Source of the DNA: an uncultured Acidobacteriaceae bacterium
GTDB lineage: Bacteria > Acidobacteriota > Terriglobia > Terriglobales > Acidobacteriaceae
Assembly: GCA_963799025.1 (NCBI GenBank)
Contig: CAWCVQ010000014.1
Span: forward strand, 4,182 to 68,181
DNA length: 64,000 bases
Reading direction: 5' to 3'
Made by a program: the position numbers and the translations under genes. This document shows, one piece after another, positions 1 to 64,000 of the stretch (the stretch's first letter is position 1; every line of letters begins with the position of its first letter). The notes under the pieces are model-generated. The model saw only the letters and a list, made by a program, of their open reading frames with translations, did no database searches and was not told the DNA's origin.

Positions 1-970
1 AAAATCCTCCGCCGAAAGCCTCGTTGAACACGCTGATGGCGTAATAGTCCGGATTGTCGCGCGTGGTCCCCAGTCCCACCATGTGGATGCTGCTTTGATT
101 CACGTCTTCTTTAGCGATCAGGTAATTGCCGGGAGAGACGGGCTGGTATTGAATTTGATTTTTCGGGATGGCCGGACCTTTGGGCCACGCGTCGAATGCG
201 GCGTGCAACTTGGATTCCATCGCGGCGGAATCGAAGTCCCCACTGATACCGAGAATAATGTTGTTGGGATGGACGTACTTGCCGTGCCAGTCGATCAGAT
301 CTTGTCGCGTTACCGCGGCTACGGTCGCGTATTCGCCCTGGCGGGCGTAGGGATTGTCGGCACCGTAGGCCAACTTCAGGGTCTCGCGGCGAGCGATTTC
401 CCCAATTTCGTCGTTGCGTCGCGAGATGGCGTCGAATAATTCTTTTTGCGCGATGTCGAGTTTATCGGCGCGGAATTCTGGGTTCTGCAACACGTCGGCG
501 AAAGCTTTGAATACATCGTCGAGGTCGCCCTTCAGGCATGACCAACTGATGGTGGTGGAGTCCGGGCCGCCGCCAGTTTCTACTTTCGCCGCGCGAACTT
601 CGAGGAAGTCGTCGAGCTGATCGCCGGTCTGCTTTTTTGTTCCGCCAGTACGCCAGACTTCACCGTAGATGTCGACCAAGCCAACCTTCGTTGCGGGTTC
701 ATTCACCGAGCCGCCGCGGATTCGTGCCGTGCCGTCGATGAGCGGCAGTTCATGATCTTCTTGGAGGAAAATCACCATGCCGTTCTTGAGTTCGATTCGC
801 TTGGGCTGTGGCGGTTTGAAAGCGGGCAGCGGCGGGATCTGGATCTCCTGCCAAGTTGCGGCCTGAGCGGAGGCTTGAGGAATGGTTGTGACGATAGAGA
901 GAAAAATCGCCGCGACCGCCATAATCATCGTAAGCAAAGGAAACTTTGCAAGCAGAGGAACCTTCCTCAT
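1..970 (-). CDS. M16-family peptidase-like protein, probable non-catalytic partner subunit (3' end runs off the window)
   Basis: My own translation of the minus strand from the ATG at 970-968 gives MRKVPLLAKFPLLTMIMAVAAIFLSIVTTIPQASAQ (signal peptide), then KNGMVIFLQEDHELPLIDGTARIRGG...GLVDIYGEVWRTGGT. The frame stays open to position 1. It is absent from the ORF track because there is no stop in the window. The position of the HxxEH zinc motif reads VDIYGEVW, with no His or Glu. The start overlaps the stop of the upstream M16 gene (ATGA at 967-970). Confidence 0.8.
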   Translation of the reverse strand, partial: MRKVPLLAKFPLLTMIMAVAAIFLSIVTTIPQASAQAATWQEIQIPPLPAFKPPQPKRIELKNGMVIFLQEDHELPLIDGTARIRGGSVNEPATKVGLVDIYGEVWRTGGTKKQTGDQLDDFLEVRAAKVETGGGPDSTTISWSCLKGDLDDVFKAFADVLQNPEFRADKLDIAQKELFDAISRRNDEIGEIARRETLKLAYGADNPYARQGEYATVAAVTRQDLIDWHGKYVHPNNIILGISGDFDSAAMESKLHAAFDAWPKGPAIPKNQIQYQPVSPGNYLIAKEDVNQSSIHMVGLGTTRDNPDYYAISVFNEAFGGGF

Positions 971-2529
971 TGCACACCTCCCTGATCGGCCGCGCCATTG
1001 GAGGAGTGGTCACCCGGAGATGATTCGCCTCGGCCCGTGGTTTCGATTTCACCGACCGTGCGATTGGTGTCGACGAACACTTGATTCGCGATCCGGCGAA
1101 TGTCGGCCTTGGTCACCTGGTCGATGCGGTCTACCGAGCGGAACAACTCGCGCCAGTCGCCGTAACGAGTTTGATAGGTTGCAAGTTGCGTCGCCAGACC
1201 CTCATTGTCCGCGAGGCCGCGAATCAGATTGGCTTTGGAGCGGGTCTTGATCATCTTCAATTCGTCGTCGGTGATGTCTTCTTTCTTCAGCTTCCCGATC
1301 TCTGCATGGATGGCGTCAGCCATTTCCTGGTTGGTGTGTCCGGGCAACGGTACAGCGTAGAAGGCGAACAAGTGCGGGTACTTGGTGCCGGGCATACCGG
1401 TAAATCCCGCCGAGTACGATGCGATTTTCTTGTCGCGTACCAGAGCACGATAAAGACGGGAAGTGCGGCCCTCCGACATCAGATCGGTAATCGCGTCGAA
1501 CACGGCATCGTCTTTGCTGCGATAATCGGGCCGATGGTAACCCTCCAGATAAAGCGGTTGCGAAGGATCTTTCAATACCACCCTGCGCTCAGAGTTTTGT
1601 GGCGGCTCGGTGGTTGTGGTCTCGTCGGGCTGGGGTCGCGCGGGCAGGCGGCCGAAATATTTTTCGAGAATGGGCATCGCCTGCGTGGCTTTTAAATCCC
1701 CGGCTACCGCGACCACCATGTTTGCGGGCACATAATATTCGTCGAAGAATTTCTGCGCCTCGGTGGCGGAGAAAGAGTTCAGATCGGCCATCCAGCCCAC
1801 GGTCGGCCGATGATACGGGTGAGCTTCAAACGCGGCGGCCGTGAACTGCTCGACCAGGCGCCCGGTAGGGTTGCTGTCCGTGCGCATGCGGCGCTCTTCG
1901 ATAACGACATTGCGCTCTTTATAAAACTCCCGCATCACGGGATGCAGGAACCGTTCAGATTCGAGGTAGGCCCAGAGTTCGAGGCGATTTTCCGGCAAAG
2001 AGTAGTGATAACCGGTCTCGTCGTAGCTAGTGAAGGCATTCATGTCCTCGCCGCCATTTTGCTCGACGAGCTTGCCGAAGGCGTTGCCCACGACATACTT
2101 ATCGGCCTCGGCGATCGCATCTTTCCACGCTTTCTCGAACTGCTTCAACTTCCCTTCATCGCGGCCCACTGTCTGGTCGCGCTCGGCAATGTAAGCGATA
2201 TAGGCAACTTCGACCTTTTCCAGGGCAACCTTTTCGGCAGCGTAGTTGGTGGTGCCGATCTTGTCGGTGCCCTTGAACGCCATATGCTCGAACATGTGGG
2301 CGAGCCCGGTTGCCCGTAACGGATCCTGAGCGGAACCCGCGTCCACCAGAGTAAAAAAGGAGAAAACAGGAGCCTCCGGGCGCTCGCAGATCATCAGCGT
2401 GAGCCCGTTTGAGAGCTTCTTGACCGTGATGCGCTTTTCAAAAGACGTGACATCTTGTGCCAGAGCGAAGGCCGATGGCAAAAAGAAGACCAGAAGGAAG
2501 ACCAGGGTAAGCTTTATACGGTGTTTCAT
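967..2529 (-). CDS. M16-family zinc metallopeptidase (pitrilysin/insulinase family), catalytic subunit
   Basis: The ORF is 967..2571. The inverted zinc motif HxxEH is present (GLAHMFEHMAFKGT). The likely start is MKHRIKLTLVFLLVFFLPSAFALAQD (signal peptide) at 2529, not the upstream Met at 2571. Confidence 0.9.
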   Translation of the reverse strand: MKHRIKLTLVFLLVFFLPSAFALAQDVTSFEKRITVKKLSNGLTLMICERPEAPVFSFFTLVDAGSAQDPLRATGLAHMFEHMAFKGTDKIGTTNYAAEKVALEKVEVAYIAYIAERDQTVGRDEGKLKQFEKAWKDAIAEADKYVVGNAFGKLVEQNGGEDMNAFTSYDETGYHYSLPENRLELWAYLESERFLHPVMREFYKERNVVIEERRMRTDSNPTGRLVEQFTAAAFEAHPYHRPTVGWMADLNSFSATEAQKFFDEYYVPANMVVAVAGDLKATQAMPILEKYFGRLPARPQPDETTTTEPPQNSERRVVLKDPSQPLYLEGYHRPDYRSKDDAVFDAITDLMSEGRTSRLYRALVRDKKIASYSAGFTGMPGTKYPHLFAFYAVPLPGHTNQEMADAIHAEIGKLKKEDITDDELKMIKTRSKANLIRGLADNEGLATQLATYQTRYGDWRELFRSVDRIDQVTKADIRRIANQVFVDTNRTVGEIETTGRGESSPGDHSSNGAADQGGVQ

Positions 2530-2742
2530 CGGACCTCCGAAGACTGCACGAGTATCTTCCTCAACAGACATTTGTTGGACGGAGCAACCGGGCAGAAGTT
2601 TGAAAGTACGTGGCCGGAAGCGAAGTTGTCAAACCGGGCTTGGCCTGAAGTCAGTCTAATCGGGATTTAAGGCGGGGGTTTAAGAACAACGCTGTATTTT
2701 GCGCGCCGCGGTATTTCGGGCACAATAGCACGCGGAGATCAT

Positions 2743-3795
2743 GTGACTGATTCGACCGTCGAGATTCAGGGCAAGTATCTGAAGCTGACGAACCTAGAGA
2801 AGGTGCTTTATCCGGCCACGGGGTTCACTAAGCAGCAGGTCATCGATTATTACGTGCGGATCGCGCCTGCCATCATCCCGCATCTGGCCGGACGCGCGCT
2901 CACACGAAAGCGTTATCCCGATGGCGTAGACGGCGAACCGTTCTTCGAGAAGAACGCTCCCAAGTACCGCCCGGACTGGGTTAAGACGGCTCCGATCTGG
3001 AGCGAGGGGAACCATCGCACGGTGCACTACGTTCTGGCGAATGACCTGCCGACACTGGTCTGGTTGGCCAATCTCGCGGCACTCGAGTTGCATCCGTCAT
3101 TGGCTCTGGCCAAGGACATCACTTGTCCCACGGAGATGGTGTTCGACCTCGATCCCGGGCCCCCGGCGAACATTGTGCAATGCTGCCAGGTAGGATTATG
3201 GCTGCGCGAGATCTTCGAGCACTTCAACTTGCAAAGTTTCCCCAAGACCTCCGGTTCGAAGGGGCTGCAACTTTACGTTCCGCTGAACACGCCGACGAAT
3301 TACGATGCCACCAAAACGTTTGCCCGCGCTCTGGCGCAGTTGTTGGAACAAGACCATCCCGAGATGGTCGTTTCCGATATGAAGAAGTCGCTCCGCACCG
3401 GCAAAGTGTTCGTTGATTGGAGTCAGAACGACGAGCACAAGACAACAGTCGCCGTCTATTCGCTGCGCGCACGAGAGCACCCCACAGTGTCAACCCCCGT
3501 AACTTGGGACGACGTGGAACGGACTTTCAAGAAGAAGGATGCCAGCTTGCTTGTATACGAAGCCCCGCAGGTGGTTTCGCGCTTTGAGAAAATCGGCGAT
3601 CTGTTTGCTCCTGTGATCACCTTGAAGCAGCGACTGCCAGATTTCAGATCCCTTACAAAGACCGTGGCAAACAAACCCGAACGCGTCGGTATCGCCGCCG
3701 AGCCCGACAAGCACGACTCACCACCCCGGAAAGTAGTCCGGAAGAAAAAATCCGCCGCAAAGAAGTCCATCCCAAAAAAGTTACGCAAGATATAA
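2743..3795 (+). CDS. Stand-alone LigD polymerase/primase domain protein (NHEJ)
   Basis: 350 aa with a GTG start. The sequence is typical of LigD-Pol: KLTNLEKVLYP..GFTK..VIDYY..IAP..LPHL..R.LT..RYPDG, ELHP, FDLDPG, KTSGSKGLQLYVPL, KVFVDWSQN. It ends in a Lys-rich tail (KKKSAAKKSIPKKLRKI). Confidence 0.85.
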   Translation: MTDSTVEIQGKYLKLTNLEKVLYPATGFTKQQVIDYYVRIAPAIIPHLAGRALTRKRYPDGVDGEPFFEKNAPKYRPDWVKTAPIWSEGNHRTVHYVLANDLPTLVWLANLAALELHPSLALAKDITCPTEMVFDLDPGPPANIVQCCQVGLWLREIFEHFNLQSFPKTSGSKGLQLYVPLNTPTNYDATKTFARALAQLLEQDHPEMVVSDMKKSLRTGKVFVDWSQNDEHKTTVAVYSLRAREHPTVSTPVTWDDVERTFKKKDASLLVYEAPQVVSRFEKIGDLFAPVITLKQRLPDFRSLTKTVANKPERVGIAAEPDKHDSPPRKVVRKKKSAAKKSIPKKLRKI

Positions 3796-3805
3796 TCCCG
3801 CTTTG

Positions 3806-3830
3806 TGTGGCGCGGGCGCCCCCCGCGTGG
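3806..3830. repeat. Short GC-rich palindromic repeat (gtgtggYgcgggcgcccccgc), copy 1
   Basis: gtgtggcgcgggcgccccccgcgtgg lies just after the ligD-pol stop. The cgcggg/cccgcg stem can form a hairpin. A near-identical copy lies after the argS stop (28885-28910). Confidence 0.6.
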
Positions 3831-3863
3831 TAAGCGAGAAAGCTTCGCCGCTCGAGTGCTCTT

Positions 3864-4580
3864 ATGCCGCAACTTTTCGTCGGAACCTCGGGGTGGGCTT
3901 ATCCAACCTGGAAGCCCGATTTTTATCCGCAAAAGCTGGCACAAAGAAAATTCCTGAATCACTACGCGACGCAACTCAATACCGTCGAAGTGAATTTTAC
4001 TTTCCGCCAACTGGTCAGAGAATCGACCATCCAGAACTGGCTGCAAGATACGCCCGCGCGCTTTCGTTTCGGCGTAAAGGCCCATCAGGTCATCACTCAC
4101 ATCAAGCGGCTCAAAGGGACGGAAGACTTCATCCCGCGATTTTTGGAGACTATCGAGCCCTTGGCCGCCTCGGGAAAGCTGGGCCCGGTGTTGTTCCAGC
4201 TTCCGCCGAATCTAAAAGCGGACGTGGCATTGCTGAGAGACTTTCTCGCGATTCTACCGCGCAGTGTTCCCGCCGCGTTTGAGTTCCGGCATGCGTCCTG
4301 GTTCAGCGACGCGACTTGGGATTTGCTGAAGTCGGCCAATGTGGCGTTGTGCGTAGCCGAGACGGAAACAATGACCACGCCAGAAGTGGCGACCGGCGCG
4401 TTCATCTATTACCGATTTCGCAAGCCGAGCTACACGGAGGAGGAACGGCGATCCATGATTGACCGCATTGGGCAACATATCGCCGCGGGACGCGACGTCT
4501 TTGCGTACTTCAAGCATGAAGAAACGCCGGAAGGCGCGCTCTATGCGGTCAATTTGCTGCGAGCCGTAAACCCGACGTGA
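3864..4580 (+). CDS. DUF72 family protein
   Basis: 238 aa. The N-terminus LFVGTSGWAYPTWKPDFYP and the motifs LNTVEVNFTFRQ and FEFRHASW are typical of DUF72 (UPF0759). Confidence 0.85.
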   Translation: MPQLFVGTSGWAYPTWKPDFYPQKLAQRKFLNHYATQLNTVEVNFTFRQLVRESTIQNWLQDTPARFRFGVKAHQVITHIKRLKGTEDFIPRFLETIEPLAASGKLGPVLFQLPPNLKADVALLRDFLAILPRSVPAAFEFRHASWFSDATWDLLKSANVALCVAETETMTTPEVATGAFIYYRFRKPSYTEEERRSMIDRIGQHIAAGRDVFAYFKHEETPEGALYAVNLLRAVNPT

Positions 4581-4610
4581 TCACAGCCGCATCTGCCTAA
4601 TCACTTTCCC

Positions 4611-5690
4611 ATGCCTTCGATAGCTGTCAGACTGAATCTCTTCTCTGCTATGACTTCCGAGGCGAACTCGCGTGTGCTATCGGACTTTCTCAATTACCTG
4701 CGTATTGAGAAGGGACTGGCGCGACTAACGATCAGCGCTTATAGCACTGACATACTTCAATTCGCCGAATTCCTGGAAAAACGAAAGCGGCTCCTGTTCA
4801 CCGCGCGCCGCGACGATGTGCGAGAATTTCTGCAGCAGCTTTTTTCTCATCAAGTAGACGCGCGAAGCGTGGGACGGAAGCTTTCCGCGCTGCGCCACCT
4901 CTATCGCTATCTGCTGCTCGATAAGAAAATCGATTACGATCCAACCTTGAATATTGAATCGCCGCGCCAGTGGAAAGTATTGCCGAAATCGCTGGCGCGT
5001 GATGAAGTCGATTCGACACTGGCCTCTCCGTTTGCGCGGCTAGCGGGAAATCGTAATTCGAAGGATGCGGCAGCCCTGGCGGCTCGCGATCGGGCCATGC
5101 TGGAACTTCTCTACGCAGGAGCGCTTCGAGTTTCGGAGATGGTGAATGCCACCCTGGAAGATTTGAAGCTGGAATCCGGGTACATGATCGTGCGCGGCAA
5201 GGGAGAGAAGGAACGCATCGTACCGCTGGGCAGACCGGCACAGGACGCGCTTGCGGAATATCTAGCGCAGGGGCGTCCTGCGCTAATCGAGAGGCGGGCG
5301 TCGAAAACACCCCACCCTTCGACAGGCTCAGGGCAAGCCTTCTCGCAAAAGACGCGAGAAATGGGACACCCAAGCCCGATTATCAAGGGTCTGAATTCTC
5401 CAGTTCTGTTTATCGCCCGGGGCGGTAGAAAATTAACCCGGCAGCGGGTGTGGCAGATGGTCGGCGCCGCGTCGGTTGCTTCCGGACGGCACGCGTCACC
5501 GCACATGATGCGGCACTCTTGCGCCACCCACATGGTGGAGAACGGGGCGGATCTTCGCACTGTGCAGACCATTTTGGGCCACGCAGACATTTCAACCACG
5601 CAGGTATACACGCATGTAGCAATGGACCGGTTAAGGACCGTGTATCGGGCGCATCATCCGAGGGCGAAGGCAAGGCGAGGCAATTGTTGA
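4611..5690 (+). CDS. xerD: Tyrosine site-specific recombinase, XerD-like, with an in-frame ~34-aa insertion
   Basis: 359 aa. The N-terminal SAM-like domain reads FLNYLRIEKGLARLTISAYSTDI. The catalytic region has RDRAMLELLYAGALRVSE, HMMRHSCATHM and a C-terminus LGHADISTTQVYTHVAMDRLRTVYRAHHPRA, which resembles E. coli XerD (from memory). The true start may be the Met at 4650 (MTSEANS). Confidence 0.85.
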   Translation: MPSIAVRLNLFSAMTSEANSRVLSDFLNYLRIEKGLARLTISAYSTDILQFAEFLEKRKRLLFTARRDDVREFLQQLFSHQVDARSVGRKLSALRHLYRYLLLDKKIDYDPTLNIESPRQWKVLPKSLARDEVDSTLASPFARLAGNRNSKDAAALAARDRAMLELLYAGALRVSEMVNATLEDLKLESGYMIVRGKGEKERIVPLGRPAQDALAEYLAQGRPALIERRASKTPHPSTGSGQAFSQKTREMGHPSPIIKGLNSPVLFIARGGRKLTRQRVWQMVGAASVASGRHASPHMMRHSCATHMVENGADLRTVQTILGHADISTTQVYTHVAMDRLRTVYRAHHPRAKARRGNC

Positions 5691-5757
5691 TTGTTGATTG
5701 GAAATCATCGCAAGCGTTTCTTGGTGAGCTTTTCAATCAACAATCAAAAATCAACAA
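5684..5757. repeat. Heptad direct repeats forming a 14-bp perfect inverted repeat between xerD and xerC
   Basis: The left arm is ttgttgattgttgattg (5684-5700) and contains the xerD TGA at 5688-5690. The right arm is caatcaacaatcaaaaatcaacaa (5734-5757) and abuts the xerC ATG. TTGATTGTTGATTG (5687-5700) is exactly complementary to CAATCAACAATCAA (5734-5747). The loop is 33 nt. Confidence 0.7.
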
Positions 5758-6662
5758 TGACCAAGGCGCGCACCATCGTCGAGAAAGCAGTAGCAGATTT
5801 TCTCAGCAACCTGGGCGAGCGCAACGCCTCGCCGCACACCATCAAAGCGTATCGCGGAGATCTAGTGAACTTCGCTGCGTACGCGGGTTCGCGGGGATGG
5901 AAATCGCTCGACCACATCGCGATTCGCGGATTTCTCGCGCAGCTTTACGAAAAAGGTTTGGGCAAGACTTCCGTGGCGCGATCCCTGGCGGCGGTGAGAT
6001 CTCTCTATCGCTGGCTCGCGCGGGAGGGCGTGGTCGAACAGAATCCCGCAAAACTTGTGGCGACACCCAAGCTGGCCAAGAGACTTCCGCGCGTCCCGAC
6101 CATTGAAGAGATGAACTCTGTGCTCGACTCGCAAATGCCGGCAACGGCATCTTTTCCCGAGCGCGACCGACTGATGCTCGAACTGCTCTATGGATGCGGC
6201 GTCCGCAACTCGGAGCTGATCGGAATCAATCTCGACGACATTCGCCTGAGCGCCGAAGCAATTCTGATTCGTGGTAAGGGAAAGAAAGAACGCTACGTTG
6301 CGTTCGGCGATTCGGTAAAGAGCGCTCTGGCAGCTTATCTTCCGGCGCGACAGGCGGCTCTGGCAGAAACCCGCAAGAACACGTCAGCGCTGCTCATCAA
6401 TCAGCGCGGCGGTCGGTTGACCACCCGCAGCGTAGGCCGCATCATCAAAAAAATCGCCGTTGCGAACGGCCTTTCGCCGGACGTACATCCCCACACCCTA
6501 CGCCATGCCTTTGGCACGCACATGTTGGAAGAAGGCGCCGACCTGCGCGCTATTCAGGAATTACTCGGCCACGAGCGTCTTGCCACTACGCAGCGCTATA
6601 CGCAACTCTCCATGAAGCACGTTCTTCACGTTTACGATCAAACGCATCCTCGCGCGAAATAG
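5757..6662 (+). CDS. xerC: Tyrosine site-specific recombinase, XerC-like
   Basis: The ORF is 5691..6662. The likely start is [16 protein letters not shown] at 5757. Motifs present: [45 protein letters not shown], and the C-terminus [32 protein letters not shown], which is XerC-like. Confidence 0.85.
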
Positions 6663-6800
6663 CAGCCTTTCCGGCACCTGTTACCACAGTAATTTGGTTG
6701 TTTTCGACTCGCGAGTCGAAAATGCTGAAAGAACGGGAAAGCTACGGCCGAAGTCGCTGTTGTCGATTTCAGGTTCGGTACCTCTACCCGGGGAGGCACT

Positions 6801-7715
6801 GTGCGCAAAATCAATCCGGAACTCTGGCTGCTGCTGTTTCTAGTGCTGATTGCTGCGATGTTGAATTTTCTGGTCGCCTCGCAGCGGATGGCGTTGGTTT
6901 TTTATTTTCTTCCTACACTTTTTTCCGCTTATCACTTCGGACGTCGGCACGCCACGCTCACTGCAGTCGCCAGCGTCGTACTGGTCGTTCTACTCGCGTT
7001 CCTGAATCCTGCCATGTTTACCCGGCGCGTTGAACTGCCGTTTGACGCCCGCTGGTTCGACCTGACGCTTTGGGGTGGAGTCCTGATGATCGCCGGTTAC
7101 GCGACCGGAACGCTCTACGAACGCAATCAGAAAACATTGCGGGAGATGGAAGACGGCTACGATGGGATGCTGGTGATCTTGCAGAATTTCCTGGCCAATC
7201 AAAAACATAGCGAGACGCAGGCGTATCGTATTTCAATGTGCGCCACCAAGATTGCCGAAGCGGTAGGATTGGACTCGGGCAGCGTCGAAGACATTCGCAC
7301 TGCGGCGCTCCTATTCAACATGAAGGAATTGGGAATCCCCAACGAAGTTCTCTGCAAAGCGGCGCAGGTTTCCCAGGAGGATTTGCAACAGGCGATGCGG
7401 ACTCGCAGCCAGCCAGATACTAAGGCGGGCTCGAGGGGCGGATCATTGCGGCGAGCGATTCCTATTTTTCTCTCGGAGCGACAGTTGCGCCAAACTGGGA
7501 GCAAACCTGAGGATGCCTCGTTCGAAGTCCAAGTGCTGCTGCTCGCGGAAGAGTATCAAGCCCTCACGAGTGGAGAAAGAGGCGCAAGCACAAAGATGTC
7601 ACCCGCGCAGGCAGGGCAAGAAGTGATCAAACGCGCCGGAACCCGCTACGATTCACTCGTGCTCAACGGCTTCACCACTGCCTTCGGCGGACAGGCCACT
7701 GGCGCTGGCGCCTGA
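6801..7715 (+). CDS. Membrane protein with a degenerate HD-GYP-like domain
   Basis: 304 aa with a GTG start and about 4 N-terminal TM helices. The C-terminal region aligns by eye with HD-GYP domains (IAEAVGLDSGSVEDIRTAALLFNMKELGIPNEVLCKAAQVSQEDL; LLLAEEYQALTS; AGTRYDSLVLNGF). The HD dyad position reads FN, and no GYP motif is visible. Confidence 0.55.
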   Translation: MRKINPELWLLLFLVLIAAMLNFLVASQRMALVFYFLPTLFSAYHFGRRHATLTAVASVVLVVLLAFLNPAMFTRRVELPFDARWFDLTLWGGVLMIAGYATGTLYERNQKTLREMEDGYDGMLVILQNFLANQKHSETQAYRISMCATKIAEAVGLDSGSVEDIRTAALLFNMKELGIPNEVLCKAAQVSQEDLQQAMRTRSQPDTKAGSRGGSLRRAIPIFLSERQLRQTGSKPEDASFEVQVLLLAEEYQALTSGERGASTKMSPAQAGQEVIKRAGTRYDSLVLNGFTTAFGGQATGAGA

Positions 7716-10466
7716 GGCGCCTGCTTCAAGCTTTCGCAGACCCTCCCACATCGCAACGATGCGTCCTCTCAGATCGGCAGTAAGCTTTTCGTAAGCCTCT
7801 TCGGAAGCTTCTGATTCCGGCGGCGGACTAATTGAATCGCCGAACGCCATCTTGAGCGGCGCGAAGCCGCGAAACTTTTGGTTTCGTGGCCACACCCCAT
7901 GAAACCCTTCAATCGCTACAGGAATGATGGGCACTTGCAAATGAATCGAAAGAATCGCCGCGCCCTTCTTGAAGACTCTAGGTACGCCGTCGATCGAACG
8001 CTCCCCTTCGGGGTAGAGCACGAGCGCCATCCCATGCCGCAGACCGAAAGCACCGGCGCGCATCGCCGGAACCAAATTCGCGTCCGGATCGACGACTACA
8101 ACCTTGATGGATCGCGCCAGGCGGCGCATCACTCCCGTGCCGAAGATTTCGCTGGTCCCCACGGCAAAAGCTCTGAAGAATACTTCTGGCGGCAAAACGC
8201 TCGCCAGTATAAGCGGATCGAGATAGCTCTGATGGTTCGACGAAATAATGCACGGCCCAGTTTTGGGGAGTTTGTCAAAGCCCGTCACCTTCAAATGAAA
8301 AAGATCGAGCGCGACCACTTGCATCAGTCGCGTCACCAGGTACCAGAACGTGTCGTTGAACCGATTGGAATGGGCTAGCGCACGGATTTCCGGATCGTCA
8401 GGCTCTTCAGCCAGGATCGACTTCCATCCCGCGAAAGTGACCCGCGTTCCGGCCCCACCCGCGCCGCTGGCTGCGCTTTGCAATACCGCGTCGACCAGAT
8501 TGCGGACGGTGTAGATCTCGGTTAGTTGAGACTCTTCAACGTTGCCTCCAAGTTCCTCTTCCAATCGGCTGAGCAACTCGACCCGCTGCATGGAGTCGAA
8601 GCCGAGATCAAGATCCAGGTTGAGGCTGGGCCGCAGAGTAGGTGGGACGTTGGACGCGGCCTCGCGGATGATCTTCAAAGCGCGCTCGACGTCGGGCTGA
8701 TCGAGCCATGCGGTTTCTTCCGCGGTTAACGGTTTCTCCGCCGGCAGGTCCGACTCGTCCGCGACTTTGTTCGATTGATTGGCTCTGACCCGCTTCTCGA
8801 CCTCAAAACGTTTGATTTTGCGTGTCGTCGTACGGGGCAAGTCTTCCTGCCAGATTTCGTAGCTGCCAATGCGCTTGGTGGAAGCGATTCCGGGCGACAT
8901 GCCTTCAATATCGAAACGGATGGCTTCCTTTGCGTTGACAATCTTGCGCTGCCGCAGCGTATCGAAGTTTGGAACAATCACGGCGTGCAGGCGATCGCCG
9001 CCTTCGCCGGGTTTACCCTCAAGTCCCATCACCGCCATTTCCTTGATGTACGGCGACTTCAGGTAATAAGATTCGATCTCTTCCGGATAGACATTCTTAC
9101 CGTTGCTGAGAACGATCACTTCTTTCTTGCGCCCGGTCAAGAACAGGTGGCCGTGGGAATCGAAATAGCCGAGATCCCCGGTGAGAAACCATCCGTCGCG
9201 CAGAACTGCGACAGTCGCATCGGGACGATTCCAATAGCCTTTCATCACCATCGGACCCCGCACTGCGACCTCGCCAACCGGGGCGGAATCTTCCTGCGGC
9301 TGCGGGTCAACAATTTTGCCCTCGACGCCCTTCAGGGCCTTGCCGACCGAGCCAATCTCGTTGTCGTGGGGCGAATTGGCGAAGACCCCCGCGGTCGTTT
9401 CTGTCAGGCCGTAAGCCTGCAGCACGTCGATGCCGAGATCGTGGAAAGCTCGCGCAATCCCAGGGTCGAAGCGCGATCCGCCGGTGACCAGGTACCGCAT
9501 CTTTGGTCCCAGAGTGTCATGCACTTTACGGAATAAGATCGGGCCCGCATTGATTCCGATTTTGCGCAACATGCGATTCATCGCGACCATCCCGGCGAAA
9601 ATTTTCCGGGCGATCGCTCCTCGCTTCGCAACCTCCTGAGTTAAACGTTCATAAATCAGGTAGAAAAATTGCGGCACGACCGCGAAAGCGGTAATGTTTC
9701 GTTCGCTCAAGGCCCGCAACAGTTCAGTGGTGTTGAGCGTTTCCAGATACACCACCCGGGAACCCTTGACCAGAGGGAGCAGCAGATTGGCCATCTGCGC
9801 CAGAACGTGAAACAAGGGCAGCACGCCCAACAGCGCGTCCGTCGGGCCGAGATCGACCCAATCGAAGACCGCCTCGACTTCCCCGATGAAATTGGAATGC
9901 GTCAACATCACACCTTTGGGATCTGCGGTGGTGCCCGAGGTGTAGAGCAGGGATGCGAGGTCGTCGTCCTTCGACGTAGCCGCTTTGAAGTTGCCCGGGC
10001 CGGCATCGAAAATCGCGGGCAGATTGCCGAGCCAACGTTCTGCGGTGGAATGTTCATTCATGCGGTCTGGATCCATCAGGATCAGGCCCAGCTTTAACTC
10101 CGTGACCGCAGCGCCTACGAGCGCAAGATGTTTTACATCGCAGAACACGGCGGAGGTTCCGCTGTCCTTCAGAAGCTTGGTAACCTGATCGTCGTGCAAG
10201 GCGGTGTCAAGGGGAACGGCTGCGCAACCTGAGGCGATGATTCCCAAATAAGCGGCGACCCAACGCGGATGATTATCGGCAAGAATCGCCAACCGCGACC
10301 CGCGATGAAATTTGTTTTCCGTGATCCAGCAGCCTACCGATTCGGCCATGCGGCGCAGTTCGTCATACGTACAGCTTTCGAGGTGATCGTGGCGCTGCAG
10401 TTCCAGCGCAACGTTGTCCGGCCAGCGTTGCGCGCACTCGACAAAGCGGTCGTAGAAAGTGGGCAT
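7653..10466 (-). CDS. Tri-domain fusion: acyl-AMP ligase (AMP-binding), carrier (PP-binding) domain and PlsC-type lysophospholipid acyltransferase
   Basis: 937 aa. AMP-binding motifs are LLYTSGTTADPKGVMLTH, AYGLTETTAG, GDLGYFDSHGHLFLTGRKKEVIVLSNGKNVYPEEIE and TTRKIKR. The carrier domain reads LDLGFDSMQRVELLSRLEEELG (Ser codon near 8592). The acyltransferase has SNHQSYLDPL (HX4D) and YPEGERS. The 3' end overlaps the convergent gene 6801..7715 by 63 nt. Confidence 0.85.
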   Translation of the reverse strand: MPTFYDRFVECAQRWPDNVALELQRHDHLESCTYDELRRMAESVGCWITENKFHRGSRLAILADNHPRWVAAYLGIIASGCAAVPLDTALHDDQVTKLLKDSGTSAVFCDVKHLALVGAAVTELKLGLILMDPDRMNEHSTAERWLGNLPAIFDAGPGNFKAATSKDDDLASLLYTSGTTADPKGVMLTHSNFIGEVEAVFDWVDLGPTDALLGVLPLFHVLAQMANLLLPLVKGSRVVYLETLNTTELLRALSERNITAFAVVPQFFYLIYERLTQEVAKRGAIARKIFAGMVAMNRMLRKIGINAGPILFRKVHDTLGPKMRYLVTGGSRFDPGIARAFHDLGIDVLQAYGLTETTAGVFANSPHDNEIGSVGKALKGVEGKIVDPQPQEDSAPVGEVAVRGPMVMKGYWNRPDATVAVLRDGWFLTGDLGYFDSHGHLFLTGRKKEVIVLSNGKNVYPEEIESYYLKSPYIKEMAVMGLEGKPGEGGDRLHAVIVPNFDTLRQRKIVNAKEAIRFDIEGMSPGIASTKRIGSYEIWQEDLPRTTTRKIKRFEVEKRVRANQSNKVADESDLPAEKPLTAEETAWLDQPDVERALKIIREAASNVPPTLRPSLNLDLDLGFDSMQRVELLSRLEEELGGNVEESQLTEIYTVRNLVDAVLQSAASGAGGAGTRVTFAGWKSILAEEPDDPEIRALAHSNRFNDTFWYLVTRLMQVVALDLFHLKVTGFDKLPKTGPCIISSNHQSYLDPLILASVLPPEVFFRAFAVGTSEIFGTGVMRRLARSIKVVVVDPDANLVPAMRAGAFGLRHGMALVLYPEGERSIDGVPRVFKKGAAILSIHLQVPIIPVAIEGFHGVWPRNQKFRGFAPLKMAFGDSISPPPESEASEEAYEKLTADLRGRIVAMWEGLRKLEAGASGASASGLSAEGSGEAVEHE

Positions 10467-10626
10467 GGGTCGTGGCGAATATACACGAAAAAAAGCGTGG
10501 GCCGCAGGAAGAGCGGGTGTTTTCGCGCTTCAAGGAATGGTCCTTACCCGCGCGCCAAGCAGGTTTAGGCCAAACATCTTCAGATTGCCAGGTAGGAAAT
10601 TTGGCACCAGGAATGAAGCGCGTTTC

Positions 10627-11259
10627 TCAGGGCTTCTTAGATTGTGGCGGCGGCTGTTCCGCCTTGGCGATGGCTTTGCGGAATTCCTCGACGGCCGTAA
10701 CGCTGGGCTCGCGCAGAGAGTCCTTGGCGATGTAGCGCCACACCGCCGGAGAATCCAACGGATATTGCCCGTGGCCGCGATACACCTCAAATGTATCTTC
10801 GGAGGCGCCGACCTCAGTGCTCATGCGGGGGCCATTTAGCGGCGGTCCCGCTGCCGGATCGCTCAGCGGAGGCGGTTGACCCTGCTGCCCGCCAATCCGA
10901 ATGCCTCCGTCCGTCGACTGTGCCGTACCCGGCCGTTGATCAATCGGGCCACCCTTGATACTGGGCTGCATCATCTTCCCGCTGCCGGTGCGAACGGCGA
11001 TCACAAGGTCAGCTTCCTCCCCCGCCATCACCAGGCGGAAGCGGCCCCATTGCATGAGTGCCTTCTCCACGCTGTCGCGGGCGGTGGCATTTGCCATCGG
11101 CCGGTCAACCGGTTCGCCCGCATCGGGGCTTATCACGACCAATGCCGTGGTAGCCCTCAATACTTCCTCTGGCAGCGTGGATTTCTTTTTATCTTTCGCG
11201 TTCGCGGGGACAACCAAGAGCGCGGTCAAGAGGACGAGCGAAGAGACGCGTGTAGTCAT
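10627..11259 (-). CDS. Hypothetical exported protein
   Basis: The ORF is 10627..11328. The likely start is MTTRVSSLVLLTALLVVPANA (signal peptide) at 11259. I recognise no domain. Confidence 0.55.
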   Translation of the reverse strand: MTTRVSSLVLLTALLVVPANAKDKKKSTLPEEVLRATTALVVISPDAGEPVDRPMANATARDSVEKALMQWGRFRLVMAGEEADLVIAVRTGSGKMMQPSIKGGPIDQRPGTAQSTDGGIRIGGQQGQPPPLSDPAAGPPLNGPRMSTEVGASEDTFEVYRGHGQYPLDSPAVWRYIAKDSLREPSVTAVEEFRKAIAKAEQPPPQSKKP

Positions 11260-11410
11260 GGCAAGACTCCGTGACCAGCGACTGACGCCGCCATTATACT
11301 GTAGGTGCGCCGGGCGTGCTCGGCGCATGCTTCATCATGGGCTTGGCTCGCATCTAATGTGCTAGGCTTTAAAGGTATCTTGGGCGTGCTGCCCCCTGAA
11401 GGAATTCCGG

Positions 11411-14452
<3,042 letters not shown>

Positions 14453-14984
14453 GAAGCCTCGTGTCCCAGGTAGGCCTGCAATGAAAGCCAGGATAGGTGA
14501 GACGACGCGTGTAATTGCTGCCGCGACGTTGTTGACGTATTCCGCTGTTCTTCAAGCGTAATCCTCTTCGAACAAAAGCAAGGATAACGACGATCCCACG
14601 CCAGACCGCCTGTAACAGCGGCCGATGTTCGCATGGTGCAAAGGGCGAAGAAAATTCCCACTTCGCTGGAGAAGTGGAACCGCTCAGACACGAGAGTCTG
14701 CCCGGCAGACGCCAAGACCTTCAGCCTTTACTGCGCATTGGAAAAAGCTACCGATGAGGTGACGGCAACTTTCAACATCGCGGCGCCGCAATGCAGAGGC
14801 GCGGTTTGTGATTGATGAAATCGTTCTGAACCGGAATTATGACCATCGCTTGATGGACCACAACAACGATCCCAAGACCACTTTCGCGGATGTGCAGAAG
14901 GTTTTCCGATTGTTGCAGCAACGGATCGCGGAGCGGCTGACAAAAGAGTCGCCGAGCAAATAAGAGCTGGACCTGAGCGTTTGC

Positions 14985-15551
14985 CTACCTGTGTCGCTTT
15001 TCTACCGTTTCAAATGTCATCTCTTTCGCGGAACTCTTCGTTTCTTTTCTCCACTCAACAAACAGCGTCGCGTAGTTCTTCGTGATGTAATCTTCACCAC
15101 TCACGCCGAGCCTGTTCGCCGTTGCGTCAATCCACCGCGATGGGCCTTCGATCTCGCAGAAATTGCCGATCGGCGTTTGATCCACTACCACCTGTCCCTG
15201 CTTATCCATCCACTCCGCACGGAATTTTTCGTAGCGAAATGACGGAGCGTACCCCAGCCCTCGCAGAATCGCATCCATCTTCTTGCCGTCGTCAACACCC
15301 GTCTCCAGCTCGACCCGGCTGCTGTGCCGGCCTGTTTTGCCGCCGCTTTTATGGGTTAGCTTCCATGACGAACCATACTTTCGCAACCTTAACAGTTCTT
15401 TTCGTTTCCGCAGCACTTCGCCCGGCAGATCGTAGAGCGTGTTCATCTCGTGAGTGCGCCGCGTGACCAGCCGAAATCCTGCTGTTCGCAACTTACGGGC
15501 GAGTTCGCGCAAGTCCGCAACTCGAAACTTGACTTCAATTTCGCGCTTCAT
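14985..15551 (-). CDS. CYTH-domain protein (CyaB-type class IV adenylyl cyclase / triphosphatase family)
   Basis: 188 aa. The N-terminal ExExK signature (MKREIEVKFRV) and overall CYTH-like pattern are present (LRLRKYGSSWKLTHK, FCEIEG). Confidence 0.8.
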   Translation of the reverse strand: MKREIEVKFRVADLRELARKLRTAGFRLVTRRTHEMNTLYDLPGEVLRKRKELLRLRKYGSSWKLTHKSGGKTGRHSSRVELETGVDDGKKMDAILRGLGYAPSFRYEKFRAEWMDKQGQVVVDQTPIGNFCEIEGPSRWIDATANRLGVSGEDYITKNYATLFVEWRKETKSSAKEMTFETVEKRHR

Positions 15552-15563
15552 GAAAAGAGTGTA

Positions 15564-16883
15564 TTACGGCTGCGGCGATTCCGGCGCGGAGTAGGCAGCC
15601 AAGCCGTGAAATTCGTGGTTGTCCTTTTCCCAATCCACTTCTTGAATCGGGCCGACGACAAAGATCCAACTGACAGCACCGATCCAGACCACGGCCGCGG
15701 TAATGAAAAATGCCCAATAGAAGTGGCCGGTGCGGTCGAGCAGAATTCCCGTGAGTGTGGGTGCGACTGCACCGGCGAAATTTCCCGCGAAGTTTTGTAC
15801 GCCCGTCCAACGGCCCACCATCCGCGGTCCAGCCAGGGTTTGGGTCATCGCCCAGATGTTGCAAGCCGATACACCCATGAAGGCGCCTGCCAGCGCAAGG
15901 GTCCACAGAAAAATAGCGTTCGGAGCAACTGCGGACGCCGCCAGAAAAATACCCATGCCGGTGTTTCCTAAGGTCGCCAATGTCTTGCGCACGCGCGTGG
16001 GAGAACCGCCGCCCGCGATCCAGCGGTCCGACAGTTTTCCGAAGACGGCAGAGGAAATGGCAAATAGAACGTAAACCAATCCACCTGCCTTCGCCATTTG
16101 CGTCATTGACAGATGGCGTTCGCGAATCAGATAGAAGGGCAGCCAGGTCACCAGAAAATACGAAGCGTAATTGAAACTGAATTGGCAGATGCATGTTCCC
16201 CACGCAGACCGTTGCCGCAGAATGGCGAGAACTCCGGCTCGCGAACGGGACGAACGCAAAAAAGGTGCACTGCGCGGCATCCATGCCCACCAAGGTACGA
16301 GCCACAACAAACCTGCGAGCCCTAGAGTGACAAAGAACGGGCGCCATCCAAACCGCCCTACCAGGTTCCCGCCCAACAGCATGCCGACTGCTGGTCCTAA
16401 GGCCAGGCCGGTAATGACCACAGAGTTGGCGAATCCTCGGTTTCTCTCTTTGAAGTGGCTGCCCAGAATCTTCCCATAGGCGGGAAAGGCGACAGATTCT
16501 CCAACGCCGAGAACCACGCGGATGGCCAGCAATGCCACAAATCCGTGCAGAACTCCGGTGACTGCCGTAGCTGCGGACCATATGAAGAATCCCAGGGCAA
16601 AGACCCACTTCACATCGAAGCGGTCGACCAGCCAGCCGGCGGGAATCTGCAGCAATGCGTAGGTGTAGAAAAAAGCCGAAAGCAGAGTGCCCAGTTGCGA
16701 CGCGGAAATCCCCAGCTCATCTTTGATCAGCGGCGCGGCGATCGACAAATTGCTTCGGTCGATGTAGTTGATGAGAACCGAAAGGCCAACAAGGAACAGG
16801 ACTCGGTTCATGTTGGGACCAGTCTGCCGCCCCGCTGGCGACGCGGTTTCCTCGCGACTGGCGGAGAGATTCATCAGAGGCAA
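15564..16883 (-). CDS. MFS transporter (anion:cation symporter/ACS-like)
   Basis: 439 aa with about 12 predicted hydrophobic segments. INYIDRSNLSIAAPLIKDELGISASQLGTLLSAFFYTYALLQIPAGWLVDRF is typical of the ACS family. An alternative start is MNRV at 16811. Confidence 0.88.
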   Translation of the reverse strand: MPLMNLSASREETASPAGRQTGPNMNRVLFLVGLSVLINYIDRSNLSIAAPLIKDELGISASQLGTLLSAFFYTYALLQIPAGWLVDRFDVKWVFALGFFIWSAATAVTGVLHGFVALLAIRVVLGVGESVAFPAYGKILGSHFKERNRGFANSVVITGLALGPAVGMLLGGNLVGRFGWRPFFVTLGLAGLLWLVPWWAWMPRSAPFLRSSRSRAGVLAILRQRSAWGTCICQFSFNYASYFLVTWLPFYLIRERHLSMTQMAKAGGLVYVLFAISSAVFGKLSDRWIAGGGSPTRVRKTLATLGNTGMGIFLAASAVAPNAIFLWTLALAGAFMGVSACNIWAMTQTLAGPRMVGRWTGVQNFAGNFAGAVAPTLTGILLDRTGHFYWAFFITAAVVWIGAVSWIFVVGPIQEVDWEKDNHEFHGLAAYSAPESPQP

Positions 16884-16983
16884 AACGCCCCAATTGTACT
16901 CTCTTGCTAGAAAGTTCCTGGAAGAGTTCCGCTCTGAGCAGTGCTATTATTCCCGGCAATCAACACAACACTTTGGGGGAAGT

Positions 16984-17433
16984 ATGAGAAATCTGTTCGA
17001 GCAAGAGACAGCGGACGAAGTGGTGGCGCGTATCGATAAGCTGCAGCCGGCGACGCAACGGCAGTGGGGAAAGATGGATGTAGCACAAATGATGGCGCAC
17101 TGCTCGGCCGCGATCGATATGGCCTCGGGCCGCATCAACCCGCCGCGCATCTTAATCGGAAGGTTGTTCGGAACGTTCGTCAAGCCGATCTACACCAACG
17201 AGAAGCCACTCTCGCGAAACAGTCCCACTGACAAGACACTGCTTGTCTCGGAGCGGCGGGAGTTTGTACGCGAACAGGAGCTACTCAAGCTAAAGGTTCG
17301 GCAATTTTGTGAAGGAGCGGAAGCTAAGTGTACCCGGCATGCGCACCCGTTCTTTGGCACTCTCACCCCGCAAGAGTGGAGCCGCGGAATGTACAAACAT
17401 TTGGATCATCACTTGAGACAATTCGGCGTCTGA
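16984..17433 (+). CDS. DUF1569 (DinB-superfamily) protein
   Basis: This is the internal Met of ORF 16768..17433. The sequence is MRNLFEQETADEVVARIDKLQP...WGKMDVAQMMAHC...HPFFGTLTPQEWSRGMYKHLDHHLRQFGV. The C-terminal motif is typical of DUF1569. Confidence 0.8.
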   Translation: MRNLFEQETADEVVARIDKLQPATQRQWGKMDVAQMMAHCSAAIDMASGRINPPRILIGRLFGTFVKPIYTNEKPLSRNSPTDKTLLVSERREFVREQELLKLKVRQFCEGAEAKCTRHAHPFFGTLTPQEWSRGMYKHLDHHLRQFGV

Positions 17434-17457
17434 AGGTGGCTTTGAGGAATCAAATTG

Positions 17458-18843
17458 CTAGGGTTGCGGAGATGTCGCTTTCCAATATCCATTCAGCAAT
17501 CCCCAGTCGTAATGATTCTGCTTCCAGTCGATTGCCGAACTGTCGCCCCAGTAGATCGAGCCATAGTCGGAGTTCCCCGGTTCCATCTGCATTCGATTCG
17601 GACGAAGCAGGGCTTCCCGGCTGTTCAACGAGCGCACTCCTCCACCGGAATGGCACCAGACGCAGCGCTGTAACTCGGGAGGAGCTTCGTTGATAGAAGC
17701 CGGAGTGGCAGAGGGCTCAGTACCCTCGATTAGGTCTCCACCTTGCGTCTGAAAAGTGGGAAACTCTCTTTCGTCACGACCGACTGCTCGCAGGCCGCCA
17801 TTCTTCGCAGAAAACAGCAGCGGACGGGTGAGCTTGATCTCGTAAAAATCCTGTCCGCTGTTCTTGATGGTGTCGGCAAACCTGCCGCTAAAGAAGCGTT
17901 CGGCAGTCGCGGTAATTGCGTGATACGTGCGAATTTGCACGCTCTCGGTGATGTTCGAAGTCACCAGGTTGCCTTGATTGTCAAACAGGTTCATGCGGCG
18001 TACCAGCGCGACCTGGGTTCCGGCGGGAAACGATGGCAGCGCGGGATTCAACGCAGCTTGATCCGAATTTGTCTCCTGAACCCACGGTTGAGGAAAGTTC
18101 CACAGAGCCTGAAAATAATCCATCGTTGCCTTATGTCCGCCTGGCAGTTTTACGAATACCAGGAAACTCGAGCGTCCTGAGAGGTTAAAGATGTGCATTT
18201 TTGCCACGCCCAGACCATCAAACTCCGGACTGGGCGTAATGCCGGCCCACGGCCCATGCGGGTCAAACAACTCTGGGGGCAGGAACGGCTGCTCCGGATT
18301 CGCTGGGTCATATTCCCTGGCGAACGCTCCTGAGGCCACCGCTTCAGCATAATTGTCCGGCAGGGACTTAACTGCTTCTGGCGTGAGCGCCAGGCGCCAG
18401 AGCACTTTCGCCAGCCGGATCTGCAGTTCCTTCTTCTGTTTGGCATACTGAGGCCGATCCCTTGAAGCGAATTGTTCGACGGACCAGTCGAACACTGCCC
18501 AGAGATCACGCTGCAACAAGGCATGCTTGATGGGATCGTGAATGAGATTCTCCGCATTCGTTTGTAAGAATTCGTCGAGGACGTGCAGGGCGCGTTCGTG
18601 GGATGGCCCAGCCAGCAAGTGCTCGGTAGCCGGCCACAGAAGCGGATCGAGCGAGTCCGCGCCGAACTGAGTTCCGTGATGGTCTTCACGGATCAACAAG
18701 GCTGCATAAAGCCGGTTCCAGAGGTGCGAGGGATTCGAATCGTAAATGGTGGTGGATATTTCCGGAGGTGTGGGGGAGGCTGCAAGTTTACAGAAAGCCA
18801 CCATCAACGCTGTGAGCAGAAGTGAAGTGACGATGCGACGCAT
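17458..18843 (-). CDS. Hypothetical exported protein with a single C-terminal CXXCH motif
   Basis: The ORF is 17458..18867. The likely start is MRRIVTSLLLTALMVAFCKLAA (signal peptide). CVWCH lies near the C-terminus. I recognise no other domain. Confidence 0.6.
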   Translation of the reverse strand: MRRIVTSLLLTALMVAFCKLAASPTPPEISTTIYDSNPSHLWNRLYAALLIREDHHGTQFGADSLDPLLWPATEHLLAGPSHERALHVLDEFLQTNAENLIHDPIKHALLQRDLWAVFDWSVEQFASRDRPQYAKQKKELQIRLAKVLWRLALTPEAVKSLPDNYAEAVASGAFAREYDPANPEQPFLPPELFDPHGPWAGITPSPEFDGLGVAKMHIFNLSGRSSFLVFVKLPGGHKATMDYFQALWNFPQPWVQETNSDQAALNPALPSFPAGTQVALVRRMNLFDNQGNLVTSNITESVQIRTYHAITATAERFFSGRFADTIKNSGQDFYEIKLTRPLLFSAKNGGLRAVGRDEREFPTFQTQGGDLIEGTEPSATPASINEAPPELQRCVWCHSGGGVRSLNSREALLRPNRMQMEPGNSDYGSIYWGDSSAIDWKQNHYDWGLLNGYWKATSPQP

Positions 18844-18984
18844 CGGCGTCTCCAGGCACGCGAACAATCCACGTCTCGCAAACGAGACATCGGGACCTTA
18901 CGATTGTTGCAACCCCTTGACAGCGAAAAGTTGCGCCCTGCAGAAGTCAGATAACCGTGAGCCAGGGCAGCCTCGCCCTCAAGC

Positions 18985-19965
18985 TTAGGTGAACGTCGGC
19001 AGCTTCACCAGATCATCCTTTGGCACAGACTCAAGATGCCCTCCGGCTTTCCGCCACGCCGTCAAACCGCCCACAATCACGAACGTGTTAAATCCCTTTT
19101 CCCGCAGCAGGTGCGCCACCCGGGCGCTGGTCGCTTCGCGTGCTCAAGTACAGTAAAGATAAATGTCCTTGTCCTTGGGTAGATTCTTGATCTCCTCCTC
19201 GAGATTGTTGGGCTCGATGCGGATCGAGCCGGCGATCCGCTCGGAACCAACGTCGTAGTAGCCGTGGCTGCGCACGTCAACGATCAGCACCCGGTTGGCT
19301 TCCGTTGAAGCCAGGCGCGCGGCCAGTTCCTGGACTTGCACGCGCGGCATGACGCGATATTTCTTGTATTTACGAAATTGCACGCCGCGATAAATTGCAT
19401 ACCCCACCAGTGCAGCGATGACGATGATTTCCATAGCCCGTCCCGCGGCGTGGAACCCACTCAACGTGGCTGCCAGAAAATCGCGCGAAAGATACCCCAC
19501 CAGCAAGTAGGTCGTGCTGTACAGCAGAGCTCCAACAAAATCCAAGCGCAAGAATTGCCCGAAGCGCATCTTCATGCTGCCCGCCAGTGGCGCCGCCATG
19601 GTGTTGATCCCGGGAATGAATTTAGCAATGATCAGCGTCGCCTTGCCGCGTTTATAAAACGATTCGGCCGAGCGCAGGATGCAGGTTTCGGGATTCATCG
19701 AGAGCCGGCACAGGAATCCCAGCAACGCCCATCCCGAGTAACGCCCTAGCCAAAACTGCGCCGAGTCGCCGATCAAAAGCGCGATCATCGATGCGAGAAG
19801 AACCGCCGGGCCGTATAAGGTGTGGGACGCGACAGCAGCGCCCGCCGCTACCAATGCGATCGCGGCAGGGAAGGGAAGTCCAAGCGCTTCAGCAAACAGC
19901 AAGCCGAATGTCAGGGCATAGCCCTGGCGCGCCATGACGTGGAGCAGGTAGTTCATAAGAAGCAA
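18985..19965 (-). CDS. DedA-family membrane protein fused to a rhodanese domain, interrupted by one in-frame TGA (19144-19146)
   Basis: The track ORF 19144..19965 ends ...NLPKDKDIYLYCT-TGA. My translation continues in the same frame for 52 more codons to the TAA at 18985-18987: AREATSARVAHLLREKGFNTFVIVGGLTAWRKAGGHLESVPKDDLVKLPTFT. This is the remainder of a rhodanese fold (GGxxxW). Confidence 0.75.
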
Positions 19966-20110
19966 TCAACCCGGACGACGCAAGAATCCTGATCAACCAG
20001 AGATTCGATTCGTCGGCGTCAGGAAACGGTTCAGTATAACAATCCAGTAGCCGCTCGTTTCGTGGGGGGTATCCTGATCGGAGCCGTTCTGCAAACGAAG
20101 GGAAGAGACA

Positions 20111-20144
20111 GGTGAGCGAAGTCGAAGGGATCTCGCCGTGCAGG
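20111..20144. repeat. REP-like element (gagcgaag..gaagggatc type)
   Basis: ggtgagcgaagtcgaagggatctcgccgtgcagg lies in the intergenic gap between the dedA-rhodanese start and the ispB-like stop. It is related to the element at 35552-35660. Confidence 0.45.
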
Positions 20145-20202
20145 TTATCCCAGGCGCGTGAGCAATTGAACTACACGGGCCGCCAGCGGCTCGGGAATTT
20201 GC

Positions 20203-21192
20203 TTACTTCTCTCTCGCCACCACGAACTCCGGCGCCCAAAGCAATGCCCGCTTGATCTCCGAATCTGGAAAAGTACAAATCGACTTTTGCGCCGATTCCG
20301 CATACTGCGCTGCCCCAGCCGTGGCCGCGTCCAGCGATCCGTAACGCTGCAGGATTTCCAGAATTTCACCATGACTCACGCCGTTGAAGGCTCCGTGGCG
20401 CAGCACAGTCTCGATTCTGGATCGTTCTTCGGGTGTGCAGCGTTCGACCGCGTGGATCACCGCCATCGTCGCTTTGCCCTCACGCAGGTCGCTGGCCACG
20501 GGTTTGCCAAGTATGTCTGCCGACGCGGTCAGGTCGAGAACATCGTCCACAATCTGAAATGCCATGCCGAGGTCGTGCCCGTACTGCCCCAAAGCCGCTT
20601 CCTGCTCCGCGGTGGCGCCGCCTAAAATTGCCCCCAGCCGCATGCAAACCGAAAACAGGCAAGCGGTCTTGCGGAAAATGAGGTCGAAGTGCTCGTCCAG
20701 CGTGATCAGCTTGCCGAGCTTTTCCATCTGCAGCAGTTCGCCCTCTACCATCTGCTGCGTCAGTTCAATCAGCGTGTCGAGAATGCGAAAGTTTCGTTCC
20801 TGCACCGCAATCTTGAACGCCTGCATATAAAGCCAGTCGCCGGCCAGGACGCATTTCGAATTTCCCCACTGGGTATTGGCCGCAGGACGCCCGCGCCGCG
20901 TCTTGGCCTCATCGATAATGTCATCATGGACCAGCGTCGCGGTATGAATGATTTCGACCACCGCGCCCAGACGGATCGCGCCTTGCCCACGGTAATGGAG
21001 CAGCTTCGCAGAAAGCAGCAACAACGCGGGACGGATTCTCTTGCCGCCGCCCGCCCGCAGATATTCGCCAATCTCGGTAATAGCCTGAACGCCCGATACC
21101 GTGTCGCGCCCGAACTCCCCCTCCAGCGCAACGAGATCCTCCCGCAGCAGATCGAATACTTCTTTTCCGTTAATGCTTGCGGTCGCACTCAA
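20203..21192 (-). CDS. Polyprenyl diphosphate synthase (IspB-like, long-chain trans-prenyltransferase)
   Basis: 329 aa. Both Asp-rich motifs are present: LVHDDIIDEAKTRRGRP (DDxxD) and FQIVDDVLD. Confidence 0.92.
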   Translation of the reverse strand: MSATASINGKEVFDLLREDLVALEGEFGRDTVSGVQAITEIGEYLRAGGGKRIRPALLLLSAKLLHYRGQGAIRLGAVVEIIHTATLVHDDIIDEAKTRRGRPAANTQWGNSKCVLAGDWLYMQAFKIAVQERNFRILDTLIELTQQMVEGELLQMEKLGKLITLDEHFDLIFRKTACLFSVCMRLGAILGGATAEQEAALGQYGHDLGMAFQIVDDVLDLTASADILGKPVASDLREGKATMAVIHAVERCTPEERSRIETVLRHGAFNGVSHGEILEILQRYGSLDAATAGAAQYAESAQKSICTFPDSEIKRALLWAPEFVVAREK

Positions 21193-21198
21193 GACAAG

Positions 21199-21272
21199 CA
21201 GACCTCGAACCTTGGACTTCAGACTTGAGACCTGAACCTCACCTCAATGCCGATCTGAGGTCCAAGGTCTGC
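21199..21272. repeat. REP-like hairpin element of the 'cagacctcRgaccttggac' family, copy 1
   Basis: cagacctcgaaccttggacttcagacttgagacctgaacctcacctcaatgccgatctgaggtccaaggtctgc. Internal inverted repeats are accttggac/gtccaaggt and cctca/tgagg. It lies between the yajQ stop and the ispB-like start. Confidence 0.65.
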
Positions 21273-21281
21273 CGTCCGCCT

Positions 21282-21776
21282 TTAGTTCGTTCTGTAATTC
21301 GTAAACTGCAAATCAATTCCGAAATCGTGTTGTTTCAGCAGAGCGATGGTTTCCTGCAAGGTGTCGCGGTCCTTGCTGCTGACCCGCACCAGATCGCCCT
21401 GAATCGATGCCTGCGCCTTTTTCTTCGAGTCCTTTACCAGTTTCACGATCTCGCGCGCCTTTTCGATGGCAATGCCTTGCTGCATGGTGACACGGCGCTT
21501 CGCCGTTCCCCCCGCTGCCGCCTCCACCGCCCCGTAGGTTAGACCCTTGAGCGAGACTCCACGCTTCACTAACTTTTGCTGCAGAATATCGTTCACGGCC
21601 TTCAATTTGTAGTCATCGGCCGAGTGCAACACAATCGCATCCTTTTCCAATTCGATATTCGACTTCGAATCCTTCAGATCGAAACGCGTATGTATCTCCT
21701 TGAGCGCCTGCTGGATGGCGTTCGACACCTCGTTCAGATCGATCTTGCTCACGACGTCAAAACTGTTATCGGGCAT
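21282..21776 (-). CDS. yajQ: YajQ-family nucleotide-binding protein (UPF0234)
   Basis: 164 aa. MPDNSFDVVSKIDLNEVSNAIQQALKEIHTRFDLKDS and the C-terminus LQFTNYR are typical of YajQ. Confidence 0.9.
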   Translation of the reverse strand: MPDNSFDVVSKIDLNEVSNAIQQALKEIHTRFDLKDSKSNIELEKDAIVLHSADDYKLKAVNDILQQKLVKRGVSLKGLTYGAVEAAAGGTAKRRVTMQQGIAIEKAREIVKLVKDSKKKAQASIQGDLVRVSSKDRDTLQETIALLKQHDFGIDLQFTNYRTN

Positions 21777-21836
21777 ACATTTCTAATCTTTCTGAAAGAA
21801 AGGAATATAACTCCTGAGGGTACCAGAACCGCAGGC

Positions 21837-22661
21837 TTAGCGGGCCGGAACTTTGCTTTCAATCATTTCAGCCAATTTGAAAAAATTGTAGAAATTGCGG
21901 GACGTTTGTTCGCCCATTTCGTCCGTCGACAGCCCGCGTAATTCCGCAAGTTTGCGTGCAGTCTCCTTGACGAAGGCCGGCTCGTTGCGTTTGCCCCGGT
22001 GTGGGATCGGCGCCAGATAAGGCGAGTCTGTCTCGATCAGCACGCGATCCAGCGGAATCTCAAGAGCGGCGGCGCGAATCTGCTGTGCCTTGGGAAAGGT
22101 CAAGTTGCCGGCGAATGAAATCATGAAGCCCATGTCCAGCGAGCGTTTCGCCTGAGCCAAATTTCCAGTGAAGCAGTGGAGAATTCCGCCATAGCCTTTC
22201 GGCGCCCATTCATCTTTGATCAAGCCCAGGCAATCCTCCCATGCATCGTCGCTGCCGTCCGATGGCCGGCAGTGAATCACAATGGGTAGTTTCGCCGCAG
22301 CCGCCAGCTCCATCTGTCGATTGAAAACCTGCTTCTGCGTTTCGCGCGGCGAATGATCGTAGTAATAATCCAAACCGATCTCGCCCCACGCGATGACCTT
22401 GGGATGCCGCGCCAGTCGCTCCATCTCAGAGTACGCCTGGTCGGAAGCCAATCTCGCTTCGTGCGGATGTATCCCGATGGTCGCGTATATAAAAGGATGC
22501 TTGTCTGCAAGCTGAATCCCAGCATCCAGCGCCGGAGGGCCGTCCCCATTGCCAATTGCAACGATAGTTTGTACGCCGGCCTCGCGAGCGCGGGCGATCA
22601 CATCCTCGCGATCCGAGTCGAACTGCTTCCCGTCGAGATGCGCATGAGAATCTACGAACAT
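21837..22661 (-). CDS. tatD: TatD-family metal-dependent hydrolase/DNase
   Basis: 274 aa. It starts MFVDSHAHLD. EIGLDYYY, IHCR, GILHCFTG and ETDSPYLAP are all present. Confidence 0.93.
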   Translation of the reverse strand: MFVDSHAHLDGKQFDSDREDVIARAREAGVQTIVAIGNGDGPPALDAGIQLADKHPFIYATIGIHPHEARLASDQAYSEMERLARHPKVIAWGEIGLDYYYDHSPRETQKQVFNRQMELAAAAKLPIVIHCRPSDGSDDAWEDCLGLIKDEWAPKGYGGILHCFTGNLAQAKRSLDMGFMISFAGNLTFPKAQQIRAAALEIPLDRVLIETDSPYLAPIPHRGKRNEPAFVKETARKLAELRGLSTDEMGEQTSRNFYNFFKLAEMIESKVPAR

Positions 22662-22686
22662 CAGACCTCAGACCTTGGACCTCAGG
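22661..22686. repeat. 'cagacctcagaccttggacctcag' repeat, copy 2
   Basis: tcagacctcagaccttggacctcagg spans the tatD start and the 3' end of the small ORF 22668..22892. Confidence 0.55.
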
Positions 22687-22892
22687 AACCGCGGGAGGAG
22701 CTTGGCATCTTTGAGGTGGTAATCGATTTGCCTGCACGCCTCGCGAATGCCCCAAATCGTATCGTGCGCATCTCCAGTGTTTGTTTCGAGTTGATGCTGC
22801 AACTGAAGAAGATAGTTATCGTAAATCTCCACCGCAGATTCACGAATGTCGAGCAGCGCAAGAGTGAAAACATCTGCCTGGTCTTCGCTCAT
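22668..22892 (-). CDS. Small hypothetical protein (74 aa)
   Basis: The ORF sits between metG and tatD on the same strand. Its composition looks coding-like (MSEDQADVFTLALLDIRESAVEIYDNYLLQLQHQLE...). I recognise no domain. Its last codons run into a repeat element. Confidence 0.4.
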   Translation of the reverse strand: MSEDQADVFTLALLDIRESAVEIYDNYLLQLQHQLETNTGDAHDTIWGIREACRQIDYHLKDAKLLPRFLRSKV

Positions 22893-22998
22893 GATCCCAA
22901 TGTGCTTTCAGAAGGTCAATCAGCGCTTCGCGATCTTTGAGCGTAGAAGTTCGCACGCTCGATCCGTCGTCCGATGTCTGAGTCCGAGAACAGCTTTG

Positions 22999-25026
22999 TT
23001 ATTTCAGCCGCGCTCCCACCGGCACATCCTCCAGAAAGCTCGCCAGCACCGGCTTTCCGCCCTCCAGCGACGCCGCAACAATCATCCCATTGGATTCCAT
23101 CCCCCGCAATTTTCGCGGAGCTAGATTGGCCACGATCACGACCTTCCGGCCCACCAACGTCTCGGGCGCGTAGGCTTCGGCGATTCCAGCCAGAACCTGC
23201 CGCACCTCCGTACCAATATCGATTTCCAGCCGCAACAGTTTGTCCGCCTTAGGTACCCGCTCGGCTACCTTCACCACACCGACTCGCAATTCGATCTTGG
23301 CGAAGTCATCGATGGTAATCTTGCCGCCGTTGACTGTCGTAGGGAGCGCAGACGCCGTGGTAGCCGGCGAAGGTTTCGGCGGTTCCGGTGTGGCAGGAAA
23401 TTGTGATGCCGAGTCCTTCGATTCTTCGACCGCCGAGGCTCGATTCTGATCTTCCATCTGCTGCATCCTTTCGATAGCGCTCTTGTCCGCGCGGGGGAAG
23501 ACCGGTCGTACCTCGCCAAGTTTCGTTCCCAGCCGCAGCTGTCCCCAAGCCAGATCGGCAAGCGCAAGTTTCTTGATATCCCCAAGGCCCATTTGCTCCC
23601 AGATTTTGGCCGTTGCCTCGGGCATCGCCGGATGCGCCAGCGCCGTAGCGATCCGCAGTGCCTCAGCCGAGGTGTAAAGCACCGTGGCCAGCCGCGCCCG
23701 GCTCACATCATCCTGCCTCTCGCCCAGCGACCACGGCTCATTCTCGACGATGTACTTGTCGACCGCCGCCACTAGTCCCCACGCGGCTTCCAGCGCGCGC
23801 GAAAATTGGAACTGATCGAACAGCGTGCCGAATTCGCGAATCGTTTTTCGCGCCGTCTCGGCAATCGCGTCATCGGCAGGCGTTTTCGCCGCCGCGTGCG
23901 ACGGATAGGGCACCTCACCCTTGAAGTACCGGTTAATCATCGTTAGCGTGCGGCTGGCCAGGTTTCCCAGCCCGTTCGCGAGGTCCGAGTTGTAGCGCTG
24001 CACCAGCGCGTCGAAAGAGAACGAACCATCCTGCCCGAATACGACCTCGCGAAGCAGGAAGTAACGCAGAGCATCCGCGCCCAGCACGTCGAGAATGGTC
24101 TCCGTGCGCACAATATTGCCCCGCGACTTTGACATCTTGCTTTCTTCGAACAGCAGCCATCCATGCGCCACAATCGCTTTGGGCAGAGCTAATCCCGCAG
24201 CCAGTAGGAATGCCGGCCAGTACACGCAATGGAAGCGAACGATTTCCTTACCGATCATGTGCACGTCGGCCGGCCAGTACCTCTTGAATGCTTCCTGCGC
24301 ACCGGCGTGCGTCGAGCCGTACCCGATGGCAGTGATGTAGTTGGCCAGCGCGTCGAGCCACACATAGATCACGTGATTGGGATCGTCCGGCACGGGAATG
24401 CCCCACGAAAATGTCGACCGGCTAATCGACAGATCGCGCAGCCCCGAACGTACAAAGGAAATCACCTCATTGCGTCGCGTTTCGGGACGAACGAATTCCG
24501 GATTCGCATAAAGCTCCAGCAGCTTGTCCCGAAAAGCCGAGAGCTTGAAAAAATAATTCTCTTCGTGCACAGTCTCGGTGATGCGACCACAGGTCGGACA
24601 GGGATCGCCGGGCTGCGCGCCATCCACGTAGAGTTCATCGGAAACGCAGTACTGCCCAGTGTATGTGCCTTTGTAGATGTAGCCGTTGTCCCGAATTTGT
24701 CGGAACAGTACCTGCACTCGCTTCTTGTGACGCTCTTCCGTAGTGCGGATAAAGTCGTCATTCGAAATCCCCATCCGTTGCCAGAGCTTGCGAAACTCCG
24801 AAGAGATCTCATCCGCATATTGCTGCGGAGTTTTGCCGGCAGCCTGTGCCGCTCGCTCAATCTTCTGACCGTGCTCGTCAGTCCCAGTGAGAAAGAAAGT
24901 GTCGGCGCCCAGCAGGCGTTGCCGCCGCGCAATCGTATCGCAGGCGATCGTCGTGTAGGCATGGCCAATGTGCGGCCGCGCGTTCACGTAGTAAATCGGG
25001 GTCGTAATGTAGAACTTTCGGCTCAT
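22999..25026 (-). CDS. metG: Methionyl-tRNA synthetase with a C-terminal tRNA-binding (Trbp111-like) domain
   Basis: 675 aa. The HIGH-type motif is PHIGHAYT and the KMSKS motif is KMSKSRGN. The zinc knuckle reads CPTCGR. The C-terminus LRVGVVKVAERVPKADKLLRLEIDIG is typical of the OB-fold tRNA-binding domain. Confidence 0.97.
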   Translation of the reverse strand: MSRKFYITTPIYYVNARPHIGHAYTTIACDTIARRQRLLGADTFFLTGTDEHGQKIERAAQAAGKTPQQYADEISSEFRKLWQRMGISNDDFIRTTEERHKKRVQVLFRQIRDNGYIYKGTYTGQYCVSDELYVDGAQPGDPCPTCGRITETVHEENYFFKLSAFRDKLLELYANPEFVRPETRRNEVISFVRSGLRDLSISRSTFSWGIPVPDDPNHVIYVWLDALANYITAIGYGSTHAGAQEAFKRYWPADVHMIGKEIVRFHCVYWPAFLLAAGLALPKAIVAHGWLLFEESKMSKSRGNIVRTETILDVLGADALRYFLLREVVFGQDGSFSFDALVQRYNSDLANGLGNLASRTLTMINRYFKGEVPYPSHAAAKTPADDAIAETARKTIREFGTLFDQFQFSRALEAAWGLVAAVDKYIVENEPWSLGERQDDVSRARLATVLYTSAEALRIATALAHPAMPEATAKIWEQMGLGDIKKLALADLAWGQLRLGTKLGEVRPVFPRADKSAIERMQQMEDQNRASAVEESKDSASQFPATPEPPKPSPATTASALPTTVNGGKITIDDFAKIELRVGVVKVAERVPKADKLLRLEIDIGTEVRQVLAGIAEAYAPETLVGRKVVIVANLAPRKLRGMESNGMIVAASLEGGKPVLASFLEDVPVGARLK

Positions 25027-25041
25027 GTAATTTCTTAATCA

Positions 25042-25092
25042 CGGGAGGCTGCAGAGAAGATCACTACTCTGTGCTCTCAGTTTCCTCCGCGG
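25042..25092. repeat. Imperfect hairpin/REP-like element of the 'cacagag' family between larC and metG
   Basis: acgggaggctgcagagaagatcactactctgtgctctcagtttcctccgcgg. The gggagg/cctcc and cagag/ctctg arms can pair. Confidence 0.45.
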
Positions 25093-26469
25093 TCAATGCT
25101 TGTCGACCTTTCCCTGATACAGCCGCGAAGCCTCCTGCATCACCGTCTTCAACGGTACGTGATGCTGCGCCGCGATGCGCCGGCAATCTTCATACTCCGG
25201 CGCATAATTCGTGACGCTTCCGTTCATGCTGGCAATTTTGATTCGCACCTCGCCCCATTCCGTGGTCACGTTTTCCCATCGCCGTGGCAGAGTCTGCCGA
25301 ACTTCCTCGCGGCGTCGTACTCCGAGAGTTGTGGTCTCGGTAAAAATTAACTGCGTCAGCTCGCTGGCATCACGGGGTTTGCATAGCACCGTAAGGAGCG
25401 CGCCGGGTCGATTCTTCTTCATCTGCACCGGCATCACGAATGCGTCCAATGCGCCTTCCTCGAGCAAACGGTCCATCACGTATCCAAATACCTGCGGATT
25501 CAAGTCATCGAGATTCGCTTCCAGTACAGTCAGAGACTCGCTCGCCGTTTTCGCAGCCAGCGTGCTCGCGGCTTCACCTACAGTCAATCGCACGACGTTG
25601 GGATGTCCGGCGAACTCTCGCGTTCCAGCTCCGTAACCCGACTTGTCAATCTTCATCTCCGGAAACGCAGCAAAGCGCTTGGCCAGAATCTTTACGATTG
25701 CCGCTCCCGTGGGTGTGACTAATTCCGCCTGCAGGCCTGTCGAATACACCGGAGCATCTTTCAGCAGCTCCACCGTTGCTGGAGCCGGCACCGGGAACGT
25801 CCCGTGGGCGCACTGCACGGTTCCGCCGCCCACGTTCAGCGGAGAGCACACAATCTCATCGACTCCCAGAGACTCTGCTCCCACCGCCGCACATACAATA
25901 TCGACCATCGCATCGACCGCCCCGACTTCATGGAAGTGCACCTTCTCGATGGACGTATCATGAACCTTCGCCTCGGCCGCGCCGAGCGTTTCAAAAATGG
26001 CGATGGCGGTATTCTTCGACGTGTCACTGATCGCAGCTTTCCCGATAATCCCACGAATCTCGGTCAGACAGCGTCCATGCTCATGTGGCGTGGGCGAGCC
26101 CGCCCGCGAACTGCTGACCTTGGAGGAATGCTCGTGGTCGTGATGATGCTGGTGTTCATGAGCATGTCGTTCCGATCCCTCTTCCGTTTGCGGATTCCCA
26201 GCCTTGCGCAGCGCCCTTTCCTCGGTATGGCAGATGCGTTCGCGCACTACGGTGTCCCGCGGCGAGTCTTTCTCCCCGCCCACCCAAACGTCCACCTTGG
26301 TCGCCGAAATTCCGCCACGCACAACGCGCGAAACCTCCAGGTGCGCGCCCAGTCCGAGCGCTGCTGCGGTCTCTTCCAGCAGTAGCGGCGAAATTCCGGC
26401 ATCGATCAAAGCGCCCATGAACATGTCGCCACTCATGCCGGAGAAACACTCAAGATAAGCAATGCGCAT
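25093..26469 (-). CDS. larC: Nickel-pincer cofactor biosynthesis protein LarC (nickel insertion)
   Basis: The ORF is 25093..26646. The conserved N-terminus MRIAYLECFSGMSGDMFMGALIDAG begins at 26469. The upstream in-frame extension runs through a REP element and is unlikely to be translated. A His-rich stretch (HAHEHQHHHDHEH) is present. Confidence 0.88.
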   Translation of the reverse strand: MRIAYLECFSGMSGDMFMGALIDAGISPLLLEETAAALGLGAHLEVSRVVRGGISATKVDVWVGGEKDSPRDTVVRERICHTEERALRKAGNPQTEEGSERHAHEHQHHHDHEHSSKVSSSRAGSPTPHEHGRCLTEIRGIIGKAAISDTSKNTAIAIFETLGAAEAKVHDTSIEKVHFHEVGAVDAMVDIVCAAVGAESLGVDEIVCSPLNVGGGTVQCAHGTFPVPAPATVELLKDAPVYSTGLQAELVTPTGAAIVKILAKRFAAFPEMKIDKSGYGAGTREFAGHPNVVRLTVGEAASTLAAKTASESLTVLEANLDDLNPQVFGYVMDRLLEEGALDAFVMPVQMKKNRPGALLTVLCKPRDASELTQLIFTETTTLGVRRREEVRQTLPRRWENVTTEWGEVRIKIASMNGSVTNYAPEYEDCRRIAAQHHVPLKTVMQEASRLYQGKVDKH

Positions 26470-26498
26470 AAAAATCGAAGTCTTTAAATACAGAAAAA

Positions 26499-26560
26499 GA
26501 TCACAGAGGGAATTTCGCGGCGGCCTCTGTGTACCCCTGTGACCTCCGTGGGTAAAGGAT
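26499..26560. repeat. REP-like element ('cacagagg/cctctgtg' family)
   Basis: gatcacagagggaatttcgcggcggcctctgtgtacccctgtgacctccgtgggtaaaggatttcg. The 8-bp stem is CACAGAGG/CCTCTGTG. It lies in the larC-argS divergent intergenic region. Confidence 0.6.
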
Positions 26561-26672
26561 TTCGTCGCCACGACAGAACTTTCATCATAGGGAACAGCTT
26601 CCATCTCCGTCAAACGCGCGCCTGTCGCTCGCTCTGATAAAATCACTCTTCTTCAACAGCTTAGAGGGACTC

Positions 26673-28847
26673 TTGTTTCGATATCTGGAACATCGCCTTG
26701 CCCAGCGCGTGCTGGAGTGTCTGCAGCGCCGCTATCCCAACACAACTCTGCCTGGGGTGGTCATCGAACAGCCTCCAAAGGTCGAACTCGGAGACTTCGC
26801 GATTCCGATTTTTCCCTTCGCCAAGCCACTGCGCTCGGCCCCATTGAAGATCGCAGAGGCGATGCGTGCGGAGATTGGGAAGATCGAAGGAATCGCCCAG
26901 ATGCAAGTAGCTCCCCCTGGGTATCTGAATGTGAGCATCGACCGGACATGGATGGCCTCGACCCTCGCGGCCGACGCGAAGCCGCCGGTAGAAATTCCTC
27001 ACGGCAAAATTCTGGTCGAACATTCGAGCATCAATCCCAACAAGGCCGCGCACATCGGCCACCTGCGCAACGCCATTCTTGGCGACACATTCGTCCGTCT
27101 TCTGCGCAGCGCGGGCAGGGAAGTCGACGTCCAGAACTACATCGACAATACCGGAGTGCAGGTCGCAGACGTGGTAGTGGGCTTCACTCACATCGAGAAG
27201 AAATCTCGCGCGGAGATCCTTGCTCTCACGAAACAGCCGCGCTTCGACTACTACTGTTGGGATCTCTACGCCCAAGTCTCGAAGTGGTATGAAGCGGACA
27301 AGCAGAACCTGCAAGTACGGCAACAGATATTGCATGCGATAGAAGATGCGACAACCGAAATTGCTGCAATCGCCGACCTGATCTCGGTTGCTGTGTTGAG
27401 CCGCCACCTTGAAACCATGGACCGGCTCGACATCGAATACGATTTCCTTCCGCGCGAAAGTGAAATCTTGCACCTGCACTTTTGGGACGCGGCCTTCATC
27501 AAGCTCAAAGAAAGTGGCGTGCTCACCTTCGAGAGCGAGGGCAAGAATAAAGGTTGCTGGGTAATGCGGCGGGCTGGCACCGCAAGGTCTCTAACCATAG
27601 AAGAAACGGCCGAAGTCGAAATCGAAGCGCAAGATCTCCGGGTGGACATTTTCGCTTCGCCAAAAGCTCAAGATGCGTCAGTGCGCATCACACATATTCC
27701 TACGGGAATTGTAATGACGTCCGACAGCGAGAGTACGCAGCATAAAAATCGTGAGCGCGCGATGTTCCTTCTCCGTTCCAAGCTCCTGGAACTCGAAGCT
27801 GAAAAGATTTCCGAGGAAGACCAGAAAGTCATCGTCCGCTCCAACGGAACCGTGGGCTACGTCGGCAAAGACATCGCCTATCACATGTGGAAGTTCGGAT
27901 TGCTTGGCCGCGACTTCGGCTACCGGAAGTTCTATCGCTATCCCAACGCTCACGACTGCTGGATATCCACGACGAATGGCGAAAAGAACCATCCCCACTT
28001 CGGCGACGTCGCCGAAATCTATAATGTCATCGATGCCCGGCAATCCGAGGCTCAGAACACAGTCATTGAAGCGCTGCGTGGACTCGGCCACGACGCGGCC
28101 GCGGACCACTATACGCATTTCTCCTACGAGATGGTCGCGCTGACCCCGCGCTGCGCTGCCGAACTCGGTTACACCCTGAGCCATGAAGACAAGACACGTT
28201 CCTACATTGAGGTCAGCGGACGTAAAGGTTTTGGAGTGAAGGCCGATGACCTGCTCGACACGCTTATCGCCTCGGCCAAAAATGAAGTCGACTCGCGCCA
28301 TCCGCAGCTCAGCGACCCCGAACGCCGAGAAATTGCCACGCAGATTGCCACCGGCGCTCTGCGTTATTTCATGCTGAAGTTCACCAAGCAGTCGGTAATC
28401 GCGTTTGATTTCAAAGAAGCGCTCAGCTTCGAAGGCGAGACTGGACCCTACGCTCAGTATGCGGTGGTGCGTGCCACCAGCATCTTCCGCAAAGCGGAAG
28501 TCGATCCTGAAACTTTCGGTGCATCCCCGGCCAGCATCATCTCGCCAGCGGATTTAGTGAACTATCTGACCGGCGATACCGGCAACGAATTCTGGGAGCT
28601 GTGGCTCGCGTCTTCGAAAACTTCCTATGTGATCGACAAATGCATTGCCACCACGGAGCCCGCATACCTGGCGAAACATGTTTTCCAACTCGCGCAGCTG
28701 TTCAACACTTTCTATCACCGTCATCCCATCCTCAGTGAACCGGAGGAGGGGCGGAAACGTTTCCTGCTGGCCACCGTCGCCGTGGTGCGCCGCGAAATGA
28801 TTCGCTGCCTCGCGGTGATGGGAATCACGGTGCCGCCAGTCATGTAA
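26673..28847 (+). CDS. argS: Arginyl-tRNA synthetase carrying an inserted release-factor-like domain
   Basis: 724 aa. The HIGH region is [38 protein letters not shown] is present. The DALR anticodon-binding C-terminus reads [10 protein letters not shown]..., [20 protein letters not shown], and the protein ends ...GITVPPVM. Confidence 0.95.
   Translation: [724 protein letters not shown]
27567..27818 (+). other. In-frame RF1/RF2-type peptidyl-tRNA hydrolase domain fragment (GGQ loop missing) inside argS
   Basis: Residues ~299-382 read [83 protein letters not shown]. E. coli RF2 (from memory) reads [64 protein letters not shown]. Confidence 0.8.
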
Positions 28848-28884
28848 AATCCGCAGCTGTGACGCGGCAGCTGTGCCGCGGAAA

Positions 28885-28910
28885 GTGTGGTGCGGGCGCC
28901 CCCGCCCACG
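28885..28910. repeat. Short GC-rich palindromic repeat (gtgtggYgcgggcgcccccgc), copy 2
   Basis: gtgtggtgcgggcgcccccgcccacg lies just after the argS stop. It is near-identical to 3806-3830. Confidence 0.6.
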
Positions 28911-28927
28911 TTTGCCAAGGCAACCAA

Positions 28928-29951
28928 ATGTCCCCAAACCCACCCTCCACAACTCAACCGCCTCACTGGCTGCGTCGAATCGCCGTAGGCCTTGCGTGCG
29001 CCGCAATTCTTCTTGCGTCTGCTGGAGCGTTCTATCAATTGATGTCCGCCGCTCGCGACCGTCGCGCCTACTTCATGCCGGGCAAGCTCTTCGATGTGGG
29101 TGGCTACAAAATGCATATCGACTGCACCGGTCAGGGAAGTCCTGCAGTCATCCTCGACTCTGGCCTGGGTGATTCGTACCTCTCATATCGGAAAGTGCAG
29201 CCACAGATTGCGCAATTCGCGCGCGTCTGCTCTTACGATCGCGCGGGAATTGGCTACAGCGATTCGAGCCCCCCAACCTCGCACCAGCACGGTGATGGCC
29301 GAGGAACTCCACGCCTTACTGCGCGCCGCCGGCGTTGCGGCTCCCTATGTTCTGGTGGGTCATTCCCTGGGTGGATACACCGTGCGGCTGTACGCCAGCC
29401 TCTACCGCAACGAAGTAGCGGGCATGGTGCTGGTCGATGCCTCCCATCCCGACCAGGAGAATCGTTTCCCTCTGGAGCTCAAAAACATGGAAGGAACCTG
29501 GCTGCGCGAGGCCGAGTTCATCGCATATACCACACCATTCGGCATCCCCCGGCTAATGGGTCTGTGCGACGATGAGCCCACACAGCGCGCGGCCGAATGC
29601 AACTGGCACACAGCACACGAAGGTGTGGCGGAACTGAAGGCATTTCCCAGAAGCGCCGCGAAAACGGCTGCCACTAGTTCTCTTGGCGACATGCCTCTAG
29701 CGGTGTTGTCGCACGATCCCGACAAACCATCCGCCGAACTCCCACCCGACCTCGCCAAGCCCACTAACGATGCCTGGGAAAAGATGCAGGAAGAATTGTC
29801 CCATCTCTCCACTCGCGGAACGCAGACGATTGCAAGAAACAGCGCGCACTACATTCAAATCGATCGCCCCAACGTAGTGATCGAAGCCATCCGTAGAGTA
29901 GTGGAACAGGCTCGTGCGGCGCAGCCCGCGTCACCATTCAAATCGAACTGA
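28928..29951 (+). pseudogene. Alpha/beta hydrolase disrupted by a +1 frameshift in a C6 run (29269-29274)
   Basis: The N-terminal part is in the frame of ORF 28859..29575: MSPNPP..., HIDCTGQGSPAVILDSGLGDSYLSYRKV, YDRAGIGYSDSSP. The C-terminal part is in the frame of ORF 29094..29951: PRTSTVMAEELHALLRAAGVAAPYVLVGHSLGGYTVRLYA..., with the nucleophile elbow GHSLGG. Removing one C gives a continuous GYSDSSPQPRTSTVMAEEL. Confidence 0.8.
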
Positions 29952-30021
29952 TCCTCTCTGCACCTGCGATCCGTTCAAACCTGCTAACCTTTTCTGCTCA
30001 CTATAAATCCGCAGTCAATGA

Positions 30022-32292
30022 ATGTTGCTTTCTCCTCAGGAGCACATGATGGAATCATCGCTTCGACCCTCCCGTGTGGCGATTGCTGTTATTTCTTTCT
30101 GGTGTGTGAGTTCATCCCTCTTATCCCAAGCGCAGAACACTGCGGTTCCTTTCGAACCTGCGGCTTCCACTCATCGTCCACGAATCGGTCTGGCGCTGAG
30201 CGGCGGTGGTGCGCTTGGCCTGGCCGAAATCGGTGTCATCCAGTGGATGGAAGAGAATCACATTCCCGTGGACCGGATAGCCGGCACCAGCATGGGCGGC
30301 ATCATCGGCGCGATGTATGCCACAGGCATGTCACCAATCGAAATTCAGACATTTGCCGAGACGATTAACTGGGACGAAGCCTTCCTTCCCGAGCCGGTTT
30401 ATACCCAACTCTCGTACCGGCGAAAAGAGGATCGGCGCGAATTTCTGATCGATGCGCCGCTCGGCCTGAAACATGGCCTGAGTGGGCCTAACGGTTATAA
30501 CTCTGCCCAGGGCATAGGACTATTGCTGGATCGCATCGCCTTCCCGGAATCCGGCATTGGCAGTTTTGACGATCTGCCGATTCCTTTCCGTTGTGTAGCC
30601 ACCGACATGCTCAGCGGTGAAGGCGTAGTGCTGCATGACGGCCCGCTTGCTCAAGCCGTGCGCGCCTCCATGGCTATCCCCGGCGTATTCACACCAGTCG
30701 AAATCAATGGACGCGTGTTGGCGGATGGGGGCATGGTGCAAAACATTCCCGTCGAAACCGTCCTCGCCATGAATGCCGATGTCGTCATTGGGGTCGAACT
30801 GCGCCTTCCTCCAGGTGACCCCACCGAACTGGTGCATATCGCGGGCGTTCTTTCTCGTGCTATTGACGTCATGATTATGCAAAACGAGCGCCGCTCGCTG
30901 GCCTTCGCGAAGGCCAAGGTGAGCATTAACATGAACGGTTTCTCGGCGACGGATTATGAGCGCGTCAAAGAATTAGTCGCGCTCGGGCACCAAAGCGCAG
31001 CTGCTCAGTCTGTCGCGCTTTTACCGTATGCGATTAAGGACCCCGCGGAATGGCAGGAATATTTAGCCGCCCGCGCCGCGCGCCGACGACGGTCGCCGGG
31101 CAAAATCGAAACCATTGAAGTCACGGGCGCCGACTCCGATACCGATAGCCGGGTTCAGCGTCGCCTCAGCAAGGCGCTGCAAGGGCCGCTCGATCTTTCC
31201 AAACTCGACACCCAATTGACTCGCATTGCCGGAGAAGGACAGTTCGATTGGCTGGGCTACGAAGGCTTCACGCAAAATGGCGTTCCTGGTCTGCGCGTCA
31301 CCGCCCACGACAAATCCTATGGCCCGCCCTTCGTGGACCTCGCCGTCAACGTAGACGGTTCCGGAGTGGCAGCCTTCGATTTTTCTGCGGGTGCTCGCGT
31401 CACATTCATGGATATCGCTCACCGCGGTGGAGAATGGCGCAACGATCTTCTTTTCGGTTCCAGTAATCTGGCAGCCAGCGAGTTCTACCAGCCGCTGTGG
31501 CAGTCGCGATTTTTTGTTGCACCCTACGCCTTTGCCTCCAAGTACGCTCGCAACTCGTTTACCGGTCTTACTCGCGTCGCCGTCTTCGGCGATGAGCGCG
31601 CCGGCGGCGGCCTCGATGTTGGTTACGACTCCGGACGCCGCAGCGAATTCCGCATCGGATACGAAATTTTCGATGCCAAGCTAAGTCCGCTGATTGGCAA
31701 TGCGGGCCTCCCCATCATCGGCGGCAGCACTGGCGAATTTCGCGCGCGTTCCGTCTGGGACGGACAAGACAGCCCGGCGGTCCCAAGCACCGGAACGCGT
31801 GTGGCGGTCACCGCCTCGCGCGTGTTGCAAAGTCCCGGACTGGCCCATCCCATTGCCCAACTCGAGGTACAGACTTCAACTTTGGTTCCGTGGGGGCCCA
31901 AGACTTCGCTCTTCTTCGATATTTCCGCCGGTACTACCTTCCGCGGTTCCGCCGGCCAATTTCAGGTGTTTTCGCTCGGCGGACCCTTTCGATTGGGCGC
32001 ATATCTTCCTTATGAGTTTGTGGGAAACCATTATTCCTACGCGTCAACCGGATTCCACCGCGAACTCTACCGCCTGCCGGAGTTAGTCGGCGGAAAAATC
32101 TATTGGGGCGGATGGTACGAGGCCGGCACCGCCTTCGGCACCACAGCTGGCGATCCCGGACCGATTGCAGTGCGCGGCACATTCAACCTCGGAGTGATCG
32201 CCGACACCATTGTCGGTCCAATCGCACTCGCGGGCAGCGTCAGTCCCACCGGCCTGAGCCGCGTGAACTTTTCGGTCGGACGAATCTTTTAG
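30022..32292 (+). CDS. Patatin-like phospholipase fused to an Omp85/BamA-type beta-barrel (PlpD-like, type Vd autotransporter architecture)
   Basis: 756 aa with a signal peptide. Patatin motifs are LSGGGALGLA, GTSMGG (GxSxG) and ADGGMV (catalytic Asp). The C-terminal ~300 aa have alternating beta-strand character and end ...NFSVGRIF, a terminal aromatic typical of outer-membrane barrels. Confidence 0.8.
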   Translation: MLLSPQEHMMESSLRPSRVAIAVISFWCVSSSLLSQAQNTAVPFEPAASTHRPRIGLALSGGGALGLAEIGVIQWMEENHIPVDRIAGTSMGGIIGAMYATGMSPIEIQTFAETINWDEAFLPEPVYTQLSYRRKEDRREFLIDAPLGLKHGLSGPNGYNSAQGIGLLLDRIAFPESGIGSFDDLPIPFRCVATDMLSGEGVVLHDGPLAQAVRASMAIPGVFTPVEINGRVLADGGMVQNIPVETVLAMNADVVIGVELRLPPGDPTELVHIAGVLSRAIDVMIMQNERRSLAFAKAKVSINMNGFSATDYERVKELVALGHQSAAAQSVALLPYAIKDPAEWQEYLAARAARRRRSPGKIETIEVTGADSDTDSRVQRRLSKALQGPLDLSKLDTQLTRIAGEGQFDWLGYEGFTQNGVPGLRVTAHDKSYGPPFVDLAVNVDGSGVAAFDFSAGARVTFMDIAHRGGEWRNDLLFGSSNLAASEFYQPLWQSRFFVAPYAFASKYARNSFTGLTRVAVFGDERAGGGLDVGYDSGRRSEFRIGYEIFDAKLSPLIGNAGLPIIGGSTGEFRARSVWDGQDSPAVPSTGTRVAVTASRVLQSPGLAHPIAQLEVQTSTLVPWGPKTSLFFDISAGTTFRGSAGQFQVFSLGGPFRLGAYLPYEFVGNHYSYASTGFHRELYRLPELVGGKIYWGGWYEAGTAFGTTAGDPGPIAVRGTFNLGVIADTIVGPIALAGSVSPTGLSRVNFSVGRIF

Positions 32293-32308
32293 TGAAGGTC
32301 GACACTTT

Positions 32309-33370
32309 TTAGTCCTTGCCAAGGGATTCCATGTCGATCACGAACCGATAGCGCACATCACTCTTCAGAACTCGCTCGTAGGCTTCGTTGACCTTCTGAA
32401 TAGGCACGACTTCAATGTCGCAGGTTACGCCGTGCTGGCTGCAAAAATCCAGCATCTCTTGGATTTCGCCGATGCCTCCGATCTGCGAGCCCGCTAGACT
32501 GCGGCGCCGGGCGGTCAAAGAAAAAGCTCCGACCGGCACGTCCTTTTCGGGAAGCCCAACGACGACCAAGGTTCCGTCAACCTTCAGCAAGTTCAAATAT
32601 TGGTTCCAATCCATCTTCGCCGAAACCGTGTTGATGATCAGATCGAACGAGCCCGCCAGGTTCGTGAATGTTTCCGGATCCGAAGTTGCATAAAAATGAT
32701 CGGCGCCCAGACGCTTTCCATCGACCTGCTTTTTTAAGGATTGGCTGAGCACCGTTACCTCAGCTCCCAACGCGTGCGCCAGCTTAACTCCCATGTGTCC
32801 CAAACCTCCCAGCCCGACGATGGCAACTTTCGTCCCAGGGCCAGCCTGCCAATGTCGCAGCGGCGAATAAAGAGTGATTCCTGCGCATAGCAGCGGTGCG
32901 CAAGCCTCCAAAGGCAAATTGTTGGGCATGCGCAGCACATAGTTTTCATCGACCACGATTCGGTCGGAATAACCGCCATAGGTCGGGGCGCCCTCTTTGT
33001 CGCGGCCGTTATAAGTCCACACGGTCAGAACCGTACAGTATTGTTCCAGACCTCTCCGGCACTCGGCACACGTGCGGCAGGAGTCGACGTAACAGCCGAC
33101 GCCAACCTTATCGCCCACTTTGTACTTCGTCACTTTCTTGCCGATGGCGGTCACCACCCCCGCGATTTCATGTCCCGGCACCATGGGGAAGATCGATTCT
33201 TCCTGATAATCACTCCACTCGTCGCGCGTCTGATGAATATCGGAATGGCAAATCCCGCAATATTTTATTTCGATGACCAGATCATGTTCGCGCGGTTCCC
33301 GGCGTTCGAACGAATAGGATGCCAGAGGAGCCTTGGCGGTCCGCGCGGCGTAGCCTTTGCACTTGCTCAT
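32309..33370 (-). CDS. Zinc-dependent NAD(P)-alcohol dehydrogenase (cinnamyl-alcohol dehydrogenase/YahK-like)
   Basis: The ORF is 32309..33406. The likely start is MSKCKGYAA at 33370. [15 protein letters not shown], the structural-zinc Cys cluster [15 protein letters not shown] and [10 protein letters not shown] (Rossmann) are present. Confidence 0.92.
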
Positions 33371-33574
33371 GGGTGCTCTCACTTTCGAAAAATACGAATG
33401 ATGCAATCGATGAATACTGGGACAAATAATATTGGGACAAACGGTTTCGTATTACGGACGGACCTCGTGAGATTACAATACCGGCAGTTTCCTCAGTCTA
33501 CCGCACATTGATATACTTCGCCCTCAGTTCATTTCAATAAAGTTCAACTTCAAGAGCTGTCTGGAGGAATACAG

Positions 33575-35500
33575 GTGCACTTATCCATTCGTCACGTTCT
33601 GGGGCTGTTGATCGCGGCCTTGTTAACGATGTTGATTGCAACCGCTGCCGTGGCGCAACAAACTCCGCCACAACCCGCAGCCAAGCCGCTATTCAAGCTC
33701 CAGGAAGTGATGCTCCCGGTCCGCGATGGAGTTCGTCTGCAGACCGCGATCCTCACTCCGATTAACCAGACTAATAGCGACCAACAAGGTCCTCTGCCTA
33801 TTCTGTTTCGCCGCACCCCGTACGGCGTCCCCGAAAAACCGCCCGAGCAGATGCCCTCCTCCCTGAAAGAATTCGCGCAGGACGGCTACATCTTCGTTAT
33901 TCAGAATCTGCGCGGACGCTTCAAATCGGAGGGCGTCTTCAACCTGTCTTCCTGGGTCGATTTGAATGACCCGAAAGCCACCAACGAGACCACCGATGCC
34001 TACGACTCGATCGACTGGCTCTTGAAAAACGTTCCTAACAACAACGGCAAGGTTGGAATGTTCGGCGTCTCTTACGATGGATTGACTACCGCGCTCACGC
34101 TGCTCCATCCGCATCCCGCGCTCGCTGCCATCAGCGAGCAAGCCTCCCCCGTCGACCAATGGATGAACGACGACGACCATCGCTACGGCGCCCTGCGCGA
34201 GAGCTATGACTTCGAATATGCGGTGATGGAGCAGGCCGACAAAAACAAGAACACGCACTTCGACTTTGAAACCTACGACACATACCAGTGGTACCTCGAC
34301 TTAGGCCCGCTTTCGAATATCAATGCGAAATACCTGCACGGCTCCATTCCTTACTGGAACTCAACCGTCGAACATCCCGACTACGATGACTTCTGGAAAA
34401 AAGAAGCCTGGGTCAGCCAACTTCACGCCTCTGCTGTACCCAACCTGAATGTTGCTGGATTTTGGGATCAAGAAGATCCATGGGGACCGTGGCAGATTTT
34501 TCGTCACGCCGAAGAGAACGATCCGCAGCACACGAATTTCATTGTCGCCGGCCCTTGGTATCACGGCGAATGGCAGAGTCCCAAGGGCGACAGCATTGGC
34601 ATCATTCCCTTCGCGGGCCACGAGACCGCTCGCGAATTTCGCGAAAACATCGAAGCCCCGTTCTTTCGCTACTATCTGCACGGCCAGGGCGAGAAGCCGA
34701 AATGGCAGGCCAGCACGTTTCAGAGTGGATCGAACACCTGGCGCACCTACACCGTCTGGCCTCCCAAAGAAGCGAAGCCGACAAAACTTTATCTACACGC
34801 CAATGGAACTCTTTCATTCACCGCGCCCGCCGACGCCAAGTCCGCGCGAGCTTTTCGAGAGTACGTCTCCGACCCCGCCAATCCCGTGCCCTACCGCCAG
34901 CGTCCCATCTCGCCGACGTATCCCGCTGGCGATTGGCGCGTATGGGAGGTTGCCGACCAGCGCTTTGTCGATCACCGGCCCGACGTCCTGTCTTTCGTCA
35001 GCGAACCGCTCGACCATGATCTCACCGTTACCGGCCCGCTGGCGGCGAATCTCTTTGCCTCGACTTCCGGTACCGATAGCGATTTCGTCGTGAAGTTCAT
35101 CGACGTCTATCCCCAAGACGCACAGAAGAATGCTTGGTCTCCGGACGACGGACCGAAGCCCGGACTGTACGCACAATCTCTGAACGGTTACGAACTGCCG
35201 ATTGCAATGGAAGTGCGGCGGGGCCGCTATCTCAGCAGCTTCGATAGGCCTTCTCCCTTGATCCCGAACAAGCCCACGGAGTGGAATATCCCCCTGCGCG
35301 ATCACGATCACGTCTTTCTAAAGGGCCATCGCATCATGGTGCAAGTTCAGTCGACCTGGTTTCCCGTGATCGACCGCAATCCGCAGAAGTTTGTGCCCAG
35401 CATCTATCAGGCCGCAGCATCAGACTTCGCTCCCGCGACGCAGCGCATCTATTGCTCCCCCGACCTCCCGTCGCATCTAGTCCTTCCAGTCATGCCCTGA
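33575..35500 (+). CDS. CocE/NonD-family serine hydrolase (S15 X-Pro dipeptidyl-peptidase-like)
   Basis: 641 aa with a GTG start and a signal peptide. RTPYG, NLRGRFKSEG, the nucleophile GVSYDG and a C-terminal beta-sandwich region (GHRIMVQVQSTWFP) are present. Confidence 0.88.
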   Translation: MHLSIRHVLGLLIAALLTMLIATAAVAQQTPPQPAAKPLFKLQEVMLPVRDGVRLQTAILTPINQTNSDQQGPLPILFRRTPYGVPEKPPEQMPSSLKEFAQDGYIFVIQNLRGRFKSEGVFNLSSWVDLNDPKATNETTDAYDSIDWLLKNVPNNNGKVGMFGVSYDGLTTALTLLHPHPALAAISEQASPVDQWMNDDDHRYGALRESYDFEYAVMEQADKNKNTHFDFETYDTYQWYLDLGPLSNINAKYLHGSIPYWNSTVEHPDYDDFWKKEAWVSQLHASAVPNLNVAGFWDQEDPWGPWQIFRHAEENDPQHTNFIVAGPWYHGEWQSPKGDSIGIIPFAGHETAREFRENIEAPFFRYYLHGQGEKPKWQASTFQSGSNTWRTYTVWPPKEAKPTKLYLHANGTLSFTAPADAKSARAFREYVSDPANPVPYRQRPISPTYPAGDWRVWEVADQRFVDHRPDVLSFVSEPLDHDLTVTGPLAANLFASTSGTDSDFVVKFIDVYPQDAQKNAWSPDDGPKPGLYAQSLNGYELPIAMEVRRGRYLSSFDRPSPLIPNKPTEWNIPLRDHDHVFLKGHRIMVQVQSTWFPVIDRNPQKFVPSIYQAAASDFAPATQRIYCSPDLPSHLVLPVMP

Positions 35501-35551
35501 AACAAAAATGCCCGGGATGATTGTGTCCTCACGGGCAAATTTCATCCGAAG

Positions 35552-35660
35552 CAACTCTGTCATCCCGCGATACTCCGTAATCCCGCGCAACTCTGTCGTC
35601 CCGAGCGGAAGCAGGATCGTTCGCGAAGCGAAAAATCCTTCGTAGTCGAGGGACCTGCTG
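35552..35660. repeat. REP-like cluster: three tandem ~17-nt units plus an imperfect palindrome
   Basis: The three units are caactctgtcatcccgcga / tactccgtaatcccgcgc / aactctgtcgtcccgagcgg. They are followed by aagcaggatcgttcgcgaagcgaaaaatccttcgtagtcgagggacctgctg. The cluster lies between convergent genes (S15 hydrolase and M1 peptidase). Confidence 0.6.
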
Positions 35661-35671
35661 TTTCTCTGACG

Positions 35672-38293
35672 CTACCTGCTCCCTCCAGCGGTTCCGTGCC
35701 GTCCCAGCCACGACGCCAACTGAGGCTGTTGCTGCGACTTGAAATCGACGCAGTTGTTGATCCGTTCAACGGACTGTTTATAGGTGCGCTCCGCTGCCGC
35801 AACCTTGTGGGCAGAAAAAAACTCTGTCACCTGGTCGCGCATCCCCGTGTCGCAGAAAACGCTGGTCGCCCCCACCACTGCGGCGCTGGCAAACGGACCT
35901 CCAGCCTTCGCAACGGCATCCCAGTGCGACCGAACGAAGTCCCAAGCCAGGTCTCGCCCCGCCGGATTTCTCATGACGCTGGTAATCACCTGCAGCGCAT
36001 CTTGCGAACGCACGTCCGGTGAAATGGCAAACTCCAACGTGCGCTGCAGCAATTTCGGATCGCTAAACCGGGGCAGCGTGAAAAGGTACGTGTAGTACAA
36101 TTCCGGCGATTTAGGACTCTTTGTAGCCGCCATCACCCGATCGTAGAACATGGAGTCTCCATTCAACGCCGCCAGCGCGAACGCGCCCCCGGCCATTTCG
36201 CTGTCGACGGATGCTGGATCGGCCAATGCCTTGTCCGCGATCTTGCGCGCTTCCTCCAGAGTTTCGGGATCGCGCGCATCGTACCCAAGCGCATCGAACA
36301 GCCGGGATCGCAACGCCCTTTGTTCGTCGCTTTCTCCCGGTTTGGGCTCATATCCCACATCCTTCATGGTTGGACTCAGATATTGCCGGAGCCAGTTGCG
36401 ATATTCATCCCGGTCGCCATCGCTTACCAGGTACTGTCCGATAAAATGGAGCCCTCCGAGCAGGTCTTCCACCACAGCGCGGTTGCGGTCCGGCTGCAGA
36501 CCTTGCGCGAAGGCCAGATAATCGCCCACCGGTTGCCGGCCCACTCGCACCGAGGCCCAAATATCGTTCTCCACCGAGATGCGCTCAGCGGGACTCAATT
36601 TCGTTTCGGCATCGGTGGCCAGACCTCGAACTGCGGCTGCCGGGAAAGCGGTTCTGTAATATCCCGTCGCGCCCGCGTTCGTCAGGACCCAGGTCGAACA
36701 TCCCGGAAGCGAAAGCGATTCTTCTTTCTTAGTCATCAGCTCGCACTTCGCACCTTTACCGCTGGCCGAACCCCGCAAGCAGACTGGGATTTGCCACAGC
36801 TGATCGCTGGGTGCTTCGAATTTCGCCCGGTCATAGTAATAGCGCCGCTGAGTAAGCGTGACGTTCGTGGAGTTACCCGAACATTGCGCCTTCACGTTGA
36901 GAATGGGAACGCCGGCCTGCTTTACCCACGTGGGCATGATCTTGTCCACTGGTTTTTTCGAAGTTTTCGCCTGCGCGTCCCAAAAATCGTCGGCCGTCGC
37001 ATTCGCGTACTGATGTTGTTGTAAGTACGCATTCACACCCACACGGAACGTCTCCTCCCCCAAATACGACTCCAGCATGCGCAGCACTGCCGCCGCTTTC
37101 CCATAGGCGATTCCGTCGAACAACTCCTGGATTTCAGCAGGAGTCTCCGCCGCCTGGTGAATCGGGCGCGTGTTCGCCAACGAGTCCACGTTCAGTGTTC
37201 CTGCAGTTTCGCTCACGTCATCGAGATTGAAATTCCATTCCGGCTTCCAGGACTGAATCGGCTTGCTCGACATCCATGTGGCAAAGCCCTCGTTGAGCCA
37301 GATGTCATCCCACCACTTCATCGTAACCAGGTCGCCAAACCACTGATGCGCCATCTCGTGCGCAATTACGCTGGCAATCTCCTTCTTCAGACCGATAGAG
37401 CCTTGCTTCTCATCGATCAGAAGAATCACTTCGCGGAAAGTAATGCAGCCGGTATTCTCCATCGCACCGGCCGAAAAGTCTGGCAGGCCGATCAGGTCCA
37501 GCTTTCCATAGGGATACTTGATCCCGAAGTAGTGGTCGTAATACTTCAGAACATGGCTGGCGACATCCAGCGCGAACGTCCCCATTTCTTTCTTGCCCGG
37601 CGTGCTATAGACGCGAATCGGAATGCCATCGCTTTCGCCTTCGATGTACTCGAAATTGCCCACGACAAGGGCCGCCAGATACGATGACATCTTCGCAGTA
37701 GTAGCGAAGCGCACGCTGTGTTTGTCGCCCGGACCCGGCGTATCGGAGACAGTTTTCTGATTCGAAATCGCGACCAGGCCCTTGTCGACGACGGCCGTGA
37801 TGTCGAAGGTTGCCTTGTAATCCGGCTCATCGAATGAAGGGAAGGCGCGCCGTGCATCGGTCGCTTCAAATTGCGAGGCCGCATATTTACGTCCATGGTC
37901 GTCCTTGCCCAGGTATAAACCGCGCATTTCGTCATTGAGAATGCCGGAGTAGGTAATGCGAACGGTGGCTGGGCCCGCCGCCAGCGGCTTCTCGACGCTC
38001 AGCACCACCATCTCTTTTTCTTTCTCGGGCGTCACCTTGGCTTTCTGGGTCGTGCCTCCGTTGGTGATGGTCACGTCGTGGAAATCGATGTCCACCGCGT
38101 TCAGCGCGATCTCCGAACTCGGCTGCAACAGCCGAAGGGAAATGGTCTCGTCACCCTCGAACTTGGCCTGCTCCAGATCCGGAGTGAATGTGAGTTTGTA
38201 ATTCTCTGGCCTTGCATTCTCTGGCAAACGCTGTGCAACCGCCAGGGAAAGTGACAGCACAAGAAATGTAATAACTGCAGAAATACGCTTCAT
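35672..38293 (-). CDS. M1-family aminopeptidase (aminopeptidase N-like) with an ERAP1-like C-terminal domain
   Basis: 873 aa with a signal peptide (MKRISAVITFLVLSLSLAVAQ). The GAMEN motif (GAMENTG) and the zinc site HEMAHQWFGDLVTMKWWDDIWLNEGFA (HExxH-18-E) are present. Confidence 0.95.
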   Translation of the reverse strand: MKRISAVITFLVLSLSLAVAQRLPENARPENYKLTFTPDLEQAKFEGDETISLRLLQPSSEIALNAVDIDFHDVTITNGGTTQKAKVTPEKEKEMVVLSVEKPLAAGPATVRITYSGILNDEMRGLYLGKDDHGRKYAASQFEATDARRAFPSFDEPDYKATFDITAVVDKGLVAISNQKTVSDTPGPGDKHSVRFATTAKMSSYLAALVVGNFEYIEGESDGIPIRVYSTPGKKEMGTFALDVASHVLKYYDHYFGIKYPYGKLDLIGLPDFSAGAMENTGCITFREVILLIDEKQGSIGLKKEIASVIAHEMAHQWFGDLVTMKWWDDIWLNEGFATWMSSKPIQSWKPEWNFNLDDVSETAGTLNVDSLANTRPIHQAAETPAEIQELFDGIAYGKAAAVLRMLESYLGEETFRVGVNAYLQQHQYANATADDFWDAQAKTSKKPVDKIMPTWVKQAGVPILNVKAQCSGNSTNVTLTQRRYYYDRAKFEAPSDQLWQIPVCLRGSASGKGAKCELMTKKEESLSLPGCSTWVLTNAGATGYYRTAFPAAAVRGLATDAETKLSPAERISVENDIWASVRVGRQPVGDYLAFAQGLQPDRNRAVVEDLLGGLHFIGQYLVSDGDRDEYRNWLRQYLSPTMKDVGYEPKPGESDEQRALRSRLFDALGYDARDPETLEEARKIADKALADPASVDSEMAGGAFALAALNGDSMFYDRVMAATKSPKSPELYYTYLFTLPRFSDPKLLQRTLEFAISPDVRSQDALQVITSVMRNPAGRDLAWDFVRSHWDAVAKAGGPFASAAVVGATSVFCDTGMRDQVTEFFSAHKVAAAERTYKQSVERINNCVDFKSQQQPQLASWLGRHGTAGGSR

Positions 38294-38416
38294 ATTTCTC
38301 CTCGGAAGATCGAATCGGATTGCTTGGCTACGAATCTGGCTACGAATCTTCGCAGAGTGCCAAAAGCTGATCGCGCCATTCCAGGACGCTTCAATTACGA
38401 ATATTATCTCGCAAGT

Positions 38417-39721
38417 TCACTCACGCGCCGCGACCATTCCATTCAGAACAGTTAACGCACAGTGATTCCCGCCAAACCAGTACGGAATCTCGCGATAGTC
38501 CTTGACGGCGAATATCGCGAGGTCGGCGTCCTTCCCTGGCTGGATGCTACCTTTTCGCTTTGCAAGCCGCACAGCCCAGGCACCGTTGATTGTCGCCGCC
38601 GCAATTGCTTCCGCCGGAGACATCTTCATGTGCGTACACGCCAGCGACATCGCCATCGGCATACTGATGGTCGGCGACGTGCCGGGATTGTAGTCCGTCG
38701 CCAAAGCTACCGGCACACCAGCATCAATCAGCCGACGTGCGTTCGGATATTTATTCAGTCCCAGAAAATAGTTAGCTCCCGGCACCAGCGTGGCTACTAT
38801 ATCGCGTTTGGCCAACTGCGCAACGTCGGCATCGTTTACATAGTCCAGGTGATCGAACGACGCCGGATGGAACCGCAAGAAGGGCGACAGAGCTGTTTCT
38901 GAAAGTTGGCCTATGTGGACGCGAACGCTCAACCCGTGCTTTGCTGCAGCTCCAAAAATCTCCTCAGTTTCTTCCTGGTTAAATGCGCCTTTGTCGCAGA
39001 ACGCATCCACAAATTGCGCGAGCTTCCGCCTCGCCACCCGCGGGATCATCTCCTTACAGACGATCTCAACATACTTTTGTGAGCAGCCGTGAAACTCTTT
39101 CGGAACAACATGGGCTCCGAGCAGCGTTGCCACCACGGTCCCCGGCCAGCGGGATGCAGCCTCTCGAATTGCCTCCAGCGACTTCACTTCCGATTCCACC
39201 GTCAGCCCATACCCTGATTTAGCCTCGACGGTCGTCGTACCGTGTGCCGCCATTTGCTCCAGCGCAGTCGCGACTTTCGCAGCCAGCGCTCCCTTCGATG
39301 CTTTGCGGACAGACTCCACGCTGGATCGAATCCCGCCGCCCGCGGCCGCAATTTCTTCGTACGAAGCGCCCTCGATCCGCTTTTCAAAATCCACTAGCCG
39401 TGGCTCAACGAATGCCGGATGAGTGTGCGAATCTACGAATCCAGGCAGAACGACTTTGCCACAACAGTCGATCTCGTTAACTTTGACGCGATTCTTTTTA
39501 AACCACGGATCGCCCAGGACATCCTTAGTGGTTCCGACGGAGACAATCTTGCCGTTCAGACATAGCACCGCGCCGTCTTGAATAATACCGAGATCATTCA
39601 GGTCAACTCCGCGCCGCGGCCCAATGTTTGTTGACCCGCAGTGCAGCGTGACAAGTTGGCCGATGTTGGCTAATAGCAGCGCGGACTGAATCCTTGGGGC
39701 CGGCTTTCGGGCTGAGAGCAC
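38417..39721 (-). CDS. hutI: Imidazolonepropionase
   Basis: The ORF is 38417..39829. LPGFVDSHTHPAF, the GG..S region and ALATDYNPGTSP are present. The long ORF's 5' end overlaps the TA relic on the other strand. A GTG at 39721 (VLSARKPAP...LLLANIGQLVTL) gives a conventional length. The exact start is uncertain. Confidence 0.9.
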   Translation of the reverse strand: MLSARKPAPRIQSALLLANIGQLVTLHCGSTNIGPRRGVDLNDLGIIQDGAVLCLNGKIVSVGTTKDVLGDPWFKKNRVKVNEIDCCGKVVLPGFVDSHTHPAFVEPRLVDFEKRIEGASYEEIAAAGGGIRSSVESVRKASKGALAAKVATALEQMAAHGTTTVEAKSGYGLTVESEVKSLEAIREAASRWPGTVVATLLGAHVVPKEFHGCSQKYVEIVCKEMIPRVARRKLAQFVDAFCDKGAFNQEETEEIFGAAAKHGLSVRVHIGQLSETALSPFLRFHPASFDHLDYVNDADVAQLAKRDIVATLVPGANYFLGLNKYPNARRLIDAGVPVALATDYNPGTSPTISMPMAMSLACTHMKMSPAEAIAAATINGAWAVRLAKRKGSIQPGKDADLAIFAVKDYREIPYWFGGNHCALTVLNGMVAARE

Positions 39722-39812
39722 GCTAGAACAGTTTAGCAGCCGGAACCGAGCCTTAACTCGTTCGATGTTGCCTGAATGTCGGGCATACCGCATAATCAGG
39801 CATTCAGTAAAG

Positions 39813-40109
39813 CTGGGGAAACTCGTCATTGCAGTCAGCCAAAGTTGGCAAGCGCGGCGTGATCATCGTGCTGCGAGCTTACGCAAACGCTTCGGAATTG
39901 AAGAAGGCAGCATCGTAATCGCCGAGGAGAAAGGCGACGGCATCCTCATCCGGCCTGCTATGGTCGTTCCTGTCGAACGCTACACTCCGGAGCAAGGCGG
40001 AATTCCTGCTCTCGAACGCTATCGACGAAGCCGATTACCGCCAAGCGCGAAGAGAGGTCCGTAAACTGGGCCTCGATCCAGATACGATTTCCCATCGGCG
40101 ACCCGGTTA
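39813..40109 (+). pseudogene. AbrB/SpoVT-type antitoxin (VapB-like), multiply frameshifted
   Basis: Pieces of one antitoxin lie in different frames: KLVIAVS (frame 0), KVGKRGVIIVLRA (frame 1), LRKRFGIEEGSIVIAEEKGDGILIRPAMVVPVERYTPEQ (frame 0), KAEFLLSNAIDEADYRQARREVRKLGLDPDTISHRRPG-TAG (frame 1). There is no clear start codon. The stop lies 2 nt before the PIN gene ATG. Confidence 0.65.
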
Positions 40110-40111
40110 GG

Positions 40112-40505
40112 ATGGGCCGCCTGTTCCTCGACGCCAACGCGTTGTTCTCAGCAGCATACAAAGCTGACTCGGGAATTCTGCAGCTCTGGAAGTTCAAAGA
40201 CGTTGCCCTACGCAGTTCTCGCTACGCGTTAGAGGAACCAAGGATCAACCTTGCCGATGAAGATCAAAGGAAGCGGCTGAACAAGTTGTCGGAGTCGATT
40301 CATCTGTTTGAAGCCGGCTCAAGAAAGCGTACAGGTGGCATATCTTTGCCTGAGAAAGACGTCCCTATACTTCTGGCTGCCATTGAAGCTCGCGCTACAC
40401 TCGTGGACAGGCGATCTTCGACACTTCGGTCCGTACTTGGGCAAGAAAATTGAACGTATCACGATTCGCTGTTACCGGAGGGTACCGGCGTATGAGACGG
40501 TCTAA
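40112..40505 (+). pseudogene. PIN-domain toxin (VapC-like) with a +1 frameshift near 40406
   Basis: ORF 40112..40453 gives MGRLFLDANALFSAAYKADSGILQLW...LPEKDVPILLAAIEARATLV. The C-terminal PIN segment TGDLRHFGPYLGKKIERITI lies in the frame of ORF 40308..40505. Deleting one G at gtgG (40406) joins them as ...ARATLVTGDLRHFG.... Confidence 0.7.
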
Positions 40506-40525
40506 TGCTTAGATTCCACCGGTGC

Positions 40526-42199
40526 CTATGAACTCATCGGCACTTTCACCCCGGCCTTCTTCGCAAACTCTTTTGCCTCGTCATACCCTGCGTCCGCGTG
40601 CCGGATGATTCCCATCCCCGGATCCGTTGTCAGCACGCGCTCAATGCGTTTTGCCATCTCGTCCGTCCCATCGGCGACGATGACTTGGCCGGCGTGCTGG
40701 GAGTAGCCGATGCCAACGCCGCCGCCGTTGTGAATCGACACCCAGGACGCACCGGCAGCTGTGTTCAACAGGGCATTCAGCAACGGCCAGTCGGAGACGG
40801 CGTCGGACCCGTCTTTCATGTTTTCAGTTTCTCGAAATGGAGACGCTACCGATCCGCAATCCAGATGATCGCGGCCAATCACGATCGGAGCTTTGATCTT
40901 GCCTCTCTTTACGAGGTCGTTGATGGCGAGCCCGAACTGCGCGCGTTCGCCGTACCCGAGCCAGCAGATGCGCGCGGGCAAACCCTGGAACTTGATACGC
41001 TTGCGCGCCAGGTCAATCCAGCGCCGCAGGATGCGATTCCCCGGGAACAATTCCAGAACAAGATCGTCGGTAACGTGAATGTCGGATGCTTCTCCCGATA
41101 GCGCGACCCAGCGAAATGGGCCGCGGCCTTCGCAGAAGAGAGGCCGAATGTACGCGGGCACAAAACCGGGAAAGTCATAGGCCTTCTTGACGCCGCGCTG
41201 GAAAGCGAAAGTTCGGATGTTGTTTCCGTAATCGAAGGTGACGGATCCCATTTTTTGCAGGTGCAACATTGCTTCCACGTGACGGGCGATGGCATCAAGC
41301 GACTTCTCCTGATACGCCTGCGGATCATTTTTTCGTAACTCGACAGCTTCGGCCAAAGTCATTCCGTTTGGCAGGTACCCGTTCAGCGGATCGTGGGCGG
41401 AAGTTTGGTCGGTCAGAATGTCGGGGACGACGCCGCGTTCGGCCAGTTCCGGAATCACGTCCGCGCAATTGCCCACCAGCCCGACGGAAACGTTTTCTTT
41501 TTTGCGAACGGCGTTTTTCAGAATGCGCAACGCTTCGTCGAGTGTAGTGACCATGAAGTCGAGGTAGCCGGTCTTCAACCGCTTCTTGATGCGCTCGGGG
41601 TCGACGTCAATTCCCAGGAACGCGGCGCCAGTCATGGTTGCAGCCAAGGGCTGCGCTCCGCCCATTCCTCCCATTCCGCCGCTGACAATCAGCCGGCCGG
41701 AGAGATCGCCGCCGAAATGTTTCTCGCCCGCCGCGGAGAACGTCTCGAACGTTCCCTGCACAATGCCTTGTGACCCGATGTAGATCCACGAGCCTGCGGT
41801 CATCTGTCCGTACATCATGAGACCGGCGCGTTCCAGTTCGTTGAACTTTTCCCAGTTAGACCAATGGCCCACGAGATTTGAATTGGCGATGAGGACTCGA
41901 GGGGCGTGATCGTGTGTCTTGAACACTCCGACCGGCTTGCCCGATTGCACCAGCAAAGTTTCGTCATTCTCGAGCTTCTTCAACGTCGCAACGATAGCGT
42001 GGTAGGCTTCCCAACTGCGCGCCGCGCGTCCGGTCCCGCCATAAACCACCAGATCCCTGGGACGTTCCGCAACCTCTTCGTCGAGGTTGTTCATCAGCAT
42101 GCGCATGGCCGCTTCCTGCTGCCATCCTTTGCAGGTGATGGAGCTGCCTCGCGGCGCGCGAATGGAAGTCGGAGACTGGATTTCCGTTTCAACCGGCAT
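40526..42199 (-). CDS. hutU: Urocanate hydratase
   Basis: 557 aa. [49 protein letters not shown] and the rest of the sequence are typical of HutU along the full length. Confidence 0.97.
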
Positions 42200-42523
42200 G
42201 AATAGATGTTATCCGCTGGGCGGAGGCCGGCACAACTTGCGTACCGCCTCCGCCTTGACCATCGTCTGGCCGATTCTCGTTGAAGTTGAAGGAAAAGGCA
42301 GATTTCACATGCCACGCAGCTTTCGTGGATTTCGTGACTTTTGGCCTTGTCCCGTTTTCTTTTAGAGGTATCAGCTCCGGGAACTCGCACGGCGCAGCGC
42401 TTTTTTCCACAGGCTGCCACAGAAATAAGTCTAAATCCTGTGACGAACAACCTTTACCGAGGATGCAGAAAGCGCAGACTTGAAGCGTGCGCAACGTGAT
42501 CGATGAGCACCGCTAATCGGCTG

Positions 42524-43042
42524 TCACCAGGTGCTGTAGGCGGTGCCGTCGCTGGCGCTGGCGCTGGAGGCGGAGTGGACGTCGGTGATGCCGGGGTCTT
42601 GCTGGTCCACGGCCAGTTCTACTTCTTCCTGCACTACTTCCCAGTTGGTTTGCCGGGTCATCGGGTCGACCGGAATCTGGCGAAGATAGCCTCCGGTGAC
42701 GAGGTCGTCGAGGGACTGGGGAGCTTTTTGTTTGTCGAGGGTGTACTGCGAGATGACCGAACGAAGCGTGCTGAGATTCGAGCGCAGCACGGATTCCCGA
42801 GCCTGGATGATGGACTGGTTGTAGAGCGGGACTGCGATCGCCATCAGGATCATGATCATGCTGATGACGATCATCAGCTCCAGCAGAGTAAAGCCGCGGA
42901 GGCGCTTGCGCGGGTCGCCAGAGCTGAACCTAGGAGAAGCAATCTTATCCGCAGCGAAGCTACGCCTGGCGAACCTGCGTGCCGCTGCATCGCTGCGAAG
43001 TTCGCGCGCGCCAGGTCCCAGTTTTTTCACGCCCCGTAGCAT
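42524..43042 (-). CDS. GspG-like pseudopilin (prepilin-type N-terminal cleavage/methylation domain) with an unusually long leader
   Basis: 172 aa. RGFTLLELMIVISMIMILMAIAVPLY follows a 47-aa Arg-rich leader. YLRQIPVDPMT is present and the C-terminus is SDGTAYSTW. The ATG directly abuts the TAA of the upstream pseudopilin gene (43040-43045). Confidence 0.8.
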   Translation of the reverse strand: MLRGVKKLGPGARELRSDAAARRFARRSFAADKIASPRFSSGDPRKRLRGFTLLELMIVISMIMILMAIAVPLYNQSIIQARESVLRSNLSTLRSVISQYTLDKQKAPQSLDDLVTGGYLRQIPVDPMTRQTNWEVVQEEVELAVDQQDPGITDVHSASSASASDGTAYSTW

Positions 43043-43546
43043 TTACCAGTCCTTGTATTTGGTGCCGTCGAGACCCGTGCCTGTCGATTTTGTGTAGACG
43101 TCGAACACACTCTGTCCGCCAAAGGAGTCGGAGTCAGGATCGTCCTGCATGGAGCGCATGCCCCACTCTTTACTCTTGGTCATGGGGTCCACGGGGATAG
43201 AACGAAGAAAACGAATTTTCTTGCCGCCTTGCGCTTCGACGCCTTTGACGAGGGTCTCCAGATCGGGCGGATAGCCATTGCTGTCGACTTTGGTTTGAAA
43301 GGCCTGGCGATCGGCCGCGTCTTTGTAGCGGTCGATGGCGTCGCGCATTTCCCACAGGGCGGCCCGGAGTTCTTTCTCCCTCTCGCGTTGAATGGTGACG
43401 CGGGCGAGCGGCAGCGCCATCAAGGTCAGAATCGACAAGATGGTTGCGGTGACGATTAGTTCCAGGAGCGTGAAGCCGCGGGCGAGCTTCGCGCTGTGCA
43501 GTCGATGGAATTGTTGTCGCTTCGTCATCTTAGTGGTTGATTCCAA
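43043..43546 (-). CDS. GspG-like pseudopilin
   Basis: 167 aa. ARGFTLLELIVTATILSILTLMALPL, GYPPDLETLV and FLRSIPVDPMTKSKEW are present. The C-terminus is GLDGTKYKDW. The pattern is that of a T2SS major pseudopilin. Confidence 0.82.
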   Translation of the reverse strand: MESTTKMTKRQQFHRLHSAKLARGFTLLELIVTATILSILTLMALPLARVTIQREREKELRAALWEMRDAIDRYKDAADRQAFQTKVDSNGYPPDLETLVKGVEAQGGKKIRFLRSIPVDPMTKSKEWGMRSMQDDPDSDSFGGQSVFDVYTKSTGTGLDGTKYKDW

Positions 43547-43575
43547 TTAGTGGTTGGTCCAAAACAGCACCTGCG

Positions 43576-45870
43576 CTACTGGACTGTGATCGCGGCCTGT
43601 GCTCCGTTGACTGTGATGGCTTGCAGGCCGGGATCGCGCGCTCCTCCTCGAGTGATGGTCAAGGGAGTTTGTCCATCTGCCTTGGCCTGGAAAGTGAGAG
43701 TGATCACGGAACCCTGGCCGGAAACTCCGCCGGCGCCGGGCGGGCGGGTGGCCGTGATCGTTGTCTGTCCGATGGCTTCATCCTCGCGGTGAACCAGACC
43801 GACGGGTTGGCCATCCTGAGAGAGGAAGCCACCATTCGAAACGTTCACCAGTTGCAGCATTTTCGGATCGTAATTCAACTGCACCGGCACGGAATGCACG
43901 TTCTGAGCGCCGGAAATCAATAGGTTCACGGCAAATGTGTTGCCCTTTACGGCCTGTATGGTGGGCGGATCAAACAGGAAGCTCGGGGTTGCACCGGCGG
44001 AGTTCGGCGCGGGCGGTTGTCCGGCAGGATTCGACGGAGGCTGGATGGATGGGTTCGCGGGCTGCGACGGAGTCTGGCCCGGCGCCGTTCCAGATGCCTG
44101 CGGCCGGCTGACATGGCGCAATTCGATGGTGCTGGCGGTGCCGATATCGATGGCACGCTGGTTGATCTCGTTCACATCGGTGCCGCGGATGACGTGCGGA
44201 GTGATGGCAAATACGGTCTCGTCCGAGGAATGGTCGGTGGAAGTTTGGCCGAAAAGATACTTCAAGATGGGAATCTGCGCCAATCCCGGGATGCCGCTCA
44301 GGGACTTAGTCTGGGAATCGTCCATGATTCCGCCAATCAGACTGGATTCTCCGTCCCGCAGGCGAATTTCACCCAAGTCGACTTTTTTCTGGCCGATGAC
44401 GGGCTGGGTAATTCCGCCGATATTTACGGTGTTGATTTGGGAGGAGATTTCCATGGTGATTTTCAGCGAAACTTCACGGTCCGAGTGAACGTGCGGCGTG
44501 ACCTCGATCACTACTCCCACGTCGATGTATTGAAACTGCGTGTTCACCAGAGGGTTAATACCCACGCCGCCGATGCCGGGCTGAAACGAACCAGTGGCGA
44601 TGGGCAGGCGTTCGCCGATTTTTAGCGATGCCTTCTGGCCGTCGAGCGAGCGAATCTGAGGATTCTGAATCAGCTTGGTATCGGAATTCGCCATTACGGC
44701 TGAAAGGTTGGCGGACGGAATCGTAACCTGGAAATCTGTGGCGTTGAGATTGCCCAGCGTATTCAGGTTCAGGCCAGTGGTCGATCCGCTGGTGGTGGTG
44801 GTGCCCGTTGTGGTGGTGCCGGTGGTCGTCGGGGTGGTGGTATTCAAGTTACTCTGCAGGGTGACTGTAGCGCTGGTTGGCGGACTGAGTCCGAGGGTGC
44901 GCGACTTGTCTTGACTGATCTGCATGACGGCGATATCGATGATCACTTCGGGATGCGCCTTGTCCAGATCCTCCACCAGTTTTTCCGCCAGCGTAATCTG
45001 GTCGGGAGTGCCGCGCACGACGACCGCATTTTGCGAAAGCAACTGTTGTACTCGCTGCACGTCGAGCACGGAGCGGATTGCGTTCACCACATCCTGCACT
45101 TCGGTGGGGGCGGAAATGTTGGTGAGATAAAAAGTCTTGAGGACGCTCTGTTCCAATTCCTTGCGCTTGGCGGGATTGTCCTGGGCCACGAAAATCGTGT
45201 TCTGCGTAACCGCGCGCCAGAAAGTTTTAGACTCCAACGCAGTAATTTGGAGTGCGTCTTCGAGGGTCACGCCATTGAGGTCAACATTGATGACTCGGGG
45301 CGTGTAATCGGGGTCGAACAGAACGTTGACGCCGGCCAGTTGCCCGACGGTGCGGTAAACCACGTCAGACTTGGTCGTGAGCATCTTGACCGTGATGGGG
45401 ACGTTCGAGATGGGAGCGAGTTCGACCGGACCCGACATCTCGTGAACTTTGCGCTCCAGGCCGGCGGGCGGGCCGGCGGCTTGCGGAGGAGGATTGCGCT
45501 GGTCGTTGATCATCTTGACCGTGCGTTCCAATTCTTGCCTGGCGATGAACAATGACGGATCGATGGCCAGCGCCTTCTGAAACTCGGCCACTGCTTCCTC
45601 CAACTTGCCGTCATTGCGCAATTTCTGTCCGTTGTGAACGATTGAAGCAGCGGCTTCGAAACGCAGCCGCTCGAAGGCGGTGCGATAACGCAGATCTTTG
45701 GGTTTCAGATCGTAGGCCTGCTTGAAAAAATTGTAGGCCGCTTCGTACTGCTGGCGAGCCTCGGCGTCTTGACCTTTGGCGTAAAGGTCTTTCGCTTTGT
45801 CGGCGATGGCGGGGAGGGTTAGGGCGGCGACCAGCAACAGCATTAGGGCCGGTCGCATCAAGCGTCTCAT
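43576..45870 (-). CDS. Secretin (GspD/PilQ family) with N-terminal TPR-like repeats and a C-terminal cohesin-like domain
   Basis: 764 aa with a signal peptide. The TPR-like N-terminus reads AEARQQYEAAYNFFKQAYDLKP...AVAEFQKALAIDPS. The secretin core reads ...VTPHVHSDREVSLKITMEISS...LSGIPGLAQIPILKYLFG. A Thr-rich linker follows (TTTPTTTGTTTTGTTTTSGSTTG). The C-terminal ~140 aa resemble cohesin domains (VKGNTFAVNLLISGAQNVHSVPVQLNYDPKMLQLVNVSNGGFL...VITLTFQAKADGQTPLTI). Confidence 0.85.
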   Translation of the reverse strand: MRRLMRPALMLLLVAALTLPAIADKAKDLYAKGQDAEARQQYEAAYNFFKQAYDLKPKDLRYRTAFERLRFEAAASIVHNGQKLRNDGKLEEAVAEFQKALAIDPSLFIARQELERTVKMINDQRNPPPQAAGPPAGLERKVHEMSGPVELAPISNVPITVKMLTTKSDVVYRTVGQLAGVNVLFDPDYTPRVINVDLNGVTLEDALQITALESKTFWRAVTQNTIFVAQDNPAKRKELEQSVLKTFYLTNISAPTEVQDVVNAIRSVLDVQRVQQLLSQNAVVVRGTPDQITLAEKLVEDLDKAHPEVIIDIAVMQISQDKSRTLGLSPPTSATVTLQSNLNTTTPTTTGTTTTGTTTTSGSTTGLNLNTLGNLNATDFQVTIPSANLSAVMANSDTKLIQNPQIRSLDGQKASLKIGERLPIATGSFQPGIGGVGINPLVNTQFQYIDVGVVIEVTPHVHSDREVSLKITMEISSQINTVNIGGITQPVIGQKKVDLGEIRLRDGESSLIGGIMDDSQTKSLSGIPGLAQIPILKYLFGQTSTDHSSDETVFAITPHVIRGTDVNEINQRAIDIGTASTIELRHVSRPQASGTAPGQTPSQPANPSIQPPSNPAGQPPAPNSAGATPSFLFDPPTIQAVKGNTFAVNLLISGAQNVHSVPVQLNYDPKMLQLVNVSNGGFLSQDGQPVGLVHREDEAIGQTTITATRPPGAGGVSGQGSVITLTFQAKADGQTPLTITRGGARDPGLQAITVNGAQAAITVQ

Positions 45871-46095
45871 TAAGAATTCCTCACGAGATGGTCCTCTTCT
45901 TATTTTATTGCTGCTCGATTTATTGAGTGCTCAATTACGTGCTCTGCCGGACAAATCAGCGTGCCCAACTGGGGGCGTTCCGATGGAATTTTTCCACCGG
46001 AAGGCTGCTCGAACCATGCATGATGCATTCTGTGAGGCGATTATAGCATCGCCATTTCCAGCTCCCGAAGTGCTTGCGCAGGCGGGAGTTACACT

Positions 46096-46235
46096 CTTTG
46101 GTCGCAGGCCTAGCGACCAAAGACCAGCCCTCAGGCCTCGGACTTCAGACCTCGGACCTTGGTGCGTCCACTCTGCGCTCCTCGTTTGGAGGTCCGAAGT
46201 TCGACGACTGAGATCCAAAGTCCTCCTGCTGCTAA
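46096..46235. repeat. REP-like cluster: perfect 10-bp hairpin plus 'cctcggacYtcagacctcggaccttgg' family copy 3
   Basis: ctttggtcgc-aggccta-gcgaccaaag (46096-46122) is a perfect hairpin. It is followed by cctcggacttcagacctcggaccttgg and a partially complementary ggaggtccgaagttcgacgactgagatccaaagtcctcc. The cluster lies between the divergent secretin and smpB genes. Confidence 0.6.
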
Positions 46236-46251
46236 GATAATTCTTCCAGCC

Positions 46252-46779
46252 ATGGCTCGCCAATCGACGCATCAGACCAAACCCAACCCGGAGAAATCGC
46301 CACGCCGTGATCCCACAGCCTCGGGCGAACGAGATGCCGCCATTAATAGGATCGCTGCACATAACTACTTCTTGCTGGAAAAATTTGAGGCTGGGGTGGT
46401 TTTGACGGGGACGGAGGTCAAGTCCATCCGGGGGGGGCTGGCCAATCTGAAGGACTCTTACGGGCTAGTTAAGGACGATGCGGTCTGGCTTCTGAACGCC
46501 CACATCGGTCCATATGAGCACGGCAACATCTTCAATCATGCTCCGTTGCGCACCCGTAAGCTGTTGATGCATCGCGAAGAGATCCGCAAGCTGATTGGCA
46601 AGACTCAACAAAAAGGGCTGACGCTGATCCCGACGCGGCTGTACTTTAAAAATGGGAGGGTGAAGGTGGAACTGGCTTTGGCCAAAGGCAAGCAGTTGTG
46701 GGACAAGCGCGAGACGGAGCGGCGGCGGAGCGCCGATAAAGAGGCAAGGGAAGCGGTTGCACGCGGACGGAAGAGGTAG
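46252..46779 (+). CDS. smpB: SsrA-binding protein SmpB
   Basis: The ORF is 46159..46779 and the ATG is at 46252. [81 protein letters not shown] and a basic C-terminal tail are present. It has an ~20-aa basic N-terminal extension. Confidence 0.95.
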
Positions 46780-47152
46780 GCGAACAATCCGCGTGGACTG
46801 CCGGCTTGGACTATGGGGCAGCGGCAAAGCCCCTAAGCGCTAACCTGAACTCTTTGCGCTCTAGGGCTGCCAACTTCCTAGTAGCGTTTCTCATTACTTA
46901 TATTTGGCGGGAGTTTCTATAACCGAACCTCTGGCCAATCAATGGGCGTTGATAGTTCGGTGGTCGCAAGCGCGTTACTCGGGACTGATGGGGCATAGCA
47001 GTGGCATTACTTCCGGTTAGGCCGTTACGGTGGACCAGTGAATATCGATTCTCCGTCCTGCCGGCTCTGGAGTACTCTACTCGCGCCTTCCACGGCGGCG
47101 CTAATTGTGCGCTTGTTGTAGAATCCCGAGCATCGGGGGTAGGGCTCACTAT

Positions 47153-47929
47153 ATGAATGCGAGTCTGCCGATCGCTGATCGCAGTACGCGCGAATTGTCT
47201 TCTTCGGCCACTGCAGTGCCTGCCGCGCACCGGAAGCGCCACTCCGCGCTCGTGCGCGTGACCCATTGGACTACCACGGTCGCGTTCCTCGCGCTGGTGG
47301 TCAGCGGAGGAGAGATCCTGCTTTCGCATCCGCGGTTTTACTGGGGTGAGACCGGCAACGTAAACACGAGTCCGTGGCTCAATCTTCACCTCCCATCCTC
47401 CAGGAATACTGTCCCCACCGGCTATGGGTACGTTCTCCCTGATCAGAACGGCTGGAGCCGCTATCTCCATTTTCAGGCGGCATGGCTTGCAGTTGGGACG
47501 GGTTTGTTCTACGTGCTGTTCGGCTTCTTCGCAGGGCATTTCCGGCGCAATCTGATTCCCGCGGCTTCTGACCTTTCCATCAAGGAGCTTGGCGGTTCGG
47601 TGGTTCGACATTTGCGCTTTGAGCGGCCGGGCAAGGAAGAAGCGTGGTCGTATAACGTGCTGCAGCGCCTCACGTATCTGCTCGTGATCTTCGTGCTCTT
47701 CCCGTTGATGATCTGGACGGGGCTGGCCATGTCTTTTGGATTCACCTCGGAATTCCCCTTGGCCGTTCGGCTCTTGGGAGGCCAGCAGACGGCGCGGAGC
47801 CTGCACTTCCTTGTGACGATACTCCTTGTGCTGTTCTTGTTGATTCACATGCTGATGGTCTTTGTTGCGGGATTTCGAAATCGCATGCGCGCCATGATCA
47901 CCGGACGCGCTACCCCGCCGACGGAGTGA
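47153..47929 (+). CDS. Membrane b-type cytochrome (Ni/Fe-hydrogenase cytochrome b / PhsC-like family)
   Basis: The internal ATG of ORF 47105..47929 is used. HSALVRVTHWTTTVAFLALVVSGGEILLSHPRFYWGE is present. There are four hydrophobic segments with conserved His residues (HW, H in LHFQAAW, H in SLHFLVT, LIHMLMV). The gene stops 4 nt before the Mo-enzyme gene. Confidence 0.7.
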   Translation: MNASLPIADRSTRELSSSATAVPAAHRKRHSALVRVTHWTTTVAFLALVVSGGEILLSHPRFYWGETGNVNTSPWLNLHLPSSRNTVPTGYGYVLPDQNGWSRYLHFQAAWLAVGTGLFYVLFGFFAGHFRRNLIPAASDLSIKELGGSVVRHLRFERPGKEEAWSYNVLQRLTYLLVIFVLFPLMIWTGLAMSFGFTSEFPLAVRLLGGQQTARSLHFLVTILLVLFLLIHMLMVFVAGFRNRMRAMITGRATPPTE

Positions 47930-47933
47930 AGTT

Positions 47934-48692
47934 ATGCGCAATATCTCTCGACGCAAATTCATCATCACGGGAATGGCTGTGGCGGCGGGCGCATCTGGGA
48001 TTGCAATCGCTTCCGAAGTCGCGCAGCATCATGGGCTCATCCCGCCGGACGCGGGAGGACTTTACGGCCCGGGAGAAACGCTGACCTACGCGGCGCAGCG
48101 ACTTTTGACCCGCCGTTCCATGGCCCGTGAATTCTCCTGCACCGAGATTTCGAAGAATCCGTTCGCCAACGAAGTCGATCCGTTGGGCGATGAATTCAAA
48201 CGACTCCAGGCAGCCAGTTTTGAGGACTGGCGGGTGACTGTGGACGGAATGGCGGCGCGGCCGGCCTCGTTCTCGCTGGCAGAGCTCAGGAGTTTCCCCA
48301 CCAGTACGCAGATCACAATGATCGGCTGCGAAGAAGGTTGGACTTACATCGCCGAATGGACCGGGGTGCCGCTCTCTTACATCCTGGACCGCGTTGGCGC
48401 GCTGTCCCAGGTGCGTTACGTTGTATACCGCTCGATCCAACCTGACTGGTGGGAGAGCATCGACATGGCGGACGCGTTGCACCCACAAACGCTTCTCGCC
48501 CACCGCATGAACGGAAACGAACTTCCCGTGCCGTTCGGAGGCCCCGTCCGCGTGCGAGTCCCGCGGCAGCTCGGTTATAAGAACGTGAAATACATCAATC
48601 GCGTGACTCTGACGGACAACCTCAAACCGTTCGGCAAGGGTCTGGGGGGTGCTAGCTCTGATGGTGGCTACGCGTGGTATGCGGGCATCTGA
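47934..48692 (+). CDS. Molybdopterin-dependent oxidoreductase (sulfite-oxidase-fold, MsrP/YedY-like) with a Tat signal
   Basis: 252 aa. The twin-arginine leader is MRNISRRKFIITGMAVAAGASG. WRVTVDGMAARPASFSLAELRSFP, IGCEEGWTYIAEWTGVPLSYIL and GGPVRVRVPRQLGYKNVKYINRVTL are present. Confidence 0.85.
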   Translation: MRNISRRKFIITGMAVAAGASGIAIASEVAQHHGLIPPDAGGLYGPGETLTYAAQRLLTRRSMAREFSCTEISKNPFANEVDPLGDEFKRLQAASFEDWRVTVDGMAARPASFSLAELRSFPTSTQITMIGCEEGWTYIAEWTGVPLSYILDRVGALSQVRYVVYRSIQPDWWESIDMADALHPQTLLAHRMNGNELPVPFGGPVRVRVPRQLGYKNVKYINRVTLTDNLKPFGKGLGGASSDGGYAWYAGI

Positions 48693-48862
48693 GAGGAAGC
48701 GCCCGATAACAAGATGACGCAGAGTGTCTACACTGGCTCAGTAACTCGCCATAAGCCCGTTTGGGGCCAACTTCCGAATAGCCGGCCAACCAGAAACAAA
48801 CCAATTGAACCGCTAGGATCGCCAGCAAAACCGCATGGTTGTTGGCCGTTTAAGAGCCGCCA

Positions 48863-51151
48863 TCATTTCAACTTCGAATACTCGGTGTTGGCTTGTTGGA
48901 GGACGGGAATATCGGGATCGGCATCTTTCCAGAGTTCGAAGAAGTCCTGGAACGCTCTTTTCGCTCTCGCTGTGTCGCCCGCAAGCGCGTAACCGCGCGC
49001 CATTCCCAGATAGGAGAGCGAGTAGCGCTGCACCCAATTCGGGTGGACCCAGTTCGCACCCCAATTGGCGCCCTTGTGGTCCACGATTTTCTGAAACTCA
49101 GCCGCTGCTTCCGCGCCCCTATGCATTCTCAGGTAAGCTAGGCCACGCAGATAAATCGCATCGGGGTAAGCGCGTTCGTAGGGCGAGGCGGATGCCAGCA
49201 GTTCAACGCTTTTGGCAGGTTCATCGCGGTGGAGCGCGATCATGGCTTGAATCTCTGGTAGCTGTACGGCATTCCAGATTGTCCCGTTTGGAAGAGCTTT
49301 CGAAGTCTCCGCCGCGAGCTTCTCCGCTGCGGCCGCTTCGCCACACATCGCCATTGCCAACGCAGGGCGCCCAAGCCGACGCACAGGCTGACAATTGCCC
49401 GACAACGCGTCAGCACGCGCATCGGCTTCCTCGTACTCGTCGGCGACGTACCGGAATCCCAGATGGCGCGCTGTGTCGGCGGCACGCTGATAGAACTTAT
49501 GCGAATCACGACGCTGCCCGTGCACATTCAGGTCGGCCGCTTGCAACCCGAAGCTGAGGTACTCCTCCGGCTTGCCTGCGAACCATTGAATTTCCTTGGC
49601 AATGGCTGCTTTATCGTCCTCGACATAGGCCAATTCGAGGAAGCGCTGGTGGATTCTCGAACCGTCAATTCCAAGCGCCCGCACTTTCGCCGCTACCTGG
49701 TCGGCTTCCGGAAGGCGATCTAGACTGATGTAGGCGTCCAACACCCGACGATAGGGAGGTTCGACATTGGGCTCCAGCCGAGCTGCCTCAAGACCCTCGT
49801 TCAGCCCCTCTTCAAATTGCCCCATGTCGATGTAGGTGACGCTTATTTGGTTATGGAAACCCCACCTTAGGGGATAGTTGTTCCGGACAGCCAATTGATA
49901 GGCATCAATCTCTTTGTCCAACTCGCCAGTCGCCCTGTAGTAGTAGGCAGTGATCCCGGTTCGCTCGGCCTCGGATACGCGATCGACCATGCTGAAGGCC
50001 CGTTTCGCATATTCCGCGCTCCGTTCCAAATCCCCGGTTTGTTCATACGCGATGCCCAGAAGGTAGTACGCCATCGTAAAGTTCGGATCAATTGCGATAG
50101 CGCGCTCAAATAGCGGAACAGCGGCCATAAAATGGCCTTTACCCATTACGTCAAGGCCCGCGGTGTAGTTCTGAAGAGCGTCTAGCGAAGGGGTAGTCGC
50201 CTGCTCCAGCGGCCGATTCAGCTGCTTGATCGAATTGAGCGACTCTCCAAGCTTGCTGCGCATGGCAGTCGTCGCGCTTCCCAATGCGTTCAACACGTGC
50301 TCTTTATCTTCGGCCTGGATCTGCTCCCGGGCGAGCGTTGCCCCGTCCTGACACGTAATTGCCTGAAGGGTAATGACGTAGCTTTTTCCCAGGCTCGTAA
50401 TGGCGCCTTCGATGGTAGCGGCGGCTCCTTCGCGGACACAGACGTCGTGCGCAACCTGATTGCTGATGCGCGTTCCGGGCTGAACATTCATCAGGCGCAG
50501 ATCGCGCTGTAGCTGCGCATCATCCATGATTCTCAGGAAAGGCGACTGTTGCAGTTCCACCGCGAGGCCTTGGCGCAAAGTGCCATCAAATACTGGTTCG
50601 CCGGTGGAATTCGCGAAGTCGGCGAGCACGATGCTGTCTTTTTCGGTGAGAGCACGGGAGCGGTGGACAAAGAGCTTAAACGTGCCAACGGCTACTGCGA
50701 CTACAACGATGACCGCAACCGTGATCCATCCCCAGGGTGTGGTTTCTTTGACCTGCACTTGCACCCTGGAATGGCTCGCGGCAACGATGTTCAGCTCCTC
50801 CGGCACTAGCTGAACTTCTTCTGCAAACCGGTAGCCTCGGCCGGGCACGGTGACGATGTACTGGTGGTCCTGCGGAGTCTCTCCCAAAGCCTTTCGTAGC
50901 AGGAAAATGTTCCGGCTGAGGTTGGCCTCTTCGACAAACGTGTCGGGCCAAACCATCTTCATTAGGTCGTCTTTGGTGACCACCTTCTTGCTGTGACGCA
51001 CCAAGACTAGAAGTACCTGAAAGGTCTTGGGCGTGAGTGGGACGGTTTCAGTCCCGCGAAGTAATAGTTCCTTCTCCGGATCAACCCGAAAGAGTCCGAA
51101 CTCGTAGAGTTGTTTGACCTTTTGGTCCGTGCTCGTGTCCATCGGGAGCAC
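48863..51151 (-). CDS. CadC/ToxR-like membrane-anchored transcriptional regulator (OmpR-type winged helix, TM segment, TPR repeats)
   Basis: 762 aa. The wHTH reads YEFGLFRVDPEKELLLRGTETVPLTPKTFQVLLVLVRHSKKVVTKDDLMKMVWPDTFVEEANLSRNIFLLRKALGE...YIVTVPGRGYRFA. It has one TM segment (WGWITVAVIVVVAVAVGTF) and a long TPR-like C-terminal region. Confidence 0.85.
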   Translation of the reverse strand: MLPMDTSTDQKVKQLYEFGLFRVDPEKELLLRGTETVPLTPKTFQVLLVLVRHSKKVVTKDDLMKMVWPDTFVEEANLSRNIFLLRKALGETPQDHQYIVTVPGRGYRFAEEVQLVPEELNIVAASHSRVQVQVKETTPWGWITVAVIVVVAVAVGTFKLFVHRSRALTEKDSIVLADFANSTGEPVFDGTLRQGLAVELQQSPFLRIMDDAQLQRDLRLMNVQPGTRISNQVAHDVCVREGAAATIEGAITSLGKSYVITLQAITCQDGATLAREQIQAEDKEHVLNALGSATTAMRSKLGESLNSIKQLNRPLEQATTPSLDALQNYTAGLDVMGKGHFMAAVPLFERAIAIDPNFTMAYYLLGIAYEQTGDLERSAEYAKRAFSMVDRVSEAERTGITAYYYRATGELDKEIDAYQLAVRNNYPLRWGFHNQISVTYIDMGQFEEGLNEGLEAARLEPNVEPPYRRVLDAYISLDRLPEADQVAAKVRALGIDGSRIHQRFLELAYVEDDKAAIAKEIQWFAGKPEEYLSFGLQAADLNVHGQRRDSHKFYQRAADTARHLGFRYVADEYEEADARADALSGNCQPVRRLGRPALAMAMCGEAAAAEKLAAETSKALPNGTIWNAVQLPEIQAMIALHRDEPAKSVELLASASPYERAYPDAIYLRGLAYLRMHRGAEAAAEFQKIVDHKGANWGANWVHPNWVQRYSLSYLGMARGYALAGDTARAKRAFQDFFELWKDADPDIPVLQQANTEYSKLK

Positions 51152-51402
51152 CCTGCCGTAAGAGCGGAAAGTCGAACTTGGAGGAGCATTTTAGCATGGT
51201 TCGGCTCTGAGTCCCTTGGTTGCGACCCGCTCGGAGCATCAGATAAGTGCTTTCTTTCCCGCCGAGTACGTGACTACGAGAAGTTATCAGAAATTATCAC
51301 GAGGTTTGTAAGGACTATTCACTCCCCTTTCGGGCAACCTGCCGCCTAGCTTTCGTATGAAACCCGCTTGAGCAGGCACTCCCTGGCAAGCAGGGGTGGG
51401 TC

Positions 51403-51672
51403 ATGGCAAAGCAGACGAAGATCACGATCGAAACCGACTCCTTGCTGGTTTTGCGGGGACGAAGCTCACTGCGTGCCTGGTGCCCGGAGTGTGGCGCCGA
51501 GGGCGAGATGATTGTCCTGGGCGATGTCGGCGTTATCTCGAACCTAGCGCCATCGGACGTGAAGGCCTGGCTTGAATGCGAGACGATCCACCGTTCGCAG
51601 GCAGCCGATGGTGCACAACTGATTTGCCTGAACTCGCTGCTCAAACGCACACAGAAACCGAAAACCACTTAG
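51403..51672 (+). CDS. Small hypothetical protein with a CxxC motif (89 aa)
   Basis: MAKQTKITIETDSLLVLRGRSSLRAWCPECGAEGEMIVLGDVG...LICLNSLLKRTQ. It is divergent from the CadC-like regulator. It resembles small excisionase/HTH-like proteins I recall seeing in Acidobacteria, but the family assignment is not verifiable here. Confidence 0.5.
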   Translation: MAKQTKITIETDSLLVLRGRSSLRAWCPECGAEGEMIVLGDVGVISNLAPSDVKAWLECETIHRSQAADGAQLICLNSLLKRTQKPKTT

Positions 51673-51696
51673 CACCGCCGCGCAATTCAAAAGGAG

Positions 51697-52191
51697 ATGA
51701 CCATGAATCGGAGCACGATCGCAAAGGCTTTCACAATAGCCGCAGTCACCGCGCTCGCTCTGGGCACAGCGCCCACAGCGAACGCCCATGATAAAGGATG
51801 TTCTAACGCCACCCTTAAGGGCACCTTCGCAGAGAAAGACACCGGGTTCATTACTAACCCACCGCCTGCGCCGGCTTCCCTTTTCGCCGGTGTCAATCTG
51901 GAAACCTTCGACGGAAAGGGCACAATTACGGCTACTGGATTCGCGAGCCTGGACGGCAACGGAGCCCCACAAACGGAAACGGGCACCTATACGGTGAATC
52001 CTGATTGCACCGGCACTTACGCGGTTCAAATTTCTCCTGGAAATTTTACGGCTCACGCCTTCTTCGTGATCGATGATGGCGGGAATGAACTTCAGATTAT
52101 CGTGACAGACCCGGGCACTGTGATCAACTGCATCGCACGGAGGCTATTTCCAAAACGAGAAGAGCCAGATCGGGATGACTCGAGAGAATGA
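51697..52191 (+). CDS. Hypothetical secreted protein (164 aa)
   Basis: The signal peptide is MTMNRSTIAKAFTIAAVTALALGTAPTANA. The mature part is beta-rich, with Cys residues in DKGCSNATLKG, NPDCTGTY and VINCI. I recognise no domain. Confidence 0.6.
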   Translation: MTMNRSTIAKAFTIAAVTALALGTAPTANAHDKGCSNATLKGTFAEKDTGFITNPPPAPASLFAGVNLETFDGKGTITATGFASLDGNGAPQTETGTYTVNPDCTGTYAVQISPGNFTAHAFFVIDDGGNELQIIVTDPGTVINCIARRLFPKREEPDRDDSRE

Positions 52192-52502
52192 CGGCCTCCA
52201 GCGCCGCAACGCAGATGTCCGTCGGCTATGTAACAGGCTGTATCGCGGGCGGGAGGTCCGGCTGGAATGATGCTAGGGATCTGCTCGCCCGCGAAATGAT
52301 ACATGTGTCTGCCGCAGCTGCAGTGCCGAGCGGATGACGGGCGACTCTTTCCTACTCTTCGTAACGGAAGAGGTGCCGACAATTCGGGAGTTGAATGGCG
52401 ATAAGCCCGTTTGAACGAAGCCGCTTCGCGGCAGACGCTTTCGCGTGTCTGGTGCCGGCAGCAGTGGTGTGAGGATAAAGTTGGGTCATAAGGAGCTAAC
52501 CT

Positions 52503-53378
52503 ATGACCCACCTTCGCAAAATGATGCTCGAAGAACTCGAGCGTCGTAATTACGCTCAGACTACCATAAACAGCTACATCCAGACGATCGAGGATTTCGC
52601 GCGTTATTTCCGACGCCCTCCTGATCAGCTCACTCCTGAACACATCCGCGAGTATCAAGCGTATCTGTTCCGCGAGAGAAAGCTAGCCGCATCCAGCGTA
52701 ACGCAACGGCTGGCGGCTCTGCGGTTCTTCTACACTCGGACGATTAAGAGAGCCTGGAGCGTGGCGGATACACCGTATCCGAAGAAGACGAGACACCTAC
52801 CCGGCATCTTGAGCCCAGAAGAAGTTGCCCACCTCATCGACTCGTCCCAGACTCGGTTTCATCGCATGGTATTGATGACGCTCTATGGCACGGGGGTACG
52901 GCGTGCCGAGTTGACTCGCTTGCAAATTCCCGATATCGACAGTCGCCGCATGGTGATCCACATCCGCGGCGGGAAGGGTCGTCAGGACCGAGATGTCATG
53001 CTCAGTCCGAAGTTGTTGGAAGCCTTGCGAGAGTACTGGCGGGGGCTGAGACGTAAACCTACAGAGTGGTTATTCCCGGGCGGGCGCTGGCACACCGCCA
53101 ATCATCCCATCACCACCAAGGTAGTGTGGAATGCCTGCCATAAAGCTGCCCAGCGGGCTGGCCTTCAGAACCGGGTTCATCCGCACACTTTGCGGCACTG
53201 CTTTGCTACGCACTTGCTAGAAAACGGAGCTGACCTGCGCACCATTCAGCTGCTCCTGGGACATCACGATTTGAAAGAGACCACCATTTATCTCCATCTC
53301 TCACAACGGCACCTCAACGCAACCGCGAGTCCTCTGGACTCGCTCCAGCTGAAAGACAAGGTACCGCAGAGCGAATAG
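52503..53378 (+). CDS. Tyrosine recombinase/integrase associated with the IS91-family transposase
   Basis: 291 aa with RBS aaggag 8 nt upstream. The N-terminal SAM-like domain reads MLEELERRNYAQTTINSYIQTIEDFARYF. The catalytic residues are in GTGVRRAEL, HPHTLRHCFATHLLENGADLRTIQLLLGH and TTIYLH. Confidence 0.88.
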   Translation: MTHLRKMMLEELERRNYAQTTINSYIQTIEDFARYFRRPPDQLTPEHIREYQAYLFRERKLAASSVTQRLAALRFFYTRTIKRAWSVADTPYPKKTRHLPGILSPEEVAHLIDSSQTRFHRMVLMTLYGTGVRRAELTRLQIPDIDSRRMVIHIRGGKGRQDRDVMLSPKLLEALREYWRGLRRKPTEWLFPGGRWHTANHPITTKVVWNACHKAAQRAGLQNRVHPHTLRHCFATHLLENGADLRTIQLLLGHHDLKETTIYLHLSQRHLNATASPLDSLQLKDKVPQSE

Positions 53379-54572
53379 ATGAACCGGCCATCCCTCGAGG
53401 TGGCCGATCTGGTTCGCGCCGCGGGACGCGGCTTCATCGAACGCAGCCGCAGGTGGATCACCTGGCAACACCTCAAAGTGTTGCGGGCCATTGCGCGCTG
53501 TCGCACCGCCGCCTTGGGCGGGCATCTCGATGAGTGCACCGACTGCGCGTACCGTCCGCCCATCTCTTACAACAGCTGCCGTGATCGGCACTGCCCAAAG
53601 TGTCAAGCCAACGCTCGCGACCGTTGGCTCGAAGCGCGTCGTAAGGAACTTCTCCCCACGCGCTACGTCCATGTTGTCTTCACCCTACCCCATGAACTGG
53701 CACCGCTCGCCTTACAGAACAAGAAAATCCTGTACCATCTGTTGCTGCAAAGCAGCGCCGAAACCCTCCTCGAAGTCGCTCGCGACCCCAAACATCTCGG
53801 CGCCGAAATCGGCTTCTTCAGTGTGCTCCACACCTGGAATCAGCAGCTCGAACATCACCCCCATACCCATTGTGTGGTGCCCGCCGGCGGATTGTCGCTC
53901 GATCACTCTCGTTGGGTTCCATCGCACTCTCGCTTCTTTCTTCCCATCCCCGTGCTCCGAAAGGTTTTTCGCCGTAAGTTTGTCATGGCTCTAAAACACA
54001 ACTTCCGTCAGGGCAAGCTTGGCTTCCATGGCACCCTGAAACCCCTCGCACACCCCAAAGCCTTCTCCGCCTGGTTGCGAACCCTATACCGACACCACTG
54101 GCACGTCTACTCCAAACCCCCCTCCGGAGATGCAGACCAGGCGGTGCGCTATTTAGGCCACTACACCCATCGCGTAGCCATCTCCAACCATCGACTCGTC
54201 TCCTTGGTCGACGACCAAGTTACCTTTCGTTGGCGCGACTCCGCTCACAACAATGAACAGAAGTTGATGCCCCTTTCCCTTGATGAGTTCTTGCGCCGTT
54301 TCCTCTTGCATGTGCTTCCCAAAGGCTTTGTCCGCATTCGCCACTTTGGCTTCCTCGCCCACCGGCGGCGGGCTACTCTCCTGCCGCTTTGCTTTCGACT
54401 ACTCGAAGCCGTACAGCCATCGCAGACCGAAGCAAAAACCTCCCCTGCCGAGGAACCGAGCCCACTTTGGCTCTGTCCCAAGTGTGGCGGCCGCATGGTG
54501 GTCATCGAGAGACTTACGGCTGCCCAGATCCGACTCCGTTCTCCCCCCTCTCTCACCGGAGTCGCCGCATGA
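53379..54572 (+). CDS. IS91-family transposase (HUH/Y2 rolling-circle type)
   Basis: 397 aa. The N-terminal zinc-binding region is CRTAALGGHLDECTDCAYRPPISYNSCRDRHCPKC. YVHVVFTLPHEL is present. The HUH motif is HPHTHCVVPAGG and the Y2 region is VRYLGHYTHRVAISNHRL. The C-terminal zinc ribbon is CPKCGGRM. Confidence 0.9.
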   Translation: MNRPSLEVADLVRAAGRGFIERSRRWITWQHLKVLRAIARCRTAALGGHLDECTDCAYRPPISYNSCRDRHCPKCQANARDRWLEARRKELLPTRYVHVVFTLPHELAPLALQNKKILYHLLLQSSAETLLEVARDPKHLGAEIGFFSVLHTWNQQLEHHPHTHCVVPAGGLSLDHSRWVPSHSRFFLPIPVLRKVFRRKFVMALKHNFRQGKLGFHGTLKPLAHPKAFSAWLRTLYRHHWHVYSKPPSGDADQAVRYLGHYTHRVAISNHRLVSLVDDQVTFRWRDSAHNNEQKLMPLSLDEFLRRFLLHVLPKGFVRIRHFGFLAHRRRATLLPLCFRLLEAVQPSQTEAKTSPAEEPSPLWLCPKCGGRMVVIERLTAAQIRLRSPPSLTGVAA

Positions 54573-54635
54573 TACGAAAATTCCGATCTCCCTTACTCCG
54601 TGCCTCTCACCACCCGCCGGCGTGGTGCGCCCTTT

Positions 54636-54810
54636 TTGCCCTCAATCAAGCTCTCCCTCTCCAACCTCCGCTCAAACTCTCACCCCAACCCCACGCACCC
54701 TACCACCAAACCAATCCTCTTTGCCCTGTGGTTAATTCCTCTCCCTCTTCCCGAAGCCTTTCCCATTACCCCAACACCATTCAATTTGCATAAGTGCCTC
54801 CCCACCGGCG
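54636..54810 (+). other. Strongly G-depleted (C/T/A-rich) tract 3' of the IS91 transposase
   Basis: By hand count there are 3 G in the 80 nt at 54641-54720 and 6 G in the 60 nt at 54721-54780. The complementary strand carries many GGG/GGGG runs. Track ORFs here are P/T/L-rich low-complexity artefacts. Confidence 0.7.
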
Positions 54811-55110
54811 GCTTCCTTCAAACAGTTGTATCGGACGCGCCCCGCACGACGTCCCGAACCTACCAGCGTTCTTGGAATGGGGCGCATCGATACAACACTA
54901 GCGTCTATCGGTACCTACACCCGAAATCGAGCGTAAACCGGTCTGAGTGAGTGATTGGGTCTGTTTTGAATAACTGACAGAAACAGGCCGCCGTCATGGG
55001 CTAACCCTATTCACGATGGGTTTTTTATTCGCCCAGTTGCACGCCTCCTTGGCGAATCGCAACTGAATCGTTCGCTGGCCCCCGGGTGCAATTGCGACTA
55101 CAATTCCCGC

Positions 55111-56424
55111 GTGAGTGCCAGAATCCTTCTTCTCGTGACCTTCACTGCTGTCTTGCTTATGTCCAGATTGCAGCCCGGAGTAGCGAACAGCGCAGCCTCC
55201 GGCGATGGTCTCTGCCGGCCACAAATTGCTGCGCATGGACCAGCCCCAAACAATGGAATCGTGATGAACGGGATCGACGTCCTCGAACAGGATGGTTTCC
55301 GGGAAGTCCGGGGTTCCGACCCGTCCTCCCCACGCGCAGTCGGTGTTATCACCAACCACACTGGTTTCGATGTCGAGGGCCGCAGGACGATTGATATTCT
55401 CGCCCAAGCGCCCGGCATCAAGCTCGTGGCGATATTCAGCCCCGAACACGGCGTGACCGGGGAACTCGACGTCAATTCGCTGGGCGATTCAGTCGATCGT
55501 GCCACGGGCGTACATATCTACAGCATCTACGGCGACACGACGGCGAGCCGGCATCCACCCGAAAACGTGCTCCGGAAGCTGGATGTCCTAGTGATCGACA
55601 TCCAGGACATCGGCTCCCGTTTCTATACGTACGAGTCTACCCTGGGTTACACACTTGAATCTGCAGCGATCACCGGCACCGAGGTCGTTGTGCTCGATCG
55701 GCCGAACCCTTTAACCGGTGTGCATGTGCAAGGACCTGTCTCGGATGGCAAACACCTCAACTTTGTCGATTACACGAGGGAACCGATTCGCCATGGCATG
55801 ACGGTGGGCGAGCTGGCGAAGATGTTTAACAGCGAGCGCCACATCAACGCCAAGCTCACGGTGGTTCCCGTAAAGGGATGGACGCGCAGCGACTGGTTCG
55901 ATTCCACCGATCTGGTTTGGATCAACCTGTCGCCGAATATGCGGAATATGAATGAGGCCGCGCTGTACACCGGGATCGGGATTTTGGAGTATACGAATGT
56001 ATCCGTCGGTCGCGGGACGGATACGCCGTTCGAGGTGTTTGGCGCGCCGTGGATCAGACCACGGGTATTCGCGCAGTATCTGAATGCACGCCAAATCCCG
56101 GGTGTCCGATTCGTGCCAACCTGGTTTACACCCGCCAAAGATGCCAAGTTAGGCGGACAGCGCGTTGGCGGGGTGCAGATGATCGTGACTGACCGGTCTG
56201 TTCTCGATGCGCCGGAACTTGGATTGGAACTTGGCTCCGCGCTGCTGAAGCTCTATCCCGCCGATTGGGAGTTGGATCGATTGATCGATCTGCTGGGGAA
56301 TGAGTCGACCTTGGAGGAGCTTAAGTCCGGCAAAGATCCGCTGTGTATTGCCGAGGACTATCAGCCGGATTTGCAACAATTCATGCGGGTCCGGCAAAAG
56401 TACCTGATCTATACCGATCACTGA
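55111..56424 (+). CDS. DUF1343 family protein (NamZ-like exo-beta-N-acetylmuramidase)
   Basis: 437 aa with a GTG start and a signal peptide. VGVITNHTGFDVEGRRTIDIL, LVAIFSPEHG, DVLVIDIQDIGSRFYTY, VVLDRPNP and HGMTVGELA are typical of DUF1343. Confidence 0.85.
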   Translation: MSARILLLVTFTAVLLMSRLQPGVANSAASGDGLCRPQIAAHGPAPNNGIVMNGIDVLEQDGFREVRGSDPSSPRAVGVITNHTGFDVEGRRTIDILAQAPGIKLVAIFSPEHGVTGELDVNSLGDSVDRATGVHIYSIYGDTTASRHPPENVLRKLDVLVIDIQDIGSRFYTYESTLGYTLESAAITGTEVVVLDRPNPLTGVHVQGPVSDGKHLNFVDYTREPIRHGMTVGELAKMFNSERHINAKLTVVPVKGWTRSDWFDSTDLVWINLSPNMRNMNEAALYTGIGILEYTNVSVGRGTDTPFEVFGAPWIRPRVFAQYLNARQIPGVRFVPTWFTPAKDAKLGGQRVGGVQMIVTDRSVLDAPELGLELGSALLKLYPADWELDRLIDLLGNESTLEELKSGKDPLCIAEDYQPDLQQFMRVRQKYLIYTDH

Positions 56425-56904
56425 ATGTCGAGCGATAAGAGGCGTGGCCGTTGAAACATTCGATTTCAACGAACCGGCCAAGAATCTGTGAGCCGAAATG
56501 TATCCAAAAAGCCGAGAAGCCCGTTTCTGGCCAACTTCCGAATTGCCGACGATCCACTCTCGATACAGACCTCTAACGGTCTACCAACCCATGGAACGAC
56601 CGTCCGTTTTCGGACGGCGCAAGCCGATCTCGGACAACTTTGCATTTGGAGAGATCCCTTAAATAGAAGAAAAACATAGCTGTTGGTTGAGCAAAAGAAT
56701 TGGTCACCGAGGTGCTACCTTTTCTCGAATCGGATCAACGGATTAGTCCGGAGGACTAATCTCTGCGCACATTTACCGTTGAGGCCGAGAGGCTCGTTTC
56801 GTAGGGTGTCTGGCGAGTTGAGGACGAATGATAACGTCGTTAAGCCAAGATCTTCGCTACGGTATTGCCAGAGAGGCGCTACGGTACCAGTGAGCAAAAG
56901 TACG

Positions 56905-59454
56905 ATGTACGGACTGACGCAAGACGTTCGCTATTCGTTGCGGCAAATGCGCAAAGGCCCAGGATTTACTGCCGTTGTCGTGATCACGCTTGCACTCGCC
57001 ATCGGCGGAAATACAGCCATATTCAGTCTGATTAATGCGATTATGCTCCGTACGCTGCCGGTCAAATATCCAGAGCGTCTGGTCTTACTACAATGGAAGG
57101 CCAAGAGCATACCGAAGACCAAAGCTTCTGCTAGCTATGCGAATTGCCCGCCAGGCAGCGGATCGGCTCTCCAAGGCGGAGACATCATTTCCGATGCGCC
57201 TTTGGACTCTGGAGGGTGCTCATTTTCCTTGCCATTTTTCGAGCAGCTTCAGCTCGAGCAAAATCTCTTTTCCGATGTGGCAGCGTTCGTGCCTGCCGAA
57301 CTGAGCGTGAACTCGGAAGGCCGGACTGGCCGAGTGCGGGGACTATTTGTTTCCGGCGAGTTCTTTTCGACCCTTGGTGCGAAACCGGCAATGGGTCGTC
57401 TTTTCGATCAGCGAGACGACTCCGAAGGCGCGGCTCCTAGCATCGTAGTCAGTCACCGTTTTTGGCAGAGCAAGTTAGCTAGCGACGGCGCTGTGCTCGG
57501 TAAACAAATTTTGATCGGCAGAACCCTATTCACTGTACTCGGCGTTACCGCCCCGGAATTCGCGCAACTTGATCCCGGCCTGACCTGCGATCTATGGGTA
57601 CCTCTTGCGTTCAAAGCGAAAGTGCCGCCCTACTCTCCTAATCAAGCTAAGGCCGATGCCTTATGGATGGAACTGATCGGCCGTCTGAAGCCAGGGATCA
57701 GCGCCGGTCAAGCCGCCTCCGCAGTTAGTACAGCGTTTGCGGCGAGCACGACGAGTGGTCCAGAGGCAATTTTCAAGCGCGATGATGCCCCCCAAATCGA
57801 ACTCGCAAGCGCGGCGCGCGGCTTAGCGACCCTTCGCCGATATTTTTCACAAGCACTATTTGCCCTGCTTGCGGCTCTTGCGTTGTTGCTATTGATTTCC
57901 TGCGTCAATATCGCCGGATTAATGTTGGCGCGATCAGCTGCCCGAAGGAAGGAACTAGGCGTTCGGGTCTCCCTCGGTGCAACGCGCGGCAGAATCATTT
58001 CGCAACTACTTACGGAGAGTCTGCTCCTCTCCTTTGCGGGCGGCACCGTCGGAATGGGACTCGGAGTTTTTGGGGCGCGTATCCTCGCATCGTTCTTCTC
58101 GCAAAATTGGTCGATGCCGCTCCAACTCGACGTTCACCCTGATGCACGCGTGTTTGCCTTCACGCTGCTGGTTTCAGTGGCGGTTGGAGTTGCCTTCGGG
58201 CTTATCCCAGCGTTTTCCAGCGGCCGGCCGGATTTAGTTTCGATGCTCAAAGCTGAAAGTGGCAGCGCGATGGGCGAAGTCGGCCGGAGTGTGGCGTTCG
58301 GCAGCTTGATTGTGATTACTCAAATCGCACTCGCTATGCCCATTCTTGCGGCTGCTGGGCTTGTCGCGCGGACACTGGCCAATCTGCGAGCCGAGGAGGT
58401 TGGGTTCAACCCACAGCATCTGTTGGTGTTCCGGATCGACTCGACCTACAGTCGAAAGAATCCCGACACTGTCTACCGAGATCTTCAGCAACAGCTCCGA
58501 TCCCTGCCGGGTGTTGTCTCAGTCAGCCGCTCCGGGGTCGCTTTATTAAGTGATGAAGGCATGGCTGCCCCGATTTTTTCACATGATCAACCGGCGCTAC
58601 AGGTGCGAGCGCATGGTCTGCCCATGTCTAGCGATTTCCTGACAACAATGGGCATTCCTCTGCGAGAAGGACGAATGTTCGGTGACGAGGATTCAGAACG
58701 AGCCCGCGCCAAGGACATTCCAATTCAAGTCGTCGTGAACGAAACTCTGGTCCGGCAGCTGTTTGGTTTCCGGGACGCACTCGGGAAATATTTCCACTTC
58801 GGAGACGCGTCTGGTCCTGCCGTTGAGATTATTGGCGTTGTCGGAGACGCAAAGTATGGCAATGTACGAGACACCATATGGCCCACTGTTTACATGCCGA
58901 TTGGCGATTGGGATGGCCCCATGTACTTCGAAGCCCGCACCGGGATGGAATCAGGCGCGGTCATACCGGAGATCCAGTCGGCGGTCAGACGCTTTGACAG
59001 CAATCTCCTGATTGTGGGCATGAAGACCGAGACTGAGCAGATCGATGAGGATCTCTATCAAGAACGGCTGATGTCTGTCTTGTCCGGCTTGTTTGCGGGG
59101 CTAGCAGTCGTTGTCGCTTGTGTAGGACTCTACGGCTTGCTTGCGTTTCAGGTAGCGCGCCGCACTCAGGAGATTGGAATCCGGCTAGCCTTGGGCGCGG
59201 AGCGCGAGGATGTGCTCAGACTCATTCTTGGGCGAGGGGCCGCGCTGGCGATTGCAGGCACATTGCTCGGATGCGCAGCAGCCCTGGGCGTTACTCGCTA
59301 TCTTCAGAGCTTCCTATTCGGCGTGCGGCCTGCCGATCCGCTCACATTCATCGTTACGGCTGTTTTGCTTGTTGGTGTCGCCTTAATCGGCAGCTACATT
59401 CCCGCACGTCGTGCAGCCAAAGTCGATCCCATGGTGGCGCTGCGGTACGAGTGA
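56905..59454 (+). CDS. ADOP-type duplicated FtsX/MacB-like ABC transporter permease
   Basis: The internal ATG of ORF 56683..59454 is used. The N-terminus MYGLTQDVRYSLRQMRKGPGFTAVVVITLALAIGGNTAIFSLINAIML is typical of the family. Two MacB_PCD/FtsX modules are present. The C-terminus is PARRAAKVDPMVALRYE. Confidence 0.9.
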   Translation: MYGLTQDVRYSLRQMRKGPGFTAVVVITLALAIGGNTAIFSLINAIMLRTLPVKYPERLVLLQWKAKSIPKTKASASYANCPPGSGSALQGGDIISDAPLDSGGCSFSLPFFEQLQLEQNLFSDVAAFVPAELSVNSEGRTGRVRGLFVSGEFFSTLGAKPAMGRLFDQRDDSEGAAPSIVVSHRFWQSKLASDGAVLGKQILIGRTLFTVLGVTAPEFAQLDPGLTCDLWVPLAFKAKVPPYSPNQAKADALWMELIGRLKPGISAGQAASAVSTAFAASTTSGPEAIFKRDDAPQIELASAARGLATLRRYFSQALFALLAALALLLLISCVNIAGLMLARSAARRKELGVRVSLGATRGRIISQLLTESLLLSFAGGTVGMGLGVFGARILASFFSQNWSMPLQLDVHPDARVFAFTLLVSVAVGVAFGLIPAFSSGRPDLVSMLKAESGSAMGEVGRSVAFGSLIVITQIALAMPILAAAGLVARTLANLRAEEVGFNPQHLLVFRIDSTYSRKNPDTVYRDLQQQLRSLPGVVSVSRSGVALLSDEGMAAPIFSHDQPALQVRAHGLPMSSDFLTTMGIPLREGRMFGDEDSERARAKDIPIQVVVNETLVRQLFGFRDALGKYFHFGDASGPAVEIIGVVGDAKYGNVRDTIWPTVYMPIGDWDGPMYFEARTGMESGAVIPEIQSAVRRFDSNLLIVGMKTETEQIDEDLYQERLMSVLSGLFAGLAVVVACVGLYGLLAFQVARRTQEIGIRLALGAEREDVLRLILGRGAALAIAGTLLGCAAALGVTRYLQSFLFGVRPADPLTFIVTAVLLVGVALIGSYIPARRAAKVDPMVALRYE

Positions 59455-59486
59455 GGAGACCCAAGGAACTGGGAACAATGGTCTCC
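59455..59486 (+). terminator. Candidate hairpin immediately after the ADOP permease stop
   Basis: ggagacc-(18 nt)-ggtctcc starts 1 nt after the TGA and is followed by gtcattttc. The loop is large and the T-run weak, so confidence is low. Confidence 0.3.
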
Positions 59487-59863
59487 GTCATTTTCAAACA
59501 CCAATTCTGCGCGTTTTTCCCTCGACTGCTCTCAGCCTGGGCAAAGTTTCGGCGCTCTGGACCGCCATGACGCCATTGTACGTCGCTTAGTGATCCATCT
59601 CCCGCACAATTGGTGGATGACGGGCTACCCGGAAGTAATCCGATCAGGAAAAAGCGGGCTTCACGTCGGCGTGGTTCCGCGCTCGTGGGCCAAAAGCCCA
59701 ATTCGAGGAAATCGTCCTGAATTCGTCTGTTAGGGGTGCTCGAGTTTGTCTCGCGCGAGCCCCGAGAGCGCAAGTTGGTGGCGAGAGCAGCGGGCCCTGT
59801 GTTGCTTTCGACCGGCAGCGTTATACTCTGCCGGCTATCAAGCGTGGCCTGGAGGAGGCGAGT

Positions 59864-60919
59864 ATGCGCAAGCAGCTGGCATTGATTCTTCTGAGTTGCG
59901 TTCTGTGCGTGGCGGCCACGGCACAACAACCAGCGCTCACTGTGGGAACCGCGACAGCAGTCACCGGGCAGACCGTTACCGGATTCATCGAAGTGTCGGC
60001 GGGTAGCGACGCGGGCACGAATATCCCGGTGGCGGTCATTCGAGGCCCGAAGCCCGGGCCGACTCTCGCCCTGGTGGCCGGTGCGCATGGCACCGAGTAT
60101 GCGTCCATCATCGCGCTCGAGAAGCTCATACAGGAACTCAACCCCGCGGAGATTTCCGGGACGGTCCTCATCGTCCCATTGGTGAACATCGCATCGTTTG
60201 AACAGAAGGTGCCGCACGTGAACCCGGTGGATGGCAAGAGCATGAACCGTTTCTATCCGGGCAATCCCAACGGAACGCAGACCGAGCGCGCGTCGTGGGC
60301 GATGACGAAGCAGGTCGTGGAACAATCCGACTACCTGATTGACCTGCACGGCGGCGATCTCGATGAAAGCCTGCGGCCGTATTCCTACTGGGCGCCGACC
60401 GGTAACGGGCAGCAGGATGCCGTCTCGCGCGCCATGGTGCTGGCCTTCGGGCTCGACACGATCATCCTCTCAACCGATCGCCCCCGCGACCCGAACGCGG
60501 CCCGCTATCTGGAGACCAATGCCAGCCTGCGGGGGAAGCCGTCCCTGACGGCCGAGGCGGGCCACGCTGGCACCGTAGAGCCGGAAGACGTGACGGCGCT
60601 GATCGACGGCTGCCTAAATGTGATGCGCTACCTGAAGATGCTGCAGGGCAAGGCGCTTCCGGTGCAGAACCCATTGTGGATCGAGCGCATTGCCAGTATC
60701 ACCAGCGAAATCGGCGGCGTTTTCTATCCCACGGTCAAGCGCGGCTGGTACGTGCAACAAGGCATGAAAATCGGTTACGTCACCGATCTGTTCGGCAAGA
60801 CGGTGTGGGAAGCGCATGCGCCGTCGAGCGGCGTAGTCCTGTATGTCTGCGCCGTGCCTTCGATGAAGAAAGGTGAGACGGTAGCCAACATCGGCGTGGT
60901 CGCGGGCAGGGCGCCGTAG
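59864..60919 (+). CDS. Succinylglutamate desuccinylase/aspartoacylase-family (M14-like) zinc hydrolase, secreted
   Basis: 351 aa with a signal peptide (MRKQLALILLSCVLCVAATAQQ). LALVAGAHGTEYASI, NPVDGKSMNRFYPG and DLHGGD are typical of the AstE/AspA family. Confidence 0.82.
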   Translation: MRKQLALILLSCVLCVAATAQQPALTVGTATAVTGQTVTGFIEVSAGSDAGTNIPVAVIRGPKPGPTLALVAGAHGTEYASIIALEKLIQELNPAEISGTVLIVPLVNIASFEQKVPHVNPVDGKSMNRFYPGNPNGTQTERASWAMTKQVVEQSDYLIDLHGGDLDESLRPYSYWAPTGNGQQDAVSRAMVLAFGLDTIILSTDRPRDPNAARYLETNASLRGKPSLTAEAGHAGTVEPEDVTALIDGCLNVMRYLKMLQGKALPVQNPLWIERIASITSEIGGVFYPTVKRGWYVQQGMKIGYVTDLFGKTVWEAHAPSSGVVLYVCAVPSMKKGETVANIGVVAGRAP

Positions 60920-61204
60920 CGGGCGGGTACCGATTCGGTGATGCGGGCCACGCTTAAGACCCACATGGATCCCCAGGGAACAAGACCGCAGAGGAAGGCG
61001 GACGAAAGAGTGTGAGAAGACCGCGACTTATAAACACGGGCGGCCGTGAACAACCGCTTTCTGTGTGAATGCAGGACGGAATCGGAGCCAAATACGTAAA
61101 GGCAGCCCGTGGGTTTCATAACTTCTGGGTTGCCAACTACGCGCCCAGAACCATCAACCGCCACCGACAGCGTCTGGCGGCCAGCCGAATAGGCAGCCAG
61201 GAAA

Positions 61205-61693
61205 TCACTTGCTTTGTCGCGACTTGGGATCGTTCTTGGCCTCGAAATAGTGCGTGTCGGTTGGACCGTAACCCGAGATTTCGACGATCACTGCGTCAGT
61301 GTCCGTCTGGGCGAAATGATTGTCGCCGCTCGGTTCGGAATACACGCTTCCCGGTGGAAGCGTCTTCAGCGACGTTGCATTGAAGTGAGTGCCATAGCCC
61401 AAGTGCCACTTGCCCGAAACGACGACTGCGACCCGATCGTCTCGATGTGTGTGCGCCTGGATCGTGGTGTGAGCGGGCACAAACAGCAAGATCGTGTACA
61501 AGCCCACTTTTGAAGGATCGCCAAAGACGACCTTCGTATGAACCCCAGGGAGGCCAGAACTCCCAATCTGGTTGCTGTCGAGAGCGCTGGCCTGGATTTC
61601 CGCTGGTGTCATGCGCATCTCCGGAAGGGATTGGGCGGTGGCGACAGAAGCTGCCAACAGAGACAGGGCAGCGATCACGAATCTCTTGACCAT
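61205..61693 (-). CDS. Secreted cupin-domain protein
   Basis: The ORF is 61205..61723. The likely start is MVKRFVIAALSLLAASVATAQS. The cupin metal motif region is PAHTTIQAHTHRDDRVAVVVSGKWHLGYG ... GDNHFA. Confidence 0.7.
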   Translation of the reverse strand: MVKRFVIAALSLLAASVATAQSLPEMRMTPAEIQASALDSNQIGSSGLPGVHTKVVFGDPSKVGLYTILLFVPAHTTIQAHTHRDDRVAVVVSGKWHLGYGTHFNATSLKTLPPGSVYSEPSGDNHFAQTDTDAVIVEISGYGPTDTHYFEAKNDPKSRQSK

Positions 61694-61788
61694 GGGTCGG
61701 ATAAACATGAATCGTTCGAACATGGAGCAGTCCTTTCGTTTTCGACGAAAATCTCTAGCTTGGCTAGGCAGGCACGCTGCTGCGAACG

Positions 61789-62703
61789 TCAGAGAAACTT
61801 TTGCAACGCCTCAGTCGTCTCTTTCGGCTGCTCTTCAAGCACCCAATGCCCGGTGTTCTTCAGCACAACGACGGTCGCATCTGTCGCCACCAGCTTGGCT
61901 TGTTGCCCTAGCGCTTCTCCCAACGACTTGTCGCCGCCGATCGTCAGTACCGGCATGGTTAACTTGGTCTGAGAGAGTTGAGCGAAATCCTTGGCGGCTT
62001 GCAAGAAAGAAACGAAATAGGCCCAGCCAGCATGCATACGTCCCGGCCGTGCGTAGGCAGCTGCATAGGCTTTGCGATCCGCTTCCGGAATCGAATGAGT
62101 CTTGTCCGCCGCGAAGTCGTTCCAGAAATAGTCGAAGTAGGTGCGCTCGCGGCCTTGAACTAGGGCTTCGGGCGTCGGACCATTGAAGCGGAAGTGCCAT
62201 ATGGCGGGGTTGTTGTAAACCTCCTCCCAACCCTCTACGCCAGGAAGGAAAGCATCCATCAGGACGAGCTTCGTCACCTCGCTCGGAAACTGTGCAGCGT
62301 AGGCGTAGGCAACCATAAGACCGATGTCATGTCCCACGACCTCGGCCTTCTGCACTCCGAGCGACTTGGCAAGGTCATGAATACGGATCGCGGCATTCTT
62401 CATGTCAAGACCGTCGGCAGGGATGTCCGAGTCCCCTATGCCGGGCAGGTCTGGCGCGATTACGGTAAACCGTTCGGCCAGAACCGGGATGATTGGCTTC
62501 CACATCAGCGAGGTCTCGGCATAGCCATGCAACAGTATGAGCGGGGTGCCGTGCCCGGCCGTCATGTAATGCAGCTTGGCGCCGTCGATTTCTGCTGTGT
62601 GCGAAACTATTCTCTTGTCTTGCGCATCAGCGTAGGCCTTCGTTTGGAATTCAGGGCAGAGCAAGAGCAGGCCGAACGCGGCCACAGTGAGAGTGCGTTT
62701 CAT
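61789..62703 (-). CDS. Alpha/beta hydrolase (epoxide hydrolase/haloalkane dehalogenase-like), secreted
   Basis: 304 aa with a signal peptide. LILLHGYAETSLMWKPIIPVLAERFTVIAPDLPGIGDS is present. The nucleophile region is VVGHDIGLMVAYAYA (Asp nucleophile type). The C-terminus contains NTGHWVLEEQP. Confidence 0.85.
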   Translation of the reverse strand: MKRTLTVAAFGLLLLCPEFQTKAYADAQDKRIVSHTAEIDGAKLHYMTAGHGTPLILLHGYAETSLMWKPIIPVLAERFTVIAPDLPGIGDSDIPADGLDMKNAAIRIHDLAKSLGVQKAEVVGHDIGLMVAYAYAAQFPSEVTKLVLMDAFLPGVEGWEEVYNNPAIWHFRFNGPTPEALVQGRERTYFDYFWNDFAADKTHSIPEADRKAYAAAYARPGRMHAGWAYFVSFLQAAKDFAQLSQTKLTMPVLTIGGDKSLGEALGQQAKLVATDATVVVLKNTGHWVLEEQPKETTEALQKFL

Positions 62704-62735
62704 AAATTAACCTCGTCGATTCCTTGAGTATTTCG

Positions 62736-62791
62736 GACTATACAGTCTGGAATGTGCCGAGTCAATCCCTTCGGGTAGACTGTAGAGTCTA
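62736..62791. promoter_or_regulatory. Two related palindromic boxes (GACTnTAnAGTCT) in the hydrolase/tetR divergent intergenic region; candidate TetR operators
   Basis: Box 1 is ggactatacagtctgg (62736-62750). Box 2 is tagactgtagagtcta (62776-62791), with 6-bp arms TAGACT/AGTCTA, and ends 1 nt before the tetR ATG. Confidence 0.45.
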
Positions 62792-62792
62792 T

Positions 62793-63371
62793 ATGGCACG
62801 GACCAAGAGATTTGATCCCAAACAGGCATTGGCCGCAGCCATGAATGTGTTCTGGCGGCTTGGCTACGAAAACACCTCGCTCGATGTGTTGATGGCCGAA
62901 ATGGGGATTGCGAGACAGAGTCTTTACGACACGTTTGGTGACAAACGGTCCTTATACTTAAAAGCGCTGGCGCACTACCGCGATGAAACCAATGCTTCCA
63001 TGCGCAGGTTATTCAGTTCCGCCCCCACGGTGAAAGACGGCTTCGCACAACTTCTGTTTGGCCTTAGTGCAGAGTCACGGGCGCAGCACGCGCGCGGTTG
63101 CTTGCTCTTAAGCGCAAATATGGAGCGCGCTGCAGGAGATTCAGTCCTCACCGACTTTTTGCGTCGCAATCAAGCAGAGGTCGAATCAATTTTTCGAGAG
63201 GCGCTCCGACGTGCTCAATCAAGCGGCGAATTGTCCCGCAAGCAAGATCCGGCGGCGCTGGCTCAGTTCTTCATGGTCACGATCCAGGGGTTGCGGGCAT
63301 TAGCCAGACTCAAATCGGACCGCCGTGCCCTCGAACAGGTCGCCAGAGTCGCTTTGGCGGTACTCGACTAA
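62793..63371 (+). CDS. TetR/AcrR-family transcriptional regulator
   Basis: The internal ATG of ORF 62724..63371 is used. MARTKRFDPKQALAAAMNVFWRLGYENTSLDVLMAEMGIARQSLYDTFGDKRSLYLKAL is a typical TetR HTH N-terminus. Confidence 0.88.
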   Translation: MARTKRFDPKQALAAAMNVFWRLGYENTSLDVLMAEMGIARQSLYDTFGDKRSLYLKALAHYRDETNASMRRLFSSAPTVKDGFAQLLFGLSAESRAQHARGCLLLSANMERAAGDSVLTDFLRRNQAEVESIFREALRRAQSSGELSRKQDPAALAQFFMVTIQGLRALARLKSDRRALEQVARVALAVLD

Positions 63372-63712
63372 TCGTGAAAGCACATCTCGGGGATGTTATT
63401 CCCGAGTGACGGGCAACTCTTACCTAATCCCTCCGCTAAGGTAAGGGTAGCCGACCAGCCGGACACGAACCGGGAAGTGCGAAGATCAGGCCGAGGTCTC
63501 TGTGCGGCCAAGCATCGGGCGAGGCTCACGGTCACCGCGCGGATAGAAACGATCTCGCCATTAACTACCTGAATGTGCGCGGCGAAGGAATGCGGCCGGG
63601 CCTTTGCCTTCGTTAACTAACGGACTGTTTCAGCCGCACTCTTTTGCGTGAGTAGATTGAAGCAGTAAGCCAATACTTGAAGATACCTGTCGTCACGAGG
63701 GCCGTACAAAAT

Positions 63713-64000
63713 TTACCTAGACAACGAGACGTCGTGATCCAGGGACACTTTCAACGATGGGAGAAGTTGGGTTCGCGCCGCACGATCGATTGCGCTGACT
63801 ACGGAATTAAAACCCGCCCTGATTGGATCCTCGTGCATGCCAACTCCGAAAACGTGGTCAGCCTCTTCCACGCACATCTCCAAAAACACAATATTCTCTT
63901 TCTGGTTCTTCGACACCGCGTGACCCGGTTCTTGCGCAACGATTCGAAGGCTAGTTCCAATCCGTTTGCCAAACATTTGCACCAACATCTCGATCTGCAC
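63713..64000 (-). CDS. Hypothetical protein, 5' end truncated by the window edge
   Basis: The frame is open from the window end to the TAA at 63713-63715, with coding-like composition. I recognise no domain. Confidence 0.4.
   Translation of the reverse strand: MQIEMLVQMFGKRIGTSLRIVAQEPGHAVSKNQKENIVFLEMCVEEADHVFGVGMHEDPIRAGFNSVVSAIDRAARTQLLPSLKVSLDHDVSLSR

Follow-up and report, generated by a model that had tools for sequence, protein, structure and literature searches.

The window (the whole 64-kb stretch of DNA that was analysed) carries on its forward strand an argS gene with a release factor (RF)-like segment inside the coding sequence for the catalytic domain. The gene and the parts of it that lie outside this segment are as follows.

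26673..28847, + strand: argS, encoding an arginyl-tRNA synthetase (ArgRS) of 724 aa from a TTG start (Pfam, NCBIfam, PDB sequence search)
27048..27062, + strand: HIGH signature AHIGH, aa 126-130, intact and invariant in 49 aligned homologs
27567..27608, + strand: N-terminal part of a native acidic loop in Ins2, aa 299-312, not RF-derived
27804..27827, + strand: native acidic loop, C-terminal part (KISEEDQK), conserved whether or not a relative carries the insert
27828..27881, + strand: strand and helix with the arginine-recognition residues (alignments)
28494..28583, + strand: loop of the Add2/DALR anticodon-binding domain (site 2), uninterrupted here and hosting a homologous module in some relatives

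In Pfam, the profiles PF03485 (Arg_tRNA_synt_N), PF00750 (tRNA-synt_1d) and PF05746 (DALR_1) each matched the protein above their cut-offs. Add1 spans aa 8-88 and DALR/Add2 aa 595-724, and the insert interrupts the catalytic domain. The TIGR00456 equivalog was matched with 268.3 bits (cut-off 261.65), and the ArgRS subtype model NF002447 reached 419.8, below its cut-off of 460, its match being broken by the insert. The nearest solved structures to the 724-aa protein in a PDB sequence search were those of ArgRS (2zue and 1iq0). The omega value of 0.09 for ArgRS outside the module suggests that the host ArgRS is an active enzyme.

The neighbours of argS are the same as those around insert-less orthologs, and a LarC gene adjoins argS in 22 carrier loci. 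Judged by these common neighbours, the host of the module is probably the orthologous housekeeping argS locus of Terriglobales/Ca. Sulfotelmatobacter-like soil acidobacteria, a lineage assigned from the nearest genomes. No second argS, prfB or tRNA gene was found within the 64-kb window, nor any Rfam family at 24-31 kb. The neighbouring MetRS in the window carries a tRNA_bind domain.

Residues Y396 and D400 (in GYVGKDIAY), which are invariant in 49 homologs and correspond to Y313 and D317 of E. coli ArgRS, place the insert in the distal loop of Ins2, which in the E. coli enzyme comprises residues 258-311 (PMC3956977). Only 11-13 residues fill this position in ArgRS from P. horikoshii and T. 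thermophilus, in agreement with the "roughly a dozen" that an earlier sequence-only reading of this DNA had given for the E. coli enzyme. In the literature on Ins2 in tRNA binding we found only the domain boundaries, and the tiarin preprint has Ins2 in a figure legend only.

The RF-1 profile (PF00472) matched residues 313-390 of the whole protein with 47.6 bits, above its gathering score of 35. The match lies within tRNA-synt_1d, dividing it in two, and is followed by DALR, an arrangement that the earlier reading had predicted. The excised block alone scored 52.6 bits (E 5e-14). The best NCBIfam release factor match to the insert was prfB (profile positions 215-300), which bears out the proposal of an RF2-like insert in a 724-aa argS product, and ArgRS residues 309-386 aligned with E. 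coli RF2 residues 226-310 in the PDB sequence search. The translation quoted earlier for 27567-27818 (RRAGTARSL...) is exact. An insert is present within the block of about 84 aa that had been delimited there, but only about 58-65 aa of it (313-377) are RF-derived, the flanks being native acidic loop. The PCRF domain (PF03462) had no Pfam match in ArgRS, and the module is flanked directly by ArgRS sequence.

The AF2 model of the module alone (pLDDT 84.5) superposed on RF2/RF1 domain 3, as anticipated, and its top 50 PDB matches in Foldseek were all RF2, RF1, mtRF1 or PrfH (TM 0.80-0.84, rmsd 1.3-1.6 A). All structural readings given here use this module-alone model. The full-length model (724 aa), built on a shallow alignment (49 sequences, all at least 78% identical), had a pLDDT of 62, too poor to tell where the module lies with respect to the active site or the tRNA. 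Together, the profile matches and the predicted fold show the module to be an in-frame copy, about 65 aa long, of class-I RF domain 3, with RF2 as its nearest catalytic relative. It is made up as follows.

27609..27803, + strand: GGQ-less RF2-type domain-3 module, aa 313-377 (Pfam, AF2, Foldseek, omega, GC3)
27633..27653, + strand: strand beta1, DLRVDIF, the equivalent of RF2 "DLRIDxxR"
27654..27680, + strand: short variable loop ASPKAQDAS, in place of the catalytic SGxGGQHVNxTxS of RFs, unconserved among carriers
27681..27725, + strand: strands beta2 and beta3, with the turn VRITHxPTG and then IVMTSD; R, H and P/G are invariant or nearly so
27732..27803, + strand: long helix corresponding to RF helix alpha7, still net basic
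27622..27628 and 27793-27799, + strand: 7-nt direct repeat TCGAAGC, the second copy 171 nt downstream

The replacement of the GGQ loop by a shorter one, noted earlier from this single sequence, holds throughout the carriers examined: GGQ was absent in 49 carriers at the Ins2 site (site 1), in 5 at site 2 and in more than 20 GluRS carriers, and the loop in its place has 4-9 aa and no conserved residue. Having no PCRF domain either, the module is predicted to be unable to release peptides or to read codons. Its IVMTSD has S-D at the position of C-Q or C-D in most RFs; many genuine RF2 genes have C-D or S-D, so that S/C-D does not exclude true RFs. GC at the third codon position (GC3) was 0.52 in the module and 0.69 +/- 0.04 in the remaining argS, in which no window of equal length was as low; the earlier impression, by eye, of a more A/T-rich insert stands for the third codon position, to which this comparison refers. 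A module-specific DNA pattern had one match in the window and none in 100 shuffles.

Insert-less relatives (mostly 666 aa) already have an acidic loop of about 29 aa at the module site, reading RRAGTAK..STTEDTEDTEEDKITEEDQK at the position of aa 299-312. The Ins2 loop is hypervariable, and other relatives have NS repeats, KPNED repeats or an unrelated family of inserts of about 60 aa. The last of these (...DDLDDxLVEIPLKPGVDIRPSG...) was considered as a decayed RF module and rejected, as the module HMM gave only E >= 0.12 and Pfam nothing. A deletion between the two TCGAAGC copies would leave a loop of the insert-less type.

At least 49 distinct ArgRS sequences carry the module at site 1, in independent assemblies from JGI, ENA, NCBI and Logan, with a module identity of 50-93%. 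Some relatives have it at site 2 (P0086, P0113, L017, L156, L165, L175), and homologous GGQ-less modules also lie inside the pZBD of GluRS in the same lineage, to which the whole set is restricted. The domain boundaries coincide in ArgRS Ins2, ArgRS Add2 and GluRS pZBD, and none of the three contexts shows variation in the fold-determining residues D, R, H, N, A and L. Between sites, module identity is 48-53%, no higher than to RF2. In a comparison set in which RF1 and RF2 were assigned by their decoding motifs, all module groups were nearest to RF2 (0.49-0.54), and the sampled phage versions were farther away (0.39-0.44). In GluRS, the pZBD touches nucleotides A73 and C74 of the acceptor arm as well as GatCAB, and it is dispensable in bacteria having GlnRS (PMC4381286). 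A GlnRS gene adjoins gltX in one of our loci (L208). Five GluRS carriers (ERZ25039480, ERZ25039587, DASXAE, DASSLS, JASHNU) had no overlap in record names with 80 ArgRS-typed genomes.

The searches differed in what they could recover. A metagenome scan with the DNA pattern (S/C-D for C-Q) returned real RFs in 83 of 120 matches, and ArgRS, GluRS and other carriers were recovered too. The ArgRS carriers were missed by the search of representatives at 50% identity, presumably since the clusters were represented by sequences without the insert. A large protein search with the module profile gave short RF fragments only and was uninformative on further large host proteins.

In ArgRS, the median omega of the module was 0.166, with 0.15-0.23 in the least saturated pairs, and in GluRS it was 0.06-0.2; both omega and dN were two to three times those of the host gene. 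On these values the module is under purifying selection, at an omega of about 0.17 as compared with 0.09 for the host. The divergences of module and host were positively correlated (rho 0.35). The presence of the module is patchy (31 parsimony changes, compared with 44 +/- 2 under random placement), and for some carriers there are relatives without the insert that differ in the whole loop and agree at 98.5% identity elsewhere. The module is therefore dispensable, and by these sequence-based measures it is a recurrent, selected but dispensable add-on. As for charge, helix alpha7 has a net charge of +1.8 to +3.2, and the whole module is at -0.3 to +1.0, as against +2.5 for domain 3 of genuine RF2. 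No module group keeps the Arg of the conserved RSQ motif.

We consider it most likely, though tentatively, that the module is a pseudo-enzyme domain which is kept, folded but non-catalytic, as a binding appendage of ArgRS and GluRS. With the GGQ lost and the loop short and unconserved, there would be no catalysis, and the fold would be retained for binding. What is retained is the beta-sheet and the basic helix alpha7, which in RFs pack into the 50S A-site/peptidyl-transferase cleft by the tRNA CCA end. The module may thus give ArgRS and GluRS, which both require tRNA for amino-acid activation, an extra contact with the RNA of the translation apparatus, by docking on the ribosome or by touching the acceptor end. 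Its benefit would be conditional and not essential, and this would explain its absence in close relatives. The three insertion contexts, the purifying selection, the invariant fold residues and the net basic alpha7 are in favour of a binding appendage. However, the module is patchy and dispensable, Ins2 and the pZBD are possibly just permissive sites, and the purifying selection could reflect only the cost of misfolding within an essential enzyme. The near-neutral charge of the module and the loss of the RSQ Arg make rRNA binding of the RF kind less likely, and the two ArgRS sites are far apart, which makes it unlikely that the module holds one fixed geometry towards the tRNA.

It is also quite possible that the module is a tolerated passenger, a fragment of an RF gene captured once or a few times in permissive loops of class-I synthetases, having no function of its own, kept in some lineages and repeatedly lost or swapped in others, and selected only for folding and solubility. 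The Ins2 loop is known to take the NS and KPNED repeats and the unrelated inserts of about 60 aa, whole loops differ between 98.5%-identical hosts, and the raised omega and dN of the module point in the same direction. The GC3 of the module is lower than that of the host gene in 23 of 24 and 6 of 6 hosts, as expected of less constrained codons. In GluRS, the pZBD is dispensable given GlnRS (PMC4381286), which in L208 is encoded beside gltX. On the other hand, one domain with the same boundaries at three sites in two synthetases is hard to obtain by chance capture. An omega of 0.15-0.2 has been sustained over dS > 1 even though a plain deletion would be harmless, and the fold core is conserved in all three contexts. 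Stand-alone GGQ-less versions in phages and cells also imply that the dead domain is useful by itself.

A bolder form of the binding appendage, which we regard as improbable on the present evidence, is that the disarmed RF "finger" docks ArgRS and GluRS to the large-subunit A-site/peptidyl-transferase cleft or to the tRNA CCA end and so couples charging to the ribosome, with the phage mini-RF domains exploiting the same site. Such docking could serve channelling, quality control or a means of detecting vacant or hibernating ribosomes. In eukaryotes, appended domains bring synthetases together on the translation machinery, and the finger would be their RF-derived counterpart in bacteria.

Also improbable is a mobile in-frame cassette that spreads by recombination between genes, possibly seeded by phage or stand-alone mini RF-1 genes, into loops that tolerate it. 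Identical boundaries at three sites, patchy presence and absence, and a distinct base composition in nearly every host would fit such a cassette, as would the abundance of mini RF-1 genes in phages (phrog_20323, BFVD matches, L082-L086), a tandem two-module protein on 51 contigs, and the 7-nt direct repeat flanking the module in the window. The repeat may be due to chance in GAA-rich DNA, however, and the identity of only 48-53% between sites means that any transfer is ancient. The modules are nearer to cellular RF2 than to the sampled phage versions, and module and host divergence are positively correlated. Pfam matched no transposase, integrase, intein, Hint or endonuclease in argS, nor in nine neighbouring proteins that were also scanned, and the 7-nt direct repeat was the only repeat seen.

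We think it very unlikely that the module is a cryptic hydrolase or editing domain that cuts an ester at the tRNA 3' end (of mis-acylated or peptidyl-tRNA) by residues other than GGQ. Its fold does derive from a peptidyl-tRNA hydrolysis domain, the GluRS module lies within the element touching A73 and C74, and to our knowledge neither ArgRS nor GluRS has an editing domain of its own. But the loop in place of GGQ is short and has no conserved residue, other conserved RF residues are gone too (the Cys, and the Arg of RSQ), and RF catalysis requires the ribosomal peptidyl-transferase centre. Known editing domains (CP1, YbaK/ProX, AlaX) had no match in Pfam or NCBIfam, and the fold matches release factors only.

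An assembly or annotation artefact, in the form of a chimeric argS-prfB join such as the earlier reading had wished to exclude, is refuted by recurrence: nothing was found in its support beyond the window itself being a single assembly, whereas the module is in-frame in dozens of independent assemblies from four sources, the carriers have diverged under purifying selection, and the window has no prfB.

Release factors work at one end of the tRNA cycle and aminoacyl-tRNA synthetases at the other, and we know of no case of the two sharing domains. In the carriers, a disarmed RF domain that selection maintains sits in two essential synthetases, at three sites, all within a single bacterial order. 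Should it bind the ribosome or the tRNA 3' end, tRNA charging would be linked to translation in a way new for bacteria, and the module would offer a natural, separable handle for experiments. If it is a passenger, it would be an unusually clear case of recurrent domain insertion in essential enzymes, and it would mark permissive sites (the ArgRS Ins2 loop, the Add2 loop and the GluRS pZBD) usable in protein engineering. It also brings into view a broader and so far uncharacterised class, the mini RF-1 domains without GGQ that occur in phages and cells. The sequence-only reading had not known of a description of the architecture, and indeed the insert is absent from the catalogued ArgRS insertion domains, and no description of PF00472 inside any aminoacyl-tRNA synthetase was found in PMC open-access and bioRxiv full text.

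Among known systems, the closest is domain 3 of class-I RF2/RF1 (PF00472), to which the module is homologous (structurally aligned with E. coli RF2, it is 42-43% identical) and with which it shares the beta-beta-beta-alpha7 fold. The module differs in being without the GGQ loop and domains 1, 2 and 4, in having lost the Cys of C-Q/D and the RSQ Arg, in its near-neutral charge, and in being embedded in an enzyme. The mini RF-1 proteins of phages and the stand-alone versions (phrog_20323, phrog_19918; Acinetobacter phage Henu6/133, 76 aa; P0121) are the same small domain, and GGQ was absent in the metagenomic and viral-contig examples read (L082-L086, L104, P0121); they are, however, free or fused to unrelated C-terminal regions, and at 39-44% identity to the synthetase modules they are farther from these than RF2 is. 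ArfB/YaeJ, ICT1 (mL62) and PrfH, which are free or ribosome-integrated proteins, are built on the same RF-1 domain, and PrfH is among the fold matches of the module. These proteins retain GGQ and hydrolytic activity, ArfB and ICT1 are anchored by a C-terminal tail, and ICT1 doubles as a structural mitoribosomal protein, whereas the module has neither GGQ nor an anchoring tail. Appended synthetase domains (the MetRS tRNA_bind/EMAPII-like domain, ArgRS Add1, GluRS pZBD) are likewise accessory modules that add RNA or protein contacts to a class-I core, but none of them is RF-derived.

Two further systems resemble the module in the loss of GGQ. Balon, a bacterial hibernation factor and GGQ-less RF homolog, sits in the A site of the ribosome and extends to the peptidyl-transferase centre without acting as a catalyst (PMC10901736); unlike the module, it comes from archaeo-eukaryotic aeRF1/Pelota and not from RF1/RF2, and it is a free three-domain protein working with EF-Tu. 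PrfB3 of land-plant chloroplasts is an RF2 derivative that has lost GGQ and SPF, takes no part in termination and protects the petB 3' end as an RNA-binding protein (PMC5897788); it is a free-standing eukaryotic organellar paralog with no host enzyme, whereas the module is domain 3 only. Balon and PrfB3 set a precedent: RF derivatives that lack GGQ can still bind RNA or the ribosome.

The argS gene of the window encodes a 724-aa protein in which Pfam recognized Arg_tRNA_synt_N (aa 8-88), a split tRNA-synt_1d, DALR_1 (aa 595-724) and, inside the catalytic domain, an RF-1 (PF00472) match at aa 313-390 that scored 47.6 bits (gathering score 35). The inserted block cut out alone matched PF00472 at 52.6 bits (E 5e-14). 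Based on NCBIfam, the block corresponds to positions 215-300 of the prfB profile, with prfA a close second, and the host protein is an ArgRS (TIGR00456, 268 bits, above the cut-off of 261.65). A PDB sequence search aligned residues 226-310 of E. coli RF2 with aa 309-386, and the P. horikoshii and T. thermophilus ArgRS have just 11-13 residues at the insertion point. The sequence-only reading had claimed a release-factor-like block within ArgRS and quoted the translation of 27567-27818; the quotation was an exact match, and the claim is confirmed by the RF-1, prfB and RF2 matches together with the ArgRS identity of the host. Homology and fold both place the module in the RF-1 domain family. It does not qualify as a functional release factor, being without GGQ and without a PCRF domain.

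Features of the window and of its module
26673..28847, + strand: argS ORF, TTG start, 724 aa
27567-27827: the Ins2 loop of ArgRS, variable among relatives (P0018, P0020, P0095, P0099, P0100; L005, L010, L013, L023, L032, L050, L055)
27609-27803, + strand: RF-derived module, aa 313-377
DLRVDIF, part of the module: strand beta1
ASPKAQDAS: 9-aa loop standing where release factors have SGxGGQHVNxTxS
VRITHxPTG: strand-turn-strand of the module
Long helix of the module: counterpart of release-factor helix alpha7
28494-28583 (aa 608-637): loop equivalent to a second insertion site in other ArgRS, uninterrupted here

The insert-less close relatives are mostly 666 aa long and already have an acidic low-complexity loop of ~29 aa here (RRAGTAK..STTEDTEDTEEDKITEEDQK), so the RF-derived part is limited to aa 313-377; native-loop sequence flanks it as a 14-aa N-terminal stretch and KISEEDQK. 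In E. coli ArgRS, Ins2 comprises residues 258-311, directly followed by the Arg-binding Y313 and D317 (PMC3956977). Their equivalents, Y396 and D400, are ~10 residues past the insert, which puts the insertion site in the distal loop of Ins2. The module alone was modeled by AF2 from a 40-sequence alignment with an E-E-E-H topology (pLDDT 84.5, pTM 0.71), and the top 50 Foldseek matches of this model in the PDB were class-I release factors only (RF2, RF1, mtRF1 and PrfH; query-normalised TM 0.80-0.84, rmsd 1.3-1.6 A). The full-length AF2 model (pLDDT 62) is too poor for placing the module in three dimensions. The cassette is flanked by a 7-nt direct repeat, TCGAAGC, at 27622-27628 and 27793-27799 (171 nt apart), and loss between the two copies would restore an acidic loop of the insert-less type in frame; the repeat may be due to chance, the DNA being GAA-rich.

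PF00472 was detected in ~35 of the 120 best ArgRS homologs (69-91% identical, 711-732 aa), drawn from JGI, ENA, NCBI and Logan, and a DNA-pattern scan of metagenomes added ~24 further carriers with the module at this position (site 1). The homologs and the metagenome scan together gave an alignment set of 49 distinct site-1 sequences. The nearest genomes are all MAGs named Terriglobales, Acidobacteriaceae or Ca. Sulfotelmatobacter. Among the 80 loci listed from a scan of 185,579 species-representative genomes, at least one has a site-1 module (L002) and at least one a module at a second site (L017). The gene order of the window (polyprenyl synthase, TatD, MetRS, LarC, argS, alpha/beta-hydrolase, patatin, ADH, peptidase S15) is also found around one insert-less ortholog, and the LarC gene adjoins argS in 22 carrier loci. 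No second argS, prfB or mobility genes were found within the 64-kb window.

A homologous GGQ-less module occupies a loop of the anticodon-binding (DALR/Add2) domain, hereafter site 2, in P0086, P0113, L017, L156, L165 and L175, all of which have a short native loop at site 1. In two further homologs (P0061 and P0063) the site-1 module is divergent and its flanks differ.

Site-2 example
L017, about 6050-6250: site-2 module

The same module was also found in a second synthetase. The GluRS (PF00749, 287 bits) encoded on the soil-metagenome contig L108 has the module nested inside (RF-1, 52 bits), as do ~24 of the 120 best homologs of this protein, some of which NCBI labels "glutamate--tRNA ligase family protein" from Terriglobales or Ca. 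Sulfotelmatobacter.

Module-bearing GluRS genes
L108, 3138-4496, + strand: module-bearing GluRS gene
L207-L211; P0271, P0281-P0305: further GluRS carriers

The GluRS cassette is clean: carriers read ...SEKSG, then PVKVDPKDLRVDTF...KNREKALLMLRERLSEG, then xRGTWLF, whereas insert-less proteins read ...SERSGAQGTWLF. It lies within the pZBD (a domain presumed to bind zinc), which contacts the tRNA acceptor arm, and all GluRS carriers share a single chromosomal locus adjoining a GAF-GGDEF-HD gene. The pZBD touches the acceptor nucleotides A73 and C74 as well as GatCAB; its length is variable, and it is even deleted in some GlnRS-possessing bacteria (PMC4381286). One carrier contig has a 652-aa GlnRS gene (L208:9152-11110) 2.5 kb downstream of the gltX that bears the module; this is relevant because GlnRS-possessing bacteria can reportedly do without the pZBD. 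No RF-1 match was found in this GlnRS.

Selection was measured as NG86 dN/dS. Across 24 ArgRS carriers the module core had a median omega of 0.166 (0.15-0.23 in the least saturated pairs), and the same gene outside the module had an omega of 0.091. Six GluRS carriers had omega values of 0.06-0.2 where dS was measurable, and module dN was usually some two to three times as high as host-gene dN. GC3 of the module was below that of the host gene in 23 of 24 ArgRS and in all six GluRS loci. The ArgRS means were 0.60 for the module vs 0.72 for the host (~0.12 lower), and 0.73 was expected for the module when its amino-acid content was controlled (Wilcoxon p 2e-7). The low module GC3 persists despite the deep divergence of the hosts and may reflect relaxed codon selection.

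On an ArgRS tree computed after masking of the insert regions, presence of the module was patchy, with 31 parsimony changes vs 44 +/- 2 when tip states were shuffled. The carrier P0006 and the homolog P0099, whose loop consists of NS repeats, are 98.5% identical outside the loop and differ in the entire loop. Elsewhere the same Ins2 loop is filled by repeats (NS or KPNED) or by a recurring insert of ~60 aa (...AKKK...DDLDDxLVEIPLKPGVDIRPSG), and this insert family has no detectable similarity to the module or any Pfam family. Given the patchy presence, the whole-loop difference between near-identical hosts, the other inserts and the low omega, the Ins2 loop is a hypervariable, replaceable region, and the module is dispensable, yet constrained where present.

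RF2-type domain 3 was the nearest relative of every module group (46 of 46, 5 of 5 and 20 of 20 sequences). Identity between the module groups (48-53%) is about the same as their identity to RF2 (49-54%), and every group has lost the GGQ loop, the C-Q/D cysteine and the arginine of the RSQ motif. A single capture with later spread and repeated capture from prfB are inseparable by sequence identity alone. Some genuine RF2 genes that have both GGQ and SPF (L087, L093, L119, L139 and similar loci) show S-D (...GIAVHSDGERSQHKNR...) where most release factors have C-Q; the ArgRS module has this signature too, and no other RF2s resemble it as closely (about 59%). An Acidobacteriota MAG (L003) has a genuine GGQ-bearing prfB (5299-6441) ~4.3 kb upstream of argS (10746-12200) on the same strand, a closeness that could favour illegitimate recombination between both genes.

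RF-1 domains are also found in small phage proteins of 64-210 aa, some fused to unrelated C-terminal regions, and GGQ was missing in the phage sequences read (L082-L086, L104 and L187). The sampled phage versions are more remote from the module groups (39-44% identity).

Phage loci
L082/L085, L083, L084 and L086: IMG/VR contigs
L104 and L187: further phage loci

Phage proteins with an RF-1 domain and a length of just 64-136 aa are listed in PHROGs and BFVD (phrog_20323, phrog_19918; A0A410T5J5, D9I667 and others in BFVD). The module profile, searched against 1.8 billion representatives, had its best match in P0121, a stand-alone 129-aa protein of two tandem GGQ-less RF-1 modules, present on 51 contigs (up to 59 kb long) and named "protein subunit release factor A" by JGI. 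Another GGQ-less module (P0482, 79 aa, IDPKDLRIDT...) is on a 519-nt contig with upstream sequence unlike ArgRS or GluRS, and may stem from another host protein or from a free-standing gene.

The module is a folded homolog of release-factor domain 3, incapable of catalysing release or reading codons. We propose that it would act as a non-catalytic binding appendage, whose favoured partner may be RNA of the translation machinery, in the form of the A-site cleft of the 50S subunit or the acceptor end of tRNA. RNA contact is favoured because of the native partners of the fold, the retained basic helix, the location within the acceptor-contacting GluRS pZBD, its repeated occurrence in two synthetases whose amino-acid activation requires tRNA (PMC3956977), and the precedents of the GGQ-less release-factor relatives PrfB3 (PMC5897788) and Balon (PMC10901736). 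Against RNA contact, the module is dispensable and the host sites are permissive, its overall charge is near neutral with conserved release-factor residues lost, and the two ArgRS sites fall in separate sequence domains (the Ins2 loop of the catalytic domain vs Add2/DALR). The main rival is a tolerated passenger, kept folded solely to protect an essential enzyme. Less likely than a passenger is a cassette moving between genes, with recurrence at three sites on one side and the window free of mobility genes on the other. A cryptic hydrolase, which the release-factor fold might suggest and the missing GGQ loop speaks against, is less likely still. An assembly artefact is the least likely, the carriers coming from four sources, and argS with the module is probably the housekeeping copy, having the same neighbours as an insert-less ortholog.

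No description of an RF-1/GGQ domain inside an aminoacyl-tRNA synthetase was found in PMC open-access and bioRxiv full text; public pipelines had already tagged PF00472 in these proteins, a tag that so far appears to be unremarked upon. The recurrence of the module in two synthetases is surprising and open to direct test. Accessory domains on synthetases and GGQ-less release-factor derivatives are both known kinds, and the module, which combines them, is not a categorically new system.
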